Sequence record: SRR2962707_526
Direction: 5' to 3' (one strand)
DNA length: 64,000 nucleotides
Positions 1-64,000 of the stretch are shown piece by piece; positions within the stretch are counted from its first letter, which is position 1, and the number at the start of each line of letters is the position of its first letter. The notes beneath the pieces are model-generated. The model worked only from the letters and a program-made list of their open reading frames with translations, was not told the origin of the DNA and ran no database searches. Position numbers and translations under genes: made by a program.

Positions 1-39
1 AAGTTCTTGATAAGTTTCCTGATAAGTTCTATTAGGTAA

Positions 40-786
40 TCACAGTCTGGCGGCAATGATGGGGTAGTCATCCAGTTGGATGATTTGTGAATTGACGTTG
101 AAGATGTCTTGTATGAGTTGCTGGTCAATAATATGTCTCGGTTCGCCATAGGCAAATAACTCGCCGTTGTGCAGTGCTGCGACTTTGTGAGAATACTGGA
201 TGGCTAAGTTCAGGTCGTGCATAACCATGATGGCGCAGGCGTTATTGTGTTTTGTGTAGCATTTAACGAACTCTAGCAGCTTGAACTGGTTGTGCATGTC
301 GAGGGCGGCGGTGGGTTCGTCTAACACCAATACTTTCGGCGTGTTTATCACGGCTTGCGCGAGCCCTACCATTTGGCTTTCACCGCCAGAAAGCTCCGCG
401 CAGATTTTATTCGCCAGCGACATAATGCCGATACTTTCCAATAAGGCGAGCACCTTTTCTGCGCTGTTGGCTTTCGTGAAAAGCGAATTTGAGCCAACGT
501 GCATCGTTGTGATCAGCAGCTCAAGTACCGTGATATTGGCGGCGACACGATGGTCTTGTGGCAGATAGCCGATGTCGTCCAGCGCCAATGGCTTTCCTGC
601 GAACAAAACCGACTGAGTATCAAGGCGAATGCGTTTGGTGATTTGTTTGAGTACGGTTGATTTGCCCGCGCCATTTTTGCCAATTAACGAGACCATCTCC
701 CCAGGGTAGATTTCTGGGATGCTCATGTTGTTTAAAATGACGTTGTTGCCAAAGGAAACACACAGACGGTTGATTTTAAGCGTCAT
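40..786 (-). CDS. Iron/siderophore ABC transporter ATP-binding subunit (FecE/YiuC-like)
   Basis: Walker A GKNGAGKST, signature LSGGE, Walker B LVLDEPT, H-loop MHDLN; 1-nt overlap with the permease stop. Confidence 0.92.
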   Translation of the reverse strand: MTLKINRLCVSFGNNVILNNMSIPEIYPGEMVSLIGKNGAGKSTVLKQITKRIRLDTQSVLFAGKPLALDDIGYLPQDHRVAANITVLELLITTMHVGSNSLFTKANSAEKVLALLESIGIMSLANKICAELSGGESQMVGLAQAVINTPKVLVLDEPTAALDMHNQFKLLEFVKCYTKHNNACAIMVMHDLNLAIQYSHKVAALHNGELFAYGEPRHIIDQQLIQDIFNVNSQIIQLDDYPIIAARL

Positions 787-1898
787 TAGAATTTTCCTCC
801 TTTTTTGATGATCAAGAAGATAAAGAAGGGAATGCCCACCATCGACATCATCACGGTTAATGGCAATATGATGCCCGGCATAATTGATTTACTGGCAATG
901 GAAGCAAGCTCAAGCAATACCGCGCCGAGTAAGAAAGAAGCGGGCAAGAAAAAGCGCTGATCTTCACCTAAAACCATGCGCGCAATGTGCGGAGCGACTA
1001 GACCAACAAAGCCAATGGCGCCAACAAACGCGACGGACAACGAGGTGATTAATGACACCAGTAGCAGTGTTTTAATGCGCAGGCGCTTAACATTGATGCC
1101 CATGGATTCTGCTCGTTCTATGCCGACTTTTAAGGATGACAGTTTCCATGAGTCCTTCATCATGATGGCCAAAACGATGGGCAGCAAAATGGCTAAAATA
1201 GCGATTTTGTCCCAGCTTCCACGATCTAATGAGCCCAGGTGCCAAAACACTAAGGTTTGCAGCTGTGTCTCGGTCGCAATGTATTGCATCATGGTCAACA
1301 AGCCTTCGTAGGCGAACATGATAGCCACCCCAAACAACATCACGCCTTCAATGGATATGCGTTTGATGGACGAAATGCCAGCAATCATAAAGGTGGTTAA
1401 CAAACACATGACAAAGGCCATCGCCGCCACTTGATATTGCTGAGGAATAAATGGCACAGCAATAATGTTTGTGATGACCAGAGACGCGCCAAAGCCAGCC
1501 GCCGCCGAAACGCCAAAGGTGTAGGGATCAGCCAATGGGTTGTTTAATGTGGTTTGCATCTGAGCGCCAGCAATGGCGAGGGCGCCGCCCACGAATGGCG
1601 CCATTAGAGACATCGGCATGCGAATGTCCCAAATGATCGTTCGACTGGCAATGTCGCTGGAGCTTGGGAAGAAAATGCCGTGAATCACTTGTGTGAAAGT
1701 GAGCCCATGGGAGCCGATAAGAATGTCTGCAATGAGCCCCACAATGCTTAATAAGAAAAACACACAAAGGGCCAGTTTTTTCCTTTTCAGGCGTAAGTGA
1801 TGCAGCGCGAGTGCAGAACTTAACTCTGTATTGTGTGTTTTTTGCGCCAACTCGTTGGTGTGTTCTATGGCGTCTGAAGCGAAACCCATGTCACTCAT
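786..1898 (-). CDS. FecCD-family iron ABC transporter permease
   Basis: IWDIRMP, NPLADPYTFGVSAAA and IGFVGLVAPH motifs; many hydrophobic helices; TAATG coupling to both neighbours. Confidence 0.92.
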   Translation of the reverse strand: MSDMGFASDAIEHTNELAQKTHNTELSSALALHHLRLKRKKLALCVFFLLSIVGLIADILIGSHGLTFTQVIHGIFFPSSSDIASRTIIWDIRMPMSLMAPFVGGALAIAGAQMQTTLNNPLADPYTFGVSAAAGFGASLVITNIIAVPFIPQQYQVAAMAFVMCLLTTFMIAGISSIKRISIEGVMLFGVAIMFAYEGLLTMMQYIATETQLQTLVFWHLGSLDRGSWDKIAILAILLPIVLAIMMKDSWKLSSLKVGIERAESMGINVKRLRIKTLLLVSLITSLSVAFVGAIGFVGLVAPHIARMVLGEDQRFFLPASFLLGAVLLELASIASKSIMPGIILPLTVMMSMVGIPFFIFLIIKKGGKF

Positions 1899-3073
1899 TA
1901 TTGCATGGCCTCAGTGTTGTTCTGCCCGAATATGCCGGCCACTTTACGATGCCCAAAGCGTAAATTCATTTCTTCAAACGTGTGCTCAGGATCAAGGTCT
2001 TTAAATTGCTCAGGGTGAAGCCATTTCGCAAAGTATTCAATGGCGACTAGGTTATAAGGTGAGTTGTAAAAAGGCATGTAGATCGAATAAACATCGTGAT
2101 TTTGATACGCCTTGGTGGCTTTGAGAAAAGGCCTGTTCATTAATTCGCTGGTCGCTTTTTTGATGCCATCCTTGTGGACAGGGCCGTACCCTAAAGGGAT
2201 GCCAGCGGTGGCATTACCGTCTTTATCAATCCATCCGGTCGATTGCATGATGTACACATCAGGTTGATCTACTATGATGCTTTCTGCCGACATTTGGCCA
2301 GTAACAGCGCCTTTTAATGGTTTTTCGGCGATATTCGTCGCACCTAGATAAGGGATATAAGCCCCCATGTTGCCCGTAGCAAAAGTCCGGCAGCATGATG
2401 TGTTATAACCAGCCGCACGCTCTATAAAGACTTTTTTGTGTTTTTCGCTTTCTGGCAAAGAGGCAATGGTGTCGGTAATGGCTTTGATGTGTTCTTGGTA
2501 GTAATCAGCAAAGTGCTGGCCTTGTTCTTTTCGCCCTAAAGCGGTGGCAAGGCTTGTGACAGACTGTAGCGTGTTTTTAATCGGATGTTCTCGGAAATCG
2601 ACCGCGAGTACTTTAATGCCTGCTTTGTCTAACTTTTTAAGCAGGCCTTTTTCTTCTGCTATTTTGATGTTGGCTAGGTCGACGACAAACAAATCAGGTT
2701 TGTGGGTCATATTGATAAAACGTTCAGTGTCGAATTCGCTGGTTTGAATCTTGCCTATTTTCATTAGGTTTTTAAGTTCAGGATACACTTTGGTGTAGTT
2801 GGAATACATGCTTGGAGCGGATAGGCGCATATCATCACGCCAAACAACAAGGTGTTTGATGGCATCTTTCTGATACATAATTTCAAGCAATGGCATTAAT
2901 CGACCAGTGGAAAGTGCGATATTTTCTGGTTGGCTATTGATGGTAATAGTGCGGCCTGCGACATCGGTAACTGTGACTGGAAAGGTGTCAGCCAGTGCGA
3001 TGTGAGAGGTAATCGCGCAGAGGCTTGTGATAAGAGTGTTGAATACGCGTCGCGTGCAGCTGGATTGTCCCAT
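1898..3073 (-). CDS. Periplasmic iron/siderophore-binding protein (TroA-like, YiuA-like)
   Basis: Signal peptide ending ALA, FPVTVTDVAGRTITI start, CCRTF..GNMG, AIEYFAKWLHPEQF; first gene of the ABC operon. Confidence 0.85.
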   Translation of the reverse strand: MGQSSCTRRVFNTLITSLCAITSHIALADTFPVTVTDVAGRTITINSQPENIALSTGRLMPLLEIMYQKDAIKHLVVWRDDMRLSAPSMYSNYTKVYPELKNLMKIGKIQTSEFDTERFINMTHKPDLFVVDLANIKIAEEKGLLKKLDKAGIKVLAVDFREHPIKNTLQSVTSLATALGRKEQGQHFADYYQEHIKAITDTIASLPESEKHKKVFIERAAGYNTSCCRTFATGNMGAYIPYLGATNIAEKPLKGAVTGQMSAESIIVDQPDVYIMQSTGWIDKDGNATAGIPLGYGPVHKDGIKKATSELMNRPFLKATKAYQNHDVYSIYMPFYNSPYNLVAIEYFAKWLHPEQFKDLDPEHTFEEMNLRFGHRKVAGIFGQNNTEAMQ

Positions 3074-3118
3074 GAAAGTATCACCTTAAGAATGACCGTG
3101 GTTGGAAGTGGTGTTTAT

Positions 3119-3137
3119 GATAATGAATTTCATTAAC
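3119..3137. promoter_or_regulatory. Fur box
   Basis: GATAATGAATTTCATTAAC; the reverse complement matches GATAATGATAATCATTATC at 16/19; perfect 7-1-7 core TAATGAA-T-TTCATTA; 45 nt upstream of the iron ABC operon start. Confidence 0.85.
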
Positions 3138-3303
3138 ATCTTCAATGTAACTTTATGTAAACAGGTATAAGTTTATTGAAGAGCAAAATGTCTTCTATGG
3201 ACGTGCTGTATGGCTGGCTTGTTTTATGGCGGGCAGGCAAAGGTGATCATGTATTCGTAAAAGAGGTATCGCAGAAAGCGATTGTTGGCTTGTAACGTGC
3301 GCA

Positions 3304-3341
3304 AAAACAAAAAAGGAGCCTATTGGCTCCTTTTTTGTTTT
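3304..3341 (-). terminator. Intrinsic terminator after pssA (symmetric A/T tails)
   Basis: Perfect 17-bp inverted repeat AAAACAAAAAAGGAGCC-tatt-GGCTCCTTTTTTGTTTT. Confidence 0.85.
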
Positions 3342-3350
3342 CTTCGTGTA

Positions 3351-4688
3351 TTACAAAATGCGTTTTAGCAGGCGGTCGGCTCTGGTGCGAATAACCCGTC
3401 TTAGTAATCGCTTTACCCTAGTAGGGTAGTGTCGAATGCTTTCAAGCTGGCGGTAGCTTTCAACCCGTTTTGTGTGGGTCAGTATATTATCGAATTCGGC
3501 ACTGAATTTTTCTTCTAGTAGACCTTCAGGGTCTTGAATAAAAAGACCGTTTTCAAGATCTAATGTCCAGGCTCTTGGGTTGATGTTGTTGCCTGTGAGC
3601 AGCATGGCTTGTCGATCGATCCAAATGCCTTTTAGATGGTAGCTGTTGGTGTCGTGCTTCCAGAGGTGAATGGAAAGATCGCCAGATTGGATGTAACTCT
3701 CATTGGCGCGGGCGAAACGACGCAGCGTTATTTCATAAAGGTAAGGCAGCCCGCCAATGACTTTAAAAGGTTGCTCTGGCGAAATGTAAAAGTCGTTCGC
3801 CGTTTTATCGCCAATAATAACATGCACTTTTACACCGCGTTTGATCGCTCTTTTTACTTCTCTAATGACGGTTTTTGGAGGATTGAAATACGGCGTACAG
3901 AGGTAAATCTCTTGCTGTGCAGAAGCCAGTAATTGGACGATGGTCTGGTTTAGCTTGTTGTTTCGTTTACCGACACCCAGTAGTGGTGTGATGGCCACCT
4001 GACCTTTTTCTATGGCTTCATGAGCGACTGAGTAGCTCGCTTTTGATAAGGACAAACGAAAGCGTTTAATGGTCGCTCTGAGTTCTTTGGTGGTCGGCAG
4101 GGTTGTTTGAGAGAGATCGTGCACAGCAGGGTGGTCGATCATTTTTTGACGGATAAAGTCCGTCATGCTGTTTGCCAGAGAAGCGTTCTCGATCACATGA
4201 TAGCGGTCAAAACGGTAGCGTTCTTGGTAATGCAGGTAGATGTTATTTAAGCTGGCGCCACTGTAAATGACAGTGTCATCAATAATGAAACCTTTTAAGT
4301 GCAGCACCCCAAAGACTTCTCGGTTGCGTACCGGAATCCCATACACTGAGATTTTATGTTCATAGCGCTTTGCATACTCTTGATAGAAAGCCGCATTGCC
4401 TGTGCTTTTATCGGCGCCGATAAGACCACGTTGCGCTCGATGCCAATCGACACAGATTGCAATATCAAGGTTTGGATTCTGCTGCTTCGCTTGATAAACA
4501 GCGGACAAGACTTCGCGTCCTGCTTCATCATTTTCCAGATAAAGAGCGGTTAAATAAATACGCTGTTTGGCGTTTTTAATGGCATCAAGTAACTGCTCAC
4601 GAAAACACTGGGCAGAATGCAGTATTTGAAACTGATCGGGATGAAGCGAAAAAGTGGGCAATGAATCAAATGAAGATCTAATTGGCAT
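3351..4688 (-). CDS. pssA: CDP-diacylglycerol--serine O-phosphatidyltransferase (type I, PLD superfamily)
   Basis: Two HKD motifs (VLHLKGFIIDD, YHLKGIWID), DWHRAQRGLIG, YSGASLN, basic C-terminal tail. Confidence 0.93.
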   Translation of the reverse strand: MPIRSSFDSLPTFSLHPDQFQILHSAQCFREQLLDAIKNAKQRIYLTALYLENDEAGREVLSAVYQAKQQNPNLDIAICVDWHRAQRGLIGADKSTGNAAFYQEYAKRYEHKISVYGIPVRNREVFGVLHLKGFIIDDTVIYSGASLNNIYLHYQERYRFDRYHVIENASLANSMTDFIRQKMIDHPAVHDLSQTTLPTTKELRATIKRFRLSLSKASYSVAHEAIEKGQVAITPLLGVGKRNNKLNQTIVQLLASAQQEIYLCTPYFNPPKTVIREVKRAIKRGVKVHVIIGDKTANDFYISPEQPFKVIGGLPYLYEITLRRFARANESYIQSGDLSIHLWKHDTNSYHLKGIWIDRQAMLLTGNNINPRAWTLDLENGLFIQDPEGLLEEKFSAEFDNILTHTKRVESYRQLESIRHYPTRVKRLLRRVIRTRADRLLKRIL

Positions 4689-4995
4689 GATACCGGTAGG
4701 CTACCTTTTATATTGTGCTAACGAATAACTATAACAAAACCGTAAATTTTTGCCCATAAAATAAGGGTTTGCTTTACTTTTAATTTTCAAACGTACTTAT
4801 TTTTTAAGCAAAAGAGAAGGCTTTTCGGGGGCTAAAAAAGACACCTATTGAGTCTGTTAAGACGTCACAAGAGAGTAGGTAGGAGAGTGTGAGAGTGTCT
4901 TTATGACAGATGGGCTAATTCCTTGTGATGTGTCTTGTATAGAAAACGGATAATCGCTAGATTGGTCATAAGGTCACTAAAAGAAAGGACACGAA

Positions 4996-6729
4996 ATGTT
5001 ACCTGATGACGTTATAAAACGCGCGCAACGAGTGCTTATCCATGGGAAAGGGGATGGTAATGTGCTGTTTTCTCATGAAGGCTTAAGCCTTTGGGGAGGC
5101 GTAGACCCACACACCAGTGAGGTCATAGATCGTCATCATCCGTTATCTGGTCAACGCTTGGCTGGCAATGTTTTAGCCATTCCATGCGGGCGTGGGTCTT
5201 GTACCGGCAGCGGCGTGCTGATGGAGCTGATGTTAAAAGGCTTAGCGCCTTCCGCCATTATTATTAATCAGCCAGAAGACATTTTGACCTTGGGCGTCTT
5301 GGTGGCAGAAGAAATGTTTGCTTGCTCTATTCCTGTTATCGCGCTTTCCAGTGCGGACTTTAATGCGCTAGAACAAGTGACTTGGCTGTCTGTATCGGGC
5401 GACCAATGGAGCGCCAGTGAGACGCTGCCCGAGGTTGATAATCCTGCTCGACCCTCTTCACTTCGATTGTCTGAGTTCGACCTCGCGTGTTTGCAGGGTG
5501 AGCATGGCAAGGCGCATCAAGCCGCTATGCGGATTATTACCCGCATGGCAGAGCTGCAGGGAGCGCCGTGTTTATTGGATATTTCTCAAGCCCACATAGA
5601 CGGGTGCATTTACACGGGGGAAGCCGGGCTGCGCTTTGCTCAAACCTTGGTGGAATGGGGCGCAAAGGTCTCGGTACCAACATCGTTAAACTCAATTTCA
5701 GTGGATCGTCAGCGTTGGCAACAACAAGCCGTACCTACGGAGTTTGCCAAAGCGGCCAATGATCTCGCTGATGCCTATTTGAACATGGGGTGCTCGGCGA
5801 CTTATACCTGTGCGCCGTATTTATTGGAAGGCGCGCCACAGCAAGGGGCGCAAATTGCTTGGGCAGAATCCAATGCGGTGGTGTTTGCCAACAGTGTGTT
5901 GGGCGCTCGATCGTTAAAATACCCAGATTATTTAGACATTTGCATGGCCATTACGGGGCGAGCGCCATACATTGGTTGTCATCTAGAGAGCGAACGAAAA
6001 GCCCGCTATGTGGTAAAGGTAGAGAAGCCTGCGCAGGCCGATGAAGCTTTTTACCCTTTGCTAGGCTACTGGCTTGGCAAGCACAGTCATGGTCGTATTC
6101 CTGCGGTTGTCGGTTTAGCAACGGCGGGGGTGACGCTTGATGATTTAAAAGCCTTGGGGGCTGCGTTTGCGACCACGTCATCGGCGCCCATGTTTCATAT
6201 CGTAGGTGTGACACCAGAGGCTGTGACGCTCGACGCTGTCATTGCTTCGCAAGAAGCGCCAGTAATGGCGGTCGATGACACTGAGTTGGCCAAGATTTGG
6301 CGGTCATTGAATTCTACTGACGCGGAGCGCATTGCGATGGTGTGTTTGGGCAATCCGCATTTTTCACTCAGTGAAATTGAGCGCTTAGCTGGCTTGGTGT
6401 TAGGCAAAGAAAAAGCGCCAGAGACGCGTCTGGTGATCACGTGCAGTCGAGTCATTTATGAGCACGCGCAAGCCCATGTCTCTACCTTGACGGAGTTTGG
6501 TGTGGAGTGGATCACAGATACCTGCTGGTGCATGATAGATAAACCCATTTTGCCGACAGAAGAGCACACCATGATGACAAATTCCGCTAAGTACGCACAT
6601 TATGGGCCTGGTATTTCAGGGTGTGGCGTGCGTTTTGGCAGTTTAGAAGAGTGTGTGCAAGCCGCACTGACCAGTCAGCAAGTGTTTGCGTTGCCACAGT
6701 GGCTAGTGGCGTCCCACGATAGTCTATGA
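4996..6729 (+). CDS. Fused aconitase X (swivel + catalytic domains), cis-3-hydroxy-L-proline dehydratase-like
   Basis: LSLWGGVDP, GRGSCTGS, AHIDGCIY, TCAPY, WAESNAV, GNPH, DTCWCM, TNSAKYAHY. Confidence 0.85.
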   Translation: MLPDDVIKRAQRVLIHGKGDGNVLFSHEGLSLWGGVDPHTSEVIDRHHPLSGQRLAGNVLAIPCGRGSCTGSGVLMELMLKGLAPSAIIINQPEDILTLGVLVAEEMFACSIPVIALSSADFNALEQVTWLSVSGDQWSASETLPEVDNPARPSSLRLSEFDLACLQGEHGKAHQAAMRIITRMAELQGAPCLLDISQAHIDGCIYTGEAGLRFAQTLVEWGAKVSVPTSLNSISVDRQRWQQQAVPTEFAKAANDLADAYLNMGCSATYTCAPYLLEGAPQQGAQIAWAESNAVVFANSVLGARSLKYPDYLDICMAITGRAPYIGCHLESERKARYVVKVEKPAQADEAFYPLLGYWLGKHSHGRIPAVVGLATAGVTLDDLKALGAAFATTSSAPMFHIVGVTPEAVTLDAVIASQEAPVMAVDDTELAKIWRSLNSTDAERIAMVCLGNPHFSLSEIERLAGLVLGKEKAPETRLVITCSRVIYEHAQAHVSTLTEFGVEWITDTCWCMIDKPILPTEEHTMMTNSAKYAHYGPGISGCGVRFGSLEECVQAALTSQQVFALPQWLVASHDSL

Positions 6730-6773
6730 TTTAACGTTTAAATGGCATTTTATTTGAGTGGTTTTTTGGAGGC

Positions 6774-7280
6774 ATGATGGAAATTCGGAAAGTTAAATTC
6801 ACTGATGTTGAGCAAATTACGGCGATTTATAATTTCTATGTCGAAAATACCCAAGTAACTTTTGAAGAGGAGTGCGCTACCCCAGACGAGATGCACTCAC
6901 GGGTTGAAAAAGTGATTCAGCGTGACCTGCCATGGCTGGTGCTGGAAAACGAAGAAGGGGAGGTGTTGGGCTATGCCTATGCGTCACCCTGGCACAATCG
7001 CAGTGCTTATCGGTTTACCGTGGAAGCGACGGTTTACCTTATGCCAGAAGTGCAAGGGCAAGGCTACGGAACCATCTTATACGAAGCTTTATTAGCCTTG
7101 CTGCATAAAAAAGACATTAAAAGTGTCTTGGGCGTGATTGCGCTGCCAAATGAAGCAAGCATAGCGCTGCATGAGGCATTGGGCTTTGAAAAAGTAGGTG
7201 AATTTGCTGAGGTAGGCTTTAAATTCCAACAGTGGATCAGTGTTGGTTATTGGCAGTTGATACTAGAGCAAAATGACTAA
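6774..7280 (+). CDS. GNAT N-acetyltransferase, phosphinothricin acetyltransferase (Pat/YncA/ArsN1)-like
   Basis: IYNFYV..TFEE, GYAYA, RSAYRFTVE, QGQGYG, NEASIALHEALGF, EVGFKF. Confidence 0.85.
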   Translation: MMEIRKVKFTDVEQITAIYNFYVENTQVTFEEECATPDEMHSRVEKVIQRDLPWLVLENEEGEVLGYAYASPWHNRSAYRFTVEATVYLMPEVQGQGYGTILYEALLALLHKKDIKSVLGVIALPNEASIALHEALGFEKVGEFAEVGFKFQQWISVGYWQLILEQND

Positions 7281-7284
7281 ATGA

Positions 7285-7321
7285 TGGCATCAAACGCTGA
7301 GTCATGACGCGTTTGATGCCA
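7285..7321. terminator. Hairpin between convergent genes
   Basis: 13-bp inverted repeat TGGCATCAAACGC ... GCGTTTGATGCCA; no long U tract. Confidence 0.6.
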
Positions 7322-7338
7322 AGTTTAAATGGTCTAGA

Positions 7339-8586
7339 TTAGCCGACTAGCGCTTGCAGCTTTTGGCAGAATATCAGCACTTCTTCTTGGGTGTTGTAAT
7401 GCAAGCAGCCTACGCGAACCACGCCGCCCTTGTCGGTAATGTCCAATTGATCATACAGGCCTTGCGCATAAAAATTGCCATCCCAAAGGCAAATCGCCTG
7501 CTCACCAAAAAATTCAGACACGGCACGGGGTTCAATGCCTTTTATTCGAAAGGCAATGGTCGGGGTACGCGCTGATAAACGATCTAATGATTCAATCCCG
7601 TATAGCGTTAGACTGGGGATTTTCGTTAGCTCTTGGATAAGTGTTTGGCTTAGGGCTTCTTCGTGCTTTTTGATTTGTTCAAAAGCAGACAATAAGCGCG
7701 CTCGTCGGTCACCCTCTTGCTCACCTAACGACGCCAAATAATCGATGCAAGCAAGGTAACCCGCCATTGCTTCGTAGTTTTGAGTGCCTGTTTCCCAGCG
7801 ATTAGGGTCAATGTTTTTAGCCGGTGCCACTTTATAAGGCGTGAGTTGAGAGAGGGTACTTGCTTTGGCATACAAGACCCCTAAATGTGGCCCAAAATAC
7901 TTGTAGGCCGATGACACTAGAAAGTCGCAATCCAACGCTTGTACGTCAATGGCGTGGTGCGGAGCATAATGCACCGCGTCTAAATAAGTGATGGCGTTTG
8001 TGTGTGTTTTGATTAACGTCATGACCTCGTTAAGCGGCACGATAGACCCGGTCACGTTAGAGGCGCAAGTGAACGCAACAAGGCGTGTTTTGCTGTTCAG
8101 CAGGCTTTCTAAATGAGCCAGATCCAGGGTGCAATCGGTTTCGTTGACCTGCACATAATGAACAAGCACGCCTTTTTCTTCAGCCAATAAAACCCACGGC
8201 GACACATTCGAGTAATGGTCTAGGTTCGTGACAATGATTTCATCGCCCGCTTGCCATTCTCTGGCAATGGCACGACTCATGTGAAAGTTGATGCTGGTGG
8301 CATTTGCACCAAAAATAATCTCTTGTTCGCTGCTTGCGTTGTACAAATCTTTGGCGGCCAAGCGAGCTTGATGCATCACCTTTTCTGTTTCTTTGCTTGA
8401 GAAATACGCACCCCCTAAATTGGCGTTAAAATGGCCAAGATATTCTTGCATGGCGTTCAGTACACCGAGACTGACTTGGGAGCCACCAGGACCATCTAAG
8501 AAAATGGCGGATTGACCGTTATGTTGGTAATTTAGCGCCGGAAATAAAGCGCGGCATTGGTCTAGATGATGCATTTTTTTCTCCAT
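7339..8586 (-). CDS. Class V PLP-dependent enzyme, 'cysteine desulfurase-like' (VC1184-type) subfamily
   Basis: FLDGPGGSQV, LDHYSN, ASNVTG, DAVHYAPH, SAYKYFGPH (PLP lysine), ETGT, GNFYA. Confidence 0.85.
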   Translation of the reverse strand: MEKKMHHLDQCRALFPALNYQHNGQSAIFLDGPGGSQVSLGVLNAMQEYLGHFNANLGGAYFSSKETEKVMHQARLAAKDLYNASSEQEIIFGANATSINFHMSRAIAREWQAGDEIIVTNLDHYSNVSPWVLLAEEKGVLVHYVQVNETDCTLDLAHLESLLNSKTRLVAFTCASNVTGSIVPLNEVMTLIKTHTNAITYLDAVHYAPHHAIDVQALDCDFLVSSAYKYFGPHLGVLYAKASTLSQLTPYKVAPAKNIDPNRWETGTQNYEAMAGYLACIDYLASLGEQEGDRRARLLSAFEQIKKHEEALSQTLIQELTKIPSLTLYGIESLDRLSARTPTIAFRIKGIEPRAVSEFFGEQAICLWDGNFYAQGLYDQLDITDKGGVVRVGCLHYNTQEEVLIFCQKLQALVG

Positions 8587-8615
8587 GATGAGGTGCGTTC
8601 AAAGGTGTTGTCGTA

Positions 8616-9266
8616 TTAATGAACGAGATTTGCTGTCAGAACAAAAAGGTCCATATAACCAAAGTCACCATCGACGGGTTTAATCGGATGAGCGCTGTGA
8701 AAAAACTTGCGGTCGTTTAGTACCACAAACTCGCCTTGGTCAAAGTCGTGGCTAATCATGGCAGGGCTTTTCTTATCAAGATGGATATTGATGTTGCCAC
8801 CTTGGATATTATGGCGCTGCATGACATAGATGCCGATGCGATCAAAACCGTCTTGGTGAACCCCTTCTGGTGCGACTTCCGCTCTTTTATGATCGGCAAA
8901 AATACGCATCTGATGGACCTCAATCGGCGTGTCGTCTTGGACATTCGCCATTTTTTGAAAGTGATCAAACAGCTCAACAAAAGCTGGGTCTTCAAATGTT
9001 TGATCTTCAATTTCCGGATAAACACGAACCACATTACCTTGAAAGTGATTAATGCTCTCATCTTGTACAAAGGCTTGCGCAGAAAGGCGGGATAGACGGT
9101 GGTTGTTCATTACAAAGCGCGAGTAACGGCGTAGTCGAAACGCGCCATCAGCGTAAGGGCTCGCTGGCAAGTTGCTAAATGACGACGTGAGGTGATTAAC
9201 ACTGTCTGGCGTCAGTTGGCCAAGTTCAAGGTAAAAATTGTCTAGCGTAGTCTTGTCAGTAAGCAT
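8616..9266 (-). CDS. 2OG-Fe(II) dioxygenase, PF10014 (IDO/BsmA-like) family
   Basis: FRLRRYSRF, EVHQMRI, APEGVHQDG (HxD), distal His in NDRKFFHSAHPI; 29 nt upstream of the PLP enzyme. Confidence 0.8.
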   Translation of the reverse strand: MLTDKTTLDNFYLELGQLTPDSVNHLTSSFSNLPASPYADGAFRLRRYSRFVMNNHRLSRLSAQAFVQDESINHFQGNVVRVYPEIEDQTFEDPAFVELFDHFQKMANVQDDTPIEVHQMRIFADHKRAEVAPEGVHQDGFDRIGIYVMQRHNIQGGNINIHLDKKSPAMISHDFDQGEFVVLNDRKFFHSAHPIKPVDGDFGYMDLFVLTANLVH

Positions 9267-9666
9267 AATTCAATCCTCAATTCCGCGCATTGGCAGATCA
9301 TGCGCAATGGCATTTTTGTTGTTTTGATGAGTTATTCGCCTTGTGAGCTTATGTCTAGTGTAGCCATTCATGATCAAAAAAGTTTTGCTTTTTATGTGCT
9401 ATTTTCACCGATTAGAGGTTATTTAATTTATTAATAATTAGATATGAGAATAAAATAGTCTTCTTGTTGTTTGGGGACGGTTTGTTGAAATGATGATTTT
9501 TAGCAAGCAGATAGGCGGTGTGACAAGAGAGGAGCCCTCAAGTGCTCAGGGCGAGCCGTTGGTGTTGTTAAATAACCTACTACTTTAGTAGTAGACTTCA
9601 GACTTTATGCCTATCTAGGGTTAGGATAAGACAATATTCTAATAATAAAAACGGTAGGGAAGAATT

Positions 9667-11226
9667 ATGGCTTATGCGCAGTTTGGGAGCCTATGTGCTC
9701 TCTTTATTTTGTTTGTGGTTGGGTATTTTCAAACCGCAATACCTCTGCTATACAGCTTGGTCGGTGGTGCTGTTTGCGCGCTTGCTTTGCTGTCTTCCAT
9801 CTTGCTGCGGTCGCGCCCGCAGAAGGCATCAATAGAGCGCAAAGACACGCCGGCAATCGACTATGCTCAGGTGAGCCAAAGCGTAACGCGTGCCACTTCG
9901 AAAATGGCAATGGGGGCGGCTGAAGTGTCCTATTTTGTCGATACGCTTAATAAAGACATTCGCTTTACGAGTGACGACAGCTCGCAAATCTCCCAGGCGG
10001 CACAAGCCTTGTCTGATACCAGTGTGAATTTATCCAAGAATTTGACTCAGGTTGCCCACACCATGAGCGACACGGCCAGCTCCAGTCAAGTTGCTCAATC
10101 CGCCCTGCAAAAAAGCGCTGAGCAAATCAGCGAGCTAACGCAAAAAGTACAGGCCGCCAGTGAGCAGTTAAGCCAATTAACACAAAGTGCAGACGCCATT
10201 GATAGCATTACCAATGTCATCAAAGGGGTGTCTGAGCAAACCAATTTATTGGCGTTAAACGCGGCGATTGAAGCCGCCAGAGCGGGCGAGCAAGGCCGAG
10301 GCTTTGCGGTGGTCGCAGACGAAGTGCGTGCGCTTGCAGGGAAAACAGCAGACGCCACTGAGCAAATATCCACCTTATTGATAGACGTTAGAGAGAACAG
10401 CCAACTCACTAACACTGAAATGGCGGCATTGAAAACCTTGAGTGAATCGCTTGCTGAGACGCTGTTAGGGGAAACAGAGCGTTTTATGGCGCTAACAAGT
10501 GAGGTGCAAAATGCGTCACTTGTGCTTTCTGAGGTAGAAAATACTGGAGAAAGTTTGGGCGCAACAAGTCTGCAGATTAATGAGTCTATTTCTCGTATCA
10601 GCGAGGCTCTGCACAGTATTAATGGACGCAGTGAAGAGTTATCTGGCGAAGCTTCTGGGTTGAGCGCAGGTGCTGAAGTGGTGTTCAGAGAGTTGGATAA
10701 AGTCGATCAATTGTTGTTCTTTTCTGAGTTAGTGGCCACGGCGAAAGCCACCGCTAAACACATAGGGCAGCTGTATGAAACCGCGATTGCAGAGGGCGAG
10801 TTGTCACAAAGTGATGTGTTTTCTAAACAATATCAAGCCATTGAAAACACGCGCCCACAAAAGTTCAGCACCCCTTATAACGACTTTACCGATCGTACTT
10901 TTCCTCAGTATCAAGAAAAGGTACTCGAACAACACAGTGAGGTAATTTTCGCCGGGGCAGTGGATGTGAACGGTTATTTTCCGACCCACAATAACAAGTT
11001 CAATCAGCCGCTGACCGGAGACTATGATACGGATTTGGCGAATAACCGAAGTCGTCGTATTTTTGATGATCCGACAGGACGTCGTTGTGGTGCCCACCAA
11101 GAAAGCTTTTTATTGCAAACGTATAAGCGCGACACGGGCGAGATTCTCCATGATTTGTCGGTGCCTATTTATGTCAATGGTCAGCATTGGGGAGGGTTTC
11201 GAGTCGGCTTTACGCCCGCTTTATAA
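9667..11226 (+). CDS. Methyl-accepting chemotaxis protein with extra C-terminal domain
   Basis: [32 protein letters not shown]; two adjacent N-terminal TM segments; C-terminal domain ending [28 protein letters not shown]. Confidence 0.9.
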
Positions 11227-11262
11227 GCGGGCGCTTGCCGTCGCTGTTTGATGTCGAGGTGG

Positions 11263-13287
11263 CTAAACCAGTTTGGCCAGCAGCACGCCTCTATACTCAC
11301 AAACAAGTGTGTCCTTCTCAATGCTCATTCCAGGGGTTTGGTAAAGCACATCGAGTGTGCTTGCATTGCTGGGTAGCGGCACATTGAGCGGATGGTCTTC
11401 TCGATAGAAGACCAACCAAAGTCGATTTGATAAATCAGCAGAGGTCAGGGTTAAAGCCAAATAATCCCGTTCGCTTTCTGCCCAGTCGTGTTCAGACATG
11501 GGTTGGCTGAACTGATTGAGCCATTCTATGTGATCGGGTTCAAGGTGCTGATAAAGCGGGTCATCCTCAAGGTAGACCTCCGCTAATATAGGGTAGGCTT
11601 TACGAATCGTCATTAGGCTAGAAATGGCCTCTTGCAAGGCGTTTCGAGCGCTGCTTTCTTGCCATGATAACCAGGTTATCTCATTGTCCTGACAGTAGGC
11701 GTTATTGTTGCCTTGTTGACTATGAGACAGTTCGTCTCCCCCTAGAAAGTGAGGCGTTCCTTGGCTGAGCAGCAAGGTGGCGATAAAACAAAGTTGCTGG
11801 TTGAGGCGTTTACTTTGTATGTCGGCGTTGTCTGTTGGCCCTTCCTGACCGAAATTTTGACTGATATTGTCGCCATGACCGTCACGGTTGTTTTCCATAT
11901 TGGCCAGGTTATGACGGCGGTGATAAGACACCAGATCATTCAGTGTGTAACCGTCGTGATAGGTAATATAGTTCACCGAGTGCAGGGCGCTGCGTCGGCC
12001 TTTGTGAAAGTAATCCCGGGACCCCATCAAGCGGGTGGCGAAAACAGGGGTAAGCCCTTCGTCACCGCGCCAAAAGCGTCGGATAGTGTCACGGTATTGA
12101 TCGTTGCATTCTAAAAAGCCGCGCGGAAATTGTCCGACCTGATAGCCGTCTGGTCCTATGTCCCAAGGCTCCATGACTAAGCAGCTGTTGCTTAAAATAG
12201 GGTCTTGTAAAATGGCCTGTAACAAGGGCGCTTTAGGGGAAAAGTCGTGGTCTGTTCGACCCATGTCGACCCCAAGATCAAAGCGGAAACCGTCCACTCC
12301 CATGACCTCTACCCAATAACGCATGCTGTCACAGATGAGGCGAATGGAGGCGGAGTGATACGTATCAAAGCAGTTGCCGCAACCTGTGTAATTCAAATAC
12401 TCACCGTCTGCATGACGGTAGTAATGGGCGTTATCCAGACCGCGATAGCAAACACTGGATTGGTTTAACTCACTTTCGGCGGTGTGGTTATACACCACAT
12501 CGAGGATGACCTCAAAACCCGCATGACGTAAGCCGTCTACCATGGCTTGGAATTCTGCGATGGCGTCTTGGTGCGCATAAGAGGTTTCTACTGCGAAAAA
12601 GCTAATGGGATTATAGCCCCAGTAATTTTTCAGATTGAGTTCTTGTAAGTGTCTTTCATTGGCAAAACTAAAGCAGGGCATGAGTTGAATCGTGGTAATG
12701 CCTAAGGCGCGAAGGTGGGCGATGCCTGGGTCTGAAATGACGCCTAAATAGGTGCCTTTTAATGCTTCATCGATAGGCAGTTGCTGACTAAAACCTTTCA
12801 CATGCAATTCATAAATGGCTCGGTGTGGAGGCTCTACGTTAACGCGCGCTGGGCGTTGCGAAGTTGGCGCAACGGTTTTGACTATCGACTTAGGCACACA
12901 GTAGGCGGAATCTGTAAGGTGAGGGTCGCCTTCTACCGTGAGCGCTGCTTGATCGGCATGCCAGACAAGTTTTTCACTCAGTGCTTTCGCGTAGGGATCG
13001 ATCAGTAATTTGTGCTCATTAAAGAGTTGCTGCTGGCTTGGGTCGAAAGGTCCCTTGGCACGCAGTCCATAACGCTGATTCTCGGTTATCCCCAACACTT
13101 CCATATGCCAAATTCCCCGTTCTTTGGCAATAAAGGGCAGGCGCTCAATCTCATTATCTTGCTCATCAAAAAGGCAAAGCAATAGTTCTGTGGCGTCTTC
13201 TGAAGTAACGGCAAAATTAACGCCTTTGTCTGTCACACTTGCCCCTAATGGAAAAGGCTGACCGTGGTTAACGGTATAGGTGTCCAT
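11263..13287 (-). CDS. glgX: Glycogen debranching enzyme (GH13)
   Basis: PFPLGA, IYELHVKGF, NYWGYNP, DVVYNHTAE, VDGFRFDL, EPWD, YITYHDGYTL, QGNNNAYCQDN. Confidence 0.93.
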   Translation of the reverse strand: MDTYTVNHGQPFPLGASVTDKGVNFAVTSEDATELLLCLFDEQDNEIERLPFIAKERGIWHMEVLGITENQRYGLRAKGPFDPSQQQLFNEHKLLIDPYAKALSEKLVWHADQAALTVEGDPHLTDSAYCVPKSIVKTVAPTSQRPARVNVEPPHRAIYELHVKGFSQQLPIDEALKGTYLGVISDPGIAHLRALGITTIQLMPCFSFANERHLQELNLKNYWGYNPISFFAVETSYAHQDAIAEFQAMVDGLRHAGFEVILDVVYNHTAESELNQSSVCYRGLDNAHYYRHADGEYLNYTGCGNCFDTYHSASIRLICDSMRYWVEVMGVDGFRFDLGVDMGRTDHDFSPKAPLLQAILQDPILSNSCLVMEPWDIGPDGYQVGQFPRGFLECNDQYRDTIRRFWRGDEGLTPVFATRLMGSRDYFHKGRRSALHSVNYITYHDGYTLNDLVSYHRRHNLANMENNRDGHGDNISQNFGQEGPTDNADIQSKRLNQQLCFIATLLLSQGTPHFLGGDELSHSQQGNNNAYCQDNEITWLSWQESSARNALQEAISSLMTIRKAYPILAEVYLEDDPLYQHLEPDHIEWLNQFSQPMSEHDWAESERDYLALTLTSADLSNRLWLVFYREDHPLNVPLPSNASTLDVLYQTPGMSIEKDTLVCEYRGVLLAKLV

Positions 13288-13385
13288 AACGTCTCCTTGA
13301 TGAAGAAACGCCCGTTATAAACGGGCGAGTCACTACGCTGTGTTCATTAGATAGTGCGCACTTTGAATTGCAAAAGCCCGATCAA

Positions 13386-15593
13386 TTAAGAGGCGAGCCA
13401 TTTTAGAAAGACCGCAGAAAGTGGCGGCACTTTCACCACGATACTGTGTGCCTTACCATGACTAGAAACCGCTTCTGTTGTGTATATATGATCGCTGGTT
13501 AAGCCTTCATAATGCAGGTAATCACTGCCTTGGTATTTGCTTTCGTCGGTGTTAAACGCCACTTGATAGCGGCCAGACTCAGGCACACCAATGCGGTAAC
13601 TGCCTTGTGGAACTGGCGTAAAGTTGGTGATCACAACACCGTGTTCGGCGTTGTTTTTCGCTTTGCGCACAAAGACCAAAATACTGTTGGCACTGTCGTC
13701 ATAGCTGATCCACTCAAAGCCAAGGCCTGAATGATCCAGGTGCAACGCAGACTCATTTTTATACAAGTGGTTGAGATCTTGGCTAAGCGCCTGCTGCCCT
13801 TGATGGTAATTAATATCAAGAAGATGCCAATCCAATGAACGTTCATGACTCCATTCTCGACCTTGTGCAAACTCATTGCCCATAAAGTTCAGTTTCTTAC
13901 CCGGGTGGAAATACATATAGGCGGTAAACACTCGCAAGTTAGCGAATTTCTGCCATGGATCGCCGGGCATTTTCTCTATCATAGAGCCTTTACCATGCAC
14001 CACTTCATCGTGAGAAAGCGGCAATACAAATTGCTCATCGTAGGCGTATACCATGCTAAAGGTCAGCTCACCTTGATGATACTTGCGGTGTACTGAGTCT
14101 TTTTTGATGTACTCAAGCGAGTCATTCATCCACCCCATATTCCATTTAAAGCCAAAGCCAAGGCCGTCCATATAGGTGGGTTTAGAGACGCCAGGGAAGG
14201 CGGTGGATTCTTCTGCCACAGTAAAGCAGCGAGGGTGATTGAGGTAGACGGTTTCGTTTAAGCGGCGCAAAAACGCAATCGCTTCATAGTTGTGGTTGCC
14301 GCCATCTTTATTCGGTATCCATTCGCCCTCTTCACGGGAGTAATCCAGATACAGCATGGAGGCGACGGCATCGACACGTAAGCCATCGATGTGGAACTCT
14401 TCTAACCAGTACACAGCGTTACTGATTAAGTAGTTCACCACATGCTCTTTCCCAAAATCGTAAATCAGAGAATTCCACTCAGGGTGCCAGCCTTTTTTCG
14501 GGTCTGGGTATTCGTACTGTTTTGATCCATCAAAGTTGGCTAACCCGTGGCTATCGTCAGGGAAATGCGCCGGTACCCAATCCATGATGACGCTGATGTT
14601 TACTTGGTGCAGTGCATCCACCAAGGCTTTGAATTCTTCCGCTGTGCCAAAGCGAGAGGTTACCGCATACAAGCCAACCGGCTGATAGCCCCAAGACCCA
14701 TCAAATGGGTATTCGGTAATGGGCAGTAACTCCACATGGGTGTAGCCCATTGTTTCGACGTAAGGCACTAATTCATCAATCAGTTCTAAGTAGGTAAGTG
14801 GCTTATTGTCTGCTTTACGACGCCATGAGCCCAGGTGCAGCTCATAGATGCTCATTGGTTTTTCATAGATGTCTTCAACCGGACGAGTGGTCCATGCGCT
14901 GTCTTGCCACTGATGTTTGTGGTCGAAGCAGGTCACACTGGCGAACGACGGGTATTGCTCAATGCGTTGTGCGTAGGGGTCTGTACGATGGGGCAATAAG
15001 TCACCATTGTTGGCGCGAATCTCATACTTGTAACGTACCCCATGATTGACATCAGGCACGAACAAACGCCAGATGCCATCGCCGCTGCTGGACATAGGAT
15101 GAGCGCTGCCATCCCAGCCATTAAAATCGCCCACCACAGAGACCGAACGAGCCGCTGGAGCATAGACGGCAAAGCGGGTGCCATTGATCGTCAGTGTGGC
15201 GTTTATCTCGGCGCCAAGCTGGATAGCCCCTTGGTTTTTGTACAGACAGGCTTGATGGTGTTCTGGGTCTGAAAACGTGGTACTGGCAAATTGGTATGGG
15301 TCGACGATGGTGAACACATTATCGCCATAGGCCACTTGGAGTCGGTAATGAAAGTGTGTTTTCTGCTTTGGTAGGTGCAAATAAAACAAGCCTTCTTGGC
15401 TTACTAGGGACATCTCACCCAATACCGTATCATTACTGATTTCTAACACACTGATTGCGGTGGCGCCTGGGCGCCACACAGTGAGAGAAAGTCCTTTTTT
15501 ATTGTCTTCTTGATGTAAGCCTAAGCAACCAAATGGGTCGGCACAACGCGCGTTCAAAACATCATTAATAAGAACATTTTTAAGCAGATCCAT
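13386..15593 (-). CDS. glgB: 1,4-alpha-glucan branching enzyme
   Basis: IYELHLGSW, SWGYQP, DWVPAHF, DGLRVDAVASMLY, AEEST, LSHDEVVHGK. Confidence 0.96.
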   Translation of the reverse strand: MDLLKNVLINDVLNARCADPFGCLGLHQEDNKKGLSLTVWRPGATAISVLEISNDTVLGEMSLVSQEGLFYLHLPKQKTHFHYRLQVAYGDNVFTIVDPYQFASTTFSDPEHHQACLYKNQGAIQLGAEINATLTINGTRFAVYAPAARSVSVVGDFNGWDGSAHPMSSSGDGIWRLFVPDVNHGVRYKYEIRANNGDLLPHRTDPYAQRIEQYPSFASVTCFDHKHQWQDSAWTTRPVEDIYEKPMSIYELHLGSWRRKADNKPLTYLELIDELVPYVETMGYTHVELLPITEYPFDGSWGYQPVGLYAVTSRFGTAEEFKALVDALHQVNISVIMDWVPAHFPDDSHGLANFDGSKQYEYPDPKKGWHPEWNSLIYDFGKEHVVNYLISNAVYWLEEFHIDGLRVDAVASMLYLDYSREEGEWIPNKDGGNHNYEAIAFLRRLNETVYLNHPRCFTVAEESTAFPGVSKPTYMDGLGFGFKWNMGWMNDSLEYIKKDSVHRKYHQGELTFSMVYAYDEQFVLPLSHDEVVHGKGSMIEKMPGDPWQKFANLRVFTAYMYFHPGKKLNFMGNEFAQGREWSHERSLDWHLLDINYHQGQQALSQDLNHLYKNESALHLDHSGLGFEWISYDDSANSILVFVRKAKNNAEHGVVITNFTPVPQGSYRIGVPESGRYQVAFNTDESKYQGSDYLHYEGLTSDHIYTTEAVSSHGKAHSIVVKVPPLSAVFLKWLAS

Positions 15594-15612
15594 TCACTTC
15601 TCCAACCAGGGT

Positions 15613-18600
15613 TTAGTGTTTTTTATCAGATTGTATTTGGTGTTGACGGCTGTGTAGTTTGCTGACCGCCCAGCGTAAATATTGATTAACCTTACTGAGT
15701 GTCAATTGCGCGAATTCATCTAAGGCTGCTTCTGCTAAATTGTCTTTAGGGTGGTCCACTCGGTACTGTTTGGCATGATCGAGCGCTGCATGAGAGACCA
15801 AAACAGGCAAATTGATTTCGTGTTCAAATCGACAGTTTTTATGTTGCTGGCAAAATTGAATGTAGGCGTACAGGCCTTCAAAAATTAAACTCTTATACCA
15901 GCTAGGGTGAATGTCGAAGGTTAATGACTCGATGAGCACCGCAAAAGTATCTTCACCCGGTGTCATGGAACTGAGTGTTTGTTTGCAATCGAGCGTGGTG
16001 TTGCTCTGAACATCGCCAAACACAATGGAGTCCACATGATGCAGACTTTCCCATAATTGCTGTAACATCGACTCGGGCAGTTTAGTGATCATTCCTTGCT
16101 CTTCTCGCCAGTCAAACCAATCCACATCCTTCATTTTCATATCATTGGCATCCACATTGTGGTGGTAGCGGACATTATTAGCAACCTGAGTGAATTCAAT
16201 GTGTTTTTGTTGCAGAACGTCGGTGAGCACATTATAGAGTTCGTTCGGCGACACATGGGACAGGGTTTCAAAGACAGGTGCACTCTCTTCTGGGTCAAAG
16301 TGGCGCGCACAAAGCATCGCCAAACTGTGGATTCGTAGGGTTCTTACGCCGGCGAAATAGTCTGGATGCACTTTAATCAGCGTACCGGCAATGGCGATCA
16401 GCTCATAGCTAAGCACCATGCTAAGAGAAGAAGATGAGGTGGATTTTAGTAAAGCCAAAATGTCATCTTGATGCAACGGCAAGGAGATGTTGGTTTCGTC
16501 TTCTGGGTTTTCGCCAAGCACCAATAGTCGCTGACGCACCGTAATGTCTGCGATATAGGTTGCCAGATCCGTAGAAGGTTTCAGCATCAAAGAAAATAAC
16601 AAGCGAGACGCTTTCCAGTTGCCACTTAAGAGCGCTTGGGTGTACACAGATTTCAGCACTTTGTAAGCGGTGACCGCAGGGGTTGAGTCAGGTACGGTAT
16701 TCATCAGCGCGCGCCTAGCACCGAGTTCAATCAAGCAATCAATGGCTTCCTCAAGAGAAGGGCGCTCGTTTAAGCGAGTCAATAATTGCTCTGTGTCTAT
16801 GGTGTGCATCTTGCTGCTGTCGTAGTCCTGCGGTTGTGTCGCAAGTTGCCAAGGCGCTTGATGAACGGGCAAGGTGGTGCCAAGCTCGTAGCGTTCAGGG
16901 GAGGTGATGGTAATGGTTCTACGACTCCCAGATTTGAACGCGTTTTTCGCCGATTGTGGGATGACTCGAAACTCTTCTAGTTCGCGTTTTTGCAGCTGAC
17001 GAATAAACTCAAATAATTCATCTGCACCCAGCATTTCACTCAGAGCATCATCAATGAGAATGGTAAAAACCGCATTCGCTGGGTAATACCAGTGTTGTGC
17101 AATAATGCTGAGTTCATTGCGAATGTGTGTTTGGAATAAGGCTGGGTCAATTTTCCGGTAGTCTTTGTCTTCGTTCTGAATCCACGACAAACAAAGGTAA
17201 TTATCCTCATTAATATGGAAAGGCTGAGACGTCGCTAAGCTGTTTAATGCGCGATCAGGGCGGCCAGTTAACCCTAAGCTTGATGACACGCCAAGGTGTT
17301 GATAGGTCTCGACCAATTGCTTGGCACTAATGGCTTTTAATGGCGCGATTTCCTCTACCGTTTGGCATAAACAGCCAGCCGCGAGTAGTTTTTCTTTGAC
17401 GGCGTTGTTCTGTGCCAAAATCACCATAGAGGTTGTGACTTTATTTGGGCGGTACTGGATTTTATGCAGCCCTAAGGGGTCGAGATCATCGGTTTTAATA
17501 AGCTCGTCATCGAGCATTTTCCCAACCAAATACAAGCTCTGAGCCCACACGAGAGGAAGGTTGTCATTCGGTACGCGCGCTTGGGAACCTGGGTTTTCTT
17601 TTTCCGCTAGGATGTTTTCTTCTGGCACATAATACAGCTCAGGAAGCAGCATTTGCCCGTCTTTTTCGATCATCAATCCTTCGAGTTTATAGCGGTAAAA
17701 GTTAGCGCTTTCCCAGTCACGAGCAAACAATCGGTCAATGTATAAATAGGTAAAGAAAAGCGGCCATTCCGATTCAATGTGCTCGAAATTGATCAACTCA
17801 TTGTACTCGTAATAAATGCGGCTTTGGTCTTCTAGAACAGACTGGTGACCGTCCAATAGAAAACGTTTACAGCCGTATTCACCGCCAAGTTTATCGAGGA
17901 TCTCTTGTCGTGTGCGCCTTGCCAGTTTTTCATCGTTGACGGCAAACGCGGGGAAACTGATGATGCTGAGCAGTGCGCTATCGACTTCTTTAGAGCGAGA
18001 CTCTTTTGGCAGCAACGATTGTAAAACAGACCCAGCACGCGCGACCGCGTCGGCAAACGAATGGATAACTGACCATTCTGGTCCGTCTTCGCCAAAGAGG
18101 TTTAAACCGTCTAGGGCTTCCATCGCGGCTTTTGCCATGCCAACGGAGCTGGCGTTAATTTCGGCTTTGCCATTGTTGACCTTATTGCCTCGCTCCCAAA
18201 TGCCATAATCTGGTGTGCGATAAGTGCGAGAGATGTAGTAAATAAGGTTTTGAATAAAATTGGCTTCATCGCGAGAGAAGATGATCTTGCTGCCCGCTTT
18301 GGTCATTTGTGCCAACATCAGTAGGTAAAAGCTGGTGGCATCAATTTGCAAGTGTCCCCAAGCGTCGTCCGCGACGGCTTCTAACCCTGTCTTGGTATCG
18401 TACTTGGCGTGTAATGCGTCCTTGGGGTCAAGGCTGTGTTTAAAGGCTTCTACTTTGTGGGATTGGCGCATCATTGCGAACAGCAAACCGCGCATCATTT
18501 TAATGCAGGCGTGTTCTAATTCATGGGCGCGTTTATCGGGGTTTGAAGCCCGCTTATAGGCGAGGTGTAATGCCCACACTGCTTGAATACTGTAGACATT

Positions 18601-18750
18601 ATCTCGTACCCACGCATCCGTGTAGTTGCCGTGATTGTTAATGCTGGTGCTGGCCGGAAATAAGCCAGTCACTGGGTGTTGTCGAGTAAGGATGACCGCT
18701 TGAATGTGTTGGTAAAGAGAATCCAGCTTTTCTTGTGTATCAAACGCCAT
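15613..18750 (-). CDS. GH15-domain protein resembling phosphorylase kinase alpha/beta regulatory subunits
   Basis: DAWVRDNVY, WGHLQIDATS, PDYGIWERG, ESRSKEVD, YGCKRFLLDG, IESEWPLF, LPELYYVP, LVWAQSLY; C-terminal SMTPGE; 1045 aa. Confidence 0.85.
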   Translation of the reverse strand: MAFDTQEKLDSLYQHIQAVILTRQHPVTGLFPASTSINNHGNYTDAWVRDNVYSIQAVWALHLAYKRASNPDKRAHELEHACIKMMRGLLFAMMRQSHKVEAFKHSLDPKDALHAKYDTKTGLEAVADDAWGHLQIDATSFYLLMLAQMTKAGSKIIFSRDEANFIQNLIYYISRTYRTPDYGIWERGNKVNNGKAEINASSVGMAKAAMEALDGLNLFGEDGPEWSVIHSFADAVARAGSVLQSLLPKESRSKEVDSALLSIISFPAFAVNDEKLARRTRQEILDKLGGEYGCKRFLLDGHQSVLEDQSRIYYEYNELINFEHIESEWPLFFTYLYIDRLFARDWESANFYRYKLEGLMIEKDGQMLLPELYYVPEENILAEKENPGSQARVPNDNLPLVWAQSLYLVGKMLDDELIKTDDLDPLGLHKIQYRPNKVTTSMVILAQNNAVKEKLLAAGCLCQTVEEIAPLKAISAKQLVETYQHLGVSSSLGLTGRPDRALNSLATSQPFHINEDNYLCLSWIQNEDKDYRKIDPALFQTHIRNELSIIAQHWYYPANAVFTILIDDALSEMLGADELFEFIRQLQKRELEEFRVIPQSAKNAFKSGSRRTITITSPERYELGTTLPVHQAPWQLATQPQDYDSSKMHTIDTEQLLTRLNERPSLEEAIDCLIELGARRALMNTVPDSTPAVTAYKVLKSVYTQALLSGNWKASRLLFSLMLKPSTDLATYIADITVRQRLLVLGENPEDETNISLPLHQDDILALLKSTSSSSLSMVLSYELIAIAGTLIKVHPDYFAGVRTLRIHSLAMLCARHFDPEESAPVFETLSHVSPNELYNVLTDVLQQKHIEFTQVANNVRYHHNVDANDMKMKDVDWFDWREEQGMITKLPESMLQQLWESLHHVDSIVFGDVQSNTTLDCKQTLSSMTPGEDTFAVLIESLTFDIHPSWYKSLIFEGLYAYIQFCQQHKNCRFEHEINLPVLVSHAALDHAKQYRVDHPKDNLAEAALDEFAQLTLSKVNQYLRWAVSKLHSRQHQIQSDKKH

Positions 18751-19077
18751 ATGTCGATGCCTCGGAAGCGAAAACGCTTTAAAACTGCCATGGTGTGTAA
18801 TGCATGGCGTGAAACAATAATGGAGGTCTGAAAGAAACAGGACCGTCCTTTCTCTTCTCTAAGCATATGGTGACTGGCGATGAAGATAAAGTAGTAAAAT
18901 AACTTCTTCTCTATTCTTCTATGTTGTTACCCTGATTGAGGATGGCCGTGAATTAATCAGGGTTTTGCTCTCAGTTCAGTTGCTTAGGTTGATAAAAACA
19001 AAGCAAGATTAGTGCCCAATTTGGCTTGGCAAAGCGCTCTGTGGCTCTAATAACAAGCAAACAGAGCGCTTTGCGAC

Positions 19078-20697
19078 CTAGATACGAAACTGTTTCACCA
19101 AACCACGTAATTGTGTCGCGCATTCTTGTAAATTTTCCACAGACGTTTGAATGTCGTGAGAATTTACGGTGGTGGTTTCGCACACTTGCGCAATTTTTTC
19201 TAACGTGGCGTTCACCGTGTTAGACGAATGGTGCTGACGGTTGGCGGCTTCTGTTATCTGGCTGTTGAGATCAGAGATGGATAATACGCCGTTGGCGATG
19301 TCGGTAAATGCCTGACTCGCTTCTGCGGTTTTTTCGGCCCCTTCATTGGCGGTATTTTGCGCTGTTTCCATGACCCGCACTGAAACCAGCGTTTGCTGGG
19401 TCAGCTCGTCGATGAGTGTGCCGATTTCGGTGGCGGCCAATTGAGAGCGCTGTGCCAATTGTCGCACTTCGTCTGCGACCACGGCAAAGCCACGACCTTG
19501 CTCGCCCGCTCTTGCCGCTTCTATCGCCGCATTGAGCGCCAATAAATTGGTTTGATCGGCGACTTCCGAAATAATACTTAAGCGCTCATTGATGTTGGTC
19601 ACATCGGCTCTTAGTTGATGCACTTGCTTAGTCGCATTGCCCACTTCTGAAGAAAGCTGTTGGATCTCTTGCTGTGCTTTGTCCATGACCCCTAAGCCTT
19701 GTTTTGAGTGCTGGCCTAGTTGTTGGGCTGTTTGGCTGGCTTGTTCTGCCATGGCTAAGGTGGCTTCTACCGCCATGAGAACGTCTTGCATAAGTGACGC
19801 TGCTTGCTCGGTATCATTGAGCTGTACCGTTACGCTGGAAACGGTTTTTTGTGTGGAATGATTGGTTTGGCCGACAATGTTATCTAGCGTTTCACTGGAG
19901 TTGCTGACTTTGCCGACAATGGATTGAAAGTCGCCCATCATGCTGTTGAAGGCGGCGGCCATTTCGCCCATTTCATCATGACCATTAAATTCCACACGGC
20001 GTGTTAAATCGCCCGATTTTTTCACCGCGCTCATGGTGTTACACAGGCTGGTGATGCGCGCCGTCACTAAGTGAATGATGTAGAGCGCTGTGCCGCCGAC
20101 GACCACGGTAAGCACGCCCACTAAAATGGCGTAATTGATAATGGCGTTGAGGAACATTTCCCATACGGTGTCCATTGACTCAGTCGCCACCAAGGTGAGT
20201 TGCCATGGGGCATAAACATAGGCGCTGGCGATCACTCGGTGGGTTTGCTTATCACTTCCTTGATAGTCAAAGCGAAAAGTTCGCACAGAACGCTTGTCTT
20301 TGCTTAGGGTCGGCTGAGCATTCGAAAAGGCAGAGATAAGGGAGCTAGGCGCAGATTTACCAGCATAATTATCGGCGGCGATCAGCTGTGCATGGTTGTT
20401 GTCGAGAACCCAGAGGCCTTGTTGATCCCCGTAGCGAATGTGAGATAGGGCGAGCATTGCCTGTTCTCTGGCTTGCTGTGCGGTTATTTTTTCGGCTTGT
20501 TGAGCCTGATAAATCGGCAAAATAATAGAGTGCGCAATACTCAGTACATCTTGTGTATGGCTTTCTCTATCGTGAATGCTACTTTGGAAAAGAGTGCCTA
20601 ATGACACGAGAATCAAGGCCGTTGTGCCGATCGACATAAGACCGATAATTGCCCATAGCTTATAACGTATTTTGATGTTATTAATCCGGTTTAACAT
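19078..20697 (-). CDS. Methyl-accepting chemotaxis protein (Cache-type sensor, HAMP, signalling domain)
   Basis: TM-periplasmic-TM topology, IRYG, GDLTRRV..DEMGEMA HAMP, conserved signalling hairpin. Confidence 0.92.
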
Positions 20698-20943
20698 AGG
20701 CTTTTCCCTAGAAAATATCTTCCTTATTCTACGGTCGCGATGCGCATAACTCGAATCTAAAACATTGATCTAGATCACAGAAAAAGGAATCAGTCGGGCT
20801 TTGCGCATCTTTTTGAGCTTTTCAAAACAGAGATTTAGAAAACCGCTTTGCTGGTTTTGTAATACCGCATTTTAAGAAGGCTCTTTTTTAGCGAGAAACA
20901 AGGTAGACTTAACGACTTTCCTTGATGATGGCATTTAGAGTCT

Positions 20944-21378
20944 TTGTTGAATTATCTTATTGTTTTTACAGTGTCATTCTTATCCGCGACTGTGTTGCCG
21001 CTAGGCTCCGAAGGGCTGTTGCTCTATTACGCCAGTGACGCTAGCTTAGCGGTGGTTTGGTTATGGTTTTGGGCCAGTACGGGAAATACATTAGGGGCAC
21101 TGATAAATTGGTATTTGGGGCGTTACCTTGTTCGTTATGAGGGCAGCAAGTGGTTTCCGGTGAGCGTTAAAAATCGCGTAAGAGCAGAGCGTTTTTTTAA
21201 TCGATATGGAAGCTGGACCCTGTTATTTACGTGGTTACCCATCATTGGTGATGCTATTTCCTTGATTGCAGGTGTATTTCATACGCCAATAAGGTATTTT
21301 TTACCTTTCGTTTTTGTTGGTAAGGCGTCAAGATACGCATTACTGTTATGGGGACAAAGCTGGTTACTTAACGGTTAG
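20944..21378 (+). CDS. YqaA/DedA-family membrane protein
   Basis: SFLSATVLPLGSE, GNTLG, YGSWTLLFTWLPIIGD, GKASRY; TTG start. Confidence 0.88.
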   Translation: MLNYLIVFTVSFLSATVLPLGSEGLLLYYASDASLAVVWLWFWASTGNTLGALINWYLGRYLVRYEGSKWFPVSVKNRVRAERFFNRYGSWTLLFTWLPIIGDAISLIAGVFHTPIRYFLPFVFVGKASRYALLLWGQSWLLNG

Positions 21379-21418
21379 CTGAGCTCTATTTTATTGCTGT
21401 ACACGGAGGATTGGATAA

Positions 21419-22102
21419 ATGGGTATAATAAAAAAACTCTTGTTGGTGTCTGTGGCTTTGTCGCTCAGTGCTTGTTCTGTGTTTGAAGGTAAAAATACCT
21501 TTATGACTTATCAAGACCTTCAAGACAAAGTGAAGACACACGATACTGAGTTGCAAGACATGCAAACGAAGCTTGATCGTGTTGATCAATTAGAAGCGGA
21601 AATTGCCGAACTTAAGAAATCTAACGCAGGCAATACTGGTCAGTCTATTGTTTCGCCAGCGGCATCAAATGATATGGATACTGCGGATGGCGCGCCAATG
21701 GCGGTTGCCAACGTTGCACCTGCTGTAACGGCCGCACCTGCGGTGAACACGGCGCCAGCTCCGGTTCAGCCAAACTACAACAACACGCAACAAAATGTCG
21801 TGACACCGGTTGCGGTTCAATCTGCCTCTCATTCCCAAGATAAAAGCTACGGTGTTCAGTTGGCCGCTTATGGCAGTCGTGGTGAAGCCGCACGTGGTTG
21901 GCAGGTATTGAGCAACGGATCTCCTGATACTTATGTTAATTTAGTGCCTCATGTGAATGAGAAATCCATCAATGGACGCACCATGTATCAGCTAAAAGTA
22001 GGGCCATTCTTGGACCGTGCTTATAGTGTCGATTTTTGTAATATGCTGAAGCAAAAAGGCCAAGATTGTTTGGTTAGTAAATACGATGGGCAGCCTTTGT
22101 AA
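21419..22102 (+). CDS. SPOR-domain lipoprotein
   Basis: Lipobox LSAC, coiled coil, Ala/Pro-rich linker, C-terminal YGVQLAAY..YQLKVGPF..C..LK..G.DC. Confidence 0.85.
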   Translation: MGIIKKLLLVSVALSLSACSVFEGKNTFMTYQDLQDKVKTHDTELQDMQTKLDRVDQLEAEIAELKKSNAGNTGQSIVSPAASNDMDTADGAPMAVANVAPAVTAAPAVNTAPAPVQPNYNNTQQNVVTPVAVQSASHSQDKSYGVQLAAYGSRGEAARGWQVLSNGSPDTYVNLVPHVNEKSINGRTMYQLKVGPFLDRAYSVDFCNMLKQKGQDCLVSKYDGQPL

Positions 22103-22147
22103 TGACTTAGTACAGTATCGATAACCTGTTGAAATAATCGTTGTCGT

Positions 22148-22215
22148 ATAAAAAAACGCGCTGTTTAGAAATAAATCCAACTTTCTTGGATGGTTTCTAA
22201 AGCGCGTTTTTTTAT
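22148..22215. terminator. Long bidirectional terminator hairpin
   Basis: ATAAAAAAACGCGCT ... AGCGCGTTTTTTTAT with inner TTTAGAAA/TTTCTAAA and ATCCAA/TTGGAT stems; between convergent genes. Confidence 0.75.
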
Positions 22216-22306
22216 GTCTATCAATTAGGCTTATGTGTTGGATACAGATGGATAGCAGCAAAACGATCTCCAGAAGCGGGCGCTTCTGGAGTGACGTGAA
22301 ACGCGA

Positions 22307-23914
22307 TTATTTTTCCGCTTGATTGATGCTCAACGCCATCGCTTCGGCGATTTTAATGCCATCAATGGCGGCAGACATAATGCCACCGGCGTACCCTGCG
22401 CCTTCTCCGGCTGGATACAGACCTTTGGTACTGATGCTTTGGAAACTGTCATCTCGCTTGATGTTGATCGGTGCAGAAGTACGGGTTTCTACCCCGGTTA
22501 ATAAAGCATCTTCAAAGGCAAAGCCGTTGATTTTTTTATTGAAGGCAGGAATCGCTTCGCGAATGGCTTCGATGCAAAAATCAGGCAACGCGTCGGCTAG
22601 GTTGGTAAGCTTGATGCCAGGTTTAAACGAAGGCTCGACAGTGCCCAGTTCCTCTGGTGTTTGGTTTTTCAAAAACGCTCCGACGGTTTGAGCGGGGGCA
22701 TCGTAGTTGCTGCCGCCCATGACAAACGCATGGCTTTCTAATTTGCGTTGGAACTCTATGCCAGCCAGTGGCCCACCTGGGTAATCAGATGGGTCAATAC
22801 CCACAACCACAGCGCTGTTGGCGTTACGTTCATTACGCGAGTACTGACTCATACCATTGGTAACAACGCGGTTCTCTTCTGACGTGGCCGCAACGACAGT
22901 GCCGCCTGGACACATACAAAAACTGTAAACAGAACGGCCATTTTTACAGTGATGAACCAACTTGTAATCCGCCGCACCCAGAATTTCGTTGCCCGCATTA
23001 GGGCCAAAACGGGCTTTATCGATGGCACTTTGTTCATGCTCGATTCGAAACCCAACAGAGAAAGGTTTGGCTTCAATGTAAACACCTTTTTCATGAAGCA
23101 TTTCAAAGGTGTCACGAGCACTGTGACCAATTGCCAGCGCAATGTGTTTGGCATTGAGGCGTTCGCCATCGGCGAGTGTGACACCAGTGATTTGGTTGTC
23201 TTCGATATGAATGTCATCGACTCGAGCGCTGAAGCGAATTTCGCCGCCTAACTCAATAATTTGAGCGCGCATTTTCTCAACCATGGCGACCAGTTTAAAG
23301 GTACCAATATGCGGTTTACTGACATAAAGGATCTCGTCTGGGGCGCCAGCGGCGACAAATTCATTGAGTACTTTTCGGCTGTATTGTTTTGGGTCTTTGA
23401 CTTGGCTGTATAGCTTGCCGTCTGAAAAGGTGCCTGCGCCACCTTCTCCAAACTGTACATTGGATTCGGTATTAAGTACTTTTTTACGCCAGAAACCGAA
23501 GGTGTCTTTGGTGCGCTCGCGAACTTCTTTACCGCGCTCTAAGATAATAGGTTTATAACCCATTTGAGCGAGCACTAAGCCTGCTAGTAATCCACAAGGG
23601 CCAAAGCCAATCACGATAGGACGTTCAGTGAGGGTGGCAGGCGCTTGAGCAACTGGATGGTAATTAAGGTCTGGTGTCTCTTTGATTTGTTGATGGTCTG
23701 CAAATTGAGTCAGCAAGGCTTGGTCAATCCGAGTTTCCACATCTAGGGTATAGATCAAAAGAATAGAAGCTTTCTTTCTGGCGTCATAGCCGCGGCGAAA
23801 AATAGAGAAGCGAACAAGTTGATCTGCTGTGATGCCCAATGTGGACAAGATGGCTTGTTCTATAGCGGTGTCATTATGATCCAAAGGTAGCTGGATATTC
23901 GAAAGTCTAATCAT
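22307..23914 (-). CDS. FAD-dependent oxidoreductase (COG2509-like), function unknown
   Basis: IGFGPCG Rossmann motif, ERG, QFGEGGAGTFSDGKL, SFCMCPGG, GEGAGYAGGIMSAA; ATG at 23914 (MIRLSN) preferred over the ORF start 23947. Confidence 0.85.
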   Translation of the reverse strand: MIRLSNIQLPLDHNDTAIEQAILSTLGITADQLVRFSIFRRGYDARKKASILLIYTLDVETRIDQALLTQFADHQQIKETPDLNYHPVAQAPATLTERPIVIGFGPCGLLAGLVLAQMGYKPIILERGKEVRERTKDTFGFWRKKVLNTESNVQFGEGGAGTFSDGKLYSQVKDPKQYSRKVLNEFVAAGAPDEILYVSKPHIGTFKLVAMVEKMRAQIIELGGEIRFSARVDDIHIEDNQITGVTLADGERLNAKHIALAIGHSARDTFEMLHEKGVYIEAKPFSVGFRIEHEQSAIDKARFGPNAGNEILGAADYKLVHHCKNGRSVYSFCMCPGGTVVAATSEENRVVTNGMSQYSRNERNANSAVVVGIDPSDYPGGPLAGIEFQRKLESHAFVMGGSNYDAPAQTVGAFLKNQTPEELGTVEPSFKPGIKLTNLADALPDFCIEAIREAIPAFNKKINGFAFEDALLTGVETRTSAPINIKRDDSFQSISTKGLYPAGEGAGYAGGIMSAAIDGIKIAEAMALSINQAEK

Positions 23915-24247
23915 AGAAAAAAATAGGTCTTGAATGAGTGAGGCCATGGTGAGCCGGAGTGCGAATAATAAGCCATTTTAAGAGAAAAATCTGGTCTGAA
24001 TAACGCAATAGAATGTCATTATAACGTCGATCAACAAAACACACCTCTTTGTCTTTCATTGATGGCTGTGTCGCCGCTTAAGCATTGACTGAAAGAGGCA
24101 CCAAACAGGCGCATAAAGAGGGTTTTCCTCGCGAGCGTAACTGTTCTTTCGGAGAGGTGAGTAATAGAATAGTGGCTAAGATATAAAATTAATTAGTTGA
24201 TTTAAATGCATATTTTCAAGTCGGCAAATGCCTTGATTGGGTGGTAA

Positions 24248-24604
24248 ATGAAAAAGTCGGATAAGAAACTAGACAAGGCACTAAGAGAAGCGCTCACCAA
24301 GGTTTGTGATCATCTACTCGGTGAGGTAGAGGGCTTTGTGTGGCTGACGCATGTGGTGGATTTTAATCGCTACCCACAGTCGCTTAAGATTGTTTGTGTG
24401 TTTGAGAAAGAAGCCGACGTGGCTGAGTTATTATCGACACAGGGTGACGTGCTCTTTTATCAGTGTATTGAAGATGAATTAAAAGGGGCGAATCTCGTCA
24501 TTAAAAACAGCCGTCAGTCTGTGAGTTTTGACTCGGAAGAGGCTTGTGAAAGAAGCCATAAAGGGCGCTGGAACCTACGTTTGAAAGGGCTTGAACTTCA
24601 TTAA
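24248..24604 (+). CDS. Conserved hypothetical protein (family often labelled 'Fis family regulator')
   Basis: KKSDKK.D..LREALT.VC, GF.WLTH.V, YPQSL..VCVF, FDSEEAC..H.G.W; no HTH evident. Confidence 0.7.
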   Translation: MKKSDKKLDKALREALTKVCDHLLGEVEGFVWLTHVVDFNRYPQSLKIVCVFEKEADVAELLSTQGDVLFYQCIEDELKGANLVIKNSRQSVSFDSEEACERSHKGRWNLRLKGLELH

Positions 24605-24837
24605 TTCCTTGCTGTATTTCACCACAAGGGGCCTCTGTTGATGTTAACCATCAGGCACTTAATCGTGCTTCGTCTGCGGATGCGACACATGTTTGGGCAA
24701 GGCCAATAGCAGGAGATGTTTTTTTTGACCTTCTGGTTAAAATCTTGTAATGATAACGGCTAATGACGCGTTAGAAAGGCTCTGTTGGTTTACTGTATAA
24801 ATCTTTTTTTAGGCTATTCACTTAAGGGAGTGAGAAG

Positions 24838-25665
24838 ATGTTTTCTGCTAAATTACGTACATTGGTGGTGTCGACGGCTTTGTTGGCGGGGAGTGTGTCC
24901 TTACCGGCTTGGGCCGATGAGACGCCTTATACTACCCAGAATTTAAATGAGCAGTTGGTCATGGCCAACTTATGGATGCAGGCCTCTGCTGAATTTAAGG
25001 CCTTGTCTTATCAGGCTTTTAATTTAGCGCAAATGCGTTTTGATCATTTCGCGAGTACCCACAAAGGCGATAAAAAAATCGCCATTGTGGTGGATGCCGA
25101 CGAAACCATTATAGATAACAGCCCGTATGAAGCTTGGTTGGTGGGCAGAAATGAAGGTTATTCAGGCAAAACATGGGGCGAATGGATGAACGCCGCTGAA
25201 GCCAAGGCGCTACCTGGTGCGGTTGAGTTTTTGAACTATGCGGCGAACAAGGGCGCGGAGGTTTTCTATATTACCAACCGTAAAATGGTGGGTTTGGAAG
25301 GCACGCGTAAAAACCTCGCGGAATTGGGTTTTCCGGATGTGGACGATGCCCATTTGATGCTTAGAACCACCACCAGTGATAAAGAAGCACGTCGTCTTAA
25401 AGTGGCAGAGAAATACGACATTGCTTTGTTTATGGGCGATAATCTTAATGATTTTTCTAGCGCCTTTAAAACCAAAAGCTTAACGGAAAGTTACGCGGCA
25501 GTAGAAAAAAATAAAGCTTTGTTTGGTACGAAATTTATTATGCTTCCTAACCCGACCTATGGTGACTGGGAAGGAAAGGTTTACGATGGCAACTGGGGGG
25601 CATCGGCCGCCGAGAAAGACAAAATGCGCAAAGCACATCTTGATCCTTGGCAGCCAAAGCAATAA
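24838..25665 (+). CDS. 5'-nucleotidase / class C acid phosphatase (e(P4) family HAD)
   Basis: VVDADET, YITNR, KEARR, GDNLNDF, LPNPTYGDWE; signal peptide ending AWA. Confidence 0.9.
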   Translation: MFSAKLRTLVVSTALLAGSVSLPAWADETPYTTQNLNEQLVMANLWMQASAEFKALSYQAFNLAQMRFDHFASTHKGDKKIAIVVDADETIIDNSPYEAWLVGRNEGYSGKTWGEWMNAAEAKALPGAVEFLNYAANKGAEVFYITNRKMVGLEGTRKNLAELGFPDVDDAHLMLRTTTSDKEARRLKVAEKYDIALFMGDNLNDFSSAFKTKSLTESYAAVEKNKALFGTKFIMLPNPTYGDWEGKVYDGNWGASAAEKDKMRKAHLDPWQPKQ

Positions 25666-25709
25666 ACCACTAGGCGTTTTGTAATCAGAAGCCAAAAGAG
25701 AAGAACACC

Positions 25710-25738
25710 AAAAAGCGGATCATTTGATCGGCTTTTTT
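25710..25738 (+). terminator. Intrinsic terminator
   Basis: AAAAAGCGGATCA-tt-TGATCGGCTTTTTT (one mismatch). Confidence 0.65.
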
Positions 25739-25900
25739 ATTGCCTAAAGCATGACAAATGCCCCCTCTTGTGGGCGAATTTTATGGTCAAGATAGGGGGC
25801 GTCAATTGAGGCTTCCGATTGCCAGAAAAATGTAAAGCCTGCTTTCATCGGCTGCGTTTTACGATAGGCTTAATGGATTCCATTCTATGTTGGTGAGAGT

Positions 25901-26971
25901 TTGTTGAAAAAGCGAAGTATTAACATCGGTTGTGGCTGGCTACTTTTGGTGGCGGCCTCGGTGAGCGCGCAAAGTCATGCTGGTTTGACGCCTCAAAACC
26001 GTCAGACTGAGTTTAACCATGTCATAGAAAGTAATGCGGCAGCGGCCATACCGACGGCACAAAAAATTGCGCGCCTCAGTCAGGTGCTGCTTGGTGCGCC
26101 CTATGTGGATGGCAATTTAGGGGAAGGTGCGCAAGGGCGTTACGATCAAGACCCGTTAAGTCGTTTTGATGTGTTTGATTGCACAACCTATGTAGAAGCG
26201 GTATTGGCTGGCGCACTGTCTCAATCTGTGGATGAGTTTTTGCCCAATCTAGAAAAAATCCGCTATAAAAATGGGCAAGTCTCGTTTGTTACTCGTAATC
26301 ATTTCCCAAGCGCCGATTGGCTGCCTAATAACCGTTGGATGTTAACCGATCTGACACAGGAAATTGGCGGCGCGACGACTAAGTTTGCGCACACGGTTAT
26401 TGATAAGAAAGCCTGGTATCAGCGCATGTCGATGAGCCGAATCCAAGGGCTTGAATTGTCCCCCGAGGCGAAACAAAAGCGTCTTTCGGCGTTACGAAAA
26501 GAGGGTGAAAAGTTTGCGCCTGAAGCAGTAACGACCCCTTATGTTCCTCTGACGGCGGTGTTTCAGAAAAAACAATTGTCGAGTGATGAGTTAGCCCAGC
26601 AAGCGCATCAACGGGAGCAATTACAAGCAAACACAGCGCTTAGCGCGAAAGCCAAAAAATCCGTCTTGCGTGAGTTGATGATCCAGCAACATTTGGCTAA
26701 TTCAACGATCAATTACGATTTATTAAATCGTATCCCCACTGGCAGTGTCATTAGCATGGTGCGACCTGACTATTCGGTAAAACAGTGGATCGGCACCAAT
26801 ATGAACATCACTCATCAGGCCATCGCCATCCAAAAAAATGGCCGCTTGTACATTCGAAACGCCAGCTTAATAAAGAAAGAAGTGGTTGATCAGGATTTTG
26901 TCGATTACTTCTCTCGCTACTTAGAAAGCTCTTCCCTAAAAGGCTTTAACGTCCAGTTCCCGACGTTTTAG
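25901..26971 (+). CDS. DUF1460 (NlpC/P60-like) N-acetylmuramoyl-L-alanine amidase-like protein, exported
   Basis: LGAPY, FDCTTYVE (catalytic Cys), IRY, RNHF..DW, ITHQAI (His), RNAS; signal peptide. Confidence 0.82.
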   Translation: MLKKRSINIGCGWLLLVAASVSAQSHAGLTPQNRQTEFNHVIESNAAAAIPTAQKIARLSQVLLGAPYVDGNLGEGAQGRYDQDPLSRFDVFDCTTYVEAVLAGALSQSVDEFLPNLEKIRYKNGQVSFVTRNHFPSADWLPNNRWMLTDLTQEIGGATTKFAHTVIDKKAWYQRMSMSRIQGLELSPEAKQKRLSALRKEGEKFAPEAVTTPYVPLTAVFQKKQLSSDELAQQAHQREQLQANTALSAKAKKSVLRELMIQQHLANSTINYDLLNRIPTGSVISMVRPDYSVKQWIGTNMNITHQAIAIQKNGRLYIRNASLIKKEVVDQDFVDYFSRYLESSSLKGFNVQFPTF

Positions 26972-27243
26972 TCGCTTCTTTATGTGTTCTTTTTTGCCTT
27001 CTTTGAGCCTGTTAACGGCGCTCTAAATCTTCTTCTTTTTGGTGCCAACGAAAGTTGATGTTGGTACTAAGCAATCAATAGGCATGGTCGTACTCTGATT
27101 GCCGATAGAGGGAAGTGAAGCGTCACTGTTTCCTTGCTTCTTTTCTGAAAGCCTGCTGCTTTTATTTCGGCGATGCTGCCATATCTAGGATTGACGCCTT
27201 GCTAAGACGTCGATTATGACTTGTTTGTGAAAGGTGAAATTGC

Positions 27244-28425
27244 ATGAATACAGATAGCCATCCAGCGCTTCTTGGTTCGCTTAACTCGACGGCGCCTCAC
27301 AGCGAAGTGATTAACTTTAGTCCAGGTCCTACGTCTTTGCCAAAGGCTGTGGAAGAGAGGATTGCCGGTTTATTTAATCAACCTGGATTGACCTCGCTGG
27401 CCTTGTCGCACCGTGCTCCTGAGTTTTTAGAGATACTGGATCACGCGGTGACGAAAGCCAGAGAAGTGATGGAAATACCGGATGATTATGAAGTGCTTTT
27501 TACTCATGGTGGTGGCCATGGGCAGTTTGCAGCCCTGCCATTAAACCTTTGTTATCAGCCAACCGATGTGGCGACTTATGTGGTGAACGGTACTTGGTCT
27601 GCACGGGGCGCTGAAGAGGCCAAGCGCTATTGCCATGTTCAGTCCATTGATGGGCGAGACCCTAAAACGGGTGCCTATATTGGCTTTCCTGAATTGACTG
27701 AGGAAAACATCGACCCTAACAGTAAATATGTTTACCTGTGCTCCAATGAAACGGTTAACGGTATTGAGTTGCATCGTTTGCCGACCCTGCCAGCTTCACG
27801 CAAACACATTCCTTTGGTGGTGGACGCCAGCTCAGATTTTTCTACCAAGCCAATTGATTGGCATGGTTGCGGTGTGGGCGTGTTGTTTGCCTGTGCTTCC
27901 AAGAACATAGGTCATCCAGGGTTAACCATGACGGTGATTCGTAAAGACTTGCTAGGAGAGGGTAAAGCCTCGCCACTTTGTCCTGGCGTGTTTAATTACA
28001 CCACCAACAGCGAGGCTGGAAACTTATGGAATACCCCAGCGACCTTTAACATTGAAGTGGTCGGCTTTGTTATGGATTGGATCGAAGCCCAAGGTGGTGT
28101 GTATGAAATAGAATTACGCTCTATCGCCAAAGCGGCAGCGATTTATGATGTGATTGACAGTTCAAACGGCTTCTATGGCACACCGATAGAAAACAAAGCG
28201 TTACGCAGTCGAATGAATGTGCCTTTTAATATTAAAGGCGGTGATGAAGAGGCAACCAATGCTTTTCTGATCGCCAGTTGGGAAAAGGGCATGGTTGGAT
28301 TACGCACCTTAACGCCGTTTGGGGTGGGCGACTACCTAAGAGCCAGCTTATACAACGGCGTGACCGTTGAAGAGGCCCAAAAACTGGCTGACTTTATGCG
28401 TAAATTTGCTCGTAATTACGGTTAA
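27244..28425 (+). CDS. Phosphoserine aminotransferase-like (SerC-fold) class V aminotransferase, divergent
   Basis: NFSPGP, SHR, GGGHGQF, GTWS, CSNETVNG, VDASS, ASKNIG (PLP Lys), NTP, RSRMNVPF, RASLYN; canonical GHR motif absent. Confidence 0.8.
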   Translation: MNTDSHPALLGSLNSTAPHSEVINFSPGPTSLPKAVEERIAGLFNQPGLTSLALSHRAPEFLEILDHAVTKAREVMEIPDDYEVLFTHGGGHGQFAALPLNLCYQPTDVATYVVNGTWSARGAEEAKRYCHVQSIDGRDPKTGAYIGFPELTEENIDPNSKYVYLCSNETVNGIELHRLPTLPASRKHIPLVVDASSDFSTKPIDWHGCGVGVLFACASKNIGHPGLTMTVIRKDLLGEGKASPLCPGVFNYTTNSEAGNLWNTPATFNIEVVGFVMDWIEAQGGVYEIELRSIAKAAAIYDVIDSSNGFYGTPIENKALRSRMNVPFNIKGGDEEATNAFLIASWEKGMVGLRTLTPFGVGDYLRASLYNGVTVEEAQKLADFMRKFARNYG

Positions 28426-28742
28426 GTACAAAGTATGTTTTTCAGGTTAATCGTCTGATGGAGGCGCTTCTTTCTTCACTCTTGCTTTCTATACCAATAG
28501 AAAGAAGTGGGGGAAGAGGCGCCTTGATGCTTTATGCCTTCGGGGGAAGCGTTGAATAGCAGCCGATACAATCGAGTGTGTCAGCCTGTATTAGACTTCC
28601 TTTTTTTACGCACCGTTTCTATGCCATGCAATGCACTGGGTGGTTTTATTTGGTGCGAATGATCATCTGCTGCTTTCTGTTTAGTAAGGTTTTCGCCTGA
28701 ATTTTGATAAAAAAAACATTTAAAACATTACATTAAATTTTT

Positions 28743-28758
28743 TGGCACAGTGTGTGCT
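28743..28758 (+). promoter_or_regulatory. sigma54 (-24/-12) promoter of the guanidine operon
   Basis: TGGCACAGTGTGTGCT with exact GG-N10-GC spacing; AT-rich tract upstream; NtrC-like half sites (GCACC at 28610, TTTGGTGC near 28650) about 90-135 nt upstream. Confidence 0.7.
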
Positions 28759-28814
28759 TTTACATTGGTTATGTTCGTACCCTTGGAAAGTCGAGCATCA
28801 CAATTTGATTAAAT

Positions 28815-28916
28815 AGAGAGCTAGGGTTCCGGTTTCGGTTTTATCGAAATGACTGGTCCGAGAGCTTTCGACCTTGAATGTTTCAAGGTTACACGGAGGG
28901 ATAAAAGCCCGGGAGA
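28815..28916 (+). ncRNA. Guanidine-I riboswitch (ykkC-yxkD motif)
   Basis: CTAGGGTTCCG...CTGGTCCGAGAG, P2 ACCTTGAA/TTCAAGGT, 3' ACACGGAGGGATAAAAGCCCGGGAG; lies upstream of guanidine carboxylase pathway genes. Confidence 0.93.
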
Positions 28917-28979
28917 CCACATGGCGATATTGCCAAGGGTACTCCATGTGTAACTAAACAAACTGAAAAGGTGAATTCA

Positions 28980-30032
28980 ATGAAACACTCTGCGAAAAAA
29001 GTAACCATTCTGCTTTGCTCCCTCCTATTATCCGCTAATGCATTAGCACAAGATCACTTTAAGGTGTGTTGGTCTATTTATGCTGGTTGGATGCCTTGGG
29101 CGTACGCTCAACAATCTGACATCATCAAAAAATGGGGTGATAAATACGGTATTGATATCGACGTTGTGCAAATGAATGACTATGTCGAATCTATGAACCA
29201 ATACACAGCAGGTCAATTTGATGGCTGTACCATGGCGCAAATGGATGCGCTTACCATTCCTGCCGCTAGTGGTGTTGACAGCACGGTCTTGATCGTCGGC
29301 GATTATTCAGATGGCAACGACGCCGTTATCCTAAAGAACAAAACGGACCTAAAAGACATCAAGGGACAGAATGTTAACCTAGTGCAATTTAGTGTGTCTC
29401 ATTACTTGTTAGCACGGGCTTTAGACTCGGTTGATATGAGTGAAAAAGACGTCAGCGTGATCAATACCTCAGATGCCGATATGGCCTCTATTGCCAGCAC
29501 CAAAGATGTGACCTCTGTGGTGACTTGGAATCCGATTGTCAGTGAAATACTGAACATGCCTAATACTCACAACGTCTTTGATTCTTCTAAAATCCCAGGT
29601 GAGATTTTAGACACCATGATAGTCAATACCGAGACCTTAAAAGAGAACCCTGATTTTGGTAAAGCCCTAGTGGGTGCTTGGTATGAGATTATGGGATTAA
29701 TGCAAGGTGACAGCGCGAACGCCAAAAGCATTCGTACTGATATGGCGAATGCGGCCGAAACCGATCTTGCCGGCTACGATGCTCAATTAGCCAAAACGCA
29801 CATGTTTTATACCCCTCAAAGTGCCCTCGAGTTAACCAAAAGTAAAGAATTGTTTGCCACTATGAAGCATGTGGCCGAGTTCTCATTTGAACACGGTCTA
29901 CTTGGCGATGGCGCCCCAGATGCAGGGGTTGTGGGTATTCAAATGCCATCGGGTGTTTACGGAGACGAGAACAATATCAAACTTCGTTTTGATCCTACCT
30001 ATATGCAAATGGCGGCAGACGGCACTCTGTAA
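28980..30032 (+). CDS. Guanidine ('urea') ABC transporter substrate-binding protein
   Basis: Signal peptide, WSIYAGWMPW, NDYVESMNQY, SVSHYLL, NIKLRFD; ATG 28980 follows AAAGGTGA (ORF track GTG 28971). Confidence 0.88.
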   Translation: MKHSAKKVTILLCSLLLSANALAQDHFKVCWSIYAGWMPWAYAQQSDIIKKWGDKYGIDIDVVQMNDYVESMNQYTAGQFDGCTMAQMDALTIPAASGVDSTVLIVGDYSDGNDAVILKNKTDLKDIKGQNVNLVQFSVSHYLLARALDSVDMSEKDVSVINTSDADMASIASTKDVTSVVTWNPIVSEILNMPNTHNVFDSSKIPGEILDTMIVNTETLKENPDFGKALVGAWYEIMGLMQGDSANAKSIRTDMANAAETDLAGYDAQLAKTHMFYTPQSALELTKSKELFATMKHVAEFSFEHGLLGDGAPDAGVVGIQMPSGVYGDENNIKLRFDPTYMQMAADGTL

Positions 30033-30121
30033 CGCATCTAAAAACCAACGACATATATGCGGTTAATGGGCTTACAAGGAAGTAAGCCCACAGCGGTGAA
30101 ACGTCGTCCTGGGATCAAATT

Positions 30122-30940
30122 ATGAAGAAACTTATCAACTATACCCCAAGCCGAAGCAACGTAATCTTATTAGGTTTACTGCCTTTTGCTTTGCTGATCG
30201 TGCTTTACATGATCAGCTCTGATGCGCGCTTGGCAATTAACCCAAGCGATAAGATATTGCCCTCTTTTAGTAGCATGGGGGAGGCCATGTATCGCATGGC
30301 ATTTACCCCAAGTCGTCGCACTGGAGACTATGTCTTCTGGCAAGACACTTTAAGCAGTCTAATGCGGTTAGGATCAGGTGTGCTTATCGCCGCTTCGATA
30401 GGTCTATTTCTAGGCCTGATGACAGGCGCTTTGCCTTTGTTAACTGCGAGTTTATCGCCGTTACTGACGGTCATCTCCCTGGTGCCGCCATTGGCGTTAT
30501 TGCCAATCTTGTTCATCGCCGTAGGCTTGGGTGAAACCTCAAAAATAACCCTTATTGCTATCGGTATAACCCCTTTTATTGCCCGCGATATTCAGCGCAG
30601 AGTACAAGAAATACCCTCTGAGCAATTGGTGAAAGCACAAACATTAGGGGCCAGTACCAGTCAAATACTCATCCGTGTGTTGTTGCCTCAGATACTGCCG
30701 AAATTGATTGATGCTGTGCGTTTGTCTTTGGGAGCTGGGTGGTTGTTCTTGATTGCCGCTGAAGCGATTTCCTCTACCGATGGCTTAGGGTATCGAATCT
30801 TCCTAGTGCGTCGCTACCTCTCTATGGATGTGATTTTGCCCTATGTGGCTTGGATCACCTTGCTGGCTTTCTTGGTGGATTACTTATTGGGTCGTTTAAA
30901 CCGACGACTCTTTCCTTGGAGTTTGGAGGCGCGCTCATGA
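30122..30940 (+). CDS. ABC transporter permease (TauC/SsuC-like)
   Basis: PPLALLPIL, EAA-like KAQTLGAS, AAEAI..GLGYRI. Confidence 0.9.
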   Translation: MKKLINYTPSRSNVILLGLLPFALLIVLYMISSDARLAINPSDKILPSFSSMGEAMYRMAFTPSRRTGDYVFWQDTLSSLMRLGSGVLIAASIGLFLGLMTGALPLLTASLSPLLTVISLVPPLALLPILFIAVGLGETSKITLIAIGITPFIARDIQRRVQEIPSEQLVKAQTLGASTSQILIRVLLPQILPKLIDAVRLSLGAGWLFLIAAEAISSTDGLGYRIFLVRRYLSMDVILPYVAWITLLAFLVDYLLGRLNRRLFPWSLEARS

Positions 30941-31782
30941 GTCAATTAGAAGCAAAGCAAGCTGCAAAAACCATGATACAAGCGAAAAAACTGGGTAAGC
31001 GCTATGGCCAAGATGTGATCCTAGAGCGTATCGACATCGACGTAAAAGAAGGTGAGTTTGTAACCTTGGTTGGCGCTTCTGGGTGCGGAAAAAGCACCTT
31101 TTTGAAAATGCTATTGGGCATTGAAACCGCCACTGACGGTGAGCTCTTGCTGGATGGTAAACCGGTACCGAATGAGCCTGGCTCAGATCGTGGCATAGTG
31201 TTTCAGCAATATTCTGTCTTCCCGCATATGACGGTACTGGAAAATGTGGTTGCGGCAAAAGGTTTTGAGAAGCGCTCCATCAGCGGTTACTTATTTGGTA
31301 AGGAGAAAGCCTTAGCGAAGCAAGAAGCCAGCGATATCTTGCAGCAGGTGGGCTTAAGCCACGCCCTGAATCGCTATCCTCATGAATTGTCAGGTGGCAT
31401 GAAACAGCGTTTAGCGATAGCGCAAGCCATTATCTGTAAACCCCGAATTTTGCTTTTAGATGAGCCTTTTGGTGCGCTTGATCCAGGCATTCGTGCCGAC
31501 ATGCATGCCCTAGTGTTGGACCTATGGCAAAAGCATAAGTTGACCATTTTTATGGTTACCCATGATTTGAAAGAAGGCTTTCATTTAGGCACTCGTCTAT
31601 GGGTATTCGATAAATTACGCCATGACCCACATGCGCCCAATGCTTATGGCGCTTCAATCACCTATGACTTACCCGTAGGTCATGCTCCCGCCCCACTGTA
31701 TGAAGAAATTGATCAGCGTATTCGACCTATTTTTGATCCTTCAATGGGTACGACTGATGACACCACGGAGAACACATTATGA
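30937..31782 (+). CDS. ABC transporter ATP-binding subunit (TauB-like)
   Basis: GASGCGKST, LSGGMKQR, LLLDEPF, VTHD; start set at the ATGA overlap (30937). Confidence 0.9.
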   Translation: MSQLEAKQAAKTMIQAKKLGKRYGQDVILERIDIDVKEGEFVTLVGASGCGKSTFLKMLLGIETATDGELLLDGKPVPNEPGSDRGIVFQQYSVFPHMTVLENVVAAKGFEKRSISGYLFGKEKALAKQEASDILQQVGLSHALNRYPHELSGGMKQRLAIAQAIICKPRILLLDEPFGALDPGIRADMHALVLDLWQKHKLTIFMVTHDLKEGFHLGTRLWVFDKLRHDPHAPNAYGASITYDLPVGHAPAPLYEEIDQRIRPIFDPSMGTTDDTTENTL

Positions 31783-32519
31783 ACAAGTATGAAACCCTTA
31801 TTCCTGCTGCAAGCCATTGGTCACTAAAAGTACGTCGGGGTATGCAAATGACCCTGACGGATATCGCCGGTGATGGGAATCTTGGAATGGTGTTTTATAA
31901 CCCTGAAAACCTATTAGAGCGTTATAACGCGCCAGATACATTAAAAGGTCAGCATACGTTCAGACTGACCAAAGGCCACTGTTTGTATTCTGATATGGGG
32001 CGTATTTTCGCCTCAATTATTGAGGACTCAGTTGGTTGGCATGAAACCGTATGTGGTAACAGTCATGCTTCCCATATTGCCAGCAAATGGGGCGTTCGAG
32101 ATTACCAGAGCGATCACAATGAATGGATGCAAAATGGCCATGATGCCATGCTGGTTGAAATGGCCAAATACGGTCTGACTCAGGCTGATCATGCGGCAAA
32201 CTTGAATTTATTTAGTCGGGTAAGTACAGATGCTGAAGGCAGTATGTCGTTAGTGGAAGGAAACAGTCCGGCTGGTTCAAGTGTCACTTTACGCTTCGAA
32301 ATGGACACTCTGGTGATACTGCATACCTGTCCACACCCGCTAAGCAATGCTGCCAGTTACCCGAAAAAGCCTATCTCAATCCTGCTAGAAAAAGCCCAGC
32401 CTGTTGCCGACGATGATTTCTGCAAGATGTCTCGACCTGAAAACCAACGCGGCTTTGCCAATAATGAACTGTATTACCTGGGAGCCCCAGCCAATACAAC
32501 AGACGCTATGGAGGCGTAA
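31779..32519 (+). CDS. Urea carboxylase-associated protein 1 (DUF1989), carboxyguanidine deiminase subunit CgdA
   Basis: ERYNAPDTLK, LYSDMGR, GWHETVCG, LRFEMD, TCPHPL; ATGA-coupled. Confidence 0.88.
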   Translation: MNKYETLIPAASHWSLKVRRGMQMTLTDIAGDGNLGMVFYNPENLLERYNAPDTLKGQHTFRLTKGHCLYSDMGRIFASIIEDSVGWHETVCGNSHASHIASKWGVRDYQSDHNEWMQNGHDAMLVEMAKYGLTQADHAANLNLFSRVSTDAEGSMSLVEGNSPAGSSVTLRFEMDTLVILHTCPHPLSNAASYPKKPISILLEKAQPVADDDFCKMSRPENQRGFANNELYYLGAPANTTDAMEA

Positions 32520-32522
32520 CCC

Positions 32523-33164
32523 ATGATTAAAGAAAGTGTATTCACGACAGACAGTGCAGATGAGACGTTTCATATTGATGCGGGTGACTACTTTATTGGC
32601 ACAGTAAAGGCGGGCAGTACGTTTCGAATTGTGGATTTAGAAGGCAATCAGGCGGCGGATACTTTGTTTTATAACGCCAACAAACCAGCTGAACGCTATA
32701 GCGCAACAGATACCATTCGTGAACAAGGCAATGTCTATTTAACAGCGGGTTCGGCGATTCGGTCGAATGAAAATAATGTCATGTTAGACATAGTGGCAGA
32801 CACTTGTGGACGCCATGACACACTCGGCGGTGCTTGTGCTACAGAAAGTAATACCGTGCGTTATGACCTAGAAAAACGTTGCATGCATGCGTGTCGTGAC
32901 AGTTGGATGTTAGCCATTGCTGAACACCCTGAATACGGTCTGTCGAAACGTGACATCAGCCACAATATTAACTTTTTCATGAATGTTCCAGTCACCCAAG
33001 AAGGTGGCCTAACCTTCGAAGACGGTATTTCAGCGCCCGGTAAATACGTAGAGATGGTGGCTAAAATGGACCTTATTATTTTAATTTCGAATTGTCCTCA
33101 GCTGAATAATCCTTGTAACGGTTATAACCCAACCCCAGTTGATTTGCTGGTATGGCATCCCTAG
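32523..33164 (+). CDS. Urea carboxylase-associated protein 2 (DUF1989), carboxyguanidine deiminase subunit CgdB
   Basis: [56 protein letters not shown]. Confidence 0.9.
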
Positions 33165-33225
33165 CGATTGCTAATGGATATAAAAATTCATTCTACAAAA
33201 GAACACGCTAGATAACTTTAACCGC

Positions 33226-33268
33226 TCAGTGGACGACCACTGATGTAGTTCATTCCGGGACGGCCCGG
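33226..33268 (+). ncRNA. Guanidine-II riboswitch (mini-ykkC)
   Basis: Two hairpins with ACGR loops closed by G-C: TCAGTGG-ACGA-CCACTGA and CCGGG-ACGG-CCCGG; 11-nt linker; directly before the AAGG SD and ATG of the carboxylase. Confidence 0.9.
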
Positions 33269-33280
33269 CAAGGTTGAACC

Positions 33281-36200
33281 ATGTTTAACAAAGTATTAAT
33301 CGCCAACCGTGGCGCCATTGCGACACGCATTATTCGTACCTTACAAAAAATGGGCATCCAGTCTGTGGCTGTGTACGCTGAGTCGGATGCGAAAAGTCTT
33401 CATGTAAAACGTGCCGATGAAGCCTTTTCATTGGGCGAAGGCAGTGCCGCTGACACCTATTTAGATATGGAGAAAATTCTTCATATAGCCAAACAAAGCG
33501 GCGCCAAAGCGATTCACCCAGGCTATGGGTTTCTTAGTGAGAACGCCAATTTTGTGCGCCGCTGCGAAGCCGAAGGCATTGCGTTTATTGGACCTACAGC
33601 AGAGCAAATGATTGAATTTGGCTTAAAACACCGTGCTCGCGAACTGGCCGAGCAAGCCAATGTTCCGCTTTCTCCAGGTTCTGATTTACTGGCTGACCTT
33701 GATATGGCCTGTCAGACGGCCAACCAAATTGGCTACCCTGTGATGTTAAAAAGTACCGCTGGTGGCGGTGGTATCGGCATGCACCTGTGCCATGATGAAA
33801 ACAGTTTACGAGATAATTTCGAATCAGTACGTCGTCTAGGAGCAAATAATTTTGCTGACGACAGTGTGTTTATCGAGAAATTTATTGCTCGAGCGCGTCA
33901 TATTGAGGTGCAGGTTTTTGCTGATGGCAAGGGCGGTGCTTTGGCGTTGGGCGAACGTGATTGCTCTAGTCAGCGTCGTAATCAAAAGGTAGTAGAGGAA
34001 TGTCCGGCCCCGAACTTGACGGATGAAGTGCGCAGTCAGTTGCACAAAACCGCAGAGTTGTTGCTGTCTTCTGTGAAGTACCGTAATGCCGGAACGGTTG
34101 AATTTATTTATGACATGGACACGGATCAGTTTTACTTTTTAGAAGTGAACACTCGGCTACAAGTAGAGCACGGCGTCACAGAAATGGTGTATGGCGTTGA
34201 TCTGGTGGAATGGATGGTGCGACTGGCCGCCGGCGAACCATTGGCGCTTGAAGACAAGCGTAACAAGCTACAAGCCAATGGCCATGCGGTGCAAGTGCGT
34301 ATCTATGCCGAAGACCCTTATAAAGACTTTCAACCATGTGCTGGCCTATTAAGCCAAGTGAGCTGGCCAGTGGTCGAGCAGGCGACCAGTTCAGAGGTTC
34401 GAATTGACCACTGGATAGAGACAGGAATACAAGTCTCGCCGTATTTTGATCCTATGTTAGCCAAGGTGATTGTGCATCAAGAGACGCGTGATAAGGCGTT
34501 TGCAAAGCTCCATAGCACGTTAGAAGAATGTGTTTTGTATGGCACAGAAACCAATTTGGATTACCTTAAAATTTTAGTGACGGACCCGGTCTTATTGCGC
34601 GGTGAAGTAAGCACCCGCTACCTGAATGAATTTGTCTATCAACCGGCACGAATTGATGTCTTAAGTGGCGGTACGCAAACCACCTTACAAGATTTCCCTG
34701 GTCGTCAGCACCATTGGAATGTGGGCGTTCCTCCTTCTGGCCCGTTTGATAATTATCACTTTCGTTTGGCCAATCGCTTATTGGGGAATCCACTGGACGC
34801 CGCGGCGATGGAGATAACGCTTCAAGGGCCGAGTTTGCTGTTTAGCTTCGCGACCTTGGTGGTGATTTCAGGCGCCAATATTGAGGTAAAACTGGACGGT
34901 GAAGCGGTTCTAAACAATCAGGTTTTAGCCATCAAGAAAGGTCAGACACTGACCTTTGGACGTATTAAAGAAGCCGGTGCCCGCGCTTACCTTGCGGTTT
35001 CAGGTGGCTTTGATTGCCCTGATTATTTGGGCTCAAAATCCACTTTCACGCTCGGTCAATTTGGTGGTCACAATGGTCGGGCACTGCAAACCGGAGATGT
35101 GCTTCACACCTTAGCTAAGCCGTTAACTGAAAAAACAGAGGCAGCAGAGCCGACCCCATTACTGCCAGCAGGCTTATTACCAGAGCTAACCAATGAGCAT
35201 GAGTTGCGCGTCATTTATGGCCCCCATGGTTCGCCGGACTTTTTCACCCCAGAAGACATAGAAATGTTTTTTGGAACGGCCTGGGAAGTGCATTATAACT
35301 CCAGCCGAACCGGCGTTCGTTTGATCGGCCCTAAGCCTAAATGGGCGCGTGATAATGGCGGTGAAGCGGGCCTTCATCCATCCAATATCCATGACAATGC
35401 CTATGCCTTTGGTAGTGTTGATTTCACTGGGGATATGCCGGTTATTTTAGGCCCAGATGGGCCATCTCTTGGTGGTTTTGTTTGTCCTGCGACCGTGATT
35501 AGTGCTGACTTATGGAAGCTTGGTCAGCTGCGCGCCGGCGATAAAATCCGTTTTGTTAGCGTTAGCTTAGACGATGCAAGTGCATTAGAGCGTGCGCAAA
35601 ATACCGGTTTGGCGGAGCTCACCTCATACGAACAGTCTATTGCGCCATGTGCTGCACCACATCTAGAGGGATCGCCGATCTTAAAAACATTATCTGCGGA
35701 TCGCTTCAAAGATGAAATTGTTTACCGTGCCGCGGGCGATCACTTTTTATTGGTCGAGTACGGTGAGCAAATATTGGATATCCGTTTGCGCTTTCGGGCT
35801 CATGCGCTGATGCAGTGGCTAGAGAAAAACAGCCTTGCTGGGATACGCGAATTAACTCCGGGTATTCGTTCTTTGCAAATTCATTATGACAGTCAAGTGT
35901 TACATCATCAGCCGTTACTGGATCATCTAGAAGCCGCAGAATTGGCGTTAAGTGAGAATTTAGCGGAACTGACGGTGCCTTCTAGAACGATCTATTTACC
36001 CTTGTCTTGGGATGACAGAGCTTGCCAAGAAGCCATTGATAAATACGCTCAATCGGTGCGTTCTAATGCGCCTTGGTGTCCGAGTAATTTGGAGTTTATT
36101 CGTCGTATTAACGGCCTTGAAAGCATTGCCGATGTTAAAGAAATTCTGTTTAGTGCCAGTTATTTGGTCATGGGATTAGGCGATGTCTACCTAGGGGCGC

Positions 36201-36925
36201 CGGTTGCCACACCAGTAGACCCTCGCCATCGATTGGTAACGACAAAATACAACCCAGCTCGTACCTGGACCGCAGAGAACTCAGTCGGTATCGGTGGTTC
36301 TTACTTGTGTGTGTATGGCATGGAAGGGCCGGGGGGGTATCAGTTTGTTGGTCGTACCTTGCAGATGTGGAACCGCTATCGTTTGACCAGCGCCTTTACT
36401 AAACCTTGGCTACTGAGGTTCTTTGATCAGATTCGTTTTTACGAAGTGAGCCATGAAGAATTGGAACAGATTCGTAAAGATTTCCCCCATGACAATTACC
36501 CGCTGCGTATTGAAGAAAGTACCTTTTCTTTATCTGAGTACGAAGCCTTTATTGGTGAGAATGAACAGAGCATTGATGCCTTTAAAGAAGGCCGTAATCA
36601 GGCGTTTGAAGAAGAGCTGGCCAATTGGCACGCCAATGGACAATTCCATTATGACACCGATGAAGCGCAAGCCATTGAAACAGAGGTGACTTGGAGTGAA
36701 GACGCCATTGTGATCGATAGCCCAGTTTCAGGCAGTGTTTGGCAGACTCAAGTTGAAGTAGGGCAAAAGGTAGAAGCTGGCCACTTATTGGTTATTCTTG
36801 AATCGATGAAAATGGAAATCCCTATCTATGCATCCAGTGCTGGCGTGGTGTCTGATTTGTTATTAACAGACGGCAGCCGTGTTAATGCTGGACAAGCTAT
36901 TGTTGTTTTGGAGGAAGAAGCATGA
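33281..36925 (+). CDS. uca: Urea/guanidine carboxylase (biotin-dependent)
   Basis: Biotin carboxylase motifs (IANRG, HPGYGFLSEN, EVNTRLQVEH), CT motifs (PSNIHD, GPSLGGF, TTKYNPART), BCCP ESMKME. Confidence 0.95.
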   Translation: MFNKVLIANRGAIATRIIRTLQKMGIQSVAVYAESDAKSLHVKRADEAFSLGEGSAADTYLDMEKILHIAKQSGAKAIHPGYGFLSENANFVRRCEAEGIAFIGPTAEQMIEFGLKHRARELAEQANVPLSPGSDLLADLDMACQTANQIGYPVMLKSTAGGGGIGMHLCHDENSLRDNFESVRRLGANNFADDSVFIEKFIARARHIEVQVFADGKGGALALGERDCSSQRRNQKVVEECPAPNLTDEVRSQLHKTAELLLSSVKYRNAGTVEFIYDMDTDQFYFLEVNTRLQVEHGVTEMVYGVDLVEWMVRLAAGEPLALEDKRNKLQANGHAVQVRIYAEDPYKDFQPCAGLLSQVSWPVVEQATSSEVRIDHWIETGIQVSPYFDPMLAKVIVHQETRDKAFAKLHSTLEECVLYGTETNLDYLKILVTDPVLLRGEVSTRYLNEFVYQPARIDVLSGGTQTTLQDFPGRQHHWNVGVPPSGPFDNYHFRLANRLLGNPLDAAAMEITLQGPSLLFSFATLVVISGANIEVKLDGEAVLNNQVLAIKKGQTLTFGRIKEAGARAYLAVSGGFDCPDYLGSKSTFTLGQFGGHNGRALQTGDVLHTLAKPLTEKTEAAEPTPLLPAGLLPELTNEHELRVIYGPHGSPDFFTPEDIEMFFGTAWEVHYNSSRTGVRLIGPKPKWARDNGGEAGLHPSNIHDNAYAFGSVDFTGDMPVILGPDGPSLGGFVCPATVISADLWKLGQLRAGDKIRFVSVSLDDASALERAQNTGLAELTSYEQSIAPCAAPHLEGSPILKTLSADRFKDEIVYRAAGDHFLLVEYGEQILDIRLRFRAHALMQWLEKNSLAGIRELTPGIRSLQIHYDSQVLHHQPLLDHLEAAELALSENLAELTVPSRTIYLPLSWDDRACQEAIDKYAQSVRSNAPWCPSNLEFIRRINGLESIADVKEILFSASYLVMGLGDVYLGAPVATPVDPRHRLVTTKYNPARTWTAENSVGIGGSYLCVYGMEGPGGYQFVGRTLQMWNRYRLTSAFTKPWLLRFFDQIRFYEVSHEELEQIRKDFPHDNYPLRIEESTFSLSEYEAFIGENEQSIDAFKEGRNQAFEEELANWHANGQFHYDTDEAQAIETEVTWSEDAIVIDSPVSGSVWQTQVEVGQKVEAGHLLVILESMKMEIPIYASSAGVVSDLLLTDGSRVNAGQAIVVLEEEA

Positions 36926-38760
36926 GTATTAATATGACGACGAGCACGGCAAGCGAGCCTCTTGATATGGGATTTTCGGCTTTACGTGCTGCTTATCAGG
37001 CGGGTACCACGACACCTGAAAGTGTGATGGCGGGTATTCGTGAACGCGCGGCCGAGTATGCGGATCACAATATTTGGATTCATTTATTAACGCAATCCGA
37101 GCAATCAAGATGGCTTGATGGATTAAAAGACAAGGATTTGGCGACTCACCCTTTATGGGGGATTCCGTTTGCCATCAAAGACAATATTGATCTAGCAGGC
37201 ATTCCGACAACGGCTGGGTGTGACGCTTTTCGTTATGTTCCTGAGTCTTCTGCGAAGGTTGTACAGCAGTTGATCGATGCCGGTGCCATTCCGGTGGGGA
37301 AAACCAACTTGGACCAGTTTGCTACAGGGCTCAATGGCACTCGGTCGCCATTTGGAGCCTGTCATAATGCGTTTGATTATGACTATATCAGTGGTGGTTC
37401 AAGCTCAGGCTCAGCCGTGTCTGTTGCGTTGGGATTGGCCAGCTTTAGTTTGGGCACAGACACCGCAGGGTCGGGGCGAGTACCCGCTTGCTTTAATAAT
37501 TTAGTTGGGGTGAAACCCACGATTGGTTTGTTGTCAGCCACGGGGTTAGTGCCAGCTTGTCGTAGTCTGGATTGCATCACGATATTTGCCTACAACACAG
37601 ACGATGCGAATATTGCCTTAGCGGCGAGTGAAGGTTTTGATATTCACGACGGATACAGTCGAGAGAACCCATATGATAATCAGGCGCGCCAATATGGGTT
37701 GCGTACAGGTGCCTTAACCGTTGGGGTGATTGCCCAGCATCAGCTGAAGTTCTTTGGCGATAAAGGCTATGAAAAAGCCTATATGGCGACCTTAGAGAAG
37801 CTCAGTGCGGAAGGCTTTGTATTCCAAGAAATAGACTATGCGCCGTTTGATGAAATAGCCCAATTGCTCTATGAAGGGCCTTGGGTAGCGGAGCGTTATA
37901 TTGCCACACAGCCGCTGATCGATGACAACCCGGACGCTATTTTTCCTGTGGTGCGTGACATCATTGCCCCAGGAGGCAAGCCGCCCGCGACGAATTTATT
38001 CAAAGCGCAATATCGTATTAATGCGTTGAAACAAATTTGTTTAGCGCAAATGGCGAACCTAGATTGTTTACTGACCCCCACTGCAGGCCGTCATTTCACG
38101 GTAGCAGAAATGTTGGCCGAGCCAATCAAGCACAACAGTGAATTGGGGTATTACACCAACTTCATGAACTTGATTGATTTGGCTTCTATAGCGGTGCCCA
38201 CCACCTTGACAGAAGCCGGCATGCCATTTGGTATCACATTGGTTGGACCCACCTTTAGTGATCGTATGCTGATGTCGATTGCCAATCGGATACAGCAAGC
38301 CATGCCTTTGAAAAAAGGGGCCTTGGAAAGCATGGCAACGCCAACTAATGCGTTTCCTGTAAAGAGTACGACTAGGGTGGAGGTGATGGTGTGTGGGGCG
38401 CATTTGTCCGGTCAGCCACTGAATTGGCAATTGACGGAACGCGGTGCCAGTTTGGTTGAAAAAACCACCACGGCGGCCATGTATCGTATGCATTTATTGG
38501 CTGGTGGGCCGCCCCTACGACCGGGGTTGGTATTAGATAAACACAACGGGCAAGCCATAGAAGTGGAAGTCTGGTCCGTTCCCAGCGAAAACTTTGGCAG
38601 CTTTGTGGCGGGTATCCCAGCGCCGCTTGGTATCGGTAAAGTCACCTTAATGGATGGCCGCCAAGTGTCGGGGTTTATTTGCGAACCTTATGGTCTTGAT
38701 GATGCTGAGGATATTACTCAATTTAACGGTTGGTGTGGCTATTTAGCGTCATTGAATTAG
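36922..38760 (+). CDS. atzF: Allophanate hydrolase
   Basis: Amidase signature KDNID, GGSSSGSAV, GTDTAGSGRVP; C-terminal VCGAHLSGQPLNWQL; ATGA overlap. Confidence 0.93.
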   Translation: MSINMTTSTASEPLDMGFSALRAAYQAGTTTPESVMAGIRERAAEYADHNIWIHLLTQSEQSRWLDGLKDKDLATHPLWGIPFAIKDNIDLAGIPTTAGCDAFRYVPESSAKVVQQLIDAGAIPVGKTNLDQFATGLNGTRSPFGACHNAFDYDYISGGSSSGSAVSVALGLASFSLGTDTAGSGRVPACFNNLVGVKPTIGLLSATGLVPACRSLDCITIFAYNTDDANIALAASEGFDIHDGYSRENPYDNQARQYGLRTGALTVGVIAQHQLKFFGDKGYEKAYMATLEKLSAEGFVFQEIDYAPFDEIAQLLYEGPWVAERYIATQPLIDDNPDAIFPVVRDIIAPGGKPPATNLFKAQYRINALKQICLAQMANLDCLLTPTAGRHFTVAEMLAEPIKHNSELGYYTNFMNLIDLASIAVPTTLTEAGMPFGITLVGPTFSDRMLMSIANRIQQAMPLKKGALESMATPTNAFPVKSTTRVEVMVCGAHLSGQPLNWQLTERGASLVEKTTTAAMYRMHLLAGGPPLRPGLVLDKHNGQAIEVEVWSVPSENFGSFVAGIPAPLGIGKVTLMDGRQVSGFICEPYGLDDAEDITQFNGWCGYLASLN

Positions 38761-38815
38761 AAAAAGTATGCTTCTCTTTCAGAGTTGAAAATCGTTTAGG
38801 AAATAAGGTTTCCAG

Positions 38816-38844
38816 AGCCCCTTTTTGAAAAGGGGCTTTTTTTT
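38816..38844 (+). terminator. Intrinsic terminator of the guanidine operon
   Basis: AGCCCCTTTT-tg-AAAAGGGGCT followed by a T run. Confidence 0.85.
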
Positions 38845-39040
38845 ATAGAAATTCGCTAATAGGCTCCTAGAGATGAGTATTGTGGCAATGTTTGACGTTT
38901 TTTAGCACTGTGTTAGCACATATTCAGTCTTGATAAATGGTATGTTTCGTACTTTAAACGGACGGCTAAGCCATCCACGTTAAGGTGGTGTTACATTCTG
39001 AATTGGCTGTTTTTATTACAATGAAAAACGAGACACTGCT

Positions 39041-39733
39041 ATGAAACAAAAGACAATATTGTTCGATATCAATGAAACTGTGCTCAACCTAACGGCGTTA
39101 AAGCCTAAATTTGTGGCGGCTTTTGGCGATGACAGTGTGATGGCAACATGGTTTTCAATGCTGCTGCATTCGTCAACCGTCTGTGTTGTTACCGATGTTA
39201 AGACCGACTTTGCCTCCTTGGCTCGTGTTATGTTGGACAGCATTGCGACCCGCAAAGGCATTAGCTTATCCGTCCAGATGCGCGACGAGATTCTAACGGG
39301 CTTTGCTAATCTGCCGGCTCACGAAGACATTCAACCTGCCTTGCGTCAATTACAAGACGCCGGTTTTCGCACCGTGGCCTTTTCAAACTCATCGCGTGAT
39401 TTAATTGCTATGCAGATCAACAATGCGGGATTATCAGAATGCTTTGATGAGGTTATTTCTGTTGAAAGTACCGGCCGCTTTAAACCTGATCCACAAGCTT
39501 ACCAGTTTGCTGCTGAGCAGTTAGATCAACCACTGTCGTCTTTGCGTTTGGTGGCGACTCATGATTGGGACACCCACGGCGCTTTGTCGGTGGGCATGAA
39601 GGCGGCGTATATTGCACGTACGCCAGCGATTTACCACCCATTATATCGTCAAGCAGACATAGTCGCTGCCACCATGGGTGATATTGTAAAACAAATTATT
39701 GAGCTCGATGGTCCGCTAAAAGCGTCCGTTTAG
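39041..39733 (+). CDS. Haloacid dehalogenase type II (L-2-haloacid dehalogenase-like)
   Basis: FDINETVL, FSNS, KPDP..Y, VATHDWD..GA..G. Confidence 0.85.
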   Translation: MKQKTILFDINETVLNLTALKPKFVAAFGDDSVMATWFSMLLHSSTVCVVTDVKTDFASLARVMLDSIATRKGISLSVQMRDEILTGFANLPAHEDIQPALRQLQDAGFRTVAFSNSSRDLIAMQINNAGLSECFDEVISVESTGRFKPDPQAYQFAAEQLDQPLSSLRLVATHDWDTHGALSVGMKAAYIARTPAIYHPLYRQADIVAATMGDIVKQIIELDGPLKASV

Positions 39734-39909
39734 CCTCATTTTTCTTGCCTGTAAGAGAGACTTTCTGGCCAGTCAATGGGTCAATACTGGATCTGGCTAA
39801 GGTCGCTCTTAAATTGAATGTTAGGCATAATAGGCGCCTTTTATTTTAGGCGCTGAATGCCTCAGGCATCTCCTCCCTGAAGCGCCCCATAATCTCCAAG
39901 GTATAGACC

Positions 39910-41067
39910 ATGTTATTAGCCCACTATCAAACCACACGAGAGCGGACTGAATCTCTTTGCGCACCGTTGAACACTGAAGACTATATTCCACAAGCGGCGG
40001 ATTTTACGAGCCCTCCAAAATGGCATTTAGCGCATACAACGTGGTTTTTTGAAGAGATGATTCTGACCAAATATGTGGCAGATTATGTGGTTTTTGATGG
40101 TCACTTTGGTTTTCTGTTCAACAGCTATTATCACAGTGTGGGGAAAAAAGCAGTGCGTGCTCAGCGTGGTTTAATGACGCGCCCCACGGTGGATCAAGTG
40201 TACCAATATCGCCACTACGTGGATGAGCATATTCAAGGTTTGCTCAAGGGCGAGGCACCAGAAGACGTAAAAGAACTGGTCAAACTGGGCATTCACCATG
40301 AGCAGCAACATCAAGAATTGTTGTTGACCGATTTAAAATACACCTTGTCATTAAACCCTATTTATCCGGTGTATCAAGAAGACAGTAATCTAGTGGGCGG
40401 TCATAACCCCGTGGTGGCGGACAGTGAACAGTGGATCAGAGTTGATGAAGGTGTGTATGAAGTTGGTTACGCCGGCGACGATTTTTGCTTTGATAATGAG
40501 CAAGGACGCCACAAGGTGTATTTACAAGATTTTCAAATTTCAGCGTCTTTAGTGACTAATGGTGAATACCTAGAGTTTATCGAAAAAGGTGGTTATGACA
40601 CCTTTAGTTATTGGCTGGATGAAGGGTGGGCGTGGCGTTGTAAGCATCAAATCAACAGCCCCTTGTATTGGACCAAAATAGAAGGCCAATGGCATTATTA
40701 CACCTTAGCAGGGTTAAAACCGTTGGATAGAGATGCACTGCTATCCCATGTTTCCTATTATGAAGCGAGTGCGTTTGCCAGCTGGAAAAAAATGCGATTG
40801 GCCACGGAATTCGAATGGGAAGTGGCGTCGTCGCAGTTTGCTTGGGGGCAGCGTTGGGAGTGGACTTCTTCTGCCTATCAACCCTATCCGAAATTTAGCG
40901 TCAGTGACGGGGCAGTGGGAGAATACAATGGCAAGTTTATGGTCAATCAAATGGTGTTGCGAGGGGCGTCTGTTGCCACGTCTGAAGGGCATTCAAGGGC
41001 GACCTATCGAAACTTTTTCCACCCACATTTCCAATGGCAATATTCAGGCATTCGATTAGTAAAATAA
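39910..41067 (+). CDS. egtB: Ergothioneine biosynthesis sulfoxide synthase (DinB + FGE-like domains)
   Basis: SPPKWHLAHTTWFFE, FNSYY, RG.MTRP, HHEQQHQELL (Fe ligands), WEWT, GEYNGKFM, YRNFF. Confidence 0.88.
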   Translation: MLLAHYQTTRERTESLCAPLNTEDYIPQAADFTSPPKWHLAHTTWFFEEMILTKYVADYVVFDGHFGFLFNSYYHSVGKKAVRAQRGLMTRPTVDQVYQYRHYVDEHIQGLLKGEAPEDVKELVKLGIHHEQQHQELLLTDLKYTLSLNPIYPVYQEDSNLVGGHNPVVADSEQWIRVDEGVYEVGYAGDDFCFDNEQGRHKVYLQDFQISASLVTNGEYLEFIEKGGYDTFSYWLDEGWAWRCKHQINSPLYWTKIEGQWHYYTLAGLKPLDRDALLSHVSYYEASAFASWKKMRLATEFEWEVASSQFAWGQRWEWTSSAYQPYPKFSVSDGAVGEYNGKFMVNQMVLRGASVATSEGHSRATYRNFFHPHFQWQYSGIRLVK

Positions 41068-41181
41068 TAGCGCAAGCCTACCCTAAAGAAACATCTGGGT
41101 AGGCTTAGCCAAGCATTGGCTCAATGCATCGCGATGAACACAAAATAACAGTGCAGTGAGCCACATAAAAGGTGACAGTAA

Positions 41182-41535
41182 ATGAATACTAACCGAGATA
41201 TCATCGCGCGTTTACGCAGTAATATTCCCTCTTTTGAATGCACTCCAGGCTGTCATGATTGTTGCGGCCCTGTGACCACCTCGTCAGAAGAAATGTCACG
41301 CCTGCCAGTGAAAACAGACGCAGAGCATGACGCCGCCTTAGAAAATTTTTCCTGTGTACACTTAGGGCCAAATGGCTGTGAAGTATACGATGAGCGACCA
41401 TTGATTTGCCGACTATTTGGCACGACGCCAAATCTGGCTTGTCCTAATAGTTGCCGACCGAAAGACATGATCGCCCCTGAGGTTGAAGAGCAAGTGCATG
41501 AGTACATTGCGAGCACGCGACAAGTATTGGTCTGA
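41182..41535 (+). CDS. YkgJ-family cysteine-cluster (CxxxCxxCC) protein
   Basis: CTPGCHDCCG, CVHL...GC.VY.ERPLICRLFG. Confidence 0.85.
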   Translation: MNTNRDIIARLRSNIPSFECTPGCHDCCGPVTTSSEEMSRLPVKTDAEHDAALENFSCVHLGPNGCEVYDERPLICRLFGTTPNLACPNSCRPKDMIAPEVEEQVHEYIASTRQVLV

Positions 41536-41540
41536 GTCTT

Positions 41541-42245
41541 ATGCGCCTTGATAAGTTTATTGCTAAAAGTACCGAGCTTAGTAAGCACGATGTGTTGCAC
41601 AGCATTCATCAGGGTGAGGTGAGCGTCAATGGCGTGGTCGTAACAAAAGAAGCCCAGCAAGTGCATGAGAATAATCAGATTCTCTTAAAGGGTGTTAGAC
41701 TACAGCCACGGCCGTTTCGTTATTTGCTGATGCATAAACCCGCCGGCACGATTTGCTCGAACATTGATGAAGCTTACCCTTCTTTGTTTAATGGCTTGGA
41801 GATTGAGAAACGCTCCGAGCTGCACATCGTCGGGCGATTGGACGCAGACACCACAGGGTTGGTGTTAATGACCGACGACGGTCGCTGGTCTTTTAATATA
41901 ACTCGACCTACGAACGCCTGTTGCAAAGTCTATCGAGTGACCTTATCGCAAGCCTTATCAGATGAGCGGGCAAAGGAAATTAGCGCGCAATTTGCACAGG
42001 GTATTCAGCTGCAAGGAGAGCGCCAGCTTACCTTACCAGCCACCTTACAAGTGATCGCGCCAAAAGACGTGCTGCTGACGCTAACAGAAGGTAAGTTTCA
42101 CCAAGTAAAGCGCATGTTTGCTGCTGTAGGCAATCGTGTAATAGCCTTGCATCGAGAGCAAATTGGCACAGTTCGCTTGGATGTTGAGCTTGGTCAATGG
42201 CGCTATTTAACGCCTCATGAAGTTCAGTCTTTTTTGTCTATTTAA
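41541..42245 (+). CDS. RsuA-family RNA pseudouridine synthase
   Basis: S4 domain MRLDKF, HKPAG, GRLDADTTG (catalytic Asp), EGKFHQVKRMF. Confidence 0.9.
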   Translation: MRLDKFIAKSTELSKHDVLHSIHQGEVSVNGVVVTKEAQQVHENNQILLKGVRLQPRPFRYLLMHKPAGTICSNIDEAYPSLFNGLEIEKRSELHIVGRLDADTTGLVLMTDDGRWSFNITRPTNACCKVYRVTLSQALSDERAKEISAQFAQGIQLQGERQLTLPATLQVIAPKDVLLTLTEGKFHQVKRMFAAVGNRVIALHREQIGTVRLDVELGQWRYLTPHEVQSFLSI

Positions 42246-42307
42246 GCGATTAATAGACGACAAAAGTCAGCCTTACTATTTTATTATTCAGAGCAATTAA
42301 TCCGATT

Positions 42308-43255
42308 ATGACCAGAAAAATATTAAGTTTGAAGGGCAAGCGAGCCAAAGACCTTAACCCAGTAGAAGAAAGCCTTGAGGATCTGTATCCGAATGATCCG
42401 CAAAAACGCTTTCTTAATGGCGTAGCGGTTCATCCTTCTCCCTGCATTCGTCTGGAATCTGGCTCTGCTGAATTGTCGGTTCGTGCTATGGATTTGATTT
42501 CACCGATAGGCATGGGGCAACGAGGCTTAATTGTTGCACCTCCTGGGTCAGGAAAAACGACCCTGTTAAAGCATATTTGTCAGGCTGTGAGTACCGCGTA
42601 CCCAGAGATTAAATTGTATGCTTTGCTGATCGACGAACGTCCAGAAGAAGTCACCGATTTTAAACGCAGTGTGTCCGCTGAAGTGCATGCCTCTTCGTCC
42701 GATAATAGCCATGCTCAGCATGTGCGTATCGCTGACGATTTATTGGACATGGCCTGTGCGCAAGCCGGTGAAGGTCAGAATGTGATGATAGTGATCGATT
42801 CCTTGACGCGCCTGTCACGAGTCCATAATGCAGGCCAACGCAGCAGTGGTCGAACCATGTCGGGCGGTGTTGATGCGCGCGCGTTAGAGATTCCTCGTAA
42901 ACTGTTCGGGGCGGCCAGAAAAATTGAAAACGGTGGCTCATTGACGATTCTTGCGACTGTGTTGGTAGACACGGGAAGCCGCATGGATCAGGTGATTTTT
43001 GAGGAGTTCAAAGGCACCGGTAATATGGAAGTTGTGCTGTCGCGAGAAGTGGCAAGTCATCGAATTTTCCCCGCGTTGGACATCGCCAAAAGCGGCACCC
43101 GACGCGAAGAATTATTAATTGCCCCTAACGACCTTGAACAAGTCAGAACGCTGCGCCGTGCTTTTACCAACCTAAAACCGCTTGATGGCACGCAAAAACT
43201 CGTTACCTTGCTAAAAGAATACCCAACCAACGCCGAGCTGCTTAAGGTGTTTTAA
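42308..43255 (+). CDS. Short Rho-like transcription termination factor (ATPase domain only)
   Basis: PIGMGQRGLIVAPPGSGKT, LIDERPEEVTD, IDSLTRL, SGGVD, FGAARKIENGGSLTI, FEEFKGTGNME, SGTRREE; 315 aa with no N-terminal RNA-binding domain. Confidence 0.9.
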   Translation: MTRKILSLKGKRAKDLNPVEESLEDLYPNDPQKRFLNGVAVHPSPCIRLESGSAELSVRAMDLISPIGMGQRGLIVAPPGSGKTTLLKHICQAVSTAYPEIKLYALLIDERPEEVTDFKRSVSAEVHASSSDNSHAQHVRIADDLLDMACAQAGEGQNVMIVIDSLTRLSRVHNAGQRSSGRTMSGGVDARALEIPRKLFGAARKIENGGSLTILATVLVDTGSRMDQVIFEEFKGTGNMEVVLSREVASHRIFPALDIAKSGTRREELLIAPNDLEQVRTLRRAFTNLKPLDGTQKLVTLLKEYPTNAELLKVF

Positions 43256-43413
43256 GCGCCAGTTGAGCCACCTTTATGGTGGTGGGCTTTTGGGCTGAGA
43301 CGCTGTTGTATTGAGACGCTGCTGTCTTTAACTAAGCGCACAATATTGGCATAGGATCTGTATGCTGCTCGAAAGAGGGTGAACGCTCGTTTCCCCTTTT
43401 TTTATCGCCACTT

Positions 43414-43429
43414 TGGCACAGTTTCCGCA
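43414..43429 (+). promoter_or_regulatory. Candidate sigma54 promoter upstream of glgP
   Basis: TGGCACAGTTTCCGCA with GG-N10-GC spacing; 227 nt upstream of the ATG. Confidence 0.4.
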
Positions 43430-43656
43430 TTTTTCATGATTTATCATCCCCCTTGTAGCACTTTACCTTTGTCGATGTAATGCAAGTCAATGTTCCCTTC
43501 ATAATGCCTTTCCAATGATTTATCCAGCTGGTAGTTTTAGGCTGGTTGGCCGGTTAATGATGCCCTCACTTGGTTAGCAAGTAAGCGTCAAATTCGGCCC
43601 ATCCCTCGATGACATTGCGCTAAACAATGCCCCAATAGATTCAAGCAGGAAGCGAT

Positions 43657-46203
43657 ATGGACACACAAACACCTTGTAGCTCACCACTGACCGCTCTTTT
43701 TCCAACCGAATTGGAAGGGTTTGATCAGTTAGCCGAGTTAGCACTCGATTTACGTTGCTCATGGAATCACGCCACCGACGACATATGGCGACAGCTTGAC
43801 CCTGAATTATGGGCACTCACACACAATCCCTGGGGGTTATTGCAAACCGTATCGCGGGAGAAAATCCGCACATTGTTGGCCGATCCGGGGTATCGAGCGC
43901 AGCTTGATAAGCTGGTGAAAAAGAAACGTGAGGCGGAACAAACGCCTGCCTGGTTTCAACAAAATCACCCTAAATCGGCGCTTAATGCGGTGGCTTACTT
44001 CAGTATGGAGTTTATGCTGAGCGACGCGCTGCCTATTTATTCAGGTGGTCTGGGCAATGTTGCTGGGGATCAACTAAAAGCCGCTAATGATTTGGGTGTG
44101 CCTGTCATCGGCGTGGGGTTGCTTTATCAGCAAGGGTATTTCCGTCAGATAATCGATCAAAATGGTCTACAACAAGCCGTGTATCCCTATAACGATCCAG
44201 GGCAATTACCAGTCTCTCCTTTGCGTCATGCGAATGGAGAATGGTTACGCATAAAGCTGGATCTACCGGGTCATCCTATTTGGTTACGTGCTTGGCAAGT
44301 TCAGGTTGGTAGAACAAAGCTCTATTTACTAGACAGCAACGACACCGCAAATTATGCCCCGTTTCGTGCAATCACTAGTGAGCTTTATGGTGGCAGTGCG
44401 GATCTGCGTTTGATGCAAGAGTTGGTGTTGGGCATTGGCGGTTGGCGCTTGTTGAATGCATTGGGAATAGAGCCGGAGGTTTGTCATTTAAATGAAGGGC
44501 ATGCCGCTTTTGCCATCTTAGAACGTGCGCGTTGCTTTATGAAAAAGAGTGGGCAGTCTTTTGCGGTGGCTTTGGCCGCCACGCGAGCAGGCAATGTTTT
44601 TACCACTCACACTGCGGTCGCCGCGGGCTTTGACCATTTCGCGCCCGCTTTGATTGAGCAGTGGCTCGGCGACTACGCCAACCTTGAGTTAGGCATTTCA
44701 ACCCCTGATTTATTGGCGTTAGGGCAGGTGGATGCGAACCATTCTAGCGCTGACTTCAATATGGCGTATTTGGCCATTCGTGGCAGTGGTGCCGTCAATG
44801 GCGTGAGTGCGTTGCATGGTGACGTGAGCAGGCGACTGTTTGCCTCCTTGTTCCCTCGTTGGCCCTTGAACGAGATTCCCATAGGGCATATTACCAATGG
44901 TGTGCACACCCCAAGTTGGGACTCGGCGAGCGCTGATGAACTGTGGACGAAAGCCTGTGGCAAGGACCGTTGGCTTGGCGCCACAGACGAGCTAGGTCAA
45001 TCCATTCGAGCCGTGTCGAATGCTGAGTTGTGGCGTTTTAGAACGGCGGCAAGCCAGACGTTTGTCAGTTACGTGCGCGAGCATCTAGTGCGTCAGATGG
45101 CGGCGTCGGGAACGCCTCAAGCGGACATGGAAGAAGCGCAGCATTTGTTTGACCCTAAAGTACTGACGCTTGGTTTTGCTCGACGTTTTGCGACCTATAA
45201 ACGACCGAATCTATTGCTGCATGACCCCGCTCGCTTACTGCGCATATTAACCAACCCAGAGCGGCCTGTGCAGCTTGTTATGGCGGGGAAAGCACACCCT
45301 GCGGATCAGGCTGGTCAGGCATTGATTAAGCAGTGGATAGACTTTATTCGCCAGCCACAGGTGCGCCAACACGTCATCTTTCTGAGCGATTACGATATGT
45401 TGCTAAGTGGTCATCTAGTGGCGGGTGTTGATGTGTGGTTAAACACCCCGCAGCGGCCCTGGGAAGCGAGTGGCACCAGTGGAATGAAGGTGTTGGTTAA
45501 CGGGGCCATTAATCTCTCTGAGCTGGATGGCTGGTGGGCTGAAGCGTATCGCCCTGATATTGGCTGGGCACTGGGGGATGGTAAAGAGCACGGTGATGAT
45601 CCTGATTGGGATGCGATTGAAGCCGAGGCGCTTTATGACCTGCTCGAACAGGAAGTGATTCCTGAGTTTTACCAACGGGATGAACAAGGCATCCCGATCG
45701 AATGGACAACACGAATGCGTGAAAGCATGGCGCATTTAACGCCTCATTTTTCGACTAATCGAGTGGTTCGTGAATACGCAGAGCTGCGTTATCTTCCGGC
45801 TGCGAAGGCTTTTCGTGAGCGTGCTGCCGATAATGGCGCACTCGCCAAACAAATCGCAGATTGGCAGCAAACGCTTGATCAGCAGTGGGCTGGGTTGCGC
45901 ATTGACGGGGTGATGGCTAGACAAGAAAATCAGCAGTACTTCTTTTCTGCCAGCGTCTTGCTTAATGGTTTAGCGCCACAGGACGTGAGTGTTGAACTCT
46001 ATGCCGACGGTGTGGACGGCAAGGAAGCGCTACGACAGACAATGGTGTGTGAATGCCTACCGGATGACAGCAAAGGCACTCATTTGTATCGTTTAACCGT
46101 GCCTGCGTCGCGCGCCTTAACGAATTACACGTTGCGAATCATACCGTGTCGAGAAGGTATATCTACGCCGCTGGAGGTCAATCATATCGTATGGGAGCAT
46201 TGA
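43657..46203 (+). CDS. glgP: Alpha-glucan (glycogen/maltodextrin) phosphorylase, DUF3417-type N-terminus
   Basis: AYFSMEF, YSGGLG, HLNEGH, TNGVH, FARRFATYKR, GKAHP, EASGTSGMK (PLP Lys), DGWW.E. Confidence 0.93.
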   Translation: MDTQTPCSSPLTALFPTELEGFDQLAELALDLRCSWNHATDDIWRQLDPELWALTHNPWGLLQTVSREKIRTLLADPGYRAQLDKLVKKKREAEQTPAWFQQNHPKSALNAVAYFSMEFMLSDALPIYSGGLGNVAGDQLKAANDLGVPVIGVGLLYQQGYFRQIIDQNGLQQAVYPYNDPGQLPVSPLRHANGEWLRIKLDLPGHPIWLRAWQVQVGRTKLYLLDSNDTANYAPFRAITSELYGGSADLRLMQELVLGIGGWRLLNALGIEPEVCHLNEGHAAFAILERARCFMKKSGQSFAVALAATRAGNVFTTHTAVAAGFDHFAPALIEQWLGDYANLELGISTPDLLALGQVDANHSSADFNMAYLAIRGSGAVNGVSALHGDVSRRLFASLFPRWPLNEIPIGHITNGVHTPSWDSASADELWTKACGKDRWLGATDELGQSIRAVSNAELWRFRTAASQTFVSYVREHLVRQMAASGTPQADMEEAQHLFDPKVLTLGFARRFATYKRPNLLLHDPARLLRILTNPERPVQLVMAGKAHPADQAGQALIKQWIDFIRQPQVRQHVIFLSDYDMLLSGHLVAGVDVWLNTPQRPWEASGTSGMKVLVNGAINLSELDGWWAEAYRPDIGWALGDGKEHGDDPDWDAIEAEALYDLLEQEVIPEFYQRDEQGIPIEWTTRMRESMAHLTPHFSTNRVVREYAELRYLPAAKAFRERAADNGALAKQIADWQQTLDQQWAGLRIDGVMARQENQQYFFSASVLLNGLAPQDVSVELYADGVDGKEALRQTMVCECLPDDSKGTHLYRLTVPASRALTNYTLRIIPCREGISTPLEVNHIVWEH

Positions 46204-46283
46204 GTGCTCTGAGATAAGAGTACTCTTATCATGGCGTTATGGCCCTGAGCAATTGCCCCTTCAGTCGTGTGTTTTAGCGTCTG

Positions 46284-47057
46284 CTAGTTAGGCAGGTGCA
46301 GTGACAGACTGATGGGGTAGTGGTCGGATGAATGAATGTCGGTGTGGACCTGCACATGAGTTACGTCTAGGCCTCGGCAGTAGACATGATCGAGATGTCG
46401 GAACAGGTGATTCAACCTAGGTTGACGAATCATGTCTACTTTTCCCAATGCAAAAGCGGCGGCGAGCTTATTAAAGTCCGACAGCCTTTTTTTGTTCCAA
46501 GTATTAAAATCCCCAGCCAATATAATGGGCCCTTTATGGTCTTGTAGCGTGTGTGATATTTGTTCGAGATGAGCTCTGAATTTTTCGATGGAAACAAAAT
46601 TGATCAGGTGCGCATTGACCACCAAGAGGGATGATTCATTATGAGCCGATTCACGCTGAGTCAGTGGGTATTCGATGGCCAACAGCATTTTTTTGGTTTG
46701 AGTGAGTGGCTCTCCATGGTCAGATGCAGAAAAATACTGAGATTTGGCGGTAACAGAGGAGCCTGTTTTTACCCCAGTTTCTATGTTGGTTTTTACGTTC
46801 CGAAAGCTGCTCGCCATAATCCATTGATGCTGAGATGATTTATGAAACAGGTTATCGAATGGGGAGTTTAAAACTGCTTCCTGTAAAAGCACCAAATCTT
46901 TGTTGTGAATCAGGCTGGAAAAATCTTTTTGCCAGCCTTTTTTCTTGCATTTAAACACATTCCAAAGCAGCAGTTCGATGTTCGGTCCCAGTGTCTGCTC
47001 AGGCGCATTTCCCATTAAGGTAAGTGATTCAACTGTGTGATAACGATGTGTAATCAT
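46284..47057 (-). CDS. Endonuclease/exonuclease/phosphatase-family protein (YafD-like)
   Basis: WNVFK, LLQE, NAHLINF, AGDFNTW, LDHVY, SDHYP; ATG 47057 with GAGG SD (ORF track TTG 47072). Confidence 0.85.
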   Translation of the reverse strand: MITHRYHTVESLTLMGNAPEQTLGPNIELLLWNVFKCKKKGWQKDFSSLIHNKDLVLLQEAVLNSPFDNLFHKSSQHQWIMASSFRNVKTNIETGVKTGSSVTAKSQYFSASDHGEPLTQTKKMLLAIEYPLTQRESAHNESSLLVVNAHLINFVSIEKFRAHLEQISHTLQDHKGPIILAGDFNTWNKKRLSDFNKLAAAFALGKVDMIRQPRLNHLFRHLDHVYCRGLDVTHVQVHTDIHSSDHYPISLSLHLPN

Positions 47058-47100
47058 GGAATAAAACCTCAAATAAATACGCTAGCGGTTTGTTGCTACT

Positions 47101-47132
47101 CTGTTCTGTCCTGTCCTGTCCTGTCCTGTCCT
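47101..47132. repeat. Pentanucleotide simple sequence repeat (CTGTC)5 plus one variant
   Basis: ctgtt-ctgtc-ctgtc-ctgtc-ctgtc-ctgtc-ct in the cls/EEP spacer. Confidence 0.95.
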
Positions 47133-47140
47133 ACATGATT

Positions 47141-48604
47141 TTATAAATAGGGGGAAAACAAACGAAACAAGTTATTGCGGATTTTTTTGTAAATAGGCAA
47201 TTGGCTCATTTCTTCTTCTATAACCAGCTCTGCATTTTTTTGCTTTTCATTAAACAGCTGGGTTAATTGTGCATTGAGGGAGCTGTCAAAGCATTCTAAA
47301 TTAATCTCGAAGTTAAACTCTAAGCTTCTTGCGTCCCAATTGGTGGAGCCGATAAAAGACCAAACATCATCGATGATGACAATTTTGCTGTGATCAAAGG
47401 GGCGTTTGTTTTTGTAGATGCGAATGCCGTGTTCGAGTATTCGCGAAAAGTTGGCCTCCATGACCCAGTCTACAAAAGGGATGTTACTGTGGGCAGGAAC
47501 GATAATATCGACCGCCACACCACGTAAAGCGGCAGCGTGAAGCGACGTCATCAGGGTTTGATCTGGGATAAAATAGGGGGTGATGATTTTGACGCTTTTT
47601 TGCGCGCAAACTAAGGCGTTAATCAGTGTCCAGCGTATTCTATTATGGTATTCATCTGGTCCGTCTTGTACTACGCGAGCCACGATAGGGTGGCTTTTTT
47701 CTGGCCGAGGTTTATGCAGATCAAACAAAGGGAATTGGATGCGCTTACCTGTGGCAAAGAACCAATCTTCCACAAAGACTTTGCTTATTTGGTCGATGAC
47801 AGGACCCGTTACTTTAAAATGAACGTCATCAATGGGGTGTTTTGAGGCCTTTACCAGATTGTTTTTACTGACATTCATGCCGCCAATATAGGCAACTTCG
47901 CCGTCCACACAGAGTATTTTTCGGTGGTTTCTTAGATTAATAAAACGAATGCCCGTTAGAGAAACAGCGGGTAGAAAACGGGCGGTGTTTACCCCTCTTT
48001 TTTTCAAGGCCCGATCCGATTTACGCCAACTGTAGCCGACCCCAATGCCGTCCAATAGAACGTTGACAGTAACGCCTCTTTGGTGGGCTTCGGCCAGCGC
48101 CTTAACAAATTGTCGACCTAATGAATCGTAGTCAAAAATATAGCTTGAGAGCACCACATAGTGCTGGGCATTCTTAATGGAGCGGATCATTTCCGGGTAA
48201 GCGGTATCGCCATTAATAAGCGGTGTAATGGCGTTGTGTGCGACAAAACTAACTGGGTGAATGGCGTACCCTGCCGTAATGGAGGAGTGCCAAGTGTCAG
48301 GCAAAGAGTGAAAATCAAGGGCGGAAGCTTGGTTACGAAAGTCCTCTTTGAGTGTCTGAGGGTGCTCTTTTTGAGCCAGTCGCTTAATGCGGTTTATACC
48401 AAAGAGCCAATAGAACATACTGCCGATAAAGGGGGAAAAGATGACTAAACCAATCCAAGCCAATGAAGTGCGATCATTTTCTTTAAACAGTAAGACATGC
48501 AGCGAAGTGAGCAAAGATAAGCTGATGTGTAAGATCAGTACATTGGTAACCCAATGGACATAAACCCAATCAATCAATGATTCCGCTATTTGCATAAACT
48601 CCAT
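47141..48604 (-). CDS. cls: Cardiolipin synthase (PLD family, N-terminal TM domain)
   Basis: PLDc_N-like AWIGLVIFSPFIG..YWLFG, NLRNHRKILCVD, TPYFIP, HSKIVIIDD, GSTNWDARS..NFE. Confidence 0.9.
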   Translation of the reverse strand: MEFMQIAESLIDWVYVHWVTNVLILHISLSLLTSLHVLLFKENDRTSLAWIGLVIFSPFIGSMFYWLFGINRIKRLAQKEHPQTLKEDFRNQASALDFHSLPDTWHSSITAGYAIHPVSFVAHNAITPLINGDTAYPEMIRSIKNAQHYVVLSSYIFDYDSLGRQFVKALAEAHQRGVTVNVLLDGIGVGYSWRKSDRALKKRGVNTARFLPAVSLTGIRFINLRNHRKILCVDGEVAYIGGMNVSKNNLVKASKHPIDDVHFKVTGPVIDQISKVFVEDWFFATGKRIQFPLFDLHKPRPEKSHPIVARVVQDGPDEYHNRIRWTLINALVCAQKSVKIITPYFIPDQTLMTSLHAAALRGVAVDIIVPAHSNIPFVDWVMEANFSRILEHGIRIYKNKRPFDHSKIVIIDDVWSFIGSTNWDARSLEFNFEINLECFDSSLNAQLTQLFNEKQKNAELVIEEEMSQLPIYKKIRNNLFRLFSPYL

Positions 48605-48628
48605 CCTAGCCAGCCGTCGATACGCAAT

Positions 48629-48653
48629 AAAAAAGAGGCCATGAGGCCTCTTT
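48629..48653 (-). terminator. Intrinsic terminator after the DEAD-box helicase
   Basis: Minus strand AAAGAGGCC-tcat-GGCCTCTTTTTT. Confidence 0.75.
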
Positions 48654-48711
48654 ACATTCTACTCCGAGAAACGATCTTTACGAAATCTGTCTGCCAGTGT
48701 TTGCGGCTGAG

Positions 48712-50019
48712 TTACTTACTCTTATGACTGCGCTCTGCGTTTTTTTGTGGCGCGTCGCTTTTTGACTTAATCGGATGTTTAGGTTTTGTGCCTGTTCTTG
48801 GTTTCGATGGGCCTTTTCGCTCTGGCGCTTTGCTCTTACGAACAAAATTCAACACAGAAACGGGTACTGTTTTTCGAACCGGGAATTCATCGATTTCTTC
48901 ACGTTCGATAACATGTTTCAAACGGCTTTCAATCGCGCATAGGTTTTTAAAGTCACCCATAGCAACAAAAGAAATGGCTTCACCGTCTGCACCAGCACGG
49001 CCAGTTCGACCGATACGGTGAACGTATTCTTCTGGCTTGAATGGCAAATCGTAGTTAACAACACGGCTTAGATCGCCAATGTCGATACCGCGTGCGGCAA
49101 CGCCGGTTGCGACTAAGTATTTTAATTTACCGGATTTGAAATCAGCCAGAATCTTTTCACGCATGGCTTGGCTTCTATCACCATGAATCGAGTCTGCTAC
49201 TATGCCGCGCTTGGCAAGTTGAGCAACAAGCTTGGCAGCACCGTGTTTTTTCTCAATGAAAATCAGCGCCTGATCCCATTGGTGTTCCTTGATCAAATGG
49301 CTAAGCAATGCTGATTTAGTGTCTTTATCAACCGTGATTAACCACTGTTTGATGGTTGGTGCTGTTTTGGTACGCGGTGAAATTTTGATTTCTGTTGCGG
49401 CTTCACTGACCTTGCTGTCAGCAAAATCGTAAGAAAGTGAGCGTACACTGTCTGTTATGGTTGCTGAGAAAAAGAGATTTTGACGGTGCTGAGGTAGGCG
49501 ATCTAATATTTTATACAAATCGTCTGAGAAGCCCATGTCGATCATTCGATCGGCTTCGTCCAACACTAATACTTCAAGCTCATCAAAGTGAATCGCACGT
49601 TGATGCGCTAAATCAAGCAATCGGCCAGGCGTCGCGACCAGAATATCAACACCTTCAATTAGGCGTTGCTTTTGTGGCTCTATATCCACACCACCGTAAA
49701 CGGCCATAGACGTGAGCTTTAAGTTTTTGCTGTACAGAGCAATATTGGCTTCTACCTGCACGGATAATTCACGTGTTGGTGTCAGGATAAGTGCGTGTAC
49801 GCGTTTGCCGCGTAGGGTGCGTTCTTTATTCAGCTTTTCTAGAATCGGTAGAACAAACGCCGCCGTTTTACCGGTACCGGTTTGCGAGGTTGCGACTAGA
49901 TCTTTACCAGCAAGGATAACCGGAATGGCTTGTCGCTGAATTTCGGTAGGGGTGCGGTAACCCAGTACTTTGGTGGCTTTTACAAGAGGGCTGGATAACC
50001 CTAGTTTTGAAAATGGCAT
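48712..50019 (-). CDS. DEAD-box RNA helicase (RhlE-like)
   Basis: Q motif, SQTGTGKT, PTREL, TPGRL, DEAD, SAT, ARGID, HRIGRTGR, basic tail. Confidence 0.93.
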   Translation of the reverse strand: MPFSKLGLSSPLVKATKVLGYRTPTEIQRQAIPVILAGKDLVATSQTGTGKTAAFVLPILEKLNKERTLRGKRVHALILTPTRELSVQVEANIALYSKNLKLTSMAVYGGVDIEPQKQRLIEGVDILVATPGRLLDLAHQRAIHFDELEVLVLDEADRMIDMGFSDDLYKILDRLPQHRQNLFFSATITDSVRSLSYDFADSKVSEAATEIKISPRTKTAPTIKQWLITVDKDTKSALLSHLIKEHQWDQALIFIEKKHGAAKLVAQLAKRGIVADSIHGDRSQAMREKILADFKSGKLKYLVATGVAARGIDIGDLSRVVNYDLPFKPEEYVHRIGRTGRAGADGEAISFVAMGDFKNLCAIESRLKHVIEREEIDEFPVRKTVPVSVLNFVRKSKAPERKGPSKPRTGTKPKHPIKSKSDAPQKNAERSHKSK

Positions 50020-50277
50020 AGAGGCTCGGACAGATTGTCATAAGGAGAGTAGCGCGCAGTATAACGTAAAACGCCTCTTATCGTTGCCTGATTCTTGCAA
50101 AATAAGACATGATATTGAGAATCAAAAAGGCACCCTTGGTAAGTCAATGTAAGCGCTGTTGTTGACCCTTTGTTTATGGGGTTTAAAGGAGAGCGGCATG
50201 ATTTGGGGTCTGCCATCAAACGTGGGTTGTGTTAAAGTCTAGAATTTACAATCCTTTCCCCTTTAAGGAGTTTTTTT

Positions 50278-50673
50278 ATGTCCGGTATGATGGACCTTAA
50301 TGAGCTGTTAAGCAGCATGTCACCTAAGTTACAAGCAGAAGAATTTGTATTTTGTACAAGCAAAGACGCTGACTTTGATTATAAAGATTTGTTGCCAGTG
50401 GCGACATTTCGCGAAGCAGAAGGGCTAACGCTGATCCTACCGTTGGCGTCGGCTAAGCAAGCGGGTTTTGATTGCGATGGTGTCTACAAACAAATTACGT
50501 TAACGGTTCATTCAAGCTTAGAAGCCGTTGGTTTAACCGCCGCCATTGCTGCAAAACTTACCGAGAAAGGCATCAGCGCAAATGTTGTTGCTGCGTATTA
50601 TCATGACCATATTTTTGTCCAGAAAGACAAAGCTGAAGCGGCTATGTCGGCGTTACAAGAATTAATCGGCTAG
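50278..50673 (+). CDS. ACT-domain protein (DUF2241-like)
   Basis: FREAEGLTL, ITLTVHSSLEAVGLTA, GISANVVAAYYHDHIFV. Confidence 0.85.
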   Translation: MSGMMDLNELLSSMSPKLQAEEFVFCTSKDADFDYKDLLPVATFREAEGLTLILPLASAKQAGFDCDGVYKQITLTVHSSLEAVGLTAAIAAKLTEKGISANVVAAYYHDHIFVQKDKAEAAMSALQELIG

Positions 50674-50694
50674 CGCCTTGTCTCTTCGGAAATA

Positions 50695-50736
50695 CAAATA
50701 AAAATGGCCGCTGTCTACAGCGGCCATTTTTATTTG
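50695..50736. terminator. Bidirectional intrinsic terminator
   Basis: Perfect 20-bp inverted repeat CAAATAAAAATGGCCGCTGT-ct-ACAGCGGCCATTTTTATTTG between convergent genes. Confidence 0.85.
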
Positions 50737-50779
50737 GGCATTGCCCAGTGTCTTTTTCGTTTCGCCCTTTACTCTAAGG

Positions 50780-51151
50780 TTAGGCGAAGCGTTTCTCTAG
50801 ATAGCGAATGATATCTGAAGATTCGTACATCCATTCTACTTTGCCATCTTGCTCAATGCGCAAACAAGGCACTTTGACTCGACCACCGCCTTCTAGTAAC
50901 GCCTTGCGATGTGGAGACCCTTCAGATGCGCTGCGCTTTTCAATTGGCAGGTTCAGCTTGTATATTGCGCGGCGAGTTTTGATGCAGAAAGGGCAGGCGA
51001 AGAATTGGTAAAGCGTTAGGTCTTTTGCAGCCATATTGACGGCTTGTTGCTTTTCTGGGGTACGCTTTACTTTTGATCCTCGGGTGACAAGATCAATGGT
51101 TGCGATGATAGCGCCTAGCAGGTTACGGATTAGATTAATAAGTATTTTCAT
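50780..51151 (-). CDS. Glutaredoxin/GST-N domain protein
   Basis: CPFC, KVPCL, YESSDII.YL. Confidence 0.88.
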   Translation of the reverse strand: MKILINLIRNLLGAIIATIDLVTRGSKVKRTPEKQQAVNMAAKDLTLYQFFACPFCIKTRRAIYKLNLPIEKRSASEGSPHRKALLEGGGRVKVPCLRIEQDGKVEWMYESSDIIRYLEKRFA

Positions 51152-51464
51152 GCGAGTAGCTTGTTTGCCTTCTTAATAAATAGGAATGGTATCAAATTGT
51201 GCTCATTCTAGCGGTAATGCACCAATTGTATAAGTGCTAGCAGCGAATGTTTTTTGAGGCTATGACTGACGGTGTCTTTTCCAGACCGTTCGGAGCGTTC
51301 GGTTCGCCCCGTTTTTTGAGATGGCTTTGGTTGTTTCGAGGCCGCCATTATGAGATTTTTACTGTGTTTTTTGAGCACTCGTTAACAAGGACACGTTTTT
51401 TGTTAAGGTCTTGTTCTTTAAGTCTGATGGCGTTATTTAAACCAATAAAAATAGGATGTTTGTA

Positions 51465-51995
51465 ATGTTAAAAAAGTCTCTTCTGGTGTGTTTGTCAATG
51501 GCATCGTTTTCGTGTTTTGCGGCCACGCCTACCTCACTTAGCCTTTTTCAAACCGTTAACGAAAGATTGAGTTACATGGAAGATGTTGCTTTGTACAAGG
51601 CTCAACATCATAAAGCCATTGAAGACTTACCTCGTGAAGCGGTTGTGATTAGCAAGGCGGGCGAATCGGCCCAAAAGTATCAGCTTAATAAAGCCAGTAT
51701 AGAAAATTTTACCGCCGCTCAAATTAGTGTCGCCAAAGCGATTCAATATCGCTACCGTGCCGACTTGCTGAGCAAGCCGACAGACTCTAAACCTCGAGAT
51801 TTAACAACCGTTATTCGACCAGCCCTAATTCAATTAAATAATGAGCTGAATAAAAACTTATCCACTTATTTGGCATCAGGTCATAAAATTACTCAGAATG
51901 ATTGGCCAGAATTTAAAGACACCTTGGACAACCACTACATAAGTGAGTCCGATAAACGTATGTTATTTACCGCATTAGAAAAGATAAAACGTTAA
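51465..51995 (+). CDS. Exported chorismate mutase (AroQ gamma subclass)
   Basis: Signal peptide; ERL..M.DVA.YK, IED..RE, AQI..AK.IQ, DL..IRP.L; ATG 51465 fits the AGGA SD (ORF track 51456). Confidence 0.85.
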   Translation: MLKKSLLVCLSMASFSCFAATPTSLSLFQTVNERLSYMEDVALYKAQHHKAIEDLPREAVVISKAGESAQKYQLNKASIENFTAAQISVAKAIQYRYRADLLSKPTDSKPRDLTTVIRPALIQLNNELNKNLSTYLASGHKITQNDWPEFKDTLDNHYISESDKRMLFTALEKIKR

Positions 51996-52498
51996 ATGAC
52001 GCTCATGGCATGTTAAAGAATATTGGCTTTTTTAATCGCCAATACTCAACGTAAAATAAGTCGCTGCCAGTTGGAAGGGTTTTCGGGCTGGCACCGCTCA
52101 TTAATAGCATGATGTATTATTCATGCTTGGAAATTGTCTTAAGTCATGCTGTCAGCTTTCTTGCTGTTATCTCCTCATTTGCTACAAGTTAACCCATTTC
52201 GAAGACCTCTTCTTTCCTGTAATAATATAGTTATGCCACACGGATTAACTGTGTCGTATTGAGAATGAAGCCTTAGGGCGGTTTAAATTGTGTTTGGTTT
52301 TTACCCACAGACCGAGCGAAAATAGAGCAGGGTTTTGGCCTTGTAATCGCCAATGAATCAAAAGAGAGAGAAGGGTTCAGGCTTCATGTTAACGAATGAA
52401 TTTTATCGTGGAATACGCTGTTTCTAAAAACGGCTGATTGGGTTTTGTTAGCGCGTTTAATCAATGCCGTATCACGATGTTAATAATGAGGTAATAAC

Positions 52499-52969
52499 AT
52501 GACAGACATTAATATTGGTATTAATAAAGAAAACCGATCTGAAATTTCAGAGGGATTAAAGCGTCTTTTAGCCGATTCCTATACCTTGTATTTACAAACT
52601 CATAATTTCCATTGGAACGTGACCGGCCTTCAGTTCCGCGAACTTCACCTAATGTTTGAAGAGCAATATCAAGAGTTGGCAACCGCGGTAGATGACATTG
52701 CTGAGCGTATTCGTACTCTTGATGTGCCCGCGCCTGCTACCTATAAAGAATTTGCCAAACTGACTTCTATTGAAGAAGTAGAGGGTGTTCCTAGCTCTGC
52801 GCAGATGGTTAAACTATTAACCAAAGGCCACGAACAAGTCATCAGAACCGCTCGCAAGGTGTTAAAAGTGGCTCAAGAAGCGGGCGATGAATCTTCAGCT
52901 TCTTTGGTCTCTGATCGTATGCGAACCCATGAAAAAACCGCTTGGATGTTGAGAGCGACTCAAGCCTAA
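52499..52969 (+). CDS. dps: Dps-family ferritin-like DNA-protection protein
   Basis: [34 protein letters not shown]. Confidence 0.92.
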
Positions 52970-52979
52970 CCCGTATCAG

Positions 52980-53007
52980 GCCAGTGACATCATGTCGCTG
53001 GCTTTTT
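52980..53007 (+). terminator. Intrinsic terminator after dps
   Basis: GCCAGTGACAT-c-ATGTCGCTGGC-TTTTT. Confidence 0.75.
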
Positions 53008-53064
53008 CCCCTACGAACACCATCGCCCTAGATAACTCAATACCAAACCGCTTACGGACTCTGT

Positions 53065-53850
53065 CTATTGGGCTGCGTTATTCGCGTTAGGGTCTTGTCG
53101 ATAAAACTGACACAGCAGGCGATACACCTCAGGCATGTGTTTTTTCATTTTGTGAGGCGCTTCGAAAAAGGTTTCACTGCACACCGCAAAAAATTCAGCA
53201 GGATTGGTCAGCGCATATTCATCAAGAGGCAGTGGGCGATGATGTTCCCAGTCGCTGGATAAACGATCCCAAGCGGCGCTAAAGGTGTGATGCCATTCAC
53301 CTGGTCGCATGTCTGGGTGCATCGGTGGAGCCCCATTGGCGCCATCGCGTAGCATGTCCAGTTTATGGGCAAACTCATGAATCACGACGTTGCTTGCATG
53401 GCCGTGTCTGGCATGGGCGCCAGTCTCACAAATCGATTCCCATGACAGTATTAAAGGCCCACGGAGCCAAGCTTCGCCACTCAAACCAGGGGCCTGACTA
53501 TGAACGACGCCATCGTCACTTTGATAAGGGCGATTTGGAATAAAGTCCCCTTGATAGAGGATGATCGTGCTCCAATGGTCGTACCAGTGCAGCCCTAGAT
53601 GCAAGATGGGCACGCATGCCATGGTCGCAAGGCGCAAGCACATGTCATTGGTTAGCTCTGCTCCGCCGCCAGGAGAAATGGTTTTATGGACAAGAAAGCG
53701 CAGGGTCAGTTGGCGTAAAGCGTCGCGCTCTTCACCTTGATAGCGTGTCATTACAGGCCAGCTAGCGACAGCGGCTTCCCATTGCTCTGGCGTGATCTCA
53801 AGCTGATCGATGTGACGCGCTTCCCACCAGTGACTGAGTTTATTGAACAT
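53065..53850 (-). CDS. MtfA/M90-family zinc peptidase
   Basis: SGEAW..GP.ILSW, NVVIHEFAHKLD, YALTNPAEFFAV.SE.FF; ATG 53850 preferred (ORF track GTG 53874). Confidence 0.88.
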   Translation of the reverse strand: MFNKLSHWWEARHIDQLEITPEQWEAAVASWPVMTRYQGEERDALRQLTLRFLVHKTISPGGGAELTNDMCLRLATMACVPILHLGLHWYDHWSTIILYQGDFIPNRPYQSDDGVVHSQAPGLSGEAWLRGPLILSWESICETGAHARHGHASNVVIHEFAHKLDMLRDGANGAPPMHPDMRPGEWHHTFSAAWDRLSSDWEHHRPLPLDEYALTNPAEFFAVCSETFFEAPHKMKKHMPEVYRLLCQFYRQDPNANNAAQ

Positions 53851-54058
53851 GAGAATACCTTGATAAGTGGCCAATGACAGTCAGAAAAACGTTATTTTAG
53901 GCGCAAATAAAGTTGCTAACACAGGCATGAATCAGAGATTATTATCTTCTGATTGTCGTGTGAAAAGTTTTTGGGCATAAACAGGCGACTCTGCCGTTAT
54001 AATCAGCATTATAAACCATCATTGATGAAACTAAATACAGCCATAAAAAGGGTTCAAC

Positions 54059-54340
54059 ATGCACGTGGATAAAGCGCAAAAACGTATCGCGAAACAAGTA
54101 AAAAAAGGTTTCAAAGGGTACCCCGCTATTTCATTAGAATATTTTGGTAAGACAAAAGAGTTGGCAACAGAAGTGGCGATTAGCTTTGTGATGGAAGAGG
54201 GCGACGCGCCACAAGAGCAACGTTTCTCATGCGAAACAGATGTGCGCGAAGACGAAACGATCCAGTCCGTATTGGTTAAAATTATTGAACGAGCTGACGC
54301 TAAAAGTGTGACCGAAGTAGCGGGTGTGACCCTGCTATAA
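54059..54340 (+). CDS. Small hypothetical protein (93 aa)
   Basis: Compact ORF with AAGGG SD, protein-like composition, followed by a strong terminator. Confidence 0.7.
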   Translation: MHVDKAQKRIAKQVKKGFKGYPAISLEYFGKTKELATEVAISFVMEEGDAPQEQRFSCETDVREDETIQSVLVKIIERADAKSVTEVAGVTLL

Positions 54341-54373
54341 AGCGCCAGAACGCGCGTTAGAACCCCTTGTCCT

Positions 54374-54417
54374 ATAAAAAAACGGGGCGTCATTGTGATG
54401 ACGCCCCGTTTTTTTAT
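54374..54417 (+). terminator. Intrinsic terminator
   Basis: Perfect 20-bp inverted repeat ATAAAAAAACGGGGCGTCAT-tgtg-ATGACGCCCCGTTTTTTTAT. Confidence 0.85.
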
Positions 54418-54612
54418 GCTGAGAAGTGGCTCTTGGGCTCTCCCTAGGGTCATGACATTCTGTGTCTTTTCCATGTTTTCTGATGCAAGCCATAGAAATG
54501 TGTTTATTCCATGAATCTCTTTTGCTTGCCGTAGCCTGTGCCCTTCTCTGGGGTGTACCCTTTATTCCAACCGATTTTTGAATGCGTGTTTTAACGCGCT
54601 TATTAGTAAGGA

Positions 54613-55617
54613 ATGTCCATGTCATCTGCTGTTTCTGTTGGTCCATTAAAACGTTTACGTCGTCTTCGGGGCACGCCTGCCATGCGGGATTTAGTGCGCG
54701 AGCATGACTTTTCTTTGAGCGATTTAATTTACCCCTTGTTCATCGAAGAAGACATTAATAAGGCGATACCTCTGACGAAGTTGCCGGGTATTTTTCGTTT
54801 ACCGGAACAGGATTTAGCACAAGAGGCAAAGGACTTGTTTGCCTTGGGGATTCGCTATGTTATGCCATTTGGTATTAGTCATCACAAAGACGCACTAGGC
54901 AGCGATACTTGGCAAGACGACGGTTTGCTAGCACGGATGATTTTAACCATCAAAGAGGCGTGCCCAGAGATGGTGGTGATTCCTGATATTTGTTTTTGTG
55001 AATATACAGATCACGGTCATTGTGGCGTAGTGCACAACGGCGATGTGGAAAATGACTCAAGCGTTCACAACCTAGTAAAACAGTGTATTACCGCGGCTAA
55101 GGCTGGCGCGGATATGCTGGCACCATCGGCGATGATGGATGGACAAGTGCTGGCTATTCGTCAAGGATTGGACAACGCAGGCTATAAAAATGTGGGCATT
55201 TTGGCCCATTCGGCGAAATTTGCTTCCTCTTTTTATGGACCTTTTCGCGAAGCGGTCGAAAGCGAACTGGATGGCGATAGAAAATCGTATCAACTCGATT
55301 GCGCTAACGGCCGTCAGGCTATGCAAGAAGCGTTATTGGATGAGCAAGAGGGCGCTGATATCTTGATGGTTAAGCCAGGTACACCCTATTTGGATGTGTT
55401 GGCCAATTTACGCAAAGAGACACATCTTCCACTGGCGTCTTACCAAGTAGGCGGTGAGTACGCAGGCATCAAGTTTGCTGCGCTGGCGGGCGCACTGGAT
55501 GAGCAACAAGCGGTGTTTGAAACTCTGGTTGGTTTTAAACGGGCAGGGGCTTCGTTGATTGTGACGTATTATGCGAAACAAGTGGCAGAGTGGTTAGCAG
55601 AAGACGCCATGAGTTAA
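54613..55617 (+). CDS. hemB: Porphobilinogen synthase (Zn-dependent ALAD)
   Basis: RLRRLR, DICFCEYTDHGHCG, APSAMMDG, AKFASSFYGPFR, MVKPG, YQVGGEY; start may be ATG 54619. Confidence 0.95.
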   Translation: MSMSSAVSVGPLKRLRRLRGTPAMRDLVREHDFSLSDLIYPLFIEEDINKAIPLTKLPGIFRLPEQDLAQEAKDLFALGIRYVMPFGISHHKDALGSDTWQDDGLLARMILTIKEACPEMVVIPDICFCEYTDHGHCGVVHNGDVENDSSVHNLVKQCITAAKAGADMLAPSAMMDGQVLAIRQGLDNAGYKNVGILAHSAKFASSFYGPFREAVESELDGDRKSYQLDCANGRQAMQEALLDEQEGADILMVKPGTPYLDVLANLRKETHLPLASYQVGGEYAGIKFAALAGALDEQQAVFETLVGFKRAGASLIVTYYAKQVAEWLAEDAMS

Positions 55618-55669
55618 CACGATGCGCTGGCTTTTACGGCAAGCCATCAGCCAGTAAGGCGAGGGATAA

Positions 55670-55703
55670 AAAAACGGCCAATCGGAAACGATTGGCCGTT
55701 TTT
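55670..55703. terminator. Bidirectional intrinsic terminator
   Basis: AAAAACGGCCAATCG-GAAA-CGATTGGCCGTTTTT between convergent hemB and the symporter. Confidence 0.88.
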
Positions 55704-55733
55704 CTTATCAAGAAAGCGTATTAGCAATAGACG

Positions 55734-57248
55734 TTATTTGTTTTTCGCATCTTCTGCTTGTTGCTTTTCATAACGCTCTTCCCAGAAATCAGCGCCTTTA
55801 ATGCCAAGGGCTTTCGGGTTAAACGTGTATTTTTCAACGCCTTCGGCTTTTTGACGTTCATAGTCACGAAGGGTTTTCATCGTTGGCTTCGCGAGGAAGA
55901 AGATAACCAAAATACCAACAATGTTTATCCAAGCCATTAAGCCAACGCCAACATCACCCAGGTTCCAAATGTAACCTGCTGTGTTAACGGTACCGTATGC
56001 CACCATGAACATGATCAAGAGTTTCACTAAGGTTAGTGGAATGTTGAATTTTAATGCACGGCGTAGGTAGGCTACGTTGGTTTCGGCAATATAGTAGTAA
56101 GCCAAGATAGTGGTGAAGGCGAAGAAGAAGAGCGCGACGCCAACAAACACTGGACCAACACCACCAAATACACTGGCTAAAGCCATTTGTGTGAAGGCAG
56201 GAGAAGAAATGATTGTTGATGGGTCAACGTGTTGAACGATGAACTGACCATCAGGTAGGCTACCCTGAATATTATATTGCTGGGTAATCAAGATCATCAA
56301 TGCGGTTGCCGTACAGATAAACAGCGTATCCACATACACAGAGAAGGCTTGAACAAGACCTTGTTGTGCAGGGTGCTCTACTTCTGCAGCGGCGGCGGCG
56401 TGAGGGCCTGTACCTTGACCTGCTTCGTTGGAATAAACACCACGTTTTACACCCCAACCGATCGCCGCACCAAAGCCTGCTTGAGCAGTAAAGGCGTCAG
56501 AGAAGATCAGTTTGAAGATATCTGGCACTTGGTGAATGTTTAGAAAGACAACGATCAACGCCATGACAATGTAACCCAATGCCATGAAAGGAACGATGAT
56601 TTGTGTGAAGTTGGCAATTCGCTTAATGCCGCCAAAGATGATGAAGGCCAAGACCAACAAAATCACCGCCAAAGCCACCAATTTGGTTGAGCTAACGTCA
56701 CCGAATGAGCTTGATACTATGTTACCTGGCCCGAAAATTTCTACTACGGCGTTGCCTACAGCATTGGCTTGGATGCCTGGTAAGAAAATACCACATGCAA
56801 TAATAGAAGACAGGGCGAATAAAATGCCCAACCAGCGCCAGCCAAGGCAGCGATCAAAATAATACGCTGGGCCACCACGATATTGACCGTCTTCACTGAC
56901 TTTGTAAAGTTGACCTAATGTAGATTCCGCGTACGCCGTACTAGCGCCTAAGAAAGCCACAACCCACATCCAGAAAACAGCACCAGGGCCACCAAAACCA
57001 ATGGCTGCGGCAACACCTGCGATATTACCCACACCAACACGGCCAGATAAAGAGACTGCTAAGGCTTGAAAAGAAGAAATGCCTTTATCTGAATCGTTTG
57101 AGTTGAGTAGTAAGCTGCACATTTCTTTGAAATGTCTGACTTGGGCGAAACGAGTAAGTACGGAATAGAATAATCCTGCGCCTAGGCACAGATAGATTAA
57201 CACTGGGCTCCAAATGACTCCGTTTAAGAAATCAATGAATGCTTGCAT
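55734..57248 (-). CDS. Alanine/glycine:cation symporter (AGCS)
   Basis: SSFQAL, VGVGNIAGVA, GGPGAVFWMW, RGGPAYY, RGVYSNEAGQG, FAFTTI. Confidence 0.93.
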   Translation of the reverse strand: MQAFIDFLNGVIWSPVLIYLCLGAGLFYSVLTRFAQVRHFKEMCSLLLNSNDSDKGISSFQALAVSLSGRVGVGNIAGVAAAIGFGGPGAVFWMWVVAFLGASTAYAESTLGQLYKVSEDGQYRGGPAYYFDRCLGWRWLGILFALSSIIACGIFLPGIQANAVGNAVVEIFGPGNIVSSSFGDVSSTKLVALAVILLVLAFIIFGGIKRIANFTQIIVPFMALGYIVMALIVVFLNIHQVPDIFKLIFSDAFTAQAGFGAAIGWGVKRGVYSNEAGQGTGPHAAAAAEVEHPAQQGLVQAFSVYVDTLFICTATALMILITQQYNIQGSLPDGQFIVQHVDPSTIISSPAFTQMALASVFGGVGPVFVGVALFFFAFTTILAYYYIAETNVAYLRRALKFNIPLTLVKLLIMFMVAYGTVNTAGYIWNLGDVGVGLMAWINIVGILVIFFLAKPTMKTLRDYERQKAEGVEKYTFNPKALGIKGADFWEERYEKQQAEDAKNK

Positions 57249-57411
57249 ATGAAATTCTCCAAAGTGATTGCTTGGTAAGCATTGTTATAATTTTTTACAG
57301 AGGATGATTGGGTGCCAATTCCTCTGATGCCGATAGAGAACAAACCAACAGCGTTGAGGGGAACGCGTTAGTAAATTGGCTTGGTAAAAATAAAGGCGGT
57401 AGCAATCTAGC

Positions 57412-57445
57412 ATGAAAAATGGAAATGAAAAATGGAAATGAAAAA
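57412..57445. repeat. 13-bp tandem repeat (ATGAAAAATGGAA) x2.6
   Basis: ATGAAAAATGGAA ATGAAAAATGGAA ATGAAAAA upstream of the AGCS symporter. Confidence 0.85.
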
Positions 57446-57592
57446 GAAAATCGGACTTTCTTGATAAAAAGAAAGCTTTTTCTGATAAAACAATCAGATG
57501 TGATGGTTTTTTGAACAGCTTTTAAAGGCAAAAATGAGAAAGTGAGTCTTATGGTCACTTTCTCTTGTTGAGGATTCTATGAGGTTAGAGGG

Positions 57593-58285
57593 CTATTTGA
57601 ATAAATAGTGAGCGATAACCTCTTTTTGTTGTCCCCATTGGTCGGAAATACCCACACCGATACCGACAATCTGCCCTGTTGCTTGAGGCGGATTGGCTTT
57701 CATTTTGCTGTTAAATGTTGCGAGTTTCGGACTTTTTTCGTTCGCAAGTAGGGTCAAATGAGGCTGAAAGTTTTGGAACACGTTAGGGCTACCATAACGT
57801 TGAAAAGCGGCCAATTTATTTGGAAAGTGTTTCACCCAAGTTGGCAGCGTGGCCTGTTTATCACGCAGTGGCTCTATGGCTAAGGTGATTTCGTCCGCCA
57901 GTCTTTGTAGCCTAGTTGAGGGGACCAAATCGAGAAAGGCCCAATGGCTTTGGGTAACGGTTAAGCCTTTTGCTTGAATGGGGAATGGCTGAAAACGAGC
58001 GACCACTTTTTTCACTTCTTCTAAAATGGCGCCTTCAGAACCTTCTGGAAAGTCAGTGAGATATAAAGTGGCGTGAACAGGAAAGCCTTTTTCGTAAAAC
58101 GTCGTAATTCCCTCTTTTTTGAGTGAATCACTGGTGGTTTGAACTAAATCTATAATGGGTTGAGAAGGAATGGCAAAAACATTCAAGCTAATGCTTTTTG
58201 TCGCCGCGTTGGCGGAGAATGCAATGAGGCTGAGAATAAATGTCAGCGTGAGTTTTAGCCTAGTAAAACAGTGTGCCCTGATCAT
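57593..58285 (-). CDS. Exported 2H-phosphoesterase-like protein
   Basis: Signal peptide ending ANA; two HxT motifs (VHATL, PHLTL); YGSPNVF. Confidence 0.7.
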   Translation of the reverse strand: MIRAHCFTRLKLTLTFILSLIAFSANAATKSISLNVFAIPSQPIIDLVQTTSDSLKKEGITTFYEKGFPVHATLYLTDFPEGSEGAILEEVKKVVARFQPFPIQAKGLTVTQSHWAFLDLVPSTRLQRLADEITLAIEPLRDKQATLPTWVKHFPNKLAAFQRYGSPNVFQNFQPHLTLLANEKSPKLATFNSKMKANPPQATGQIVGIGVGISDQWGQQKEVIAHYLFK

Positions 58286-58435
58286 ACTTGCGGTCCTTTT
58301 GCAGAGTTAATAAGCCTATGAAAGGCATAGTAAGGGGTGCCATGATAATCAGTAAATAGGTATTTTATGAAATTCAAATGACAAGTCAGAATAAGAGGCT
58401 GGATTATCCGAAGAGGGGCGGCGCTAGTGGTCAAT

Positions 58436-58493
58436 AAAAAAGCCGATTTTCACGCTTTCCAAAGGATTGGATAAACAGCAAAAATCGGCTTTT
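58436..58493 (-). terminator. Terminator after the TAXI-TRAP permease
   Basis: AAAAGCCGATTTT/AAAATCGGCTTTT arms with inner TCCAA/TTGGA stem; U tract on the minus strand. Confidence 0.65.
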
Positions 58494-58507
58494 ACAGTAT
58501 TTTTCTA

Positions 58508-60646
58508 TTACTTAGCTAACACACTGCCTTTTGCGTATGTTCTGTTGCCAATGACAAACAAGGCTAAGAAAATGACCAAACCGACTATTTGTAGCCAGAT
58601 GTCTAAGTTTGGCCACAACATCAAGACAGACGCGACCAAGGCCAATAGTCTGGATGGAATAGAGAGTTTGTCTTCTAAGTAACCTTCCATGGCGGCCACT
58701 AACGCATACAGACCAAAGATCGCGAACAAGGTGAGACGAATGAGCGTTTCTGTATCACCGCCAATCAATGGTGTATAGGCCATTAATAAAGGCACGATAT
58801 AGAGGCCTTTGGCCAGTTTCCAAGCCATCATACCGGTACGCATCGGAGGTGTTTTGGCTATCGCCGCAGCGGCAAATGCCGTCAAACACACCGGAGGCGT
58901 CACGTTACTGTCTTGAGACAACCAGAAGATGATCATGTGAGCGGTCACCAAAATCATGGCGACGTTATTAGCGCCCAGCGCTTGATCCATCAACATGCTC
59001 TTAAAGTCAGCAGGCACTTGCGCTAACAGCGCAGCCGCTTGATCCATTGGCATGCCTTGAGCAAGTTGTGCGATTGCACCTGGGTCCACTAGCATAAAGA
59101 CAGCAGTCGCGGCTTGTGGCAAGTTACCACTGCTCATCATTTCCAATAATTGGCTTTCTGCGATGAGGTTAAAAATAGCCGGTGCCGACAGGGTGCCCAA
59201 AACGATATAAGACGCGGTGACAGGAAGCCCCATGCCTAAGACCAGCGACGCAATAGCAACCAGTACCAAGGTAAGGAATAAGCTGCCGCCCGCCCAATCT
59301 GAAATCATGATTGAGAAAGTGTTGCCCACGCCTGTGGTACTGATGACATTAACCACCAAACCGATGCCGATAAGCAATACGGCGGTTGTCGACATATTTC
59401 GAGCGCCTTGAGCCATCGCATCTAGGATGGCAACAGGGCCCATTTTGTGACTCTTAGAAAGCCATGAAGAGACAATCACGGCGATGATGCCAAGACCAGC
59501 GGCATAGGTTGGAGTAAAGCCTTGTACCAATAGCGTTACCAATACCGCCAATGGCAAGATATTGTGCCAGCCTTCTTTTAGTACTTGTGAAATCGGCGGA
59601 CCATTTTCTTCCACTGAGGTGACATTTTGTCGTTTTGCTTCAACGCGAACGAAAAAGCCAACCGATAGGAAGTACAAGATGGCCGGAATGGTCGCCACAC
59701 CAATGATGGTGACGTAAGACACTTGCGTGTACGACGCCATGATGAACGCGCCTGCCCCCATGATTGGAGGCATTAATTGTCCACCCGTGGAGGCAGCGGC
59801 TTCAATACCTGCCGCAAAGCGAGCTGGGAAGCCTGCTTTGCGCATCAATGGAATCGTAATAACCCCAGTGGATACGGTGTTGGCCACAGAAGAGCCGGAT
59901 ACCGAGCCCATTAGACCAGAACCTAAAACCGCCACAAACCCCGGGCCACCAATCATTTTACTTGCCAATGAGCGGGCAAGCGCAATGATAAAGTCACCGG
60001 CACCTGATTTGACAAGAAACGCGCCAAATAAGATGAACATGAAGACAAAGCTCCACGATATTCGGGAGATAGAACCAAACATGCCATCGGTACTGAAGAA
60101 ACTACGATAAAGCAATGTTTCAAGGCTCAAACCAGGGAAGGAGAAAGGACCGCCGATCCATTTGCCCCACAACACAACGTACGTCAGTGCGACCAGAATT
60201 AAAAACGGAATGAACCAACCGCTGGTGCGTCGAATGAGTTCCAGTGACAGCAAAACAGCAATACTGGAAACAATCCAATCACCGGTGTCGAAGGTGACAC
60301 CACGGGCGTATAACGCGTCTTCGAAAAAGACGATGTAAAGCACCATCCCGACCAGCGCGAGCACAATCAGGATGTCGAAAAAGAGGGCGATCTTGCTATC
60401 ACGCCATTTCGGGTTGGCTGGGACCAAGAGCGCACACAAGGCACCAAATCCAGCAAAGTGAAAAGCAGATATTCTTAATTCAGGCAAGGTGCCTATTGTG
60501 TTGATGTAGATATGGGCAACGGCAAGAAAAATAGATAAGGCAAAAACAAAACGTGTTAGCCATTGACCAGAACGATGTTTGGTCTCGAATTCTTCTAAAT
60601 CAATATCAGTCTCGGAGGAGTCTATCGAGTCATGTGAAGCGGTCAT
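58508..60646 (-). CDS. TRAP transporter fused 4TM/12TM permease (TAXI type)
   Basis: FILFGAFL..SG, GSSVAN..TG..TIP, EAAASTGGQLMPPIMGAGAF, LGMGLP, VTPPVCL; ATG 60646 preferred. Confidence 0.92.
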   Translation of the reverse strand: MTASHDSIDSSETDIDLEEFETKHRSGQWLTRFVFALSIFLAVAHIYINTIGTLPELRISAFHFAGFGALCALLVPANPKWRDSKIALFFDILIVLALVGMVLYIVFFEDALYARGVTFDTGDWIVSSIAVLLSLELIRRTSGWFIPFLILVALTYVVLWGKWIGGPFSFPGLSLETLLYRSFFSTDGMFGSISRISWSFVFMFILFGAFLVKSGAGDFIIALARSLASKMIGGPGFVAVLGSGLMGSVSGSSVANTVSTGVITIPLMRKAGFPARFAAGIEAAASTGGQLMPPIMGAGAFIMASYTQVSYVTIIGVATIPAILYFLSVGFFVRVEAKRQNVTSVEENGPPISQVLKEGWHNILPLAVLVTLLVQGFTPTYAAGLGIIAVIVSSWLSKSHKMGPVAILDAMAQGARNMSTTAVLLIGIGLVVNVISTTGVGNTFSIMISDWAGGSLFLTLVLVAIASLVLGMGLPVTASYIVLGTLSAPAIFNLIAESQLLEMMSSGNLPQAATAVFMLVDPGAIAQLAQGMPMDQAAALLAQVPADFKSMLMDQALGANNVAMILVTAHMIIFWLSQDSNVTPPVCLTAFAAAAIAKTPPMRTGMMAWKLAKGLYIVPLLMAYTPLIGGDTETLIRLTLFAIFGLYALVAAMEGYLEDKLSIPSRLLALVASVLMLWPNLDIWLQIVGLVIFLALFVIGNRTYAKGSVLAK

Positions 60647-60730
60647 AAAACAGCTACCTTTGTACAAACAGGAGGAAAGCAGAAAGCAGTATCGCCCCCT
60701 ACTAGGGAGCGATACTTACGAACGATTCGA

Positions 60731-61762
60731 TTATTCAGCGATTAAATCAGCAGGAATCTTGATTCCTTGCTCACGGTAATAACGTGCGGCGCCTGGGTGA
60801 AGCGGTACAGGTAACCCTGCAATGGCTTTTTCAAGGGACATAACCGCTGTCGCTTTGTGAATCGCACTTAGGTAACCCAAGTTTTCATACAAGGCTTTTG
60901 TTAGCTGGTAAACGTCTTCGTCTGAAACATCGGCACGAGTGGCCAAGAAGTTAGGCTGAGCGATGGTGTTAATTGGCTTGCTTTGGCCTGGGTAAGTGTT
61001 CGCAGGAACCACATAGCGCGTCCAAAGGTTGTAGTTACCGTTGGCTTTTTTCATTTGCTCATCGGTGAAATCCAACACAGTGACGTTATCGCTACCAAGA
61101 GACGCGTACAAACGGGTTACCGCACTAACAGGAACACCCGCTGGCGTGTTCATGCCTTCGATGTTGCCGTTTTGCATGGCGTCAGCGCTGGCACCGTAGC
61201 CCATGTAAGCCAAACTAAAGTTGTCTGGTTGAATGCCTAGGCCTTTAAAGATTTGGCGACCGGAGCCTTCTGTACCAGAGTTTTTGGGACCAATGGAAAA
61301 CTTATTATTAGTGCCTTCGATGCCTTTTAAGTCTTCAATCGTACCGGTTTTGACCAGATTGGATTTGATTGAGAAGTGCTCAACGTTTTGCCACAACATA
61401 GAAACAGAACGTAATTCCGTTTGCTTACCAGATTGTGTTAGTGGGCCTTCGCCATTCCATGCCCAAGCACCATAGAGACCTTGTAAAATGGCAAATTGTG
61501 CTTGGCTTTCTCTTAGCAGCTTGATGTTTTCACCTGATCCAGCAGAGCTGATAGCAGACAAAGACATACCAAATTTAGGTTCTAGTTTTACTTTACTCAG
61601 TGTCGCGATCGCAACACCAACAGGGTAGTAGGTACCGCCCGTTGAGGCAGTAGCAAGAATGTAGTTTCTGTTGTCGGCGGCCAAACTACTGGTTGCTGTT
61701 AAGGCAATGGTAGCGGCTGTCGCAGTGGCGAAAATTGTTTTTGTTAAGAATCCCGGTTTCAT
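60731..61762 (-). CDS. TAXI-family TRAP solute-binding protein
   Basis: ATASTGGTYYPVG, GSGENI, SGTE, PANTYPGQ, PLHPGA.RYY.E; ATG 61762 with AAGGAG SD. Confidence 0.92.
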   Translation of the reverse strand: MKPGFLTKTIFATATAATIALTATSSLAADNRNYILATASTGGTYYPVGVAIATLSKVKLEPKFGMSLSAISSAGSGENIKLLRESQAQFAILQGLYGAWAWNGEGPLTQSGKQTELRSVSMLWQNVEHFSIKSNLVKTGTIEDLKGIEGTNNKFSIGPKNSGTEGSGRQIFKGLGIQPDNFSLAYMGYGASADAMQNGNIEGMNTPAGVPVSAVTRLYASLGSDNVTVLDFTDEQMKKANGNYNLWTRYVVPANTYPGQSKPINTIAQPNFLATRADVSDEDVYQLTKALYENLGYLSAIHKATAVMSLEKAIAGLPVPLHPGAARYYREQGIKIPADLIAE

Positions 61763-61999
61763 TTTATTTTTCTCCTTGGAGAGAGTGTCATAGCTTATTA
61801 TTGTTGGTGATTTTGTTATTACTATCATGGTTAATCCTGAATAAATCAGAATGCTTAATCATGATAGGGTAGTGACTAACGGCTTAAGTTGACCGTGTTT
61901 TGTAAAAATAATTCAAAGATAAATCGTAATATTGCGCGAGTCTAGGCTCATTCTTGCACATTTATTCCGTTTTTATAACCAAGAGTAAGAGGATTGTCT

Positions 62000-62617
62000 A
62001 TGAAAAATGCAGATATCAGTGTGGTGTTGTTTGATTTAGGAGGGTTATTAGTCGACCTCGGCGATGTGAGTCAAATGCACGAAATGCTGAATACTGAAGG
62101 AGAAGAGGCCGCGGTTTGGCTCAAATGGTTACGTTCTCCCACAGTGGCTGCGTTTGACTCTGGTCGGATTAGTTTTGATGAATTTGCTGAGCGATTACCA
62201 GACGAAGTGGGCAGTTCCGTGGCGTCCGCGGTTTTTAAACAGGCGTTTCAAGCGTGGCCAAAAGGGTTGTTTGCGGGGGCATTAGAGTTAGTGCAATCGA
62301 TAAAGCCACACTACCACAGAGCGGTGTTATCGAACACCAATGCTGCCCACTGGTCCCGCTTGATGAATGAAATGGGGCTTGCTGGAAATTTTCACAGTTA
62401 TTTTGCTTCTCATTTGATAGGGTCGGTAAAGCCGGATCGCGCTATTTACGATTACGTGCTTGATGCATTACAGGTTGCACCAGACGAAATTTTGTTTATT
62501 GATGACAATCAAATAAACATTGATATGGCACAATCAATGGGTATTCAGGCGTATCGCGTTAAGGGTGTTGAGGAAGCAAAAAGCGTATTAAATTCCTATA
62601 ATGTATTGCAGGAATAG
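62000..62617 (+). CDS. HAD-family phosphatase (YihX-like)
   Basis: FDLGG, LSNTN..H, KPD..IY, FIDD..N. Confidence 0.85.
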   Translation: MKNADISVVLFDLGGLLVDLGDVSQMHEMLNTEGEEAAVWLKWLRSPTVAAFDSGRISFDEFAERLPDEVGSSVASAVFKQAFQAWPKGLFAGALELVQSIKPHYHRAVLSNTNAAHWSRLMNEMGLAGNFHSYFASHLIGSVKPDRAIYDYVLDALQVAPDEILFIDDNQINIDMAQSMGIQAYRVKGVEEAKSVLNSYNVLQE

Positions 62618-62713
62618 ACGTTATTTGCTGATTAAAATAACAAGGTATTGCGCTCCCTTGACAGGAAGTCATTGTCGTCGAGATAGCAAAATAATTTGAA
62701 TAGGGTATTTCTT

Positions 62714-63454
62714 ATGCGTTCTTTTGATGGGCAATCTTCAAGCATTTATTCGCGAGCACGACCGACCTACCCTGCCGAGCTGTATTATTGGCTTTCTCAG
62801 CAAGTCAGCAGCGCAGGGGTAGTATGGGATGCCGCTTGCGGAACCGGCCAAGCCTCTATTGATTTGGCTGCGTATTTTGACAAAGTAGAAGCATCAGACA
62901 TTAGTGAGTCGCAAATCGCTGAGGCCACCCCTCACAGAAAAGTAAACTACCGCGTTTTTCCTTCTGAAAAGACCGAATACCCTGATAACTATTTCGATGC
63001 GGTTTGCATTGGGCATGCCTTGCATTGGTTTGATTTGGATTTGTTTTGGCAAGAAGTGCAACGGGTTCTCAAACCTGGCGGTTTGTTTGTGTGTTGGGGG
63101 TACAACTGGTTTACCTTGGGAGAGCCAGAAGATTTGGTGATTTCTGAGCATGTATTGCCCTTGTTATCTTCTTACTGGCCTGTCAAAAGTCGCTTACTGT
63201 GGAATCAATACAAAGACATCCATTTCCCCTTTGAGGCGATTGAAGTGCCTCAATTTGATTTATATTGTAATTGGTCTGTTTCTCAAACCATGGACTTTAT
63301 TCGTTCTTGGACCGCGGCCCAATTGCGGATTCAAGATCAAGGCGATGACTTCTTGGTGGAAGCGAATCAAATGCTGCGCTCCGTATGGACTGACACTTCC
63401 CATAAGAAGCAAGTGAGCTTGCCTTTTTTTGTCAGAGCTGGGCGAATGAAATAA
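62714..63454 (+). CDS. Class I SAM-dependent methyltransferase
   Basis: Y...RPTYP, WDAACGTGQ, ALHWFD, RVLKPGG; ATG 62714 (ORF track TTG 62696). Confidence 0.88.
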   Translation: MRSFDGQSSSIYSRARPTYPAELYYWLSQQVSSAGVVWDAACGTGQASIDLAAYFDKVEASDISESQIAEATPHRKVNYRVFPSEKTEYPDNYFDAVCIGHALHWFDLDLFWQEVQRVLKPGGLFVCWGYNWFTLGEPEDLVISEHVLPLLSSYWPVKSRLLWNQYKDIHFPFEAIEVPQFDLYCNWSVSQTMDFIRSWTAAQLRIQDQGDDFLVEANQMLRSVWTDTSHKKQVSLPFFVRAGRMK

Positions 63455-63547
63455 GCATCGCTAAGACTAAAGTGGAATAGATCATAGAATTCAGCAAGCT
63501 ATAGTAGCTTAAGCATCCTTAAAACAACTTTAAAAATGGAGCGAGTT

Positions 63548-64000
63548 ATGACGTCATTATACAGTGATACTGCTAAAGAAGTGGCCAACAATGCCACTGT
63601 CAGCCAGGCAGAATTCGAAAAGCGTTACCAAGAATCCATCGACAACCCAGAGGCTTTTTGGGCGAAAGAAGGACAGCGTTTAGATTGGATCGCCCCTTAC
63701 AGTAAGGTGAAAAACACCTCGTTCGAACGTGGTAATGTCAGCATAAAATGGTTTGAGGATGGCACGCTAAATGTTGCCCACAACTGTATTGATCGCCATT
63801 TAGCAAAGCACGCTGATAAAGTTGCGTATTACCTTGAAAGCGATGAAGAAAATTCAGAAAAAACGGCCATTACCTACCAAACGCTACACGATGAAGTCGG
63901 CCGTTTAGCCAATGTGTTAAAACGTCAAGGTGTAGAGAAAGGCGATCGTGTCGCTATCTATATGCCGATGATCCCACAAGCCGTATACAGCATGTTAGCG
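63548..64000 (+). CDS. acs: Acetyl-CoA synthetase, 5' part (runs off the window; absent from the ORF track)
   Basis: Manual translation: [67 protein letters not shown]. Confidence 0.92.

Follow-up and report, generated by a model that had tools for sequence, protein, structure and literature searches.

The Marinomonas open reading frame (ORF) at positions 42308..43255 (+ strand) of the window, the 64,000-nucleotide stretch of DNA analysed here, encodes a headless Rho paralogue. The gene is intact, selected and distinct from canonical Rho, and its product keeps the motor residues. Judging from sequence, we put a probability of about 0.5 on this protein acting as a Rho-derived, ATP-driven 5'-to-3' RNA translocase, one that would be rut-independent, loaded through its N-terminal tail and at work beside ordinary Rho. 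Rho is the textbook ring helicase, with loading dictated by a dedicated RNA-recognition crown.

A Rho motor lacking the RNA-binding head

The ORF starts at the first start codon past an in-frame stop and gives a product of 315 aa. The one Pfam domain detected in this product was the RecA-type ATPase (PF00006, residues 58-262); neither Rho_N (PF07498) nor Rho_RNA_bind (PF07497) was found in it at E<=0.01. The NCBIfam Rho model NF006886 matched with 380.5 bits (cut-off 315), over model positions 130-412 of 413 only, and TIGR00767 scored 354.1 bits against a cut-off of 509.45. In a phmmer search against the PDB, residues 34-311 aligned with E. coli Rho 132-412, which bears out an earlier sequence-only reading of this DNA that had described a clean 315-aa ORF resembling Rho from the linker onward. 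When the whole window was searched by tblastn with full-length Rho, this ORF was the sole match. The gene, its upstream region and its motor features are as follows, with counts referring to the 46-member headless clade described below.

41541..42245, + strand: RsuA-like 16S rRNA pseudouridine synthase (Pfam S4 and PseudoU_synth_2)
42246..42307, + strand: 62-base spacer from the RsuA-like gene to the ATG; its + strand shows nothing resembling a terminator or promoter; folding -5.4 kcal/mol, z -0.14
42308..43255, + strand: headless Rho paralogue, 315 aa plus stop (ORF; NF006886; AF2 model)
42401..42475, + strand: connector, residues 32-56, about E. coli Rho 130-157, including KRFLNGVAxHP (alignment; conservation 0.85 over residues 34-56)
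42476..43252, + strand: RecA-type ATPase/translocase domain, residues 57-315 (PF00006; 45-50% identity to solved Rho structures)
42536..42559, + strand: Walker A / P-loop APPGSGKT (E. coli 178-185, APPKAGKT), by alignment; K184 in 46/46 clade members
42632..42640, + strand: D109-E110-R111 (E. coli D210, catalytic E211, R212), in DERPEE; E and R in 46/46 clade members
42797..42811, + strand: Walker B D164-S165 and arginine valve R168 (E. coli D265, S266, R269); 46/46 clade members
42824..42874, + strand: H173 (E. coli Y274) and Q-loop region, residues 177-189 (E. coli 278-290), R178 replacing P279, by alignment
42968..42982, + strand: R-loop DTGSR, residues 221-225 (E. coli 322-326), by alignment and the definition in PMC1950744
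43100..43102, + strand: arginine finger R265 (E. coli R366); 46/46 clade members

The same earlier reading had listed Walker A, DERPEE, Walker B, the Q-loop and the arginine finger as retained, and each is present in the alignment with E. coli Rho. Small differences separate the two proteins at Walker B (DSLTRL here, DSITRL in E. coli), the Q-loop (SGRTMSGG versus SGKVLTGG) and the arginine finger (SGTRREE versus SGTRKEE). The segment FKGTGNME had been mislabelled as the R-loop; it corresponds to E. coli 335-342, and the actual R-loop, which PMC1950744 places at residues 322-326, is retained as DTGSR. All 11 bicyclomycin-pocket residues listed in Moreira et al. 2024 (PMC11347177) are identical in the headless protein (P180, K184, D210, E211, R212, D265, S266, R269, L320, T323 and G337).

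Canonical Rho (E. coli type, 'Type 1'; NF006886 / TIGR00767; PDB 1PV4, 3ICE, 5JJI) shares the connector and the RecA-type motor with the headless protein at 45-50% identity. Where canonical Rho carries an N-terminal helix bundle and an OB primary RNA-binding site (~130 residues), the headless protein has about 30 residues, predicted to be disordered, with a basic tip. An AF2 model built on a diverse alignment reached pLDDT 92.4, and a shallow alignment (42 sequences, ~80% identity) gave pLDDT 53. The top 50 PDB fold matches of the former were all Rho, with rmsd 1.2-1.9 A over ~283 columns, so the modelled fold is that of Rho. FliI / type III secretion and F1-type RecA hexameric ATPases share the RecA-type core (PF00006) but are much more distant (66-86 bits, versus 380 for Rho); they work on proteins or protons and have neither the Q-loop nor the R-loop of Rho.

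Selection, descent and distribution

Two of Rho's three domains are missing from this protein, so it could be read as a functionless remnant of rho, decayed or mis-assembled. The supplement of Moreira et al. 2024 lists the 'Rho-like ATPase domain' class, including Marinomonas arctica, as 'not functional Rho factors', and the gene is patchy among relatives, both of which would suit a remnant. The conservation data refute this reading, and we regard it as virtually out of the question. All of the best 120 homologues are 311-354 aa long, none is full length and some sit on multi-megabase contigs. Against the Marinomonas relative L008, dN/dS was 0.012 (7 non-synonymous and 114 synonymous differences), well below 1, and against L002 it was 0.13. 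Across six gammaproteobacterial genera, mean identity was 79.4% for the headless protein and 81.3% for the full-length Rho motor domain over the same 15 genome pairs. Nor has any motor residue been lost. The sequence of the gene and its relatives thus points to an intact locus under selection, with neither decay nor an assembly error behind its length. Because the RsuA-like gene stops 62 bases before the ATG, a frameshifted head cannot hide upstream, as had been argued from the window itself. A split gene with a separately encoded head was also rejected; PF07497 matched solely within full-length rho in 5/5 genomes.

A full-length rho was present in all 11 carrier genomes, namely the near-identical genome G001 and 10/10 others. 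Together with the short homologues and the low dN/dS, this agrees with the suggestion of the sequence-only reading that the gene is a second Rho-type motor. The headless protein was 45-50% identical to the same organism's own Rho. It was encoded in 8/81 genomes of the order and 2/3 of the genus, and in an even sample of 400 genomes of the class it occurred in 1, whereas a Rho-type match occurred in 378. The gene is thus dispensable in relatives, which counts against the translocase reading. On the question of vertical descent versus transfer, headless and full-length Rho identities correlated with r=0.47 over 15 Gammaproteobacteria pairs that are non-independent.

In a phylogenetic tree, the protein fell within a headless clade of 46 sequences from at least four phyla, split from all 11 full-length Rho sequences with an SH-aLRT of 99. 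Verrucomicrobial paralogues that retain only the OB domain branched outside this clade. The tree suggests several independent losses of the head, although the groups beyond the 46-member clade are not all truly headless. An HMM built here from the first 130 residues of Rho found no match in any of 62 clade loci at E<=10, but outside the clade it missed the OB-like region of Tepidisphaeraceae L066 (NCBIfam: Rho model positions 51-413).

The headless class itself is already catalogued in print, and the novelty is lower than the sequence-only reading implied. The protein fits the 'Rho-like ATPase domain' class of Moreira et al. (2024, NAR 52:8979, PMC11347177), described in the sections consulted as the ATPase/bicyclomycin-binding domain alone. 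To that listing, as far as those sections go, the present work adds a selection analysis, a phylogeny, the tail, clade-specific substitutions and gene context. Biochemical or genetic work on any member of the headless clade was not found in the literature searched. A similar shorter second Rho with a conserved motor, also found beside the full-length protein, is 'Group B' (D'Heygere 2013 via passages of PMC11347177), 'Type 4' or NF041509 paralog_Rho2. According to the same passages, it lacks the helix bundle only and keeps the OB RNA-binding domain, whereas the headless protein lacks both. NF041509 matched the headless protein with 321.6 bits over model positions 67-358 of 360, below its cut-off of 628, and a further 11 short Rho proteins of other lineages, at 308-418 bits, likewise stayed below 628.

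Clade-specific residues and the N-terminal tail

Fourteen positions were invariant in 46/46 clade members: K184, E211, R212, D265, S266, R269, G287, G288, T323, G324, S325, N340, R353 and R366. Other positions changed clade-wide. At P279, all 46 clade members had K, R, A or S, against proline in 11/11 full-length Rho; Y274 was H in 42/46 and K181 was G in 32/46. K283 was replaced by R, K326 mostly by R, and changes also occurred at M219, F232 and K257. In E. coli, P279S/L abolished termination under any condition tested, Y274D was also termination-defective, and ATP affinity was 5- to 8-fold lower in Y274D and P279S (PMC1950744). Because these mutants lose termination or ATP affinity, the substitutions at Y274 and P279 could mark a weakened rather than a re-tuned motor.

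The N-terminus is modelled as a disordered basic tail, with residues 1-29 at pLDDT ~60 and without secondary structure in the AF2 model. It has two parts.

42308..42349, + strand: basic tip MTRKILSLKGKRAK, residues 1-14 (conserved motif, charge, low pLDDT)
42350..42400, + strand: variable acidic spacer, residues 15-31 (conservation, charge)

In 121 gammaproteobacterial sequences, the tip motif MTRK(I/T)LSLKxK(R/K) had a mean column conservation of 0.78, and residues 1-14 carried a mean net charge of +5.5 (range +4 to +7). Column conservation was 0.58 over residues 15-33, and the acidic spacer had a mean net charge of -4.85 in the same 121 sequences. Basic tails rich in Arg/His/Pro/Gly also occurred in the clade's other phyla.

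In the tail-loaded translocase reading, the motor domain would most likely assemble into a Rho-like ring. The kept Q- and R-loops would hold RNA in the central pore and move along it, and ATP would be burned through the kept Walker A and B motifs, catalytic Glu, Arg valve and Arg finger. Because the entire primary binding site is missing, no rut reading would take place. Six disordered basic tails per ring, together with the extra positive charge of the K or R replacing P279 at the pore entrance, may instead capture RNA in a sequence-nonspecific manner. As a precedent, PMC4150792 reports that in E. coli stable RNA contact at the primary binding site is needed by only a subset of terminators. 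The ~14-residue basic tail of the gammaproteobacterial proteins, ahead of the acidic stretch, might just as well serve for protein docking or autoinhibition.

Delivery by an adaptor is another way in which a motor without a head might load. NusG or another RNA-polymerase-bound factor would then bring the protein to rut-less sites for termination. In favour of such a terminator, the pocket for bicyclomycin and the motor are fully Rho-like. According to a statement in PMC7819879, citing Lawson 2018, NusG-KOW aids Rho ring closure even on C-less RNA, and the portion of PMC4150792 consulted indicates that NusG offsets primary-binding-site defects in vivo. Changes across the clade speak against it. 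Five hydrophobic positions (V203, M/I205, V/I228, W381 and I382) have become charged, polar or aromatic. V203 was K or R in 43/46 clade members and M/I205 was Y in 42/46, V/I228 was never V or I and W381 never W in the 46, and these four positions are hydrophobic in 11/11 full-length Rho. V203, M/I205, V227/V228, W381 and I382 reportedly belong to the NusG-KOW pocket of Rho (Chalissery 2011; Lawson 2018). The helix at 238-257, invariant among full-length Rho, has also diverged, and a protein without the N-terminal domain cannot make that domain's contacts in pre-termination complexes. A predicted complex with NusG KOW from G001 scored 0.00, which speaks neither for nor against binding. We consider an adaptor-loaded terminator improbable; in the tail-loaded translocase reading, too, the five changed positions mean that Rho's usual protein partner is probably unused at that surface.

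The Rho nucleotide site lies between subunits, and K184, E211, R212, D265, R269 and R366 of this site are kept in 46/46 clade members and 11/11 full-length Rho. The headless protein might accordingly enter mixed hexamers with canonical Rho as a modulator subunit, leaving fewer rut-binding heads per ring and tuning the strength or specificity of termination, while full-length subunits would supply head function in trans. The full-length Rho in 11/11 carrier genomes fits such a role. An excerpt of PMC12360218 places hexamer-cohesion motifs in the Rho motor domain, and a passage of PMC11347177 proposes hetero-hexamers for other two-Rho species. The paralogues of one cell are only 45-50% identical, however, and the deep cross-phylum split would have left ample time for insulation of the interface. 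Conservation of all catalytic and pore residues, as seen in 46/46, would also be superfluous in a pure modulator. We hold this reading to be a minority possibility, unlikely on balance.

A decoy would soak up Rho inhibitors, such as bicyclomycin or motor-binding phage proteins of the Psu type, and so shield the essential Rho. The identity of 11/11 bicyclomycin-pocket residues speaks for a decoy, but these residues are also catalytic or structural, and motor function explains their retention. A decoy would require a large excess of protein and would have no use for the conserved pore loops and N-terminal motif. None of the 62 loci showed a toxin, phage or antibiotic-cluster context, and PADLOC was negative for defence systems, its sole match being to the P-loop of mad8 (26 bits, 57 residues). 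Because the catalytic and RNA-translocation residues are kept in 46/46 clade members, a purely passive decoy or a poison subunit is disfavoured, and shielding by a decoy seems very unlikely.

Gene neighbourhood and candidate roles

The RsuA-like gene also lies upstream of the headless gene in L002 and L008, and the two genes are possibly co-transcribed. The product of 41541..42245 scored 236 bits with NF008097, below the cut-off of 275, and its match to the pseudouridine synthase subfamily TIGR00093 was above that model's cut-off. Past the stop codon lies one further candidate feature.

43265..43296, + strand: weak hairpin followed by UUUU, a possible terminator; shuffled sequences fold no worse (z -0.96), and a consensus scan did not report it

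Contigs from RNA libraries covered the ORF only at 42468-42618 and 42911-43121, at depth 2-4.5, in two samples of one study. Expression of the gene is thus only weakly indicated; the contigs may stem from carried-over DNA, and nothing follows from the stretches that lack coverage.

An immediate neighbour belonged to an RNA-related category in 22/62 clade loci, as against 11/489 genes at positions 2-10, with categories picked post hoc after the neighbours had been viewed and with related loci non-independent. In those 22 loci, the neighbours were a DEAD-box helicase (8), an RlmI-type PF10672 methyltransferase (5), a pseudouridine synthase (2, plus rsuA in this window), an RNase T-like exonuclease (2), an ABC-F factor (2), a SpoU methylase (1), a MYG1 exonuclease (1) and a RIO kinase (1). 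A conserved operon partner was rejected; no neighbour family was common to more than 9 loci, and the downstream gene was close and on the same strand in 2/30 Gammaproteobacteria loci.

Because of these RNA-related neighbours, the headless clade may not terminate transcription at all. Its members would then be Rho-derived hexameric RNA translocases brought in to act on rRNA, on intermediates of ribosome assembly or on other structured RNPs. Side by side with DEAD-box helicases and enzymes that modify rRNA, they would unwind or strip RNA, possibly as a help in cold marine habitats. We view this proposal as tentative and rather unlikely. For the tail-loaded translocase reading, the candidate roles are rut-independent termination and a remodelling of RNA or RNPs that is tied to ribosome assembly or to the modification of rRNA.

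The database name 'transcription termination factor Rho' for headless genes overstates what is known of them. Their crown is long gone, yet their motor shows about the same degree of conservation as the ordinary Rho motor domain of the same genomes. The clade is therefore a natural experiment on whether a Rho ring that has no primary binding site can still load and function, and on what other uses the Rho motor may have. The gene is non-universal and occurs in harmless, easily cultured marine bacteria (Marinomonas, Halomonas and Marinobacter), which makes these questions directly testable.

Domain content and genomic setting of headless rho

Headless rho was located in the window behind two genes of the same strand, with the following coordinates.

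41182-41535, +, YkgJ-family CxxCxxCC zinc/iron-chelating protein (PF03692), separated by 5 bases from the rsuA-like gene that follows
41541..42245, +, RsuA-like gene upstream of headless rho, ending 62 bases before the ATG
42308..43255, +, headless rho ORF, 315 residues, beginning at the first start codon past an in-frame stop

The sole Pfam domain identified in headless Rho was the RecA-type nucleotide-binding domain PF00006 (residues 58-262), and neither of the domains of the canonical head, Rho_N and Rho_RNA_bind, was found at E<=0.01. The NCBIfam Rho equivalog NF006886 scored 380.5 bits against a cut-off of 315, with only positions 130-412 of its 413 aligned. TIGR00767 remained below its cut-off (354 versus 509 bits), as did NF041509, the 'short form' paralogue model (321.6 versus 628, model positions 67-358 only). 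In a search of solved structures, E. coli Rho 132-412 aligned to residues 34-311 with E = 1.9e-79. An AlphaFold2 model based on a diverse 95-row alignment reached a mean pLDDT of 92.4, and its 50 best PDB fold matches were all Rho (rmsd 1.2-1.9 A, about 283 columns). The absence of both head domains and a Rho alignment that begins at model position 130 confirm the sequence-only reading of this ORF as a Rho motor lacking its head. The motifs quoted in that reading are all present, but one was mislabeled. From residue 55 on, the E. coli position equals the headless Rho residue plus 101, which places FKGTGNME at E. coli 335-342. The R-loop comprises residues 322-326 of E. coli Rho (Chalissery et al. 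2007, PMC1950744) and is also retained, as DTGSR at residues 221-225.

It had further been claimed that the upstream rsuA-like gene leaves no space for a frameshifted N-domain. Because this gene ends so close to the ATG and tblastn of full-length Rho against the 64-kb window returned no match besides headless rho, a frameshifted or neighboring head is excluded. No terminator-like or promoter-like site was found on the + strand of the 62-base spacer, and the ykgJ-like, rsuA-like and headless rho genes may form one co-transcribed unit. The ykgJ/rsuA junction falls within an RNA-library contig, though this is not proof of a single transcript. Contigs over headless rho itself (42468-42618 and 42911-43121, depth 2-4.5, from two samples of one study with DNA carry-over possible) give a weak hint of expression. 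In a related strain (run X1), the flanks varied while the ORF was conserved, with small indels in the spacer at 42260 and 42269 and 16 bases missing from the 3' intergenic region at 43296. Farther out, a 385-aa protein with DinB_2 and FGE-sulfatase domains is encoded at 39910-41067, an architecture typically seen in EgtB-type sulfoxide synthases that act in ergothioneine or ovothiol synthesis. On the other side, some 400 bases past headless rho, 43657-46203 encodes an 848-aa alpha-glucan phosphorylase with an N-terminal DUF3417.

A full-length rho was sought elsewhere in carrier genomes and was found in each. G001, in which 3.85 kb of the window locus are matched with 98.4% DNA identity, has headless rho on one contig and full-length rho on another (704 bits, model positions 1-413). 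Both genes also occur in 5/5 other gammaproteobacterial carriers and in 5/5 carriers examined from Planctomycetales, Omnitrophota, Desulfococcaceae and Phycisphaerales, one of which (G011) has a full-length match spanning model positions 3-354 only. Mixed hexamers of the headless protein and canonical Rho are conceivable, though unlikely. A separate head gene was ruled out in five genomes, where PF07497 matches once per genome, within the full-length rho.

Conservation and distribution of the headless clade

All 120 best database relatives, scored only among the 8000 candidates sharing most words, are 311-354 aa long and 76-99% identical, and many lie on long contigs. Their genera include Marinomonas, Neptunomonas, Amphritea, Neptuniibacter, Gilvimarinus and Teredinibacter. 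Comparison with a Marinomonas MAG locus (L008) gave a dN/dS of 0.012 (dN 0.0098, dS 0.84), from 7 non-synonymous and 114 synonymous changes; the near-identical G001 copy gave 0.13, from just 15 differences. Between six gammaproteobacterial genera (15 pairs), the headless motor region averaged 79.4% identity, compared with 81.3% for the full-length Rho motor region over the same genomes and pairs. The headless paralogue is therefore constrained nearly as tightly as the full-length Rho motor domain. Headless rho is real, intact and strongly selected, in line with the earlier view that it does not represent decay. A dead remnant fits this conservation pattern so poorly that it is scarcely credible, and a decoy role, also a poor fit, is very improbable.

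Among species-representative genomes, 576 relatives were found. Represented in the 80 retained are Halomonas/Vreelandella, Marinobacter, Glaciecola/Paraglaciecola, Colwellia, Endozoicomonas, Microbulbifer and Cycloclasticus and, beyond Proteobacteria, Planctomycetota, Omnitrophota, Elusimicrobiota and a Desulfococcaceae MAG. We computed a maximum-likelihood tree from 74 motor-region rows in a quick IQ-TREE search, with SH-aLRT as the sole support measure and a midpoint root for display. The window protein grouped with gammaproteobacterial sequences (16 rows, support 100), and this group was nested in a headless clade of 46 rows in which Planctomycetia/Omnitrophota, Elusimicrobiota and Desulfococcaceae are represented as well. 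A split with support 99 set the clade apart from the remaining 28 rows, which include the full-length Rho of these genomes (all 11 in a single group with support 97), OB-keeping verrucomicrobial paralogues and a few more short forms. The latter are heterogeneous, and at least one has an OB-like region: L066, a 364-aa Tepidisphaeraceae protein, aligned over Rho model positions 51-413, and its divergent OB-like region was missed by our home-made N-terminal HMM. Headless Rho shares 64-68% identity with planctomycete and omnitrophote members and just 45-50% with the Rho of its own cell, so loss of the head is old, and the clade either crossed phylum boundaries or is older than they are.

Headless rho is a patchy, accessory gene in Gammaproteobacteria. 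At E<=1e-110, an orthologue was present in one of 400 genomes of an even class sample that includes four unpublished genomes, namely G001. Within the order it occurred in 8/81 genomes and 6/67 genera, and within the genus in two of three genomes. It was not found at this threshold in G483, a 100% complete genome of the same genus as G001. Two Rho-type matches at E<=1e-60 were seen in just one other genome of the class sample, G330.

Remodeled pore entrance and basic tail

Sixteen motor positions (E. coli numbering) are kept in 46/46 clade members: K184, E211, R212, D265, S266, R269, G287, G288, L320, T323, G324, S325, G337, N340, R353 and R366. Changes affect other positions that vary little or not at all among the 11 full-length Rho. 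P279 is replaced by K, R, A or S and is Pro in none of the 46, while Y274 is H and K283 is R in 42/46 each. Further substitutions are M219 to F, T231 to S, F232 to S and K298 to R; K257 is G throughout, and the surface helix 238-257 has diverged. Hydrophobic positions were also altered: V203 is K/R in 43/46 members, M/I205 is Y in 42/46, V/I228 is H, R, W or F, no member has W at position 381, and I382 is mostly K or A. V203, V227/V228 and I382 presumably belong to the NusG-KOW pocket, and if so, the canonical NusG dock is lost. An adaptor-loaded terminator is an attractive idea, as NusG can close Rho rings even on C-less RNA (PMC7819879) and compensates for primary-binding-site defects (PMC4150792), but the altered hydrophobic positions count against the canonical dock; we consider it quite unlikely. 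All 11 residues that Moreira et al. (PMC11347177) assign to the bicyclomycin pocket are unchanged in the window protein.

In E. coli, P279S/L and Y274D came from the isolation of termination-defective mutants, and P279S was not rescued under any condition tested (PMC1950744). The same study proposed the Q-loop as a 'rudder' that steers RNA into the pore from the primary site. The remodeled part of the motor is therefore the one that normally receives RNA from the head, and in most gammaproteobacterial members this part carries an added positive charge.

In place of the head, residues 1-14 read MTRKILSLKGKRAK. Across 121 gammaproteobacterial sequences the pattern MTRK(I/T)LSLKxK(R/K) is conserved, with a mean column conservation of 0.78 and an average net charge of +5.5. 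Residues 15-31 are variable yet acidic (mean charge -4.85) and are followed by a conserved connector, DPxKRFLNGVAxHP. In other phyla of the clade, tails are basic and rich in Arg, His, Pro, Gly and Gln, followed by a short acidic 'DEAE/SEAE' stretch. The AlphaFold2 model gave residues 1-29 a pLDDT of about 60 without secondary structure. Basic tails across the clade and disorder in the model together make a basic disordered tail the common replacement for the head. In seven Elusimicrobiota loci (L059, L061, L063, L065, L068, L069, L073), open frames of 80-340 residues, Gly/Arg/His/Gln-rich and of low complexity, precede the motor, and tail length there is uncertain.

The simplest reading that accommodates all these observations, at roughly even odds (about 0.5), is that headless Rho is an active Rho-type ring translocase that loads onto RNA without rut recognition. 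Loading would proceed through six basic tails per ring and the remodeled, more positive pore entrance, and the ring would act alongside canonical Rho.

Gene neighborhood and standing of the class

No universal partner gene was found across 62 clade loci. Headless rho is often alone or last in its unit, and in Gammaproteobacteria the downstream gene is close and on the same strand in just 2/30 loci. An immediate neighbor of RNA modification or remodeling kind was present at 22/62 loci, compared with 11/489 genes of these categories at relative positions 2-10, the categories having been defined after looking and many loci being related. The neighbors were DEAD-box helicases (8), PF10672 RlmI-type methyltransferases (5), pseudouridine synthases (2, plus the window), RNase T-like exonucleases (2), ABC-F factors (2), and a SpoU methylase, a MYG1 exonuclease and a RIO kinase (1 each). 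This neighborhood is a lead, not a result. The PF10672 gene adjoins headless rho in Omnitrophota/Planctomycetales MAGs (L042, L043, L044, L048, L051), overlapping or nearly abutting it in 4/5, and ABC-F genes occur at a distance of two or three genes in L042, L043, L047 and L051.

The supplement of Moreira et al. 2024 (PMC11347177) lists 28 'Rho-like ATPase domain' sequences in 28/2730 genomes, naming Marinomonas arctica and Colwellia psychrerythraea among the carriers. These were judged 'not functional Rho factors', though well conserved with essential residues. The OB domain is retained in the better-known second Rho copies of 'Group B/Type 4', whereas the window protein lacks it and falls below the cut-off of the corresponding model, NF041509. 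A 2025 Rho review (PMC12360218) applies 'paralog' to RfaH alone and does not use 'truncated'. No functional study of headless Rho was found in the full-text literature, with subscription journals mostly outside coverage.

Herein, headless rho is a further member of a catalogued, functionally unexplored class. Added here are conservation on a par with that of the full-length Rho motor domain in the same genomes, a cross-phylum headless clade, a remodeled Q-loop entrance with changed hydrophobic positions, a basic-then-acidic tail architecture, and the RNA-modification neighborhood as a lead. G001 and G483 provide a natural presence/absence pair inside one genus for comparative transcriptomics.
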